Made by a program: the position numbers and the translations under genes
In this document: one piece after another, positions 1 through 32,000 of the stretch
Position numbering within the stretch: the stretch's first letter is position 1
Layout: each line of letters begins with the position of its first letter
From: Candidatus Omnitrophota bacterium
Lineage (GTDB): Bacteria > Omnitrophota > Gorgyraeia > 2-01-FULL-45-10
NCBI GenBank assembly: GCA_023818895.1
Contig: JAMWCX010000003.1
Coordinates: forward strand, 289,446 to 321,445
Length of the DNA stretch: 32,000 nucleotides
Direction: 5' to 3'
Notes under the pieces: model-generated
What the model was told of the DNA's origin: nothing
The model's input: the letters and a program-made list of their open reading frames with translations, nothing else
The model's database searches: none

Positions 1-297
1 CTGCAAGGTAGAAGTCTGCGGCGTGAAGGCTATCCTCTCAAGGTTCTTGAGATGCTGGCCGTGCTACCTGGAACAAAGTATCTGGAGCGTGTAGCTGTTA
101 ATTCAGCACAAGAAGTGATGCGCGCAAGGCGCGCTATACGCAAGGCGTTTGTCACACAGATGCAGGGGAAAGGTTTTTCAATGGTTGAGGTGCTTTCTAT
201 GTGTCCTACATATTGGGGTATGACGCCCATACAAGCCGCTGAGCGGATAAAAAACGATGTCGCGACATTTTACCCTCTCGGTTTGGTGAAGGGATAG
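1..297 (+). CDS. 2-oxoacid:ferredoxin oxidoreductase beta (TPP-binding) subunit, C-terminal fragment; the 5' end lies outside the window
   Basis: Frame 1 is open from base 1 to TAG at 295-297. The tail ...FSMVEVLSMCPTYWGMTPIQAAERIKNDV... looks like the C-terminus of KorB/PorB-type beta subunits. The gamma subunit gene follows 4 nt later. Confidence 0.75.
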   Translation: MQGRSLRREGYPLKVLEMLAVLPGTKYLERVAVNSAQEVMRARRAIRKAFVTQMQGKGFSMVEVLSMCPTYWGMTPIQAAERIKNDVATFYPLGLVKG

Positions 298-301
298 TTC
301 G

Positions 302-856
302 GTGGTTGTGAAGAAAATATCCAAAAGCGGATGCGAAGGGATTCTGTGCGCCGGATTCGGCGGTCAGGGCATAATGTTTATGGGGAAGCTTCTTGCCGAA
401 GCTGGGCTTCTTGCGGGAAAACGTGTGACATGGATGCCTTCCTATGGTGCCGAAGTAAGAGGTGGCACCGCATATTCAATGACTAAGATATCTAAGGAGG
501 CGATAGCAAGTCCCATAGTTACAAGTCCGGATGTCTTGATAGCGATGAATAAGCCGTCGCTTGTGAAATATGAGGCAAATGTCAGGCCCGGTGGTCTGCT
601 GATATACAACAAAACGCTCGTGGATGTTTTGCCTAAGAGAAAAGACGTAAAGATAATCGGTGTGCCAATGACGGAACTTGCTTCAAAACTAGGCAATACC
701 AGATGCGCGAACATGATAGCTCTCGGCGTGTTTCTAAAAAGGTCAAAAGCCGTCTCGATTAGATACGCTGTAAACGCCCTTAAAGCTGCCCTCAAGAATA
801 GGGAAGATCTTTTTGCTCTTAATAAAAAAGCGCTTGAGAAAGGGTACAGTCTGTGA
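302..856 (+). CDS. 2-oxoacid:ferredoxin oxidoreductase gamma subunit
   Basis: 184-aa ORF with a GTG start. GILCAGFGGQGIMFMGKLLAEAGL...SYGAEVRGGTA is the family-typical N-terminal motif of Kor/Por gamma subunits. Tightly linked to the beta fragment. Confidence 0.85.
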   Translation: MVVKKISKSGCEGILCAGFGGQGIMFMGKLLAEAGLLAGKRVTWMPSYGAEVRGGTAYSMTKISKEAIASPIVTSPDVLIAMNKPSLVKYEANVRPGGLLIYNKTLVDVLPKRKDVKIIGVPMTELASKLGNTRCANMIALGVFLKRSKAVSIRYAVNALKAALKNREDLFALNKKALEKGYSL

Positions 857-857
857 T

Positions 858-2138
858 ATGGTCCGTGTAAGATTTGCCCCCAGCCCTACCGGTTATCTCC
901 ATATCGGGAGCGCAAGGACCGCGCTCTTCAACTGGCTCTACGCCCGCCATTACGGCGGTAAATTCCTTTTGCGCATAGAAGATACCGATAAGACCCGTTC
1001 AGAAAAGAAGTACCTCGATGAGATATTGACCGACCTGCGCTGGCTCGGTCTGGACTGGGACGAGGAGCCGATATATCAGTCAGAGCGTTTCGACGTCTAT
1101 CGTGCCTCCGCTGAGGAACTCGTAAGGTCGGGCAAGGCCTATCGCGAGGGAGAGGCTTATATATTCAGGATCGAAAAAGGTAGAACCATTACCTTCGATG
1201 ACATGATCCACGGCAAGGTCTCCGTGAACACTGATGATATCAAGGACCAGGTTCTTATAAAATCGGACGGCTCTCCCGCATACAATTTCTGCTGTGTTAT
1301 AGACGACGCATTCCTCAATATAACCCATATAATTCGCGGGGACGATCATATTTCAAATACCCCAAAGCAGATACTTTTCTACGAAGCGCTGGGGCTACAA
1401 AGCCCGCAGTTCGGGCATATGCCGCTTATCATGGGCCAGGATGGAGCAAAGCTATCCAAGCGGCATGGCGGAGTGGCTGTAGAAGAATATAAGCGTCAGG
1501 GTTTCCTGCCGGAGTCGTTGGTGAACTATCTGCTTCTTCTCGGATGGTCGCCAGGTGACGACCGGCAGATAATTTCGCTTTCAGAAGCCGTAAAAATTTT
1601 TGATATAAAGGATATGAGAGGCGTTCAGGCGAAATTCGATTTGCAGAAATTGCGCTGGATGAACGGTGAGTATATAGCAGCGAAAAAGACTTCGGAGCTT
1701 CTTCCGCTCATTAAAAAACAGATTGCCGATGCCGCCAAAGAGATTCCGCCCGACGACAAGCTTGCTAAAGTCATAGACCTTTACAAGGTGAGAATAAAGA
1801 CGCTTTCCGAATTTATACCGATGACAGACCACTTCTTTAGTGATGTGTACACAGTCGAGGAAAAGGGCGTGGAGAAGTATTTAAAGCCCGCGGAGTCTAA
1901 AATGATCCTGCGCCAATTTGCCGATCGCATCGAGAGCTTGTCTGAATTTTCGCATGAGAACCTTGAAAAGACATGCCGCACCCTTGCCGAGGAAAAAGGC
2001 CTCAAGACAGCCCAGATAATCCATCCGACGCGGGTCGCGATAAGCGGCAAGACAACAGGGGCGGGGCTTTTCGAGATGATGGAGGTGCTGGGTAAAGAAA
2101 AGGTTCTGGAGCGTCTTCGGATGGCGCAGGGCGCCTAA
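858..2138 (+). CDS. gltX: glutamyl-tRNA synthetase (class I), 426 aa
   Basis: MVRVRFAPSPTGYLHIGSARTALFNW (HIGH motif) and KLSKRHG (KMSKS motif). The track ORF starts at 813, but the in-frame ATG at 858 gives the canonical N-terminus and avoids overlap with the upstream gene. Confidence 0.93.
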   Translation: MVRVRFAPSPTGYLHIGSARTALFNWLYARHYGGKFLLRIEDTDKTRSEKKYLDEILTDLRWLGLDWDEEPIYQSERFDVYRASAEELVRSGKAYREGEAYIFRIEKGRTITFDDMIHGKVSVNTDDIKDQVLIKSDGSPAYNFCCVIDDAFLNITHIIRGDDHISNTPKQILFYEALGLQSPQFGHMPLIMGQDGAKLSKRHGGVAVEEYKRQGFLPESLVNYLLLLGWSPGDDRQIISLSEAVKIFDIKDMRGVQAKFDLQKLRWMNGEYIAAKKTSELLPLIKKQIADAAKEIPPDDKLAKVIDLYKVRIKTLSEFIPMTDHFFSDVYTVEEKGVEKYLKPAESKMILRQFADRIESLSEFSHENLEKTCRTLAEEKGLKTAQIIHPTRVAISGKTTGAGLFEMMEVLGKEKVLERLRMAQGA

Positions 2139-2147
2139 ATTTTTGGC

Positions 2148-3842
2148 ATGGAAAAGAGTATAACCACCAATTTCATACGCGATATAATCGACGAGCACAT
2201 AAGAATCGGTCGTTTTGGCGGCAGAGTACATACACGTTTTCCGCCAGAGCCTAACGGATATCTTCACATAGGCCACGCTAAGGCCATTTGCATAAGCTTC
2301 GGCATAGCGCGAGACTACAACGGCCTTTGCAACCTGCGGATGGATGACACAAACCCAGAGAAAGAGGAGTCCGAATATGTAAACGCCATAATCGAGGATG
2401 TGCGTTGGCTCGGTTTTGACTGGGGCGATCGCCTTTACTACGCTTCGGATTACTTTGAAAAGCTTTACGGGTACGCACTCGAGCTGATAAAACTCGGAAA
2501 GGCCTATGTCTGCGACCTTAACGCTGAACAGATCCGGGATTTTAGAGGCACCCTTACCGAGCCCGGGAAGAATTCTCCGTTTCGCGACCGTTCCGTAAAG
2601 GAAAATCTCGATCTTTTTGAGCGCATGAGAAAAGGAGAATTCCCGGATGGCAGCCGCACCTTGCGCGCAAAGATAGACATGGCAAGCCCCAATATCATAA
2701 TGCGAGATCCGGTTCTTTATCGCATAAAGCGGGAAAATCACCACAGGACAGCGGATAAGTGGTGCATTTATCCAATGTACGATTTCGCCCATTGTCTTTC
2801 CGATTCGATAGAAGGTATAACCCATTCCATATGCACCCTTGAATTCGAGAATAACAGACCGCTTTACGACTGGATACTCGACCAGTTGAAGGTCCACCAT
2901 CCCCAGCAGATAGAATTCGCCAGGCTCAACCTATCGCACACAGTTCTTTCTAAGCGTAAACTTTTACAGCTGGTGCAGGATTCAAATGTAGAGGGCTGGG
3001 ATGATCCGCGCATGCCTACCATATCGGGCTTAAGGCGCCGTGGCTACACGCCGTCTTCAATAAGAAATTTTTGCGACAGTATCGGCGTGTCGAAGGTAGA
3101 TTCCATAGTTGATATTACCGTGCTGGAAAACACTATACGAGAGGAACTTAACAAGAGTGCGCCGCGAGCGATGGCGGTAATAAAGCCGCTCAAAGTCGTC
3201 ATAACCAACTACCCCGAAGGCAAAACTGAGGAGCTGGAGGCTATAAATAATCCAGAGGATCTATCAGCCGGTACACGCAAAGTGCCTTTTTCGAGAGAGC
3301 TTTATATCGAACAGGAAGATTTTCAGGAGACCCCCCCGCCTAAATTCTTCAGGCTTTCGCCAGGTAAGGAGGTCCGGCTGAGGTACGCCTATTTCGTGAA
3401 ATGCATAGGGGTCGTTAAAGACCCAAAGACGGGCCAGATCATCGAAGTCCATTGCACCTATGACCCGGCTACGCGCGGGGGAGACGCGCCTGACGGACGC
3501 AAGGTCAAGGCTACGCTCCATTGGGTGTCCGCTCGCCATGCCATAGAGGCCGAGGTCAGACTGTATGAGCTTCTCTTTACAGCAAGAAACCCCAATGATG
3601 TGCCGGAGGGCGTAGATTTCAGATCCAATCTGAACCCCAAGTCGCTTGAGATACTTAAAGAAGCCAGGCTTGAGCCATTCCTCAAAGATGCCCCACCAGG
3701 CAGCCGTTATCAGTTTGAGAGGCTGGGGTATTTTTATCTAGATCCGGTTTTTGCAAAGGCGGGAAAAAGAGTCTTTAACCGAATAGTTACCCTTAAAGAT
3801 AGTTGGGCGAAGGAGGCTAAAAAGGGCCTTGAAAAGCGTTGA
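2148..3842 (+). CDS. glnS: glutaminyl-tRNA synthetase
   Basis: 564 aa. FIRDIIDEH...[18 protein letters not shown] (HIGH), VLSKRKL (KMSKS), and the C-terminal beta-barrel anticodon-binding region typical of GlnRS. Starts 9 nt after gltX. Confidence 0.93.
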
Positions 3843-3867
3843 AAATCGGGCGCTTTTGATATAGAAT
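3839..3867 (+). promoter_or_regulatory. candidate sigma70 promoter for tRNA-Gln (TTGAAA-N17-TAGAAT)
   Basis: TTGAAA 3839-3844, 17-nt spacer, TAGAAT 3862-3867. Overlaps the glnS stop codon, about 100 nt upstream of the tRNA. Confidence 0.4.
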
Positions 3868-3967
3868 TTAGAGGCGATTTTTCGTAATGTTTGCGCCGAT
3901 ATGTCCGCAATGCCTCTTCGTATATTTCTTAACGGCGTTTTGGTGTCAGAATTTATCTCGCAAACAC

Positions 3968-4041
3968 TGACGGGTAGTGTAACGGCAGCACAGCAGACTC
4001 TGGATCTGCTTGTCTAGGTTCAAATCCTAGCCCGTCAGCCA
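3968..4041 (+). tRNA. tRNA-Gln (anticodon CUG), CCA encoded
   Basis: Hand-folded cloverleaf. Acceptor TGACGGG/CCCGTCA (U1:A72, G73 discriminator as in bacterial tRNA-Gln). Anticodon stem GCAGA/TCTGC with loop CTCTGGA. T arm CTAGG-TTCAAAT-CCTAG. 3' GCCA. Confidence 0.9.
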
Positions 4042-4070
4042 ATATAAAAAATCCTCCTGTAGCTTGAGAT

Positions 4071-4183
4071 GCTAGGATTTGAAACAAAATTTGCGCCGAC
4101 CAACGGGAGGAAAAGGCCTCTGGCCGTAAGCAAATTTTGATGGTCTGAAGCCACCTCTGGCGGATGAAGACCAAATCCTAGCC
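4071..4183 (+). ncRNA. tRNA-linked structured element, copy A (Gln-associated); unknown family
   Basis: Aligns with 5117-5220 of the Leu-linked units. Shared blocks: ATTTGCGCCGAC, GGAGGAAAAG, CCTCTGG, CGTAAGCAAATT, GGTCTGAAGC, GAAGACCAAATCC. Helices: H1 GCTAGGATTTG 4071-4081 / CAAATCCTAGC 4172-4182; H2 CAAAATTTGC 4085-4094 / GCAAATTTTG 4130-4139; H3 CGGGAGG 4104-4110 / CCTCTG 4117-4122; H4 GGTCT 4142-4146 / AGACC 4168-4172. The strand is inferred from co-orientation with the tRNA and the downstream terminator. Confidence 0.55.
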
Positions 4184-4193
4184 AGGCAATAAT

Positions 4194-4229
4194 AAAGACT
4201 CTACAAGTACTTCTGGGGAAGTCTTTTTA
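4194..4229. terminator. candidate bidirectional terminator (tRNA-Gln/element on +, dedA-like gene on -)
   Basis: AAAGACT 4194-4200 pairs with AGTCTTT 4220-4226. It is followed by T's on the + strand and preceded by A's (T's on the - strand). The 19-nt loop is large, so this is weak. Confidence 0.35.
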
Positions 4230-4240
4230 TTTGCGAATAT

Positions 4241-4861
4241 TTATTTCAGATACTTGATCGCTAGAAAACCGCCGACGAGGAGCAGGATAAATACGATAGA
4301 GAATATATCGAAATATTTCTCGATCGTATTTTCTATCTTCTTGCCGAATATCCTCAGGGCACCTGCGACGATAAAGAACCGGCCGGCCCTGCCTATGATA
4401 GAGGCTGTCACAAGTGTTAGAAGCGGGATTCTGAAAAGTCCGGCGGCGATTGTTATAACTTTATAAGGTATTGGCGTGAAAGCGGCGGTGAAGATCGTCA
4501 AGAACGCGTTCTCCGCGTATTTTCGACCCACAACATCCATCATCGGCTGCAGATGGTATGTGTTTACTATGAGTTTTCCCACCGTTTCATATAGGCTCCA
4601 ACCTATGAAATAACCGAAAAACGCCCCTGTTACAGATCCGACCGTGCATACCGCTGCGTCAACTATCCACCTTTTTCTGTTCGCCACTACCATTGCGATA
4701 AGGAGAATATCTGGAGGGATAAGGAAGAACGAGCTTTCGATAAATGCGATGCCGAATAGGGCATACGGAGCCTGGGGTGTCTTTGCCCAATGCAGTGTCC
4801 AGTCATATAGATATCTGAAGAAACGTATCGGCAGTATTATTATGTCCGCAACCATCCGCAT
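4241..4861 (-). CDS. DedA/YqaA-family (SNARE-associated) integral membrane protein
   Basis: 206 aa, multi-pass hydrophobic. ...FGIAFIESSFFLIPPDILLIAM...FTPIPYKVITIAAGL... matches the DedA/YqaA signature regions. AAGGA lies upstream of the ATG. Confidence 0.8.
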   Translation of the reverse strand: MRMVADIIILPIRFFRYLYDWTLHWAKTPQAPYALFGIAFIESSFFLIPPDILLIAMVVANRKRWIVDAAVCTVGSVTGAFFGYFIGWSLYETVGKLIVNTYHLQPMMDVVGRKYAENAFLTIFTAAFTPIPYKVITIAAGLFRIPLLTLVTASIIGRAGRFFIVAGALRIFGKKIENTIEKYFDIFSIVFILLLVGGFLAIKYLK

Positions 4862-4948
4862 ATTCTTTTGGGCCTTTCCTTAAAAATCGCTTTCGTATAT
4901 TCTACCAATATCCTAAAGCTATGCAAGGTATTTCGGAGAGAAAACTGC

Positions 4949-4977
4949 TTGATATTTTAAGCCTGCCTCACTATAAT
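4949..4977 (+). promoter_or_regulatory. sigma70 promoter of the tRNA-Leu/element/tRNA-Glu operon (TTGATA-N17-TATAAT)
   Basis: TTGATA 4949-4954, 17-nt spacer, consensus TATAAT 4972-4977, about 28 nt upstream of tRNA-Leu. Confidence 0.65.
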
Positions 4978-5004
4978 AACATGGTAAAAGTTCGCTCTTT
5001 TTAC

Positions 5005-5089
5005 GCGGAGATGGTGGAACTGGCAGACACGCATGTTTGAGGGGCATGTGCCGCAAGGCTTGGGGGTTCAAATCCCCCTCTCCGCACCA
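5005..5089 (+). tRNA. tRNA-Leu (anticodon GAG), long variable arm, CCA encoded
   Basis: Acceptor GCGGAGA/TCTCCGC. Anticodon stem CATGT/GCATG with loop TTGAGGG. Variable arm TGCCGCAAGGCT. T arm GGGGG-TTCAAAT-CCCCC. 3' ACCA. Confidence 0.9.
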
Positions 5090-5233
5090 TGTTGTTTGAT
5101 AGTAGTAACGGCAGAAGGGATTTGAAGCCAATTTGCGCCGACGAACAGGAGGAAAAGTCCTCTGGACGTAAGCAAATTGGCCGGTCTGAAGCAAGCTATG
5201 CGAGCGGAAGACCAAATCCCCCTCTCCGCACCA
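5090..5233 (+). repeat. tRNA-linked structured element, 144-nt unit 1 (Leu-associated); ends with a copy of the last 21 nt of tRNA-Leu
   Basis: Identical to 5234-5377. Helices: H1 GGGATTTG 5117-5124 / CAAATCCC 5213-5220; H2 GCCAATTTGC 5127-5136 / GCAAATTGGC 5172-5181 (10 bp perfect); H3 CAGGAGGA 5146-5153 / TCCTCTG 5158-5164; H4 GGTCT 5183-5187 / AGACC 5209-5213. The 3' tail CAAATCCCCCTCTCCGCACCA equals tRNA-Leu 5069-5089. Confidence 0.9.
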
Positions 5234-5377
5234 TGTTGTTTGATAGTAGTAACGGCAGAAGGGATTTGAAGCCAATTTGCGCCGACGAACAGGAGGAAAA
5301 GTCCTCTGGACGTAAGCAAATTGGCCGGTCTGAAGCAAGCTATGCGAGCGGAAGACCAAATCCCCCTCTCCGCACCA
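5234..5377 (+). repeat. tRNA-linked structured element, 144-nt unit 2 (exact tandem copy)
   Basis: Base-for-base identical to 5090-5233 by eye. Followed by a 7-nt spacer and tRNA-Glu. Confidence 0.9.
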
Positions 5378-5384
5378 TAAACCT

Positions 5385-5462
5385 GGCCCCATCGTCTAGC
5401 CCGGCCTAGGACGTTAGGTTCTCAGCCTAAAGACCGGGGTTCAAATCCCCGTGGGGCTACCA
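5385..5462 (+). tRNA. tRNA-Glu (anticodon CUC), CCA encoded
   Basis: Acceptor GGCCCCA/TGGGGCT. D region TCGTCTAGCCCGGCCTAGGAC is typical of tRNA-Glu. Anticodon stem TTAGG/CCTAA with loop TTCTCAG. T arm CGGGG-TTCAAAT-CCCCG. 3' ACCA. Confidence 0.88.
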
Positions 5463-5555
5463 CTTATCATAACTCAAGTTTGTAACCACGCCCAATAAGG
5501 TCGGCAAAATTCGAACCTCAGTTCAGTATCGAGCGGATGAAGCGGCTTCAGTTTA

Positions 5556-5606
5556 TTTCGAAAATCGAAAAAAAAATTTCGAAAGCACTTGACAAAACTT
5601 TCGAAA
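5556..5606. promoter_or_regulatory. three copies of the palindromic octamer TTTCGAAA (candidate operator array)
   Basis: TTTCGAAA at 5556-5563, 5577-5584 and 5599-5606, spaced 21 and 22 bp. The third copy lies inside the promoter spacer of the HspR-like gene. Confidence 0.5.
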
Positions 5607-5617
5607 TATGATATATT
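5589..5617 (+). promoter_or_regulatory. sigma70 promoter with extended -10 (TTGACA-N17-TATATT, TG at -15/-14)
   Basis: TTGACA 5589-5594, TGATATATT 5609-5617, 25 nt upstream of the ATG at 5642. AGGAGG RBS at 5627-5632. Confidence 0.65.
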
Positions 5618-5641
5618 TTTTTCGGAAGGAGGAAGAGGCGT

Positions 5642-5938
5642 ATGAAGCGCAAAACTGTGGCAAACGAAGCGGAATCAGCAGGTATCAGCATGGACGAGCC
5701 GATAATGACCACAGGGGTGGTGTCGGGTATTCTTCATATGCCTCTATGGGTTCTCAAACAGCTCGACAAGCATAAGATAGTTTCGCCAAAACGCAGGAAA
5801 GGGATGGGCAGGCTGTATTCTCAAAGAGAATTTAACAAGTTAAAGCATATATGGTATTTAATGAAAGTTCGCCGTGTGAAGGTTGATGGGATTAAAGTTA
5901 TATTAGAGATGGAAGCAAAAGGATATAAGACGGTATAA
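5642..5938 (+). CDS. MerR-family HTH regulator, HspR-like (heat-shock repressor type)
   Basis: 98 aa. The core ...VVSGILHMPLWVLKQLDKHKIVSPKRRKGMGRLYSQREFNKLKHIWYLMKVRRVKVDGIKVILEME follows the HspR/MerR pattern (HTH, ..VSP.R...G.R.YS..D...L..I, ..V.L.GI..I.E.E). Sits at the head of a small-HSP cluster. Confidence 0.7.
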   Translation: MKRKTVANEAESAGISMDEPIMTTGVVSGILHMPLWVLKQLDKHKIVSPKRRKGMGRLYSQREFNKLKHIWYLMKVRRVKVDGIKVILEMEAKGYKTV

Positions 5939-5955
5939 ATTTTTTTGAGCAGGAA

Positions 5956-5982
5956 TTAGCACTCGCATAGAAGGAGTGCTAA
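5956..5982. promoter_or_regulatory. CIRCE element (HrcA operator), perfect consensus
   Basis: TTAGCACTC (5956-5964) - N9 - GAGTGCTAA (5974-5982) matches the canonical CIRCE inverted repeat exactly. Lies 41 nt upstream of the first hsp20 start. Confidence 0.9.
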
Positions 5983-6022
5983 ATAATTAGATTCAGAACA
6001 GGAACGAAAGGGGGTGTTTGTT

Positions 6023-6493
6023 ATGGCACTTGTACCGTGGAGACCGAGGGATTTTTGGTGGGACCCGCTGTATGACCTGGATAACATCCAGAGGCAGATG
6101 AACAACCTTTTCAATCTCTCGCTTTCTCGCTTTCCGGAAAGGGAAGTAGGCCTTTTGGAGGGGGTGTGGAATCCCGCTATGGATATCTATGATTCTAAGG
6201 ATAACTTGCTCGTGAAGGTAGATATACCAGGGATGAAAAAAGAAGATATAGATGTTTCAGTTCACGGAAACACCCTTGTCATAAAAGGCGAAAAGAAGCA
6301 GGAACGCGAAGTGAAGGAAAAGGATTATGTAAGAACCGAAAGGTTCTACGGGACCTTTAACAGGGCAGTAACTCTTCCTGCCGCAGTGGATGCTGGTAAG
6401 GTCCAGGCAACGTACAAGAATGGTGTCCTTGAGCTTGTCTTGCCGAAAAAGGAGGAGGCCAAGCCCAAACAGATTAAAGTAGATGTGAAATAA
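6023..6493 (+). CDS. small heat-shock protein, Hsp20/alpha-crystallin family (paralog 1)
   Basis: Alpha-crystallin domain: PAMDIYDSKDNLLVKVDIPGMKKEDIDVSVHGNTLVIKGEKK...ERFYGTFNRAVTLP...ATYKNGVLELVLPK. ATG 6023 is preferred over the track's GTG 6014 because AAAGGGGG at 6007-6014 is a Shine-Dalgarno sequence 8 nt upstream. Confidence 0.9.
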   Translation: MALVPWRPRDFWWDPLYDLDNIQRQMNNLFNLSLSRFPEREVGLLEGVWNPAMDIYDSKDNLLVKVDIPGMKKEDIDVSVHGNTLVIKGEKKQEREVKEKDYVRTERFYGTFNRAVTLPAAVDAGKVQATYKNGVLELVLPKKEEAKPKQIKVDVK

Positions 6494-6536
6494 CCATCTT
6501 TAAAGACGAAATCCAGACGAAAGGGGGTGTTAAGTT

Positions 6537-6905
6537 ATGGCACTAGGTCTTAAAAAGAATGCCAAGCAAACCTTAGCGCAGATAGCTCCGCTGGTAACCG
6601 TGCGTGAAACAGATAAAGAGGTTATCCTCGAAGCCGAAATGGCGGGTCTGGATAAAGATAGCATTAAAATAGAGTTAAAAGGCGATGAACTCACGATAGG
6701 GGGTGTCCGTAAAAATGAAGATGTACCGAAGGGCTACACACCTCTTAGCAGAGAAAGATGCCCATTCGAGTACTCGCGGACGTTTGTACTGGGCAATGAG
6801 GTGGATAAAGAAAAGCTGAGCGCCCAGTATAATGACGGTGTTCTTAAAATCACCGTGCCCAAAAGTGAGAGTAATCAGCCAAAAAAGATACCTATTAAGG
6901 ATTAA
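6537..6905 (+). CDS. small heat-shock protein, Hsp20 family (paralog 2, short N-terminus)
   Basis: 122 aa. VRETDKEVILEAEMAGLDKDSIKIELKGDELTIGG...YNDGVLKITVPK. The translation-initiation region GAAAGGGGGTGTTAAGTTATGGCACT is nearly identical to that of paralog 1. Confidence 0.85.
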   Translation: MALGLKKNAKQTLAQIAPLVTVRETDKEVILEAEMAGLDKDSIKIELKGDELTIGGVRKNEDVPKGYTPLSRERCPFEYSRTFVLGNEVDKEKLSAQYNDGVLKITVPKSESNQPKKIPIKD

Positions 6906-6980
6906 GAATGGCGGGCGCCTGAGGCCTAGAAGGACTGCCTCACGCGCCCAGGAGCTATGTGTTTCGAGGTGGTGAAGACA

Positions 6981-7628
6981 ATGAAGATGAAAATATTGAT
7001 CGGAGTGGTTATTCTGCTTTTATTAGTGCTGATCGGAGAGACGGCATATATTCTGTATATAGGGAAAGAACCGAATAGAGTAGGTATCCAAAAGACATCA
7101 AAAGCTCCGCATTCAATAGTTTCTCTCAAAAGGCATCCTATTACCCTATACGAAGAGGCCTATGACGAATGGGATCCTTTTGAAGAGATGAGGCTTATGC
7201 AAGCGCAGATGAACCGAATATTTAGAAATAGTTTTTCCCGCGCCTTGCTGAGTCAAGCATTTCCTGTGTCAAAACGAAGCGCTTTTTTTGAGCCGGATAT
7301 AGACTTTGAAGACAGCGGTAAATTCTATATAGCAAGAATAGACCTCCCCGGGATGGATAAAGATAAAATAAATATAGAACTAAAAAATAACATGCTGACC
7401 ATATCGGGCGAAAGGAGTATAGAGCGCGAAGAGGCTCGACCTGCCGATCAATTCTATTCTAAGGAAAGAAGTTTCGGATATTTTTCAAGAACTATCCCGA
7501 TGCCGGCTGACGCCAAAAGCGAGGGCATGACGGCAGAGTATGACAAAGGGGTGCTTGTAATAAAAATTCCGAAGGAAGACGTAGGTGTATCAACTCAAAA
7601 GGCATCCACAAAAATCAGAGTAGATTAG
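6981..7628 (+). CDS. Hsp20-domain protein with an N-terminal hydrophobic anchor or signal (paralog 3)
   Basis: MKMKILIGVVILLLLVLIGETAYILY is followed by a roughly 90-aa linker and an alpha-crystallin domain (PDIDFEDSGKFYIARIDLPGMDKDKINIELKNNMLTISGER...AEYDKGVLVIKIPK). ATG 6981 follows GAGGTGG; the track start 6957 is possible. Confidence 0.8.
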   Translation: MKMKILIGVVILLLLVLIGETAYILYIGKEPNRVGIQKTSKAPHSIVSLKRHPITLYEEAYDEWDPFEEMRLMQAQMNRIFRNSFSRALLSQAFPVSKRSAFFEPDIDFEDSGKFYIARIDLPGMDKDKINIELKNNMLTISGERSIEREEARPADQFYSKERSFGYFSRTIPMPADAKSEGMTAEYDKGVLVIKIPKEDVGVSTQKASTKIRVD

Positions 7629-7653
7629 AATGCGAGAAGAAGGAGGGCAATTT

Positions 7654-7746
7654 ATGGATTCGTTTATGTATGTCCAGAATTATTGCGCCCTTCTTTCATA
7701 TATTTATGAAAAATGGAGGAAAAAGATAAGACAAAGAAGCAGTTAA
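7654..7746 (+). CDS. candidate 30-aa small ORF (MDSFMYVQNYCALLSYIYEKWRKKIRQRSS)
   Basis: A strong Shine-Dalgarno AAGGAGGG (7640-7647) lies 6 nt before the ATG. No homology can be judged, so support is only RBS plus ORF. Confidence 0.2.
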   Translation: MDSFMYVQNYCALLSYIYEKWRKKIRQRSS

Positions 7747-8067
7747 AAAGAGGGGCGCGTTTTTGAATAATAGTCTATCGCCGCAATCTATTAATAGATA
7801 TTCTGAAGGCTGTTGTGCGCATTAATTTATGAGGACAAAATAACACCTATCAAAAACGGGTCTTAAAAAACAATTTCAGATAAAACAAAGGCAGAAACTG
7901 AAAAGGCGCAAAGAGCGAAAACGCCTTTTGGAGAAGAAGCTGAACCCAGACGACTTCTTCTACGGCAGATACTATGTAGGGGATAGCGTTATCAAGTTCT
8001 GCGATAATCTGGTCAGGGGAACCGAAAGTTCCGCAGAAGCGGCATCCAAAAAATAAAATCAACCGGA

Positions 8068-8091
8068 CGCCGTAAAAATTTCTATACGGCG
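8068..8091. promoter_or_regulatory. inverted repeat CGCCGTA-N10-TACGGCG upstream of groES (candidate operator or stem-loop)
   Basis: 7-bp arms at 8068-8074 and 8085-8091, 46 nt upstream of the groES ATG. A TATATT hexamer at 8098-8103 follows. There is no U-tract, so this is not a classic terminator. Confidence 0.3.
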
Positions 8092-8136
8092 AAAAACTAT
8101 ATTGGAAAAATAAAACAGAAAAGGAGGGATTGAGGT

Positions 8137-8427
8137 ATGCAGATAGTGCCATTAGCCGACAGGGTATTGGTCAGGCCTCTCGAGGCTGAGGAGAAGACCA
8201 AGGGAGGGATAATTCTGCCGGATACCGCAAAAGAAAAACCGCAGGAAGGAAAAGTCATAGCTGTGGGCAAGGGGAAGGTATCAGACGACGGCAAGTTACA
8301 GCCTATGGAAGTTAAGGTAGGCGATAAAGTTCTCTATGGGAAATATTCCGGAACAGAGATCAAAATAGAGGATATAGAACATCTTATAATACGCCAAGAA
8401 GATATACTAGCGGTCATTAAGGATTGA
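8137..8427 (+). CDS. groES: co-chaperonin GroES
   Basis: [44 protein letters not shown]... is canonical GroES. AAGGAGGG RBS. Confidence 0.97.
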
Positions 8428-8433
8428 ATTTAG

Positions 8434-10062
<1,629 letters not shown>

Positions 10063-10077
10063 AGAAAGTTTCAAGAC

Positions 10078-10117
10078 AGCCCGCCACAAGCATTATGCCT
10101 GTGGCGGGCTTTTAATT
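10078..10117 (+). terminator. rho-independent terminator of groESL
   Basis: AGCCCGCCACA 10078-10088 pairs with TGTGGCGGGCT 10100-10110 (11 bp, GC-rich), followed by TTTAATTTT. Confidence 0.8.
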
Positions 10118-10215
10118 TTATGGTATCAGCCGGTCTTGATTACCGGCTGTGAAGAGACACGATTTGAAAATAGAAAGTAAGCGACTAGAATATAAAAGGT
10201 CGTAAAGATAAAAAT

Positions 10216-10237
10216 CGCACATTTATCGCACATTTAT
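10216..10237. repeat. tandem direct repeat 2 x CGCACATTTAT
   Basis: CGCACATTTAT at 10216-10226 and 10227-10237, immediately upstream of the -35 of the promoter at 10261. Confidence 0.8.
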
Positions 10238-10260
10238 TGCATAGTTTCCACCCTTTTAGT

Positions 10261-10289
10261 TTGACATCCAATCTGCCTTAATATAAAAT
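10261..10289 (+). promoter_or_regulatory. sigma70 promoter of the coiled-coil/ParA-like operon (TTGACA-N17-TAAAAT)
   Basis: TTGACA 10261-10266, 17-nt spacer, TAAAAT 10284-10289. Implies a leader of about 120 nt before ATG 10418. Confidence 0.6.
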
Positions 10290-10417
10290 ACCTATGTATA
10301 TCAATATTATATGGAAAACACACTGAATATTTTCATTTCCGAATTTCCACTCTGCAGCCGTCGGCGAAAACCATTGTATATCCCACAAAAAACCATCAAG
10401 CGATCCGGAGGTAACCT

Positions 10418-10783
10418 ATGTTAGGATTCAGCCTGGCAGAGGCAGTGTTGCTATTTTTTGCTATATCGATATGCCTGGGTCTCGTTATAGCATGGATATT
10501 GAAGTCAGAGGCAAGTAGAAACGTTTTCCGAAGGGAAGTGATGAAGCTTAAATCCCAGATTGATAAGCTCGAGCGCGACAGAGCGATACTTTTGGAAGAG
10601 ATGGAAAACGCCAGGGCTGGCGCTCCAGTAGAAGAAATCGGCAAGAACGCCATCACTGCCGCTGCGTTAAAGGAGATGGCGGATAAGAACGATGCCTTGG
10701 AAAGAGAAATAGCACGGCTTAAAGCCGAGCTCCAGGACGCTAAAAGTTCACTCGAAGAGGTATATAAGGCGCTGGTTCAATAA
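10418..10783 (+). CDS. membrane-anchored coiled-coil protein (121 aa), unknown function
   Basis: N-terminal TM helix (LAEAVLLFFAISICLGLVIAWIL), then a heptad-rich charged helix (KLKSQIDKLERDRAILLEEMENA..., EREIARLKAELQDAKSSLEEVYKAL). GGAGGT RBS 6 nt upstream. Confidence 0.75.
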   Translation: MLGFSLAEAVLLFFAISICLGLVIAWILKSEASRNVFRREVMKLKSQIDKLERDRAILLEEMENARAGAPVEEIGKNAITAAALKEMADKNDALEREIARLKAELQDAKSSLEEVYKALVQ

Positions 10784-10802
10784 ATTCCCCCGTCCATTTG
10801 AT

Positions 10803-10840
10803 ATTTGTGCTTCAAGAAACAATTTGTGCTGCAAGAAACA
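10803..10840. repeat. tandem 19-nt direct repeat (ATTTGTGCT[T/G]CAAGAAACA x2)
   Basis: 10803-10821 and 10822-10840 differ at one base. Located in the 84-nt gap before the 807-aa coiled-coil gene. Confidence 0.8.
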
Positions 10841-10867
10841 GGAACATAAAAATAGGCAGGTCTGGCT

Positions 10868-13291
10868 ATGAGCGAAATGTTCGATAAATTAAAAAAGATA
10901 GGAAGCGGCAAAGAGGACTTATCCCCGGATGCCATGAAAGGATCGGCAAACTTGGACGTAAAGGAGATGAAGAGACAGATCCTTGAGAAGCTAAAGGAGA
11001 AAAGAGCGGCCGCGCAGGCATCTCAAACCGAAATAAAACCTGCCGCTACTGCTGAAGAAACGCCGGCGACCATTCAAAAAGCGTCGCCTCCGCCACTGCC
11101 GGATGCGATTAAAGACGAGCTTGGCTCTCTCAGAAAAGAGATCGAAGAGTATCGAAGCAAGTTAGATGAGGAACGGGCCTCTTTACGGAAGACCGTCGAG
11201 CTTTATGAGGAAGTTAAGAAAAAACACGCCGCCTTGCAGAAAGAATGCGACTCTAAAAATGAGATTATACGGACCCTTGAAAGCCGTATCGCCCAAACGC
11301 CGAAAATTGACACAGATGCCCAGAAGCGTATGGACGCTATGTCAAAAGAGCTGGAGGCCGCCAGGCAGGAAATATCGGCTTACCGCGCCAAAATCGCCAG
11401 CATAGAAGACGATGCCAGGAAGGTGAGCGCGATTCGCGAGGAGGCGGCAAGACAGTCCGATAAGCTGCGGTCGGAACTTGCGGAAAAAGAGAGTGCCATT
11501 CAATCCCTGCAGAAAAGGCTTGCCGAAGAGTCGGCGAGTTTAAGGGAACAAAAGGACAAGGCCGCGTTGCAAGCGGAGGCCCTGAGAAACATGGAAAAGA
11601 AGGCCTCTTATGCAGATTCCCTTGCGCGGGAGCTTGAAACTGTCCGGAAAGAACTTGAGGGATATCGTTCTCAGTTAGGAGGCATCAAGTCGGAACACAA
11701 AAGCGCCGCCAAGGCAAGGGAGGACGCGTTAAGGCATTGCAAACGCATGCGTTCAGACCTTCAAAAGAAAAACGATATCATAGATGAGCTTCAGAAAAAA
11801 ATCGTTGCCTTGGCCGAAGAAATTAAGAAGGAAAAATCCAAAGCAAAAGAAGAGGCGGAGGTTTTCAAAACCAAGCTGTATCAAGCCAGGACGGAGCAGT
11901 CCGCTAAGATATCGCAACTGGAAGAGGCACTTAAAGCGCGCGATAAGAAGTTAGCAGAAGCCGAAAACATTAGTCGAGAGCTTGACGCGGCTCGAAAGAC
12001 GGCCGAGGATTATAAGATCAAGCTCGAAGCGTCCCAGGCGGAGATAGCAAGGATAAAGCAGCTTCACGAAGAGGCGATAACACATCATGATGTGCTACGG
12101 GAGGAACTTGGGAAGAAACAGGAAAGCCTGCAGGATGTTGAGAAAAGGCTCAATATGGAGATAGAAGAGCTTCGGAAAGAAAAGGAGAAAGCCGCCACCA
12201 ACGTTGAGAACTTGCGATCTAAGCTTTACACCGCGACGAAGGAAGCGAAAGAATATATGACGAAAATAGCGCAGCTCGAAGAGGCCGTCCGCGCAAGAGA
12301 CCGTAAGATAGCGGACCTTGAGAAACTCCAATCGGAAGCGGCTGGCGAAAAGGCGGACATCGAGAGTAAGCTGACGGCAGCCTCCGAAGAAAATAAGGCC
12401 TTGCGGGAAAAGATAGCCGCGATGCAGCAGGAATTCGAATCGCAAGGTGACAGGGCGGCAGAAACGGAGAGTAGGTGCAGGAAAATCGAGGGGTTGTTGG
12501 CGGAAACGGAGCTCAATCTACAGGCGAAAGAACGTGAAAATAAGAGTCTCGAGGCCAGGATATCGCAGCTCGGCTTGGAAATAGAGGCCAAAAACGCCAG
12601 ACTCGCTGAAGCCGAAAAACTGCACGAGGAGATGGAGCGCCTGGTCAACGATGTTACAGCGAAGTTCCAATCTGCCCAGAAGCAGCGCAAGGAGCTCGAA
12701 GATAGGATAGCGGCGCTTGAAAAGGAAATCGAGGCCAAAGACGCGAAGATAATCGAGATGGAACGGGCGCATAAGGAGTTGGAATCTCTGGGAGGAGACG
12801 TTGCGCTCCAACTTGAAACGGCAAGGCTTGAAAACAAGGACTTGACTATGAAGCTTTCGCATCTCAAAACCGAGATGGAGGCCAAGGATCTACGGCTTAG
12901 GGAAGCGGAAAAGCTTCACAAGGAGATAGAGGGGCTGATAAAAGATGTGACTTCAAAGATGCGCATAAACGAACAGGAGAAGCAGGAACTGGAAAAGCGC
13001 ATAGCGATCCTGGAAGGCGAGATCAATAACAGTGTCGAGAAGATGAGCCAGATGGAGAATCTCGCCAAGGAAGAGATCGGTAGGCTCACAGGCGAGATAG
13101 AATCGTTAAAAAATACCGTTAAGGAAAAAGAAAAAGCGGAGAGAGATTTCAGGATAACGATAGAGCATCTTGAATCCGAACTGAGCGCGCGAGACGCCAA
13201 AATAGAAGCCGATATAAAATATACGGAGAGAGTAGCCAGAGAAGTGAATGAATTGCGTAAGAAGCTTTCGGAAATGCAAAAGCAGAAATAG
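10868..13291 (+). CDS. 807-aa coiled-coil protein with internal modular repeats, unknown function
   Basis: Almost entirely E/K/A/L/R-rich heptad sequence after an N-terminal region of about 90 aa (Pro/Ala/Thr-rich from about residue 50). Modules of about 100 aa and about 49 aa recur, for example ISQLEEALKARDKKLAEAE vs IAQLEEAVRARDRKIADLE, and LEIEAKNARLAEAEKLHEEMERLVNDVTAKF vs TEMEAKDLRLREAEKLHKEIEGLIKDVTSKM. No TM segment or catalytic motif is seen. Confidence 0.85.
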   Translation: MSEMFDKLKKIGSGKEDLSPDAMKGSANLDVKEMKRQILEKLKEKRAAAQASQTEIKPAATAEETPATIQKASPPPLPDAIKDELGSLRKEIEEYRSKLDEERASLRKTVELYEEVKKKHAALQKECDSKNEIIRTLESRIAQTPKIDTDAQKRMDAMSKELEAARQEISAYRAKIASIEDDARKVSAIREEAARQSDKLRSELAEKESAIQSLQKRLAEESASLREQKDKAALQAEALRNMEKKASYADSLARELETVRKELEGYRSQLGGIKSEHKSAAKAREDALRHCKRMRSDLQKKNDIIDELQKKIVALAEEIKKEKSKAKEEAEVFKTKLYQARTEQSAKISQLEEALKARDKKLAEAENISRELDAARKTAEDYKIKLEASQAEIARIKQLHEEAITHHDVLREELGKKQESLQDVEKRLNMEIEELRKEKEKAATNVENLRSKLYTATKEAKEYMTKIAQLEEAVRARDRKIADLEKLQSEAAGEKADIESKLTAASEENKALREKIAAMQQEFESQGDRAAETESRCRKIEGLLAETELNLQAKERENKSLEARISQLGLEIEAKNARLAEAEKLHEEMERLVNDVTAKFQSAQKQRKELEDRIAALEKEIEAKDAKIIEMERAHKELESLGGDVALQLETARLENKDLTMKLSHLKTEMEAKDLRLREAEKLHKEIEGLIKDVTSKMRINEQEKQELEKRIAILEGEINNSVEKMSQMENLAKEEIGRLTGEIESLKNTVKEKEKAERDFRITIEHLESELSARDAKIEADIKYTERVAREVNELRKKLSEMQKQK

Positions 13292-13298
13292 GGGATAA

Positions 13299-14135
13299 GT
13301 GCAAGCGATAACTGGAAGCATTGACAGAATATTCGGATGGGTTAGGGGTGCCACAGGGCAGGCTTTTAAGGTCAAACAGGCGACAAAGCAGCTTTTCCTA
13401 AACTATAAGGGTGGCACCGGCAAGACAAGTATATCGGCAGCCTATGGTTATTATCTGGCGTCTATTGGCAAGAGGGTCCTCATGATAGACTTAGACGCGC
13501 AGGCTCACCTTACAACATGTTTTAATCAGACAAGCGCCCATCATGAAAAAAGCCTATATAGCGTCATAGTAAGAGGGGGCCGTATTTCCGAAATAATTGT
13601 TGACACGACGCTGCCCACTCTCAAGATTATACCATCCACTCTTTCACTCTCGTCGATGGAGCTCATGCTCTTCAGGATGCCTTACCGCGAATTCAGATTG
13701 CGGAGGGCGATAAAAGAAGTGGAACGCGATTTCGATTTTATAATAATAGACGCGGCTCCCAACATAGGCCTATTGAGCCTGAACGCGATATTGGCCTCAG
13801 ATGAGATATTAATACCGCTTCTGGCGGATTTCCTATCCTTTCACGGCCTTAAAATACTGATGGAGACACTAACTTCGATACAGAAGGACTTCGGTTTTTA
13901 TTTAAGGAAAATAGCGATATTCTTAAACAGGTACAACCCGGATTATGTCATCTGTAGAGAATGCCATGAGGCTATACACAAGCACTATCCCGATTATTCC
14001 CTCAAGACCGTTATACACGAATCTCACGATATAATGGACGCTACCAGCGCGGGGAAGTCCGTTTTTGAGCTAAATCCCGATTCGAGGGCAGCCAGGGACA
14101 TAAAGGAGCTCGCCCGGGAGATAAATGGGTTTTAA
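13299..14135 (+). CDS. ParA/MinD-superfamily P-loop ATPase (orphan ParA-like)
   Basis: Deviant Walker A LNYKGGTGKTSIS with the signature lysine, VLMIDLDAQAHLT (Walker A'), and FIIIDAAPNIGLLSLNAILASDEILIPL (Walker B region). GTG start, with an N-terminal extension of about 30 aa before the P-loop strand. No ParB gene or parS is seen. Confidence 0.85.
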   Translation: MQAITGSIDRIFGWVRGATGQAFKVKQATKQLFLNYKGGTGKTSISAAYGYYLASIGKRVLMIDLDAQAHLTTCFNQTSAHHEKSLYSVIVRGGRISEIIVDTTLPTLKIIPSTLSLSSMELMLFRMPYREFRLRRAIKEVERDFDFIIIDAAPNIGLLSLNAILASDEILIPLLADFLSFHGLKILMETLTSIQKDFGFYLRKIAIFLNRYNPDYVICRECHEAIHKHYPDYSLKTVIHESHDIMDATSAGKSVFELNPDSRAARDIKELAREINGF

Positions 14136-14184
14136 GATAAGAGGCAGATGATTAGTGTAAAAGTTATAAAATGCAGGAGAAGCC

Positions 14185-14637
14185 ATGAAGACAAGATTCG
14201 ATGAGAACGTGGCGGCCGAAATTCCAAAGACGAGGAGCCCGCAAGAACCTGAGCTACCGTGGAAGGTGACCGAGGAGGAGATAAGCAAAGTAGAGGGCGT
14301 GGATGAAGACTACAAAGTTGCCATAAGCGGCACTCCTCCATTGCATGCCAGGGCTATATTTATAGTGCTTCTTGTTGTTAGCATATTCATCGCCGTGTTA
14401 AACTCCGTTATCAGCACCGCCATAGAGAACAGCGAGATCCAGTTGGAGGCTATTAAAAAAGAAAGACAGGTCTCTTCACTTAAAGATAAGTTGCAGCGGA
14501 TTCAGACCGAAAAGGCCATCTTAAGTGACAATGCCGCCAAACTGGAAAAAAAAGTGAACGACTTGAACGCCCAAAAAGAACTCTACGCTTCCGTCATAGA
14601 GACACTGACTAAAAAGACGGACGATATCCAACCGTAA
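14185..14637 (+). CDS. bitopic membrane protein with C-terminal coiled coil (150 aa), unknown function
   Basis: Acidic N-terminal region, one TM helix (ARAIFIVLLVVSIFIAVLNSVI), then a coiled coil (LEAIKKERQVSSLKDKLQRIQTEKAILSDNAAKLEKKVNDLNAQKEL). AGGAG RBS. Confidence 0.75.
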   Translation: MKTRFDENVAAEIPKTRSPQEPELPWKVTEEEISKVEGVDEDYKVAISGTPPLHARAIFIVLLVVSIFIAVLNSVISTAIENSEIQLEAIKKERQVSSLKDKLQRIQTEKAILSDNAAKLEKKVNDLNAQKELYASVIETLTKKTDDIQP

Positions 14638-14649
14638 GGAAGAGTCACG

Positions 14650-17247
14650 GTGAAGATGTTTTTTATACGACTCGCCATCTTTATATCAATAGCCCTCATA
14701 GTAGCGCTGTCCGCCTTCGGACAGCAGCTTTCATGGGAAGATTTGAGCAAAGAATCGTGGGAGCTCAGCAAGCAGGGTAATTTCCAGGAAGCGGTTTTGG
14801 CGGCAAAGAAGGCTCTTAAGGCCGCAATCGATGAATACGGCCCACATCATCAAAACGTTATTATCTCTCTTAACGTGTTGGCATCGCTTTATAAGTCGCA
14901 GGGACAATATGCTGCCGCCGAACCTTTCGTGAAAAGGGCGCTTGCCGTCCGCACCCTTTCGGTTGGAGAGAATTTGACCGAGCGGGATTACGCGGACATA
15001 TACAAAGGGATGAAAGATCTTTACGAGATATACAAACTTGAAAAAAAACTTGCTCACGCCGGCAAGACCCTAAGGCACGCTATAACGATCAAAGAAAAAA
15101 TCGTTGGAAATGAACACCCCGACATCGCTGCGGATCTTAAAGAGTTGATATCAATATATGAGGCAGAGGGGAAGCTTCACAGGGCCGAGCCGATATATAA
15201 AAAGGTGCTTGCCATCGAGGAGAAGACTCTTGGGGCTGACGACCCCGAAGTTCTAAAAACCATGAATAACCTGGCTGTCCTCTACAGGTCCCAGGGCGTA
15301 TATACCGATGCCGAGCCGCTTCTTAAAAGAGTGATCGAGATAACAGAGAAAAATCTTGGTCCTGAGAATGCGAGCCTCCCTACATATCTGAATAATCTCG
15401 GCACGGTATATTTTTACCAACTCCGTTTTTCGGAAGCCGCGTCGCTTTTCCAAAGGGCGCTTGCCATAGATGAGAAAAACCTCGGCCCAGATCATATCGA
15501 AATAGTGACGGACTTAAATAACCTCGCCACCGTGTACACTTACGAGAAGAAATTCAAAGAGGCCGAGGATCTTTATCACAGAGCCATGGATGTTACGGAG
15601 AAGAATCTAGGGCCTGAGAGCCAGAGGCTGATAAAATATATAAACAGCTTAGCCGCTTTATACGCCTACCAGCAAAAATTTGGCGAAGCCGAAGCGCTTT
15701 ATAAACAGGCGCTCGAGATAAATAGAAAAACGCTCGGACCAGAAGATCCCGCCGTGGTTTCGTTGTTTAACAGCATGGCGATGCTTTATGGCTCTGAGGG
15801 AAGATATGCTGAGGCAGAAGATTATTACGCCCAGGCGCTCGCTATATGTAATAAAGATACCGAAAGATATTATTCCGTACTTAAGGCGTCCCTTAGCGGT
15901 CTTGCTGACATATATGTGAAGCAGGGAAAATACTTAGAGGCGGAAGACACTCTAAAAAAACTGATAGCTGCCGCCGAAAAAGCGCTCGGACCCGACCACC
16001 CGGATGTAGTTACTGCCATTAAGGAATTAATATCAATTTATGAAGCGCAGAATAAATTTTCCCAAACAGAAGTGTATTACAACAGAATGCTGGAGGTAAT
16101 GCAAAATACCCTCGGACCCGACCACCCGGATGTTGCCAGCGCCATGAACAATCTCGCCACGCTTTACAGATCCGAGGGCCGCTATGCCAAGGCCGAACCG
16201 CTTATGAAAAAGGTAATCGAAATAACGGAGCGTACAGCCGGCTCTCAAGACAAGATGCTTCCTACATACCTAAATAACCTTGCCACTATATACTTCTACC
16301 AAAGCCGTTTGCCCGAAGCCGAAGCGCTTTTAAAGAAGGCCCTGTCGATAGATGAGAAAAACCTGGGGAGCGATCACGCGGACCTCGTGACTGACTTAAA
16401 CAATCTCGCTACGGTATATAGTTATCAGAAAAAATTCAATGAAGCCGAGATCCTGTATAAACGCGCGCTCGCGATAAACGAAAAGAACTTTGGACCAGAT
16501 AGCCAAAACACGGCGCTTTCCCTGAACAACTTAGCCTCCCTTTACGAGTCAAAAGAGGAATATGAGGCCGCAGAGAAGGCCTATAAAGAAGCGATAAGAA
16601 TAAGCGAAATAGATCCGAAAAACAATTATCCCATACTTAAAGCCTCGCTTAACAGCCTCGGTTCTGTGTACAGAGCGCAGGGCCGCTACGAAGACGCCGA
16701 ACAGATACTTCGCCGGGCCATATCCGTGGAACAGCAAATCGCCGGTCCTGAAAGCCCGGACATAGCCCAGACTATGAATAGTCTTGCGAGGATATATAGG
16801 GCGCAGGGCCGCTATTCAGAGGCTGAAGAACTGCTTAAAAATGTCATAATGATAAATGAAAAGACATTCGGCCTAGATAATCCCAATATGAAACCATATC
16901 TCAATAATCTGGCAACAGTATATTTTTACCAGAACCGCTTTGCCGACGCACAACCACTTTTGGAAAGGATTCTTGAGATAGACGAAGAGATATACGGTAA
17001 AGACCATCCTAACTTGGTGACCGACTTAAACAACCTCGCAACCGTATATTCCTATCAGGATAAATACGGAGACGCTGAGCTTCTTTACGGTAGAGCGCTT
17101 TACATATGCGAACATGCCGGCGTTAGCCCGAAAAGCACCGCCAACGTCCTCGAAAACATGGCCAACATGTATGAAAGACAGGGAGATATGGAAAAGTCGA
17201 GAGAATTCAGGAGGCGGTCGCAAGCCGTGGCTTCTAAAGGCGGATAG
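14650..17247 (+). CDS. secreted or anchored tetratricopeptide-repeat protein (kinesin-light-chain-like 42-aa TPRs), 865 aa
   Basis: N-terminal signal-like MKMFFIRLAIFISIALIVALSAFGQQ. Followed by repeated units of the form NNLATVY..Q.KF.EAE.LY.RAL.I.EK.LGPDHP.V. The start is GTG 14650 or ATG 14656. Confidence 0.85.
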   Translation: MKMFFIRLAIFISIALIVALSAFGQQLSWEDLSKESWELSKQGNFQEAVLAAKKALKAAIDEYGPHHQNVIISLNVLASLYKSQGQYAAAEPFVKRALAVRTLSVGENLTERDYADIYKGMKDLYEIYKLEKKLAHAGKTLRHAITIKEKIVGNEHPDIAADLKELISIYEAEGKLHRAEPIYKKVLAIEEKTLGADDPEVLKTMNNLAVLYRSQGVYTDAEPLLKRVIEITEKNLGPENASLPTYLNNLGTVYFYQLRFSEAASLFQRALAIDEKNLGPDHIEIVTDLNNLATVYTYEKKFKEAEDLYHRAMDVTEKNLGPESQRLIKYINSLAALYAYQQKFGEAEALYKQALEINRKTLGPEDPAVVSLFNSMAMLYGSEGRYAEAEDYYAQALAICNKDTERYYSVLKASLSGLADIYVKQGKYLEAEDTLKKLIAAAEKALGPDHPDVVTAIKELISIYEAQNKFSQTEVYYNRMLEVMQNTLGPDHPDVASAMNNLATLYRSEGRYAKAEPLMKKVIEITERTAGSQDKMLPTYLNNLATIYFYQSRLPEAEALLKKALSIDEKNLGSDHADLVTDLNNLATVYSYQKKFNEAEILYKRALAINEKNFGPDSQNTALSLNNLASLYESKEEYEAAEKAYKEAIRISEIDPKNNYPILKASLNSLGSVYRAQGRYEDAEQILRRAISVEQQIAGPESPDIAQTMNSLARIYRAQGRYSEAEELLKNVIMINEKTFGLDNPNMKPYLNNLATVYFYQNRFADAQPLLERILEIDEEIYGKDHPNLVTDLNNLATVYSYQDKYGDAELLYGRALYICEHAGVSPKSTANVLENMANMYERQGDMEKSREFRRRSQAVASKGG

Positions 17248-17613
17248 CATTATAAGTATGCTGGCCTAACTTCGATATCGATATCATAATCAAAATAGCG
17301 ATGATTAGACAAGATGTTGGCCAAAAGATCTAGCTCTAAATAGGCATCTTCCTAGAAATAACCATAACTCTAAAGCTCCTATTATATTTTCCTACCACAT
17401 ATTCAAATGGTAAATCTTACCTATTTCGTATATACAATATCGACGTTAGTATAAAAAAAGGTTAATTTAGATTAAACATAACTTAAAATAATGTGATATA
17501 CTTATAATCGAGTTAGGTAATGAGAAAGCTAATAATCCTTTCTGTGAGATTTATGATCACATATTTTTTTGACGATTTTATAAAAAATATTATAAAGAGC
17601 GAAGGTTGGGAAT

Positions 17614-18045
17614 ATGAAAAGCACAAAACCGATTGTAAAAACTATCTCATCATCGTTCTTATTAATTTTTATGAGTATGTTTATCCTTGCTCAGCCGATA
17701 GCGACCGCAAGCATCAAGTGGCATGACCTTCCGAGGCCTTATGAAATAGGTGAGGCAAGCTTTTACTCTTATGAATGTGCCCACCTTCCAATGGCGAACG
17801 GAAAAGCCTTTGACCCCGAAAAGAGGACTTGCGCAAGTTGGTTTTACGATTTTGGAACGGTTCTGACGGTGAAAAGCCTTGATACTGGCCGTACCACAGA
17901 AGTCATAGTAACAGATAGAGGGCCGAATAGAAGGCTAGTAAAAAAAGGGAGGGTGATTGATCTATCGAAAAGAGCGTTTGAAGACATATGCAATCCAGCC
18001 AAAGGCCTAACGAAAGTTCTAGTACGAGTAAAATCCCGCCACTAG
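17614..18045 (+). CDS. RlpA-like double-psi beta-barrel (DPBB) lipoprotein or lytic-transglycosylase-family protein
   Basis: Signal peptide, then GEASFYSYE...MANGKAFDPEKRTCASWFYDFGTVLTVKSLDTGRTTEVIVTDRGPN...RVIDLSKRAFEDI, which follows the RlpA/DPBB pattern. Confidence 0.75.
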   Translation: MKSTKPIVKTISSSFLLIFMSMFILAQPIATASIKWHDLPRPYEIGEASFYSYECAHLPMANGKAFDPEKRTCASWFYDFGTVLTVKSLDTGRTTEVIVTDRGPNRRLVKKGRVIDLSKRAFEDICNPAKGLTKVLVRVKSRH

Positions 18046-18070
18046 TAATGAAAATATTTTCTGTTCTCTC

Positions 18071-18099
18071 TTGACAATATAATATTAATTAGGTATACT
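18071..18099 (+). promoter_or_regulatory. sigma70 promoter (TTGACA-N17-TATACT) upstream of the ROK gene
   Basis: TTGACA 18071-18076, 17-nt spacer, TATACT 18094-18099. Confidence 0.6.
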
Positions 18100-18109
18100 T
18101 ATCCAAAAA

Positions 18110-18122
18110 GTTAGTTACTAAC
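18110..18122. promoter_or_regulatory. 13-bp palindrome GTTAGT-T-ACTAAC at about +5 to +17 of the promoter (candidate operator)
   Basis: Perfect inverted repeat at 18110-18122, directly downstream of the -10 hexamer. Confidence 0.4.
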
Positions 18123-18171
18123 CTAAAAATTTACGTTGTAAAAAATAAAAAAGTGTTGAACAAAAACATGT

Positions 18172-18212
18172 AAATCAGCCTTAACAAAAATGTTGTATGG
18201 CTGATTTTTTTT
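18172..18212 (+). terminator. intrinsic-terminator-like hairpin inside the ROK gene leader
   Basis: AAATCAGCC 18172-18180 pairs with GGCTGATTT 18199-18207, followed by a T-run to 18212. It lies between the promoter (18071-18099) and ATG 18231. Confidence 0.5.
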
Positions 18213-18230
18213 ACTGGAAAGGTTAAGAAA

Positions 18231-19388
18231 ATGAAAACAAAGAGGAACAAAGTTTTCACATATCATGGGCTCAGCGATAAAGAAAACAGAAATCTCATGA
18301 TATTCGATCTCATAAGGAAGAGAGGTGTCATATCAAGGACAGAGGTGTCCAAGATAACCGGCATCAACGTTGTTTCGGTTTCTAATTATATCAACAGCTA
18401 TCTTACGAAGAAACTTATATTGGAAAAAGGGTTAGCGGTATCGAGTGGCGGCAGGAAGCCTGAGCTCGTCGAGCTGAACACTCGCGATAATTTCGTGATA
18501 GGCGTGGACGCATCCGGCGCCGAGGCGCGCGTTATTCTCGCCGATATAGGCATGCGAGTTGTGGAAAAGAGGATGGCCGAAAAAGGCCGCGCTAAAGATT
18601 TCTCCGGAGTAATAATTGATCTTATAAAGGATGTGATGTCAGCAGCCGCTGTGGATATTTCGAAAGTCAAGATGGTCGGAGTAGGCGTGAGTGACGCGTC
18701 TCAACTTTTTTTGGGGACGGCGCTAGAAAAAGAATTTCACGTCGAATGTTTCAATGGAGGTCTCGCCTCCTGCGCGGCCTACGCGGAAAAAAGGCTTAAT
18801 CCAAATATCAGCGCCTCAAGCCTTTTATATATGCATACAGACCTGGGACGCGGGGTAATGATAAGCGGCGAGGTGTGTTTCGGCGGAACGGACGGCGATG
18901 GAGAGTTAGACGGCGCCGCTCCGAAGATAGCAAAAGGCGACATACCAGACATGATGCGTTATATGAGAGCGTGGGATGAGTACTTGAGCATCGTGCAGAC
19001 CGCCAAGAGAGAAGTTTCGAAAGGTATAGGCACAAAGATTGTGAGCCTTGCCAAGGGTAATATAGACAAGATAACAGAAGATGTGGTAATAGAGGCGGCC
19101 AGGCAGAATGACGAGGTGGCCCTTAATATAGTGCAGTCAGTCGGCATAAACCTTGGCCTTCGCATAGCTTTTCTGATAAACCTGTTTACCCCTGAGGTGG
19201 TGGTGGTCGGCGGAGGGCCCGAAAAGGCGCAGGATATCATCTTTGCGCCGATGCGGAAGATGGTGGAGAGACTGTCTTTTGCTAAACTTGCCCACAATGT
19301 CAAGGTAGTTGCTGGCTCGCTTGGCGAAGACGCCGCGGTCTTAGGGGCCGCCGCTCTTGCGGTGAGGGAACTTTTTTTGCGGTCGTGA
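18231..19388 (+). CDS. ROK-family protein with an N-terminal winged-HTH (NagC/Mlc/XylR-type repressor architecture)
   Basis: The N-terminus NRNLMIFDLIRKRGVISRTEVSKITGINVVSVSNYINSYL is an HTH. It is followed by GGRKPELVELN...VIGVDASG and a C-terminal ...PEVVVVGGGP...GEDAAVLGAAALA sugar-kinase/ROK fold. I did not see the usual CxCGxxGC zinc motif. Confidence 0.75.
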   Translation: MKTKRNKVFTYHGLSDKENRNLMIFDLIRKRGVISRTEVSKITGINVVSVSNYINSYLTKKLILEKGLAVSSGGRKPELVELNTRDNFVIGVDASGAEARVILADIGMRVVEKRMAEKGRAKDFSGVIIDLIKDVMSAAAVDISKVKMVGVGVSDASQLFLGTALEKEFHVECFNGGLASCAAYAEKRLNPNISASSLLYMHTDLGRGVMISGEVCFGGTDGDGELDGAAPKIAKGDIPDMMRYMRAWDEYLSIVQTAKREVSKGIGTKIVSLAKGNIDKITEDVVIEAARQNDEVALNIVQSVGINLGLRIAFLINLFTPEVVVVGGGPEKAQDIIFAPMRKMVERLSFAKLAHNVKVVAGSLGEDAAVLGAAALAVRELFLRS

Positions 19389-19442
19389 TATATTTTCATA
19401 TCCGTAGTTTTAAACTTAGAAAATAATAAAGAGAGGTAACCT

Positions 19443-19793
19443 ATGGCAGAAGAGAGGATATGCAAAATTTGCGGTAAACCATTCCTTCCTAATAAATATC
19501 GTCCTAACCAGACCATATGCTCTTCACTCGAATGCCAGTATCAACGCCAGCTCGATAATATGAAACAGTGGCGGCAGAGAAATCCTAACTATTTCAAGTA
19601 TAAGGAAAGCCAGGATTCCTCGTGGAAGGAGACCTGTCGATCGAGATCGCTCGAATGGCGAAAAAGGCATATGGAGTATCTGAAGCTTTACAGGGAAGAA
19701 CACAGAGAACGCCACCGCAGCTACATGAGAGAATACATGAGAGAATATAGAAAGAAAAAACGCCTTGGCCAGGAAGGTCAAGCGGCTGTCTAA
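19443..19793 (+). CDS. small zinc-ribbon protein with a highly basic helical tail (116 aa), unknown function
   Basis: CKICGKPF...ICSSLECQ (a CxxC...CxxxC arrangement) followed by an R/K/E/Y-rich tail (RKRHMEYLKLYREEHRERHRSYMREYMREYRKKKR). GAGGT RBS 6 nt upstream. Confidence 0.6.
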   Translation: MAEERICKICGKPFLPNKYRPNQTICSSLECQYQRQLDNMKQWRQRNPNYFKYKESQDSSWKETCRSRSLEWRKRHMEYLKLYREEHRERHRSYMREYMREYRKKKRLGQEGQAAV

Positions 19794-19813
19794 GGGACAA
19801 GATTTTGTCTAGG

Positions 19814-21940
19814 ATGATGCTTAAAAAAATAAGACATGAGTTTGCAAAGCTTCTACGACTTATTTTATTGCCGGCGGTATTGATAGCAATATGCGGACAG
19901 GAGATTTCTTACGCGAAAGAAGAGGCCAAGAAGGAAGAACTGGAGCTAGGGCTTATTCCTGATTTTGCCCAGAAGCCAATCGCCAAACCCCAAAGCGTAA
20001 AAGCAGAAGGGATAAAGGCCGGCGTTCTTGAGGTCAAAGAAGAGGCCAAGAAGGTGTCTGCCGGCAAAGTGACTACCGTCGAGGCCCCTCCTAAAGAGAT
20101 TTCTGCTGAAGCTCCATCCCGACAAGCAAGAGAGGAAAAGGTCGAAGAGGCCGTCTCGAAATACAAAGCCACCGAAAAGATAAAAACCGCGCCTATAACG
20201 AGCACCCCGGTAACCTTATCTGAACAACCTATCGCGCCTACTCCGCCAAAGCCAGAAGCGCAAGCACCTAAATCCGCTTTAAGCGACCTTCTTAATGAGG
20301 CCGATGTCCTCTTCGCTGGCGGCCGATACGAAGAGGCCATAACGAAGTGGGAAAAGGCATTAGAGTTAGACCCCTCTAATACAGACATAAAGCGTAACAT
20401 CAATGAGGCTGAAGCGAGGATCGAAATGAGATTTGCTAAAGAGACGAAAGCGGCCAAACCCGAAATTATCTCTCCCTCTCGCAAGGAGGTTGGGATAGAG
20501 AAGATGTCAATTGCCGAAAAACCCAGCGTTTTGAAAATGACCAGCGAGAAGATAAAGCAGAAATTCACACTCAAAGATTGCATAGATACAGCGGTGAAGA
20601 ATCACATACCGCTACAGGTTGCAGAAAAGAGCGTCAAGCTTGCCAGGTTAAGGGTCCTTGAAGCAAGAAGGAATATGCTTCCGTCGGCAAGCGTTAATTT
20701 CGAGACTTCAAGCGGTAAGGTCAACGGTCAGCGCTATACCGGAAGGAAGCAGTATATCGAAGGGCAGCAGCCGGTATTTCACGGAGGCGAGCTCTATTAT
20801 GCGATGAAACAGGCCGAGGTTAATCTTGAGATTACAAGGACAGAATACTCTAAGATAAAGAATGAATTGGTTTTGCAGGTTAAGAAGGGTTATTATACTC
20901 TCGCCAAATCTAAAGAAAACCTGGAACTTCAGAAAGAATTATCAAACTCGGTCGAACGCATTTATGACATGGTGAAAAAACAGGCTGAGGCGAACATCAT
21001 CTCGAAGATCGAATTACTCAATGTAACTTCCCAGAAGAGCCAGGTAGGTTATCAGCTTGCCTCGGCCCAGGGCGATGTGGAAGTGGCGGAGCTTATACTA
21101 AAACAGGCTATGAATGTTGATCCGAAAGCGGATATTGACATAGAGACAGACCTGGCGCTAAACAAGGTCGAGGTAGATTACGAAAAGGCCCTTTCCGCTG
21201 CCATGGCCAATAGGCCGGAGGTGAGGATAAATCTTCTTATGATGGATTATTACAGATATGGCCAGCGCATAGCAAGGGCCAAGGGATCTTTCAAGGTCGA
21301 CATCATGGGTAACTGGGGTCTTGCCAAAGAAGAGTATGCCTATCCCGATAATGGCATCATCCCGGGGTCTCCGCAAAATCCCGACGGAAGTTATACTAAC
21401 TGGTATCAGGATAATAAGCTTGAACAGCAATGGTACGCGGGAATCAAGGCGTCTGTGCCGGTATGGGGCTCGACAGCAGAATACTCATACACGCGCGAAC
21501 AATGGGTGCCGGTGGTTAGCGCTTATCAAGGTACAGAGGCGGCGACGAACGCCTTCAAGTTTAAGCTGTTCGACAGGCTGGATACATTTTCGGAGGTCCA
21601 ACTTTCTGATATAGATTTTGAAAGGGCGAGGCAGGAGCTTGTCAAAATACGCCAAGATGTTACACTCGAAGTAAAAGAGCAATGTTTTAACTACCAAAAA
21701 GCGCTCATACAGCTTGAGACGGCGTCAAGTAAAGTCAAGTATCAGGAAAGCGATCTTAACTTCATGAAGATGAAGCGTGGTTTAGATGAGGTTCAAGATT
21801 CAAACGTAATAGACAGCATGATAAAGCTGGCACAGGAGAAGTTCGGCTACGTGCAGGCCCTGACAGACTGCCATATATCACTTGCCAGTATAAACAAAGC
21901 TATCGGGATAGAAAATTATTATAAGGAAAGGCCGGAGTAA
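19814..21940 (+). CDS. TolC-like outer-membrane efflux protein (OMF) with an N-terminal extension of about 250 aa
   Basis: The C-terminal ~450 aa (FTLKDCIDTAVKNHIPLQVAEKSVKLARLRVLEARRNMLPSASVNFETS...) follows the OEP/TolC two-repeat pattern. The N-terminus has a signal-like segment, a K/E/P/A-rich region and one TPR-like unit (ADVLFAGGRYEEAITKWEKALELDPSN). ATG 19814 is preferred to the track's TTG 19805. Confidence 0.8.
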   Translation: MMLKKIRHEFAKLLRLILLPAVLIAICGQEISYAKEEAKKEELELGLIPDFAQKPIAKPQSVKAEGIKAGVLEVKEEAKKVSAGKVTTVEAPPKEISAEAPSRQAREEKVEEAVSKYKATEKIKTAPITSTPVTLSEQPIAPTPPKPEAQAPKSALSDLLNEADVLFAGGRYEEAITKWEKALELDPSNTDIKRNINEAEARIEMRFAKETKAAKPEIISPSRKEVGIEKMSIAEKPSVLKMTSEKIKQKFTLKDCIDTAVKNHIPLQVAEKSVKLARLRVLEARRNMLPSASVNFETSSGKVNGQRYTGRKQYIEGQQPVFHGGELYYAMKQAEVNLEITRTEYSKIKNELVLQVKKGYYTLAKSKENLELQKELSNSVERIYDMVKKQAEANIISKIELLNVTSQKSQVGYQLASAQGDVEVAELILKQAMNVDPKADIDIETDLALNKVEVDYEKALSAAMANRPEVRINLLMMDYYRYGQRIARAKGSFKVDIMGNWGLAKEEYAYPDNGIIPGSPQNPDGSYTNWYQDNKLEQQWYAGIKASVPVWGSTAEYSYTREQWVPVVSAYQGTEAATNAFKFKLFDRLDTFSEVQLSDIDFERARQELVKIRQDVTLEVKEQCFNYQKALIQLETASSKVKYQESDLNFMKMKRGLDEVQDSNVIDSMIKLAQEKFGYVQALTDCHISLASINKAIGIENYYKERPE

Positions 21941-21972
21941 ACAATCTTAAATAACGAGGAGTGTATGTAAAA

Positions 21973-23262
21973 ATGAAGAATATTATAGGCAATATATTCG
22001 CATCTGTAACGAGCCTATTTCAGCAACGGATACCCAGAATAGATCTTAAGGATAAAAATACGAAAAAGAGGCTAATCGTTGGCGCGCTTATACTGGTTGT
22101 GGTAGTGGTAGTGCTCGCTAGGACCATCACTAATCTGCAGGGCGTTATATTTAAGAAAAAACCCAAAGAGGCTAAGGCGCCTGCCGTAACTTTTGAAGAG
22201 AGCGCCTCTCCAGTAAAGGCGTTCAGAGTGAAAAAAACAGATTTTCGGGATACATTACCCTGTCTTGGCACAGTCAAAGGATACCGTGAGGTCAATCTTA
22301 AGTTCCAGGTAGCTGGTGTCATCGAAAGCTTCAATTTCGAAGAGGGCGAGAAGATACAGGAGGGAGACATAATAGCGAGCCTGGACCAACGGGACGCGCT
22401 TCTCAAGCTTAAGTACGCGGAAGTGGAGCTTAAAAAAAACCAGCAGCTTTACGATATAGGTGCCATAAACGCCATAAAGCTTGAACAGGCCAAGTTAGAA
22501 TATGAATCGGCAAAAAGCGATCTGGACAAGACGAATATTTATGCGATGTCTAACGGCATGCTTGGGACAAGGGAAAAGGATGTAGGCTCATATGTGACGC
22601 CAAGCGATAGCAATGACAAAATAGGCGTATTTGTAGCCATCGATAAGGTTTACGCCGAATTTAATGTTATCGAAAAAGACGTCCCAAAAGTCTCAGTTGG
22701 GCAGAAAGTCGACGTATTCAGCGATGCCTATCCCACTAAATCTTTTAGCGGAACGATAGACCGGCTTGCCCCTATTATAGAGGGGAAATCTCGAACGGAG
22801 GTTTTAAAAGTTGAGCTAGATAATAAGGAAGGAATCCTTAAACCGGGGATGTTTCTCAGGGCCCTTGTATATACCTATGAGAAGAAAGACGCCCTTGTTA
22901 TACCTTCCTCGGCGATGAAAAAGAAGGAAACAGAATATTTTGTCTACGTCATCAATAAAGAGGAACCTAAGAAGAAAGAAATAAAGGAAAAGCCCGAGAC
23001 CGAACAGAAGAAAAAGTTCTCCTTATTCGGAGGCAAGACGAAAAAAGATAAGGCCGAAGAAGCGAAGCCGGAGATCAAGGAGAAAGAAGCGGAGTTCGGG
23101 ATCGTCGAAATAAGAAAAATAAAGGTCGGCTATACTACGCAAGACCTTGTCGAAGTGGAAGAAGGCTTGAAGGAAGACGAGCTTATAATCACTGAGGTGC
23201 AGGAAGAGTTCAAGGACAAGGCGAGCGTCGAGATTGTCGAAGTGCAGGAAGGGCTTGTGTAA
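21973..23262 (+). CDS. RND efflux periplasmic adaptor (membrane fusion protein, HlyD/AcrA family)
   Basis: N-terminal TM segment, then a lipoyl/hairpin pattern (LKFQVAGVIESFNFEEGEKIQEGDIIASLDQRDALLKLKYAEVELKK...) and a beta-barrel (VFSDAYPTKSFSGTIDRLAPII). Carries a K/E-rich insert (EEPKKKEIKEKPETEQKKK...KDKAEEAKPEIKEKE). ATG 21973 is preferred; the track's GTG is at 21961. Confidence 0.85.
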   Translation: MKNIIGNIFASVTSLFQQRIPRIDLKDKNTKKRLIVGALILVVVVVVLARTITNLQGVIFKKKPKEAKAPAVTFEESASPVKAFRVKKTDFRDTLPCLGTVKGYREVNLKFQVAGVIESFNFEEGEKIQEGDIIASLDQRDALLKLKYAEVELKKNQQLYDIGAINAIKLEQAKLEYESAKSDLDKTNIYAMSNGMLGTREKDVGSYVTPSDSNDKIGVFVAIDKVYAEFNVIEKDVPKVSVGQKVDVFSDAYPTKSFSGTIDRLAPIIEGKSRTEVLKVELDNKEGILKPGMFLRALVYTYEKKDALVIPSSAMKKKETEYFVYVINKEEPKKKEIKEKPETEQKKKFSLFGGKTKKDKAEEAKPEIKEKEAEFGIVEIRKIKVGYTTQDLVEVEEGLKEDELIITEVQEEFKDKASVEIVEVQEGLV

Positions 23263-23342
23263 AAATTCGAAATTCAAAAATTTAAATGGGCGAATTTTAA
23301 GGCCCGCGTTTTGAGTTTTGAAGATTGATTTTCGGTTAAAAT

Positions 23343-26300
23343 ATGAATCTACCACAATTTTCCGTAGAACGGCCGGTCACGGTTATGATGATAGTGGCGG
23401 GTCTTTTGATATTCGGCGTGGTATCGCTGAACCTCATACCGCAGGAACTCTTTCCGCAGATAGTCTATCCACAGCTTACCGTTGTGACGCCGTATGAAAA
23501 CGCCGCCCCCGAAGAGATAGAGACGCTAATTACCAAACCCATAGAAGAAGCGGTCGGCACGGTAAGCGGCGTCAAGCGGATCCACTCTATATCCAAGGAA
23601 GGCCTGTCGCTTGTCATCGCCGAATTCGGCTGGAACCAGAATATAAATTTTGCCGCGCTTGGAATGCGCGAAAAAATAGACCTTATAAAAGAGAGGCTTC
23701 CTCGCGAGGCGGAGGAGCCTATCGTCCTGCCATTCAACCCGTTTGATAAACCCATCATGATCCTGAGCATCACCTCAAGCGGCGACCGATCTTCCGTGTC
23801 GCTTAAGAATCTCGTTAAGAAGATGATAAAAGATGAGCTTGAGAAAGTCGAGGGGGTGGCTTCAGCCACTATATCCGGAGGTTTGGAAAGGGAGATACAG
23901 GTTGAGGTCGATCAGAATAAACTACAGAGTCGCGGGATACCGATACTCGACGTTTCTAAGGCTATAGGAAGCGCCAATCTTAATTATCCAGCAGGTACCA
24001 TAAAAGAGACTTTTTACGAATATCTCATAAGGACACTCGGGGAGTTTCAGAAAGTTCAAGATATAGAAGAAGTGGCTCTGACGGGCATACAAGACGATGA
24101 GGAGTACTACAGGTCCCAGTCTCGCCAGCAGGGAAAGTTTATAAGCGAGCATAAAAAGCTAATCTATGTTAAGGACATTGCCACCGTGGTAGATGGTCTT
24201 AAAGAGAGGACCAGCTATTCGCGTTATAACGGTAAGGAGAATATCTCGCTTGCTATCCAGAAACAAGCAACCGGTAATACCGTAAAGACCGTAGATAAGG
24301 TTAAGAGGAAAATAGAGGAACTCAAAAATGACATTCCGAAAGACATTCAAATAGCTATAGTATACGACCAGTCGGTATTCATAAAAAGTTCCATCAGAGG
24401 TGTCTGGGACGCCGCTTGGCAGGGCGGACTTCTGGTCTTCGTAGTGCTTTTTTACTTCCTGCGAAATGTATGGAGCGCACTTATAGTCACTCTCACTATA
24501 CCGATATCTGTTATGGCAACATTTGCTTTAATGTTCTTTTCGGGGATAACAATCAACATGATGTCTCTCGGAGGGCTTGCATTCGGGGTGGGAAGCCTCG
24601 TCGATTGCGCGATAGTTGTTGTTGAAAATATATTTCGTCATATGCAGATGGGAAAAGGCGGTAAGGAAGCTGCAAATATAGGGGCAAACGAAGTTTTTAT
24701 ATCAGTCACAGGATCGGTTCTTACCACCGTGGTCGTATTTCTACCACTTATATTTGTAGTAGGAATCATAGGCCAGATATCGAAGGACTTTGCACTTACG
24801 GTCACCTTTTCTCTTGTAGCCTCGCTCATTGCTTCTGTAACGATAATACCACTTCTTGCTTCACGCAGTATCAACATCGGGAAAGACATGACTCTGGAAG
24901 GCGATGATATATCGCAACTTGACCACAGCGGCCTCGTCGGAAAGGTGAGAAGATTTTACGCAGTCGTTCTGGATAAATACATGAGGCACAAACTCAAATA
25001 TCTGTCTTTTACCATCCTGATTTTCTTGGCCTCTCTTACTCTTTTTATATTCATGGATAAGGAGCTAATGCCAAAGGTGGACCAGGGACAGTTTGCCGTA
25101 AAGATCGATATGCCTACCGGTACACGTCTTGAGGTAACAAACCGCGTTTCCGAAAGGGTCGAAAACTATATAATGTCCATACCGGAAGTGGAGTCGGTCA
25201 ACGTTACAGTCGGTTCTACGAAGGAGTCGGCCACAAAAAGCATAGTGGAGCGTTTGGGTCCTCACCAGGCCGAAATAGTTGTGAACTTGAAGAAGAAACG
25301 CACCCGCAAAAGCCAGGATGTGGTCCAGGAGATACAGGCTCGCCTCGAGAAGATGGATATGGAGGGGGCCCGTGTCGAATATGTATTGCAGGAAAATGTG
25401 CTTTCAACGGGCATGGGGGTTACAGCTCCAGTGACGATAGAGCTTAAAGGCGCCGAGCTTAAGGAGATGGAGGAGATTACCCGGCGGATCGAAGAGGGCC
25501 TTGAAAAGATACAGGGTGTTTACAGTGTCAAGGATAATCTTGCCGAGCCCTCTCCCGAGACGAAAGTCATAATAGACAAGGATAAGGCCTCAGTATATGG
25601 CTTGTCTGTTACGGACATCGCCCAGACGGCCCTCATAGGCCTCAAAGGGTATATAGCCAGCAAACTTAAGGAGAAAGGCGAGGAATACGATATACGAGTA
25701 CGCCTGCGCGAACAGGACAGAAACGACTTTGAAAAGCTATCAAGACTCGAGATACAGTCACCTGCCGGCATAAGGGTAAATTTAGGAAGCGTTGCAAAGT
25801 TCGGCAAAGGCAAGGGGCCAAGCGAGATAAAGAGGCTTAATCAGGAGAGGGTGGTTAACATATACGGAAATGTGTACAATAGGCCCATGAAGGATGTTTA
25901 CGAGGATGTCAATACAATGCTTAAGGGACTGAACCTGCCGAAGGGTTATTACGCTAAACTTACCGGCGAAACGGAAGAAATGAAGGAGTCTTTTGACAGC
26001 ATGCGTAACGCGATAATTGCCGCTTTTCTTCTGGTGTATATGATAATGGCCGCGCTCTTCGAATCTTTGTGGCAACCTTTCATAATAATGTTTACCATAC
26101 CCCTTTCATTAATCGGTGTAGCCATTGCCCTAATGGTTTCACGCACCACTGTGAGCGCTTATGTGCTAATGGGCGTCGGCATACTGGGCGGCATAGTTGT
26201 CAATAACGCCATAGTGCTTATAGATTGTATAAATCTCTTCAAGTCTAAAGGTATGAGCGATGAAGAGGCCGCTGTGAACGCCAGTAAAATAAGACTCCGG

Positions 26301-26516
26301 CCGATACTCATGACAGCGCTTACCACTATCCTGGGTCTTGCGCCGATGGCGTTTCTGGGCGGCGAAGGCGCTGAACTTAGGGCGCCTATGGCCATAACCG
26401 TAATGGGTGGGCTTACTGTGGCGACATTCCTTACGCTAATCGTTATTCCTACCATCTACGTCGGTGTGGTGGAAACTACTAACAAGATATTCAAGAAAAA
26501 ACAGCAGCAGAAATAA
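23343..26516 (+). CDS. RND-family efflux permease (AcrB/MdtB-like), paralog 1
   Basis: 1057 aa, 12-TM/two-large-loop architecture. N-terminus FSVERPVTVMMIVAGLLIFGVVSL..., with conserved ...GGLAFGVGSLVDCAIVVVENI... and ...LRPILMTALTTILGLAPMA.... Confidence 0.92.
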   Translation: MNLPQFSVERPVTVMMIVAGLLIFGVVSLNLIPQELFPQIVYPQLTVVTPYENAAPEEIETLITKPIEEAVGTVSGVKRIHSISKEGLSLVIAEFGWNQNINFAALGMREKIDLIKERLPREAEEPIVLPFNPFDKPIMILSITSSGDRSSVSLKNLVKKMIKDELEKVEGVASATISGGLEREIQVEVDQNKLQSRGIPILDVSKAIGSANLNYPAGTIKETFYEYLIRTLGEFQKVQDIEEVALTGIQDDEEYYRSQSRQQGKFISEHKKLIYVKDIATVVDGLKERTSYSRYNGKENISLAIQKQATGNTVKTVDKVKRKIEELKNDIPKDIQIAIVYDQSVFIKSSIRGVWDAAWQGGLLVFVVLFYFLRNVWSALIVTLTIPISVMATFALMFFSGITINMMSLGGLAFGVGSLVDCAIVVVENIFRHMQMGKGGKEAANIGANEVFISVTGSVLTTVVVFLPLIFVVGIIGQISKDFALTVTFSLVASLIASVTIIPLLASRSINIGKDMTLEGDDISQLDHSGLVGKVRRFYAVVLDKYMRHKLKYLSFTILIFLASLTLFIFMDKELMPKVDQGQFAVKIDMPTGTRLEVTNRVSERVENYIMSIPEVESVNVTVGSTKESATKSIVERLGPHQAEIVVNLKKKRTRKSQDVVQEIQARLEKMDMEGARVEYVLQENVLSTGMGVTAPVTIELKGAELKEMEEITRRIEEGLEKIQGVYSVKDNLAEPSPETKVIIDKDKASVYGLSVTDIAQTALIGLKGYIASKLKEKGEEYDIRVRLREQDRNDFEKLSRLEIQSPAGIRVNLGSVAKFGKGKGPSEIKRLNQERVVNIYGNVYNRPMKDVYEDVNTMLKGLNLPKGYYAKLTGETEEMKESFDSMRNAIIAAFLLVYMIMAALFESLWQPFIIMFTIPLSLIGVAIALMVSRTTVSAYVLMGVGILGGIVVNNAIVLIDCINLFKSKGMSDEEAAVNASKIRLRPILMTALTTILGLAPMAFLGGEGAELRAPMAITVMGGLTVATFLTLIVIPTIYVGVVETTNKIFKKKQQQK

Positions 26517-29500
26517 TGAGCCTACCATCGTTCTCCATCCACAGACCTGTCACGATGCTGATGATATACATCATTCTCGTTTTGATGGGAATCTTGTCTC
26601 TTACTCAGCTGCCGGTCGAGTTATATCCTAATATCAGCTTCGGCGAAGTAAGCATAATAATAGAGGTAAGGGGCGGTATACCGCCAACGGAAGTAGAGTC
26701 ACTGGTGACTAAAGTTGTCGAGGAAGGCGTAGGAACGGTCAGCCATCTGGAGGAGATGCTATCTATCTCGAAAGAGGGAGAGTCTACGGTCGTCCTTAGC
26801 TTCGAACCAGGTCTGAACATGAACTTTGCCGCCCTCGAAGTGCGCGAGAAGTTCGCCCGTGTAAAGAATAGACTCCCTAAAGAAATTGAAAAACCCATCA
26901 TAGCTCAATTTAAGCGTTCCGACGTGCCCATAGTCATAATGGCGGTTACAAGCCTTAAGCGCACTACCGAAGAGTTGCGCAAGATGGTTGATGAAAACAT
27001 CAGGGAATCGATAAAACGTATAAACGGCGTTGCCGATGCCGATGTGGCTGGGGGCCGGGAGCGAAAAATCCTAGTGGAGGCCGACCAGCGTAAGATGGCC
27101 GCATATGGCCTTCCTCTTGATAAACTTATCGCCATGATAAGCGCCAATAACCTTAACCTCCTGTCCGGAGGTATGGATGTAGGTAAGGAGAAGTACCTCA
27201 TCAGGGCTATAGGGTTATACCAATCGGTCGATGATATAAAAAATATCCCCGTGAGCGCACTTCCGAACGGAACTATAGTGCGGCTTAAGGACGTCGCAAA
27301 CGTGGTGGATTCTTATCTTGAAGCCACGGGTTATGCGCGTGTTAACATACGGCCTGTCGTATCCGTCTACGTCCAGAAGGAGTCAACGGCCAATACCATA
27401 CAGGTGGCAAAAGCGGTCGAAGAAGAGGTAGAGAGGCTGAGGGAAAGGCTGCCCAAGGATATACAGATAATCATTACCAGTAATCAGGCCGACTTCATAA
27501 AAAAATCTATAGACAACCTCAAGGGCTCTCTCCTTCAAGGCGCCGGTCTTATAATACTCGTGCTTACGTATTTTTTGGTGAAGTTAAAGAAGAAATTTGT
27601 GATATTGACTTCGGCGCTGATTCTGGCGGTGCTCTTCATGCCCATATCTATTTTGCCGTTTGTCATACTGGCCTTGATAATAGCTGCGGCTATCATAAAG
27701 CTTGTACGGCCGATCCTTATCGTAAGCTCGGCCATACCCATCTCAGTTATAATAACATTCATCTTCATGTACTGGATGAAACTTTCGGTGAATTTCATGA
27801 CTCTCTTTGGTCTTGCTCTCGGCGTCGGGATGTTAGTTGACAATTCTATCGTCGTCTTTGAGAATATCCTGCAGAAAAACGAGCGCGGCCTAAGCGGTAT
27901 AGCGGCGGCTGTGGCGGGCGCTGAAGAGGTATGGATAGCGATATGGGCATCTACGCTAACCACTATAGTAGTATTTCTGCCGATGGTCTTTGTTGGGGAG
28001 GAGATAAAGCTCCTATACGGGGGAGTCGCGTGGACTGTAACATTTTCGCTTATCATATCGCTTTTCGTAGCTATTACCATCGTGCCGCTTCTTTCATCGA
28101 GAATGAGATTTTCCGTAGAGGCGATACCTAAAGGATATGGTAAAGATGTAAGCGGTTTTATGAAGAGACTATATGATCTTCAACGAAAAGGGGTGACAAG
28201 GTTTTTGCGCCACAGGTACAGATATCTTATATTCGCGTTTATTGCTCTGGCGGTGGCCTTCTTTCTTTTCACAAGACTCGGAATGGAATTTCTCGGCACA
28301 ACAGAGCAGAACAAATTTACCATATTCATAGAGATGCCTACCGGAACGAAACTTGAGGTGACAGATAGTATAGTAAAAAAGGTTGAGGCAATAGTAAAGG
28401 AGATACCGGAGGTAAAGACTTTTTCGGCCAGGGTTGAACCATGGTCGAGCAAAGTTTACGTTGAGCTCGTTAGTCTGACTGAGCGCAAGCGCTCAGTATC
28501 ACAAGTCATCGAGAGCATACGTCCGAAAGTGGAAAGGCTTAAGCCCGCATTCATATATTTTGAAGAGCAGCAGGAAGTCGGGACCAAGGAGCTTATCATA
28601 GAGCTTTTCGGATACGATTACGCGACGATGCGCGAAATAGCGATTTCCATGGCAACAAGGCTCGGCGCAATAAAGGGTTTTACTGATACCAAGATAAGGA
28701 TGCGTGAAGGAAGGCCGGAGCTTGGATTAAAAGTTGACAGGAAAAAGATAGGTATATTCAACATGACTGTACAGGATGTTGCCGACATGGTGCACGCTCA
28801 GATGAGAGGCTTGCGCGCCACCCTTTTTCATACTGAGGCGAGTGAAGTCGAAACGATAGCGCGACTCGACGAAAAATACCGCAAGACATTCAAAGACCTT
28901 CACAAGTTGATACTCATGAACAGGGAAGAAGACAAGATATATCTTGATCAGCTTGTCGATTTCAAATACGGCCTTGGCCCCAGTGAGATATGGCGAAAGA
29001 ACAAATCAAGGATGATCCAAGTAAGTTCTAATATAGGTGCCATACCATTAAGCAAGGCAGCCGAGATAGTGAAAAAGACTATGAGCGATCTTAAACTTCC
29101 AGAGGGTTATTATTGGCGGATAGGAGGCAATTTCCCCACCATGATGGCCACGCAAAAACAGTTCCGAGCGATAATAATTCTCATAATAGTTCTTATTTAT
29201 CTGGTTCTTGCCTCATTGTTTGAGTCCTATTATCAACCCTTTATAATTATGGTATCCGTGCCTCTTGCGCTCATAGGTGTCGTTATAGCGTTATATGCGG
29301 CAGGCAAATCGGTAGGAATGGGAGTTCTTGTGGGAATCATGATGCTCGGAGGTATAGTGGTGAACAACGCGATCCTTCTTATCGACCATGCCAACGGCTT
29401 GCGCAGAAAAGGGATGAATCACCTTAAGGCTGTAATAGTAGCGTCACGGGACAGGCTTCGCCCTATACTAATGACCACAATAACAACGCTTCTTGGCCTC

Positions 29501-29716
29501 CTGCCCATGGCGATAAGCACTCAAGAAGGATCGAACCTATGGAGTCCTCTTGCTATAACGGTCATGGGCGGTTTAAGCAGTTCCACCATATTGACACTGC
29601 TTTTGGTGCCGAGCGCGTATGTTGTTACCGAGGATCTTAAAGGGCGTATAGCCGGATTTTTCCGAAAAAATCTTAAAAATAAAAGCGGTGCGTCTCCAAA
29701 AAATTCAGAAAAATAA
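26516..29716 (+). CDS. RND-family efflux permease, paralog 2, with an extra hydrophobic insert
   Basis: 1066 aa. TAATG overlap with paralog 1. Same family motifs (FSIHRPVTMLMIYIILV..., GLALGVGMLVDNSIVVFENI, LRPILMTTITTLLGLLPMA). Carries an extra hydrophobic segment of about 40 aa at 27578-27700 relative to paralog 1. Confidence 0.92.
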   Translation: MSLPSFSIHRPVTMLMIYIILVLMGILSLTQLPVELYPNISFGEVSIIIEVRGGIPPTEVESLVTKVVEEGVGTVSHLEEMLSISKEGESTVVLSFEPGLNMNFAALEVREKFARVKNRLPKEIEKPIIAQFKRSDVPIVIMAVTSLKRTTEELRKMVDENIRESIKRINGVADADVAGGRERKILVEADQRKMAAYGLPLDKLIAMISANNLNLLSGGMDVGKEKYLIRAIGLYQSVDDIKNIPVSALPNGTIVRLKDVANVVDSYLEATGYARVNIRPVVSVYVQKESTANTIQVAKAVEEEVERLRERLPKDIQIIITSNQADFIKKSIDNLKGSLLQGAGLIILVLTYFLVKLKKKFVILTSALILAVLFMPISILPFVILALIIAAAIIKLVRPILIVSSAIPISVIITFIFMYWMKLSVNFMTLFGLALGVGMLVDNSIVVFENILQKNERGLSGIAAAVAGAEEVWIAIWASTLTTIVVFLPMVFVGEEIKLLYGGVAWTVTFSLIISLFVAITIVPLLSSRMRFSVEAIPKGYGKDVSGFMKRLYDLQRKGVTRFLRHRYRYLIFAFIALAVAFFLFTRLGMEFLGTTEQNKFTIFIEMPTGTKLEVTDSIVKKVEAIVKEIPEVKTFSARVEPWSSKVYVELVSLTERKRSVSQVIESIRPKVERLKPAFIYFEEQQEVGTKELIIELFGYDYATMREIAISMATRLGAIKGFTDTKIRMREGRPELGLKVDRKKIGIFNMTVQDVADMVHAQMRGLRATLFHTEASEVETIARLDEKYRKTFKDLHKLILMNREEDKIYLDQLVDFKYGLGPSEIWRKNKSRMIQVSSNIGAIPLSKAAEIVKKTMSDLKLPEGYYWRIGGNFPTMMATQKQFRAIIILIIVLIYLVLASLFESYYQPFIIMVSVPLALIGVVIALYAAGKSVGMGVLVGIMMLGGIVVNNAILLIDHANGLRRKGMNHLKAVIVASRDRLRPILMTTITTLLGLLPMAISTQEGSNLWSPLAITVMGGLSSSTILTLLLVPSAYVVTEDLKGRIAGFFRKNLKNKSGASPKNSEK

Positions 29717-29753
29717 ATATAGGTTAAGATGTAAAAAAGTTAGAATTATTCTA

Positions 29754-29782
29754 TTGACTACATACTATATATGTGATATATT
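29754..29782 (+). promoter_or_regulatory. sigma70 promoter with extended -10 (TTGACT-N17-TATATT, TGn) for the YD-like gene
   Basis: TTGACT 29754-29759, TGATATATT 29774-29782. Lies in a very AT-rich spacer. Implies a leader of about 185 nt. Confidence 0.55.
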
Positions 29783-29972
29783 ATACACGTAAGATGCGAG
29801 AAATATTTTTTTGATTCATAAATTAACAAATAAAAAAAGTTTTTATAAACAGCTACCTTTAAGAAACTCATTCTTAACAAAAAACATAGTTCGATTTATT
29901 TATATAATCCGTTTGGCGCTGGAAAAGATTCAAAAATATTTTTGTAGAGGCACTTTTAGGGAGAGGTAAAAG

Positions 29973-32000
29973 ATGATTGAGTATTACTCGCCGCGAAAAA
30001 GATTCTTGCTGAAAAGCATCGCTGTCATCCTTGTTCTTTCGTTTGTTTGGTATGACATCGCATGGGCCGGAGATCTTTTTTATGCCCTACCAGCCCCCAA
30101 AAGCGCGGCGCACACTGCTCCCATCCCATCCGCCGAAACTAAAGAAGTAGAAGACATCCTGGACGAGGTAACAAATTATGACTTATTGTCATATAATAAG
30201 CGAAAGTCTGGTGCTGAAAGTCTTCTGCCAAGCGTGGAGGAAAAAGAACAATCGTTGCGATTTTCTCCAGGATACGTTCAGGAGCAGCAGCAGAAACACG
30301 AGGAGATTATAAAACAGAAGCAAGATACCGAGGAGATGATGTGGAGCCTTCACGATGATCTTGCCAGAAAGCTCCAAAAAGGAGAAGAAGATGAGGAGTG
30401 GAAGCTACAGAGAAAGCGCGGCGGCCCCCAGGACGTACCCAGCCCCGAAGCCGGTATCTATTATACGCTCGAAGATTACGACGAGGCTGGAAAACCCCGA
30501 CAGATCAACGTCTATGTCTACGAAGGGGATAGCCACCGAGGCAAGCTTCTTGAGATAGTCTCCTACGATATAAGCGATCTTAATACCGATCCATTTACTT
30601 CAGGGGCGCAGGAGATCAAGACCGAAGACGGTGATTCATTCATGGGTTCCTATCGGCAGCTTCCCACAAGAGAGGGGCTCACCGATGACAGGATAATATC
30701 TCGGACGGTGTATTTCGGAAGTAAGGGCGAGGAAAAAATAGATTATATCATCTCAGGGTATGATGAGAAAGGTATTCCAGGAGAAGTAACCATATACGAT
30801 TACAACAAAACCGGTGATGAGAATCTGGATGAGACAAGGACTTATAATATCGAAGGGCTTGATATAGATTTTAAATCAGATGACTGGAAAACGCGCCTCG
30901 GCGAAGACCGGCTTACAAGGACGACGGTATATACCGGTGCTAAGAAAGAGGAGCGCATAGACTATATTTTAGATACTTACCTTTTCGAAGATGATGGTCG
31001 CACTAATAATCCAAACAAAATAACCCTTTACAATTACAATAGCGATAATTCTATCAAGGAGGTGAGGACTTACTACATAACGGACACCGATAGAGCCGAC
31101 TGGCGCACCGATGATCAGTCAAGGCTTGAAAGCATAACGGTCTACGAGGGCGCAAAGGATAAGGAAAAAGTCCGGTATTCTCTGTCTTATTATTTCTTCG
31201 ATCAGGCTACAGGCGCATATATACCGTGGGAGAGAAAGGATTATTTTTACGACGACAAAGGAGTTATGACTCAGACTAAGACGTATGATGTGTCTGGCCT
31301 TGCGCCCGATAAGATCGCTACAGTCGGCGCGGGGGATCTACAGGAAGAGGCCTTCTTCAAAGGGCAGAAACACCACGAAAGGCTAAATTATGTTAATAGT
31401 CTCTATGACCCGGCCACAGGCCAGCCTCAGATAAAAACTGAGTATGTGTATAGCGGCAGGGCTCTCAGAAATGTCAATACATACGACGTGACATCCGTTG
31501 CTACCGGCGGAGCGCGGATTCTACAGGAGGCGAGTATATACGAAGGCAAGGCGGGGAAAGAACGCCTGCTCACAACGACGAGCTATTATCCGCAAGGTCA
31601 GATATTGAAGAGAACTCGCTATACATACCTTCAGAACGCCCTCGGCATAGATTACGCATCGCATATAACCGAGGAAACGCATTCGCTCACCGGAGAGGTT
31701 GTGGAACGGGTTGAGACCAGCAACAATCTCGATTATATCTGGAATGGCATACGTATGGAAGATAAGAACGGAAATATCCGTAACCAGCATATAGAAACTT
31801 ACTATACCTTCCAGGGCGCCGAGAAGCTCGATAGGATCGAGGACGTCGTTTTATCAGCCTACAGTGCTAAGGGACAGGCAGGACTTGAGAAGAGGACAAA
31901 ATACGTGGTCGATTATTCAACCGATCCAGCTGGTGTGCCGGAAAAGGTGGAATATCAGGAGGTCCGGAACCTGATGTTCAGTCCCAAAGGCAGCGTCACG
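29973..32000 (+). CDS. large secreted or anchored YD/RHS-like repeat protein, N-terminal 675 aa; the 3' end lies outside the window
   Basis: My own translation of frame 3 from ATG 29973 (GGGAGAGG RBS) runs without a stop to base 32000. This ORF is absent from the track, presumably because it has no stop codon. N-terminus MIEYYSPRKRFLLKSIAVILVLSFVWYDIAWAG is a signal or anchor. Modules of about 70 aa then recur, rich in Y-x-Y-D/N hairpin motifs: TVYFGSKGEEKIDYIISGYDEKG...VTIYDYNKTG...TRTYNI; TVYTGAKKEERIDYILDTY...ITLYNYNSDN...VRTYYI; ITVYEGAKDKEKVRYSLSYY... Confidence 0.8.
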   Translation, partial: MIEYYSPRKRFLLKSIAVILVLSFVWYDIAWAGDLFYALPAPKSAAHTAPIPSAETKEVEDILDEVTNYDLLSYNKRKSGAESLLPSVEEKEQSLRFSPGYVQEQQQKHEEIIKQKQDTEEMMWSLHDDLARKLQKGEEDEEWKLQRKRGGPQDVPSPEAGIYYTLEDYDEAGKPRQINVYVYEGDSHRGKLLEIVSYDISDLNTDPFTSGAQEIKTEDGDSFMGSYRQLPTREGLTDDRIISRTVYFGSKGEEKIDYIISGYDEKGIPGEVTIYDYNKTGDENLDETRTYNIEGLDIDFKSDDWKTRLGEDRLTRTTVYTGAKKEERIDYILDTYLFEDDGRTNNPNKITLYNYNSDNSIKEVRTYYITDTDRADWRTDDQSRLESITVYEGAKDKEKVRYSLSYYFFDQATGAYIPWERKDYFYDDKGVMTQTKTYDVSGLAPDKIATVGAGDLQEEAFFKGQKHHERLNYVNSLYDPATGQPQIKTEYVYSGRALRNVNTYDVTSVATGGARILQEASIYEGKAGKERLLTTTSYYPQGQILKRTRYTYLQNALGIDYASHITEETHSLTGEVVERVETSNNLDYIWNGIRMEDKNGNIRNQHIETYYTFQGAEKLDRIEDVVLSAYSAKGQAGLEKRTKYVVDYSTDPAGVPEKVEYQEVRNLMFSPKGSVT

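Follow-up and report, generated by a model that had tools for sequence, protein, structure and literature searches.

The 32,000-nt window of Omnitrophota DNA analysed here carries three copies of an element that belongs to a family of small non-coding cassettes, found in Omnitrophota and matching no described RNA family. At the 3' end of each element the final 21 nt of the upstream tRNA, running from C56 in the T-loop to the CCA, recur as a duplicate, and an invariant anti-T-loop segment at the 5' edge, GGAUUUGAA, pairs with the T-loop part of this duplicate. Covariation strongly supports the fold. The most probable explanation, to which we assign a probability of about 0.6, is that of a new small structured cassette which is co-transcribed with the tRNA and was inserted with duplication of the tRNA 3' end. 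The relevant features of the window are the following.

3839..3867, plus strand: promoter-like site TTGAAA-17-TAGAAT, 5' of tRNA-Gln (consensus match only)
3968..4041, plus strand: tRNA-Gln(CUG), 62.7 bits; T-loop C56 at 4021
4021-4041, plus strand: last 21 nt of tRNA-Gln, the source of the duplicate (sequence comparison)
4042..4070, plus strand: leader between tRNA-Gln and H1, 29 nt
4071..4182, plus strand: core of the Gln-linked copy, 112 nt (covariance model, 94.2 bits, and covariation)
4071-4081 with 4172-4182, plus strand: H1 of the Gln copy (model alignment)
4085-4094 with 4130-4139, plus strand: H2 (model alignment)
4096-4101 with 4105-4110, plus strand: hairpin A, with tandem G.A pairs 4098.4108 and 4099.4107
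4111-4114, plus strand: AAAA (model alignment)
4115-4118 with 4122-4125, plus strand: hairpin B, loop UCU
4143-4171, plus strand: H4 (model alignment)
4172..4190, plus strand: duplicate of the tRNA-Gln 3' end, 15/17 identical; 4172-4183 equals 4021-4032
4184-4190, plus strand: AGGCAAT, the decayed acceptor part of this duplicate (other Gln copies have the full CAAATCCTAGCCCGTCAGCCA)
4194..4229, no strand assigned: AT-rich hairpin and U-run, z -2.7 on the plus and -3.2 on the minus strand
4241-4861, minus strand: DedA/VTT gene, convergent to the element, with the hairpin 4194-4229 between the two
4949..4977, plus strand: promoter-like site TTGATA-17-TATAAT (11/12), 28 nt 5' of tRNA-Leu
5005..5089, plus strand: tRNA-Leu(GAG); its last 21 nt and one more base (5069-5090) recur after each unit
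5090..5233, plus strand: unit 1 (leader 5090-5113, core 5114-5223, tRNA-Leu 3'-end duplicate 5213-5234), 113 bits
5234..5377, plus strand: unit 2 (core 5258-5367, duplicate 5357-5378), 100% identical to unit 1
5385..5462, plus strand: tRNA-Glu(CUC), 7 nt past the last duplicate

The first-pass annotation had read the DNA behind tRNA-Gln as a divergent third copy, and this copy is real: 4071-4182, beginning 29 nt past the tRNA, is homologous to the two identical Leu-linked copies, with blocks 92% and 74% identical. The fold z-scores of the window copies (-4.8 and -5.6) and the score of the Gln copy against a covariance model made from the homologs (94 bits, E ~1e-20) indicate that the element is not due to chance. 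The part of its leader at 4058-4070 (TGTAGCTTGAGAT) is similar by eye to the leader start of its closest relative, at locus L031 (TGTAGCTTAACTG). We rejected a protein-coding repeat: the 106-aa ORF that covers both Leu-linked units (5089-5409) is open only because 144 nt make 48 codons, the homologous units measure 143-153 nt with no conserved reading frame, and substitutions within the family keep pairing, not codons. The terminator-like hairpin proposed downstream of the Gln copy does exist, as a fold with z -2.7 followed by a U-run; however it is rich in A and T and was passed over by the terminator scan, which likewise called no terminator between tRNA-Leu and tRNA-Glu. The hairpin may serve as a two-way terminator between the element and the DedA/VTT gene. 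Given the promoter-like sites and this hairpin, a single transcript of tRNA-Gln and the element is plausible.

The search for further copies covered ~240 kb of Omnitrophota loci and yielded 27 full-length copies in 19 loci, 24 distinct sequences of which form the covariation set. The units are 143-153 bp long with identical boundaries in the 19 loci. All 27 copies lie directly 3' of tRNA-Leu (22), tRNA-Gln (4) or tRNA-Glu (1), on the strand of the tRNA; copies away from tRNA genes were looked for and none was present within the ~240 kb searched. Most Leu copies were retrieved through a tRNA-Leu 3'-end repeat pattern that required a perfect duplicate, so that the integrity of the duplicate is biased in those copies, while three Gln copies were found without any duplicate requirement.

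The closing helix had been described as re-tailored to the neighbouring tRNA. In the window its 3' strand is indeed tRNA-Gln sequence (4172-4183 being identical to 4021-4032), 4071-4083 forms a perfect 13-nt complement of tRNA-Gln 4019-4031, and a tabulation over the family, in which four different tRNA 3' ends are represented, shows that H1 matches the neighbouring tRNA without exception. This is no free design of the helix: H1 tracks the neighbouring tRNA because its 3' strand is the tRNA duplicate itself, and because the tRNA 3' end is duplicated the upstream tRNA is left intact. Three Gln copies share 21/21 nt with the tRNA end and the Glu copy 20/21. In loci L046 and L048 the tRNA-Leu has a different 3' end, TTCAAGTCCTGTCCCGCGCACCA, and the elements there terminate in this very sequence, with GGACTTG in place of GGATTTG; the variant T-loop CAAGU thus faces GGACUUG, a compensatory change from U:A to C:G. 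At this pair, 8-115, 23 sequences have UA and 1 has CG. An extension of H1 into the acceptor part of the duplicate was also considered and gave no family-wide signal, being confined to a few copies, that of the window included.

Direct repeats of a tRNA 3' end starting in the T-loop are the classical signature of tyrosine integrases, and the repeats found here, of 21-24 nt from C56 and beside an intact tRNA, are of the kind left by an integrative element. The elements resemble prophages and islands in this repeat, which runs from the T-loop to or just past CCA, in the intact tRNA, in the tandem accretion at one tRNA and in the decay of the far repeat. They differ in being only ~145 bp and gene-less, with no integrase nearby and with a covarying folded interior, and in having a 5' edge complementary to the repeat. 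Furthermore, the repeat changes with each new tRNA: no fixed attP is seen, since near-identical cores end in Leu, Gln, Glu or variant-Leu sequence according to the local tRNA, whereas a classical element with its own attP would not automatically gain the 3' end of a new tRNA on switching target. The earlier objection to an att scar, that identity with the tRNA stops where H1 ends, is true only of the decayed Gln copy of the window and does not survive the comparison with the family, as the Leu copies of the window share 22 nt with their tRNA and the whole 21-nt tRNA end, CCA included, is present in the Glu copy and in three further Gln copies. The Gln copy of the window is an old copy, which has lost the acceptor part of the duplicate and kept H1 and the core.

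In the MAFFT alignment 88% of the cells of the proposed helices are paired, versus 24-45% when the partners are slid, and 19 of the 34 pairs change on both sides, a value reached by none of 500 shuffles; in the model alignment both-side changes occur in 26 of 41 pairs. H1 covaries heavily among the 24 distinct sequences, and so do H2, for which three compensatory pairs between the Gln and Leu copies had been noticed, and H4, which is 31 nt long in both variants. The helix formerly called H3 (CAGGAGG/CCTCTG) has to be abandoned; its bases are present, but only 63.5% are paired, no pair changes on both sides and 135 of 500 shuffles are as good. Covariation replaces it by two hairpins, one of the form C-C-G.A-A.G-C and one of 4 bp with a triloop. 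The predicted fold consists of two nested three-way junctions, in which H1 closes H2 and H4 and H2 bears the two small hairpins, and the tandem sheared G.A pairs, the A-rich junction strands and invariant unpaired nucleotides are conserved. A binding partner, if there is one, would probably touch the tandem G.A motifs and the two hairpins, whose UNU triloops are closed by C-G. Mismatches within the helices are G.A in 105 cells and C.U in 0, indicating that the tRNA-sense strand is the folded one. Covariation thus supports a conserved secondary structure on one strand, as expected of a structured non-coding RNA.

No known RNA family accounts for this structure. Rfam 15, searched at E up to 10 over 3900-5600 of the window and also applied to the 19 related loci, gave no match to the element; only tRNA and a single cobalamin riboswitch scored, and the hammerhead, twister, HDV-like, retron msr, HEARO/omega RNA, Y-RNA-like and tmRNA models did not match it. 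A hammerhead or other known ribozyme was rejected on this lack of an Rfam signal and on the CUGA-like string in H4, which is not conserved. ARAGORN called no additional tRNA and no tmRNA, and the models of the Rfam tRNA clan saw no resemblance to tRNA in the element; a tRNA-like structure or minihelix was rejected too, the acceptor part of the duplicate being unpaired with the leader (mean z +0.2). The 3' external transcribed spacer RNAs, YrlA and mascRNA are similar in arising from or next to tRNA transcripts and in having tRNA-derived ends, but they mimic a folded T-arm and acceptor, whereas in the element an ordinary helix takes up the T-loop sequence and the acceptor part is unpaired. Patterns made from the blocks of the window copies (GCGCCGAC.AAC ... 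CGTAAGC ... GTCTGAAG) gave 14 chance matches in the viral collection, 0 in the metagenome collection and 3 chance matches in the genome collection; these blocks are not conserved across the family. A family-wide pattern gave 5 chance matches in viral contigs, none confirmed by the covariance model. In the literature we found no earlier description of the element or of a closing helix copied from a neighbouring tRNA.

The distribution of the copies points to turnover. Every Gln or Glu copy has its closest match in a Leu copy from a different genome (82-95% identity) and agrees with the Leu copy in the same genome at no more than 51-77%, which suggests that cores move or recombine. Divergent units occur within one array (L033), some sites are empty (L020, L044, L045 and L047), others hold truncated remnants (L019, L022, L045, L048 and L051), and L046 and L048 share tRNA and leader (84% identical) with cores only 60% identical. 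Such mosaic cores could reflect recombination among resident paralogs instead of transposition. According to Pfam in the window and the gene tables of the related loci, none of the arrays has a gene for an integrase, transposase or reverse transcriptase in its vicinity; Phage_integrase has no match in either, the units hold no integrase remnant, and crude matches to integrase and reverse-transcriptase motifs proved to be antisense junk. The sole recombinase is a large serine recombinase in L048, ~700 nt past tRNA-Glu, with no link to the element.

A MITE or other non-autonomous transposon was rejected. Correia, RUP, ERIC and other MITE-like elements and REP/BIME are likewise short, non-coding and repeated, with inverted-repeat ends that form a closing helix, and are often co-transcribed with neighbouring genes. 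They have, however, dispersed sites, target duplications of 2-9 bp and ends of their own, whereas the right arm of the element is tRNA sequence, its duplication is at least 21 nt, its fold is multi-junction and all 27 copies follow a tRNA in the ~240 kb of loci searched.

Thus, we propose a cassette made of a ~25-nt leader, a ~112-nt core and a duplicate of at least 21 nt of the upstream tRNA end. As it lies inside the tRNA transcription unit and on the strand of the tRNA, it is probably made within the tRNA precursor. In H1, GGAUUUGAA at the 5' edge would pair with the T-loop stretch of the duplicate at the opposite end; the 5' strand of H1 matches the T-loop common to these tRNAs, with between one and four additional pairs, or else one T-to-C change, fitted to the local tRNA. 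The distribution suggests that cores are exchanged between tRNA genes and genomes and that tandem units multiply via recombination between the tRNA-end repeats. In the Gln copy of the window the part of the duplicate dispensable for the fold would have decayed, with H1 and the core retained.

In an unlikely alternative, the element would work as a regulatory or decoy RNA on the tRNA that precedes it in the same transcript: the duplicate would compete with the genuine 3' end for the 5' half of the tRNA, and the anti-T-loop segment would capture the T-loop. The precursor would toggle between the normal tRNA and a "tRNA with giant T-loop insertion", and the junction core might sense a protein or ligand. 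Of six contexts whose duplicate is intact, five give this swapped form as the minimum-energy prediction for tRNA plus unit, computed to be 4-8 kcal/mol better than the parts folded separately, but these energies are only predictions and co-transcriptional folding is expected to lead to the normal tRNA. Complementarity links GGAUUUGAA to 9 nt of the tRNA T-loop region, UUCAAAUCC, and two of its A's, unable to pair in the H1 of the element, are nevertheless invariant in 26 of 27 full-length copies. The duplicate always matches the local tRNA, and its acceptor part is unpaired within the element and so free to interact; against this, the Gln copy of the window is without the acceptor part and its core is still full-scoring. 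The patchy distribution, with remnants and empty sites in close relatives, also weighs against regulation, and the tandem copies and core swapping look selfish.

We consider it just as unlikely that the element acts as folded single-stranded DNA, a substrate for structure-specific recombination, similar to integron attC, CTX attP or the ends of IS200/IS605, in which H1 rebuilds the tRNA T-loop duplex for a recombinase from elsewhere. G.U pairs are nearly absent, at 4 of 885 helix cells (0.5%), and rarer than A.C, a scarcity that is atypical of RNA and in keeping with DNA hairpins. Also present are GNA triloops closed by C-G, among them the mini-hairpin GCGAAGC, which are unusually stable as DNA hairpins. 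Integron attC and CTX attP offer a parallel for such a substrate, with structure rather than sequence conserved, cassette-like arrays and a folded strand that rebuilds a duplex recombination site; here H1 reproduces 7-13 bp of the target duplex, the units stand in tandem arrays and the cores are swapped like cassettes between conserved arms. The element differs from both in having no integron integrase or Xer link seen and no cargo gene, and in having the tRNA T-loop as its site and a long duplication. Moreover, there is no tyrosine or HUH recombinase near any array, and A-rich junction strands and tandem sheared G.A pairs, both conserved here, are features typical of RNA. The element is without exception sense-oriented within the tRNA transcription unit, and a recombination site that brought its tRNA end along would not automatically exchange it for another.

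It is improbable that we are dealing with an RNA-guided, protein-less mobile element, whose anti-T-loop segment recognises tRNA T-loops, in the gene or the transcript, and whose 3' end is rebuilt from the adjacent tRNA by target-primed copying or template switching at the H4/H1 stack. This would be a bacterial counterpart of SINEs and R2, with tRNA genes as safe harbours. A retro-mobile, protein-less passenger copied by a reverse transcriptase encoded elsewhere is similarly improbable. The RNA would be freed from the tRNA precursor, CAAAUCC would pair with the nicked T-loop region of a tRNA gene and a second-strand cut at or just past the tRNA end would duplicate C56 to CCA, so that a new copy would automatically receive the local tRNA 3' end. 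The left edge of the duplicate lies at C56 in 25 of 26 copies and its right edge varies (CCA+0, +1, +3, about +8 and +15), as in R2 retrotransposons and SINEs, where one edge of a variable-length target duplication is fixed. These also sit in a host structural-RNA gene and are co-transcribed with it, as predicted here, and their 3' end carries target sequence able to prime copying. The duplicate is re-tailored at every tRNA change, the unit has no mobility gene, units in Leu context start right after the tRNA CCA and end at CCA, the cuts expected from tRNA processing, and in the Gln copy of L027 the leader is cut to 10 nt. However, R2 and SINEs are eukaryotic and have an identified reverse transcriptase, whereas none was found near any copy or is linked to the element, and we know of no precedent in bacteria for a retro-mobile protein-less element. 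In addition, the 6-16 extra nt that separate tRNA-Gln from the leader have no second copy behind the duplicate, and those Gln copies therefore do not fit a simple staggered-cut model; recombination among resident copies can also mimic movement.

Finally, functionless attL/attR scars of ordinary integrase islands at a tRNA hot spot, although they would explain tRNA 3'-end repeats starting in the T-loop and the other small inserts with partial tRNA-end repeats in the same tRNA cluster, are very improbable in view of the 26 of 41 covarying pairs, the invariant unpaired nucleotides, the same unit boundaries in 19 loci, a unit of only ~145 bp without integrase remnant, and a core that outlasts the decay of its duplicate in the Gln copy of the window.

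The cassettes constitute a well-supported folded family from an uncultivated phylum, and are a ready target for structural and biochemical work. One strand of the closing helix is copied from the T-loop and T-stem of the neighbouring tRNA, so that H1 covaries with a separate gene, an arrangement of which we found no report. Repeats of tRNA 3' ends are normally read as integrase footprints; here they flank gene-less units of 145 bp and re-adapt to each tRNA, which implies either a novel insertion route or a repeat held identical to the tRNA gene by copying between both, and which affects the calling of islands and att sites. The strand-swapped fold, if true, would represent a new form of same-transcript interference with tRNA maturation. 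Nuclease genes, as well as the other small inserts with partial tRNA-end repeats, are also found in the Gln-Leu-Glu tRNA cluster. With its several small elements and nuclease genes, this cluster lends itself to studies of the colonisation of tRNA genes by very small elements.

The studied element occurs three times in the tRNA cluster behind GltX and GlnS, once after tRNA-Gln and twice in tandem after tRNA-Leu.

Local gene order, element copies and promoter-like sites in the window
ahead of GltX, first in the local order: pyruvate:ferredoxin oxidoreductase subunit gene
813-2138: GltX
2148-3842: GlnS
3839-3867: promoter-like site
3968-4041: tRNA-Gln(CUG)
4071-4182: Gln copy, 112 nt, starting 29 nt past tRNA-Gln
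4241-4861, minus strand: DedA/VTT membrane protein gene
4949-4977: promoter-like site
5005-5089: tRNA-Leu(GAG)
5090-5233 and 5234-5377: Leu units, two identical 144-nt repeats
5385-5462: tRNA-Glu(CUC)
after tRNA-Glu: MerR-family gene, three Hsp20 genes, GroES/GroEL

The first-pass annotation had described a third, divergent copy after tRNA-Gln, and 4071-4182 is indeed homologous to both Leu units. Its reading of compensatory changes in H2 also held, with three pairs differing between the Gln and Leu copies, as did the constant length of H4 (31 nt in either variant) and the identity of the 3' strand of the closing helix H1 with tRNA-Gln: 4172-4183 equals the tRNA from T-loop position C56 through the T-stem 3' strand, and 4071-4083 complements the T-arm perfectly over 13 nt. 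Both variants give folds far better than those of shuffled sequences (z -4.8 and -5.6). At the end of each Leu unit the tRNA-Leu 3' end is repeated over 22 nt, a feature that had not been stressed, and CAAATCCCCCTCTCCGCACCAT is therefore present three times (5069, 5213 and 5357). A 106-aa ORF through both units (5089-5409) was rejected as coding, being not conserved in homologs, whose units measure 143-153 nt; it spans both units only because 144 nt equal 48 codons. Elsewhere in the window, TTTCGAAA palindromes lie on both sides of a strong promoter-like site, TTGACA-17-TATATT (5556-5627), upstream of the MerR-family gene (5642-5938) and the hsp20 and groES/groEL genes, and probably mark a heat-shock operator.

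The family is real, well supported and apparently undescribed. Rfam gave no family match even at E up to 10, scans of viral, metagenome and genome collections with window-specific sequence blocks returned chance matches only, and a literature search found no earlier description of a tRNA-trailing element family of this kind. The window is chromosomal Omnitrophota DNA, with a GlnS 100% identical to a 'Candidatus Omnitrophica' MAG protein at NCBI, and the relatives of this GlnS at about 80% identity are all from Omnitrophota. The closest on record, in the related locus L018 (6552 nt), is a product of 832 aa in which the catalytic domains are duplicated; it has two GltX-like genes upstream and no tRNA genes downstream, and may be an assembly or gene-calling artefact. 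Among syntenic loci reached via GlnS homologs the tRNA cluster proved variable: L020 is an empty site, since merely 28 nt separate tRNA-Leu from tRNA-Glu, and L019 holds between these tRNAs a different tandem element of 2 x 180 nt, also ending in the tRNA-Leu 3' end. A metagenome search for two tRNA-Leu 3'-end copies at 106-166 nt spacing yielded 18 loci, in which 17 of the 19 units between the repeats are clear homologs of the window's element; most Leu copies come from this search, which demanded a perfect repeat. A covariance model built from 18 sequences recovered 26 full-length copies in 18 loci and one in L048, with E-values that are rough because of a shortened calibration. No copy was found in the roughly 240 kb searched other than directly downstream of a tRNA and on its strand.

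In the MAFFT alignment 88% of cells are paired, against 24-45% with the partners slid, and in 19 of 34 pairs both partners change; the covariation score of 0.39 compares with 0.12 in shuffles and was matched by none of 500. In the model-fitted alignment 26 of 41 pairs have both partners changed; this alignment is biased toward the model's own structure, and the MAFFT result is concordant with it.

Parts of the fold
H1: universal 7-bp core, GGAUUUG with CAAAUCC, plus 1-4 tRNA-specific pairs
junction strand: two nearly invariant A's
H2: 10 bp; GC-rich variants have tandem G.A pairs in place of two U-A pairs
hairpin A: C-G, C-G, G.A, A.G, C-G
single strand between hairpins A and B: AAAA
hairpin B: 4 bp with triloop UCU, UAU or UCC
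single strand after hairpin B: GACA or GUAA
H4: base of 4-6 bp, purine-rich internal loop, distal stem with triloop

The tandem G.A of hairpin A is invariant in all 24 distinct sequences and a C-G pair of this hairpin becomes G-C in 7 of them; in hairpin B three of the four pairs covary, and H4 is stacked directly on the H1 3' strand with no linker. The helix H3 (CAGGAGG/CCTCTG) proposed in the first-pass annotation does not stand as a family helix, being 63.5% paired with zero both-side changes, a shuffle-level result. Helix cells contain 105 G.A mismatches and no complementary C.U, which identifies the tRNA-sense strand as the folded strand. The G.U pairs are very rare (4 of 885 cells); this scarcity is odd for RNA and is the main argument for single-stranded DNA as an alternative.

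The copies that decide how H1 follows the tRNA are those recovered without any requirement on the duplicate, the copied tRNA 3' end that closes each unit. The Gln-linked copies of L021, L027 and L035 terminate in the complete tRNA-Gln 3' end, CAAATCCTAGCCCGTCAGCCA. The Glu-linked copy of L033 (6616-6731, minus strand) terminates in CAAATCCCCATGGGGCTACCA, which is identical at 20 of 21 positions to the local tRNA-Glu (6781-6858) and fully identical to a tRNA-Glu allele common in other genomes; it has CCCCA, the allele of most other genomes, versus CCCCG in the local gene, which suggests that this copy was imported along with its duplicate. In L046 and L048 the tRNA-Leu has a different T-arm and acceptor, TTCAAGTCCTGTCCCGCGCACCA, the elements end exactly in TTCAAGTCCTGTCCCGCGCACCA, and GGACTTG replaces the otherwise invariant GGATTTG (alignment pair 8-115). 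Thus, the H1 3' strand is part of a duplicate of the last 21 nt of the upstream tRNA, starting at C56 in 25 of 26 copies, and the earlier proposal that the closing helix tracks its neighbour is borne out. The H1 5' strand is complementary to the T-loop common to these tRNAs, and its outer pairs match the local tRNA unevenly from copy to copy, suggesting compensatory change after arrival and not automatic templating.

H1 5' outer segments
window and L027: GCUAGG
L035: GUUAGG, with a G.U pair
L021: UUGAGG
Glu copy: AGGAGG

The claim that identity to the tRNA stops where H1 ends, raised as an objection to an insertion-type duplication, applies to the Gln copy of the window and to no other; the objection is overturned by the family, including the complete ends in L021, L027 and L035. 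In the window's copy the acceptor part has diverged, with AGGCAAT replacing CGTCAGCCA. Over the family as a whole the acceptor part of the duplicate shows no pairing with the leader and is therefore dispensable for the fold; its decay fits an old copy with H1 and core intact at 94 bits.

The distribution of the element is mosaic and patchy. Each Gln or Glu copy is closest to a Leu-linked copy of another genome (82-95% identical); with the Leu copy of its own genome it shares no more than 51-77% identity. A single array in L033 contains two identical units and a third at 75% identity, with a fourth family member after tRNA-Glu. L046 and L048 have identical tRNA-Leu genes and leaders 84% identical, but the identity of their cores is only 60%. 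In its 5' domain the L046 core looks nearly the same as the core of L037, which has the other tRNA-Leu type as its neighbour; the two share CGCTGA and GGAAGAAAAG, which are rare variants. Of the nine loci reached without bias via GlnS, three (the window, L046 and L048) have an intact copy after tRNA-Leu, truncated remnants are found in L019, L045, L048 and L051, and no copy follows tRNA-Leu in L020, L044, L045 and L047; L022, from the repeat search and not via GlnS, also has a remnant. Identical tandem units (window, L026, L033) are the expected product of unequal recombination between tRNA-end repeats. In L037 (1-1120) an entire stretch comprising tRNA-Leu, element, trailer and tRNA-Glu seems to recur with an 854-nt period. 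In L051 (6969-7037) only the leader and GGGATTTGAA are left after tRNA-Leu, with no core and no duplicate, and together fold into a perfect 'antisense T-arm' hairpin, GTGGG-ATTTGAA-CCCAC, which is either what a deletion left behind or a hairpin for docking.

The element is folded on the tRNA-sense strand; every copy lies downstream of a tRNA and terminates in the 3' end of that tRNA, and the duplicate would represent an insertion footprint. Nothing similar to an integrase, transposase or reverse transcriptase is encoded in the 32-kb window. Staggered-cut or target-primed copying would account for the automatic re-tailoring and for a duplicate with a fixed edge at C56 and a right edge that varies (CCA+0 to about +15), but no reverse transcriptase is linked, and the additional nucleotides ahead of Gln copies are not repeated. 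A classical attP-carrying element would explain why there is a repeat, why the tRNA is intact and why the far copy decays; however, it leaves unexplained how the repeat becomes each new tRNA's own, and no integrase lies nearby. A third possibility is gene conversion between tRNA end and duplicate, combined with recombination among copies already resident; we prefer none of the three. In its repeat logic the element is like tRNA-targeting integrative elements, and in size and absence of genes it is like MITE-like repeats. As in attC and CTX sites, structure is conserved rather than sequence, and as with R2 or SINE elements a host RNA gene carries it along; it does not show the full defining features of any of these.

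Other small elements are found at the related tRNA clusters.

Other elements at the tRNA cluster
L019 9315-9674 (2 x 180 nt) and L027 1112-1273 (minus strand): second structured element, 162-180 nt, after tRNA-Leu
L019 9675-10079, L044 5704-5967 and L023 (between last tRNA-Leu duplicate and tRNA-Glu): GIY-YIG cassette
L048 about 6945-7019: ORF-less version of this cassette
L030 1647-2171, L031 about 1850-2498 and L047 6104-6829: ORF with YWAEGY motif
L044 about 4700-4790 and about 5603-5700, L021 about 9990-10040, L024 about 1540-1620, L020 7800-7890 and L022 442-579 (minus strand): GATCC-TGA element
L025 1029-1167 (minus strand), identical sequence in L028, and L034 650-859: conserved hairpin element ATGCCCYGTACCGGAGG ... 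CTGGTACGGGGCA, between tRNA-Leu duplicate and tRNA-Glu
L048 7778-9352 (minus strand): large serine recombinase

The 162-180-nt element is unrelated to the studied family, ends in a tRNA-Leu 3'-end copy from A57, closes by pairing GGGGG and GCGG with the duplicate's CCCCC and CCGC, and has a fold z-score of -4.5. The cassette between the tRNA-Leu array and tRNA-Glu encodes a GIY-YIG nuclease of 83-96 aa (Pfam PF01541, E 1e-15), and its inverted ends, TACTWCGCC ... GCGAAGTARG, resemble the H4 stem of the family's GC-rich copies. The YWAEGY ORF (174-241 aa) abuts or overlaps the tRNA-Glu start and in L031 is preceded by a 21-nt duplicate of the tRNA-Glu 5' end; it had no match in a Pfam scan, the L047 gene table lists a faint LAGLIDADG_3 match, and it looks like a homing-endonuclease-type insertion, the mirror of the 3'-end duplications. 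The GATCC-TGA element (GATCC-TGA.. CGACGAAnAGGAG ..GAAG-GACC), without Rfam or hammerhead match, follows tRNA-Gln or tRNA-Leu, shares the C-C-G.A-A.G-C hairpin with the studied family and after tRNA-Gln ends in a short tRNA-end copy (CAGCCA); L022 is a chimera of the two. The serine recombinase (Resolvase, Recombinase and Zn_ribbon_recom domains, with a DUF2924 neighbour) starts about 700 nt downstream of tRNA-Glu, and nothing ties it to the element.

The element would be transcribed together with its tRNA: promoter-like sites precede tRNA-Gln and tRNA-Leu, a terminator scan called none between tRNA-Leu and tRNA-Glu, and behind the Gln copy lies an AT-rich hairpin with a U-run. In five of six contexts (including window 5005-5233, L021, L025 and L046) the lowest-energy structure predicted for tRNA plus first unit is strand-swapped: the 5' half of the tRNA pairs with the downstream duplicate, while GGAUUUGAA of the element pairs with the T-loop segment of the tRNA itself, UUCAAAUCC. 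This form is predicted to be 4-8 kcal/mol better than the parts folded separately, and solely in it are the two nearly invariant A's paired; the window's Gln copy is unable to form it. The strand-swapped fold could have a role acting on the upstream tRNA or in target recognition, or could be a by-product.

Follow-up and report, generated by a model that had tools for sequence, protein, structure and literature searches.

The window analysed here, a 32-kb stretch of Omnitrophota DNA, carries two tandem repeat units between two tRNA genes. tRNA-Leu(GAG) is located at positions 5005-5089 of the forward strand and tRNA-Glu(CTC), the downstream end of the operon, at 5385-5462 of the same strand; both genes were called by ARAGORN and Rfam. 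Unit 1 (5090-5233) and unit 2 (5234-5377), also on the forward strand, are 144 nt long and base-identical, and a spacer of 7 nt (5378-5384) separates unit 2 from tRNA-Glu. Each unit ends with a copy of the tRNA-Leu tail, that is, of its last 21 nt (5069-5089), which correspond to tRNA positions 56-76, from the T-loop to the CCA end.

A 144-nt period was detected by Tandem Repeats Finder at 5069-5378 (2.2 copies, 100% matches, score 620), and direct string comparison showed that 5090-5233 and 5234-5377 are exactly equal. The suffix common to each unit and tRNA-Leu was exactly 21 nt, CAAATCCCCCTCTCCGCACCA, leaving 123 bp of unique DNA per unit. An earlier inspection of the letters alone, referred to below as the sequence-only reading, had described two base-identical 144-nt units that end in the last 21 nt of tRNA-Leu and lie 7 nt upstream of tRNA-Glu, and the repeat search, the string comparisons and the tRNA calls agree with it on these points. 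The sigma-70-like promoter site that it had placed upstream, TTGATA-17-TATAAT, was recovered at 4949-4977 (forward strand) with 11 of 12 consensus matches, and no terminator-like site was found between tRNA-Leu and tRNA-Glu (5005-5462). Both results are in accordance with its proposal that the units lie inside a tRNA transcription unit, with 4949-4977 as the putative promoter.

The neighbouring genes are ordinary chromosomal ones, encoding pyruvate:ferredoxin oxidoreductase, GluRS, GlnRS, a DedA/VTT membrane protein and a MerR-type regulator, and the window also contains genes for three Hsp20 proteins, GroES/EL, a ParA-like ATPase, a large TPR protein and an RND efflux system. The DedA and GlnRS proteins showed 100% identity to those encoded on a 321-kb Candidatus Omnitrophota MAG contig. 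Integrase, transposase and reverse transcriptase were not found in the 32-kb window by Pfam scans of 20 ORFs.

The source contig belongs to a metagenome-assembled genome (MAG). The unit region has the identical sequence in a second deposited assembly, GCA_023818765.1 (L001), in which the first base of the contig falls within unit 1, 126 nt ahead of unit 2. Given the MAG source and this start within the repeat, the two identical copies are to be read as at least two, or as one copy plus a circular or junction form, and the 100% identity of units 1 and 2 says nothing on their age. The junction between the units reads ...ACCA/TGTTG..., with unit-specific sequence on both sides; it is reproducible, since it is present in two deposited assemblies, and its existence is not in doubt. 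It is very improbable that the tandem duplication is an assembly artefact, or a collapsed or expanded repeat, from a chromosome with one unit or with many. The short-contig context of the MAG, the start of the second contig, two other contigs that likewise end at such elements (L035 and L150) and the habit of graph assemblers, which typically output a tandem repeat as two identical copies, would all suit an artefact, but a single chromosomal copy cannot yield the unit-to-unit junction seen in two deposited assemblies, and single units of the same design in L040 and L035 indicate that the element itself is no artefact.

Further copies and relics

The same window holds a diverged third copy at 4072-4183 (forward strand), which the sequence-only reading had overlooked. 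Its host is tRNA-Gln(CTG) (3968-4041, forward strand; ARAGORN and Rfam), with a promoter-like site at 3839-3867. The copy was recovered as repeat families D6 and D7 and by covariance model R1 with 109.1 bits; the same model scored 115.4 bits at 5118-5219 and at 5262-5363. Its helix H1 is CTAGGATTT/AAATCCTAG, matching the T-stem of tRNA-Gln, and it ends in CAAATCCTAGCC (4172-4183), 12 nt of the 3' part of tRNA-Gln, the rest of the tail having been lost.

A metagenome scan with a pattern made from H4 and H1 gave eight matches, two of which were true copies. One (L035) is a Gln-type copy that ends in the full 21-nt tRNA-Gln tail, CAAATCCTAGCCCGTCAGCCA. The other (L040) follows tRNA-Met(CAT), located at 1040-1116 of its contig, after a spacer of about 170 nt, and ends in the last 21 nt of tRNA-Met. 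Two relics, recognized by the signature GGATTTGAA..YGCCGRC, were located behind tRNA-Glu in L156 (5923-5947) and behind tRNA-Gln in L150 (5181-5205), and this signature occurred nowhere else in 1.2 Mb of compared DNA. A covariance model built from four copies found only the known copies in 182 kb.

The same core is present behind tRNA-Leu (twice), tRNA-Gln and tRNA-Met, with relics behind tRNA-Glu and tRNA-Gln; every copy and relic lies downstream of its tRNA and is co-oriented with it, and each copy with a full tail matches its own tRNA. The final 12 nt of the tRNA recurred exactly within 1.2 kb downstream for 3 of 20 tRNAs in Omnitrophota loci vs 0 of 29 in unrelated loci. Comparison of the plus-frame translation with 1.84 billion representative proteins gave two further traces, both as protein only, one of which reads through a tRNA-Asn-like gene (read by eye) and then into the element core; the minus-frame translation gave no protein matches. 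The element family is real but rare, and general statements on Omnitrophota rest on about 10 loci.

Several candidates were rejected. Genome contigs were scanned with the pattern TTTGCGCCGACN{18,32}CGTAAGCAAA, and 24 of the 26 matches belonged to one conserved coding sequence, by eye relA/spoT; the pattern matches in L024 and L028 were due to chance. The only non-coding match, behind tRNA-Thr in a Treponema MAG (L023; 11.6 bits with the covariance model, E = 0.65), is devoid of H4 and was rejected as unproven. Three patterns gave chance matches or none in viral contigs, and phage and plasmid collections gave no blastn match.

Fold, covariation and coding capacity

Unit 1 starts with an AU-rich linker (5090-5108), followed by the outer 5' arm CGGCAGA (5109-5115) and the 5' strand of H1, GGGATTT (5117-5123). 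After the junction GAA (5124-5126), the 10-bp helix H2 (5127-5136 paired with 5172-5181) encloses the H3 region (5137-5171). H4 (5183-5213) consists of GGTCT/AGACC, a GAA/GGA internal loop and a distal hairpin, and the 3' strand of H1, AAATCCC (5214-5220), lies in the copy of the tRNA-Leu tail (5213-5233). The minimum-energy fold of a single unit (-51.9 kcal/mol, z = -3.6) holds H1 to H4, including every helix that the sequence-only reading had drawn: H1 (GGGAUUU/AAAUCCC), the 10-bp H2, the H3 hairpin and H4 (GGUCU/AGACC). The anatomy of the element is an AU-rich linker, a three-way junction of about 105 nt (H1, H2/H3 and H4) and a copy of positions 56-76 of the host tRNA.

Four distinct full copies, aligned in structural register, were available for structural comparison. 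RNAalifold recovered the same helices from them without structural input. In H2, four pairs are changed on both sides and one A:T pair is changed to G:T, with no broken pair in the four copies; H4b, the distal helix of H4, shows one compensatory pair, and H1 and the base of H4 are invariant. In a MAFFT alignment 96.4% of the cells were paired vs 26-54% when the partners were slid by 1-3 columns. The proposed fold therefore holds on its compensatory changes in H2 and H4b and on the RNAalifold agreement, and helix-breaking substitutions in further copies, which had been named beforehand as evidence against it, were not found in H2. The covariation is real but thin, with 3-5 pairs from four distinct full copies, below R-scape-level statistics. 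Wobble G:T pairs occupy three sites on the tRNA strand vs one on the opposite strand, a distribution that weakly favours an RNA read from the tRNA strand; the conserved helices could serve a single-stranded DNA intermediate instead of an RNA.

In the element, H1 is formed by the proximal part of the tRNA-derived tail and the 5' arm, while the distal part of the tail pairs with the outer 5' arm in most copies. This outer complementarity was assessed by unconstrained duplex energies of cognate vs non-cognate tails. The cognate tail was clearly the best for the outer arms of the Gln copy in L035 and of the Glu relic. The outer arm of the Met copy gave -12.4 with its cognate tail, behind the near-identical Val tail (-15.2) and the Gln tail (-13.7). 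For the tRNA-Leu unit of the window the outer arm vs the acceptor strand gave -6.3 kcal/mol, no better than non-cognate tails, and thus no matching of its outer arm is claimed. The left boundary is not conserved, the linker ranging from 19 to 173 nt among copies. A free acceptor-like end is not found in every unit, since base pairing takes up the CCA end of the Met copy and of some unit types.

No Rfam family matched any unit, even at permissive thresholds, in line with the sequence-only reading, which had recognised no RNA family, and no tmRNA, tRNA-like RNA or self-cleaving ribozyme was detected in the units by ARAGORN and Rfam models. The CUGAAG...GGAA loop resembles the tandem-GA motif of hammerhead ribozymes, but it misfits the hammerhead core by eye and has no Rfam ribozyme match. 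The likeness of GGAGGAAAAGUCC to the conserved GAGGAAAGUCC of RNase P is regarded as a coincidence, since G or C takes the place of its U in other copies.

The units were also considered as the gene of a small repetitive protein, as in the 'protamine-like' tpr ORF of the E. coli tyrT repeats, which E. coli annotation places inside a unit of the RtT type described below. The length of 144 nt equals 48 codons, an ORF of 106 aa with an ATG (5089-5409) is open through both units, and the Met copy is open in the same frame. Coding is nevertheless extremely improbable. No reading frame is open across all four copies; the Gln-type copies carry two 1-nt indels, with stops or frame shifts and stops in every forward frame, and an unrelated 180-nt unit (L150) has stops in all three forward frames. 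Substitutions are paired across helices and are not at third codon positions, and no ribosome-binding site is present. The two matches among 1.84 billion representative proteins are weak and both are read-through translations. The units are consequently regarded as non-coding, as was first suggested.

Occupancy of tRNA 3' ends in related genomes

Homologues of DedA and GlnRS led to the related Omnitrophota genomes. An intact element behind tRNA-Leu is present in one of six related genomes, and each of the six differs from the others in what it carries at these tRNA 3' ends. In L029 and L155, tRNA-Leu is followed by an empty spacer of 25-28 nt before tRNA-Glu. In L151 it is followed directly by TACTACGCCTTC and then by a small GIY-YIG ORF. 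In L150, two identical 180-nt units, unrelated to those of the window, stand between tRNA-Leu and TACTACGCCTTC. In L156 the site holds a hairpin-rich spacer without any copy of the tRNA-Leu tail. Other sites are also occupied: L155 has an 87-nt hairpin unit ending in CAGCCA after tRNA-Gln and a 110-nt unit after tRNA-Glu, and L156 has an 86-nt hairpin unit after tRNA-Gln.

The 180-nt units of L150 each end in AAATCCCCCTCTCCGCACCA, 20 nt of the tRNA-Leu tail. They fold strongly (z = -4.6), with two C(UUCG)G tetraloops, and their 5' arm GCGG-UAU-GGGGG faces the tRNA-derived CCCCC-UCU-CCGC. The unit after tRNA-Glu in L155 ends in AAATCCCCATGAGCTACCA, closer to the tRNA-Glu variant of other genomes than to the local one; its tail is of the CCCCA variant and the local tRNA-Glu reads CCCCG, so this tail is a relic and is not kept matched to the tRNA.

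Comparison of the filled site of L150 with the empty site of L151 shows that insertion is precise at the tRNA 3' end. By these sequence comparisons, the tail appears to be a copy made at insertion that then decays, with occupancy turning over quickly. The sequence-only reading had set aside an obvious miniature inverted-repeat element (MITE) for want of a target-site duplication; given the precise insertion vs empty sites in relatives, the 21-nt tail that flanks the units behaves like a duplicated target. Compared with MITEs, the arms form an imperfect inverted repeat that changes with the host tRNA, and with its 21 nt the flanking repeat greatly exceeds the length of known target-site duplications. 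Another of its suggestions, a tRNA-targeting miniature mobile or recombination element, is the best fit to the presence and absence data, and the copy number, which it had proposed to compare among relatives, does vary, with empty sites, unrelated units and relics.

A regenerated tRNA 3' end together with a displaced fragment is given as the signature of tRNA-gene islands in the Islander paper (PMC4383910). As described there, islands and prophages in tRNA genes have a direct repeat of the 3' part of the tRNA, from the T-loop, at both ends of the insert, and the units agree with them in this repeat, in precise insertion vs empty sites and in different cargo at the same tRNA between genomes. 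The units differ from them in having no nearby recombinase, a cargo of 123 bp, a covarying fold and one core with several tails. On this basis the units might be the scar or miniature form of a site-specific integrative element, whose recombinase, usually a tyrosine integrase, makes its crossover within the tRNA T-loop; the element would restore the tRNA 3' end, and the displaced fragment would mark its far end. The 144-nt unit would then be either a non-autonomous mini-element that is mobilised in trans or an island end that has decayed, and repeated integration would give the tandem pair.

This integrative origin is a minority possibility. The repeated block runs from the T-loop to the CCA in three unrelated unit types (21, 20 and 19 nt), matching the island signature (PMC4383910), and the mixed arrays of units in L035 and L150 have the look of stepwise accretion, in addition to the precise insertion and changing cargo already described. 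However, the 32-kb window is free of integrase, transposase and reverse transcriptase, 123 bp of unique DNA is far under the size of any known integrative element, and no copy was found in viral or plasmid collections. The junction GGAAGAC/CAAAT shows no T-arm-like inverted core site, and compensatory changes in internal helices are unexpected for recombinase arm sites. A crossover in the T-loop would also give the tRNA of a new host the tail of the old one, whereas intact cognate tRNAs adjoin the Leu, Gln, Met and Glu tails. A simple integrase crossover is disfavoured, since the hybrid tRNAs that it predicts were not seen. Other candidate routes are homology-driven or template-switch events, a folded single-strand intermediate and tRNA-primed copying.

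The occupancy data also bear on a host-beneficial RNA, the main idea of the sequence-only reading. The tRNA-like ...ACCA end of such an RNA would make it a decoy or titrating target for an enzyme or toxin that binds the 3' ends of tRNAs, or the RNA would serve as a sponge or modulate processing. Functional spacer and trailer RNAs of tRNA operons are known in E. coli, for example 3'ETS-leuZ, and lend this proposal a precedent. The units resemble them as a non-tRNA segment of the precursor, possibly released by tRNA-processing nucleases. RNAs of the 3'ETS-leuZ type are single-copy and conserved at their locus, have no tRNA-tail copy and do not recur behind a number of tRNAs. The conserved fold, with its covariation on the tRNA strand, and the embedding in tRNA transcription units speak for such a role, and the strictly conserved loops (GGUCUGAAGC...GAAGACC and GGAGGAAAAG) behind different tRNAs suggest a binding partner. 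It is considered unlikely all the same. Occupancy is patchy, the element being intact behind tRNA-Leu in only one of six relatives; elsewhere, sites are empty or occupied by unrelated units or truncated relics; the tail of the window Gln copy is decayed; and the Met copy and some unit types have their CCA end in a helix. A conserved host function or regulator is not favoured, because six relatives differ at their tRNA 3' ends and several copies are truncated relics.

Relation to RtT repeats and proposed origin

Knowledge of the 178-bp repeats in the tyrT region of E. coli goes back to the late 1970s. The sequence-only reading had recognised no precedent for units of this kind, and these repeats share their architecture. 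The tyrT-tyrV region of E. coli K-12 gave four hits to RF00391 (RtT), with 133-138 bits, and each of its units closes with the 19 nt that also end tRNA-Tyr, AATCCTTCCCCCACCACCA. The consensus outer helix of RF00391 pairs the 5' arm GgGaaGG with the tRNA-derived CCuuCcC around a multi-branch interior, and the RtT core was found in 4738 of 5426 complete E. coli genomes, in 1-10 places per genome. RF00391 itself had no hit in the window at the gathering score and none in 4900-5600 at E <= 10.

RtT (RF00391; rttR; the 178-bp repeats of tyrT-tyrV) and the Omnitrophota element are both made of non-coding tandem units directly behind a tRNA and on its strand. In both, the unit ends in a tRNA segment from the T-loop to the CCA (19 nt in E. 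coli and 21 nt in Omnitrophota), the closing helix joins a 5' arm to the tRNA-derived T-stem strand around a multi-branch interior, and the copy number varies between genomes. They differ in that there is no similarity in sequence or by covariance model, the interior helices are others and the phylum is another; moreover, one and the same Omnitrophota core is found with at least four tRNA species and has a tail to match each of them. The element is absent from Rfam, but its architecture has a long-known precedent in E. coli RtT.

The rtT RNA has been described as processed from the tyrT transcript and is summarised as taking part in the processing of this adjacent transcript, with rttR said to act in a way still unknown, and elevated 'mobilome' coverage of the tyrT region has been noted under stress (bioRxiv 10.1101/2024.07.17.603846). 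The function of RtT is itself unsettled, and thus the likeness transfers little mechanism.

The units are probably a fast-turnover, RtT-like, tRNA-linked structured repeat of Omnitrophota, an analogue and not a homologue of enterobacterial RtT. They would be co-transcribed with tRNA-Leu and tRNA-Glu from the promoter at 4949-4977. By analogy with rtT RNA, tRNA-processing nucleases may cut them from the precursor, and the released RNAs would be of about 125-144 nt and end in ...ACCA. The 21-nt direct repeats could drive changes in copy number by unequal recombination or slippage, giving the tandem pair. We infer that the element is largely a selfish or neutral passenger of tRNA operons, its fold being kept either for its own persistence and spread or for tolerance inside the tRNA precursor.

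A more speculative proposal, and a distinctly unlikely one, is that the units are integrated copies of a tiny mobile element, autonomous in RNA or single-stranded, for which the tRNA 3' end acts as primer or recombination partner. In a first route, a small template, which may be circular, would be reverse-transcribed from a tRNA primer or from a start at the CCA, to produce concatemers of the type tRNA-unit-tail-unit-tail. These would enter the tRNA gene by homology, as the hybrid cDNAs of Neurospora retroplasmids reportedly do. In a second route, a folded single-strand hairpin, whose imperfect stem mimics the 3' end of a tRNA gene, would recombine like CTX-phage and attC sites. If true, either route would explain why the tail always matched the adjacent tRNA at the time of insertion, why the 5' arm complementary to the tail is conserved, like a primer-binding site, and why tandem units and unrelated cores of one architecture are present in two phyla.

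Integron attC sites and the attP hairpin of CTX phage have a conserved structure with covarying sequence, an imperfect stem that mimics a duplex target, and tandem arrays. Their resemblance to the units is a lead only. The units differ from them in having no integron integrase, dif-type target or conserved R'/R''-type core, and in wobble pairs that favour the RNA-sense strand.

That this design recurs in an uncultured phylum far from E. coli suggests that the process behind it is a general one, in which a tRNA tail closes a folded, non-coding unit that is repeated in tandem. At least two unrelated cores show the design, which occurs behind no fewer than four tRNA species, and it opens a comparative study of intact and relic copies, of filled and empty sites and of one core across several tRNAs. 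In genome data, the units break metagenome assemblies at tRNA genes, create spurious ORFs and can be mistaken for integration scars.

Gene order and variable DNA between tRNA-Leu and tRNA-Glu

Immediately behind the gene of a GluRS-type synthetase lies that of GlnRS, with tRNA-Gln next in line (positions 813-3842 of the window). The order GlnS, tRNA-Gln, tRNA-Leu, tRNA-Glu is common to the window and to four loci of related Omnitrophota genomes, L150, L151, L155 and L156, and despite this conserved order the DNA between the tRNA genes is different in each of these four relatives.

The tRNA-Leu/tRNA-Glu spacer of three related genomes contains a small ORF of the GIY-YIG nuclease family, 83-96 aa in length (L150 6773-7021, L151 5684-5974 and L152 3802-4092), and no such ORF was present in this spacer in the window or in L029 or L155, the two relatives in which it is empty. 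The GIY-YIG ORF is a further variable insert at this hot spot, and a nuclease working close to tRNA 3' ends could have a bearing on the insertion of the units. In L151, a large serine recombinase gene with Resolvase, Recombinase and Zn_ribbon_recom domains (6760-7698) was located just downstream of tRNA-Glu, which suggests a separate integrated element at this tRNA cluster.

The 'empty' spacer of L029 (3329-3303, minus strand) is 25 nt long and reads TTATTTGT-ACCA-TAAAACTACACCC. Within it, 8 T-rich bases similar to the starts of the 144-nt units of the window and of the unrelated 180-nt units of L150 are followed by a second ACCA. The spacer is possibly a scar left by a deleted unit.

Hairpins behind tRNA genes

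Many Omnitrophota tRNAs carry an AU-rich hairpin (AAAUUUUGC...GCAAAAUUU) immediately 3' of the CCA. Hairpins 3' of tRNAs were located at L155 5300-5386, L156 5312-5397 and L040 1416-1440, and on the minus strand of L035, downstream of its copy of the element (the folded core of the 144-nt unit). In two genomes the AU-rich hairpin is followed by a second, long hairpin with closing pairs UGGC/GCCA, strong predicted folding (z = -4.9 and -7.7) and the end CAGCCA, identical to the final 6 nt of tRNA-Gln. These CAGCCA-ended hairpins are a unit type of their own, with a tail of just 6 nt.

L040 also encodes an RNase P RNA of bacterial class A (3034-3463, 148 bits), about 1.4 kb downstream of the tRNA-Met/element/tRNA-Val cluster.

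Heat-shock gene upstream region and other repeats of the window

Three TTTCGAAA palindromes (window 5556-5627) flank on both sides a strong promoter-like site, TTGACA-17-TATATT (5589-5617), upstream of the genes of a MerR-type regulator, three Hsp20 proteins and groES/groEL. The palindromes likely constitute a heat-shock operator at which the MerR/HspR-like repressor would act.

Two short tandem repeats were detected, of 19 nt in 2.0 copies (10803-10840) and of 12 nt in 2.2 copies (19722-19747). The gene at 14650-17247 encodes a protein of 865 aa consisting almost entirely of TPR repeats; its DNA shows a periodicity of 126 nt and includes the repeat families D1, D2, D4 and D5.
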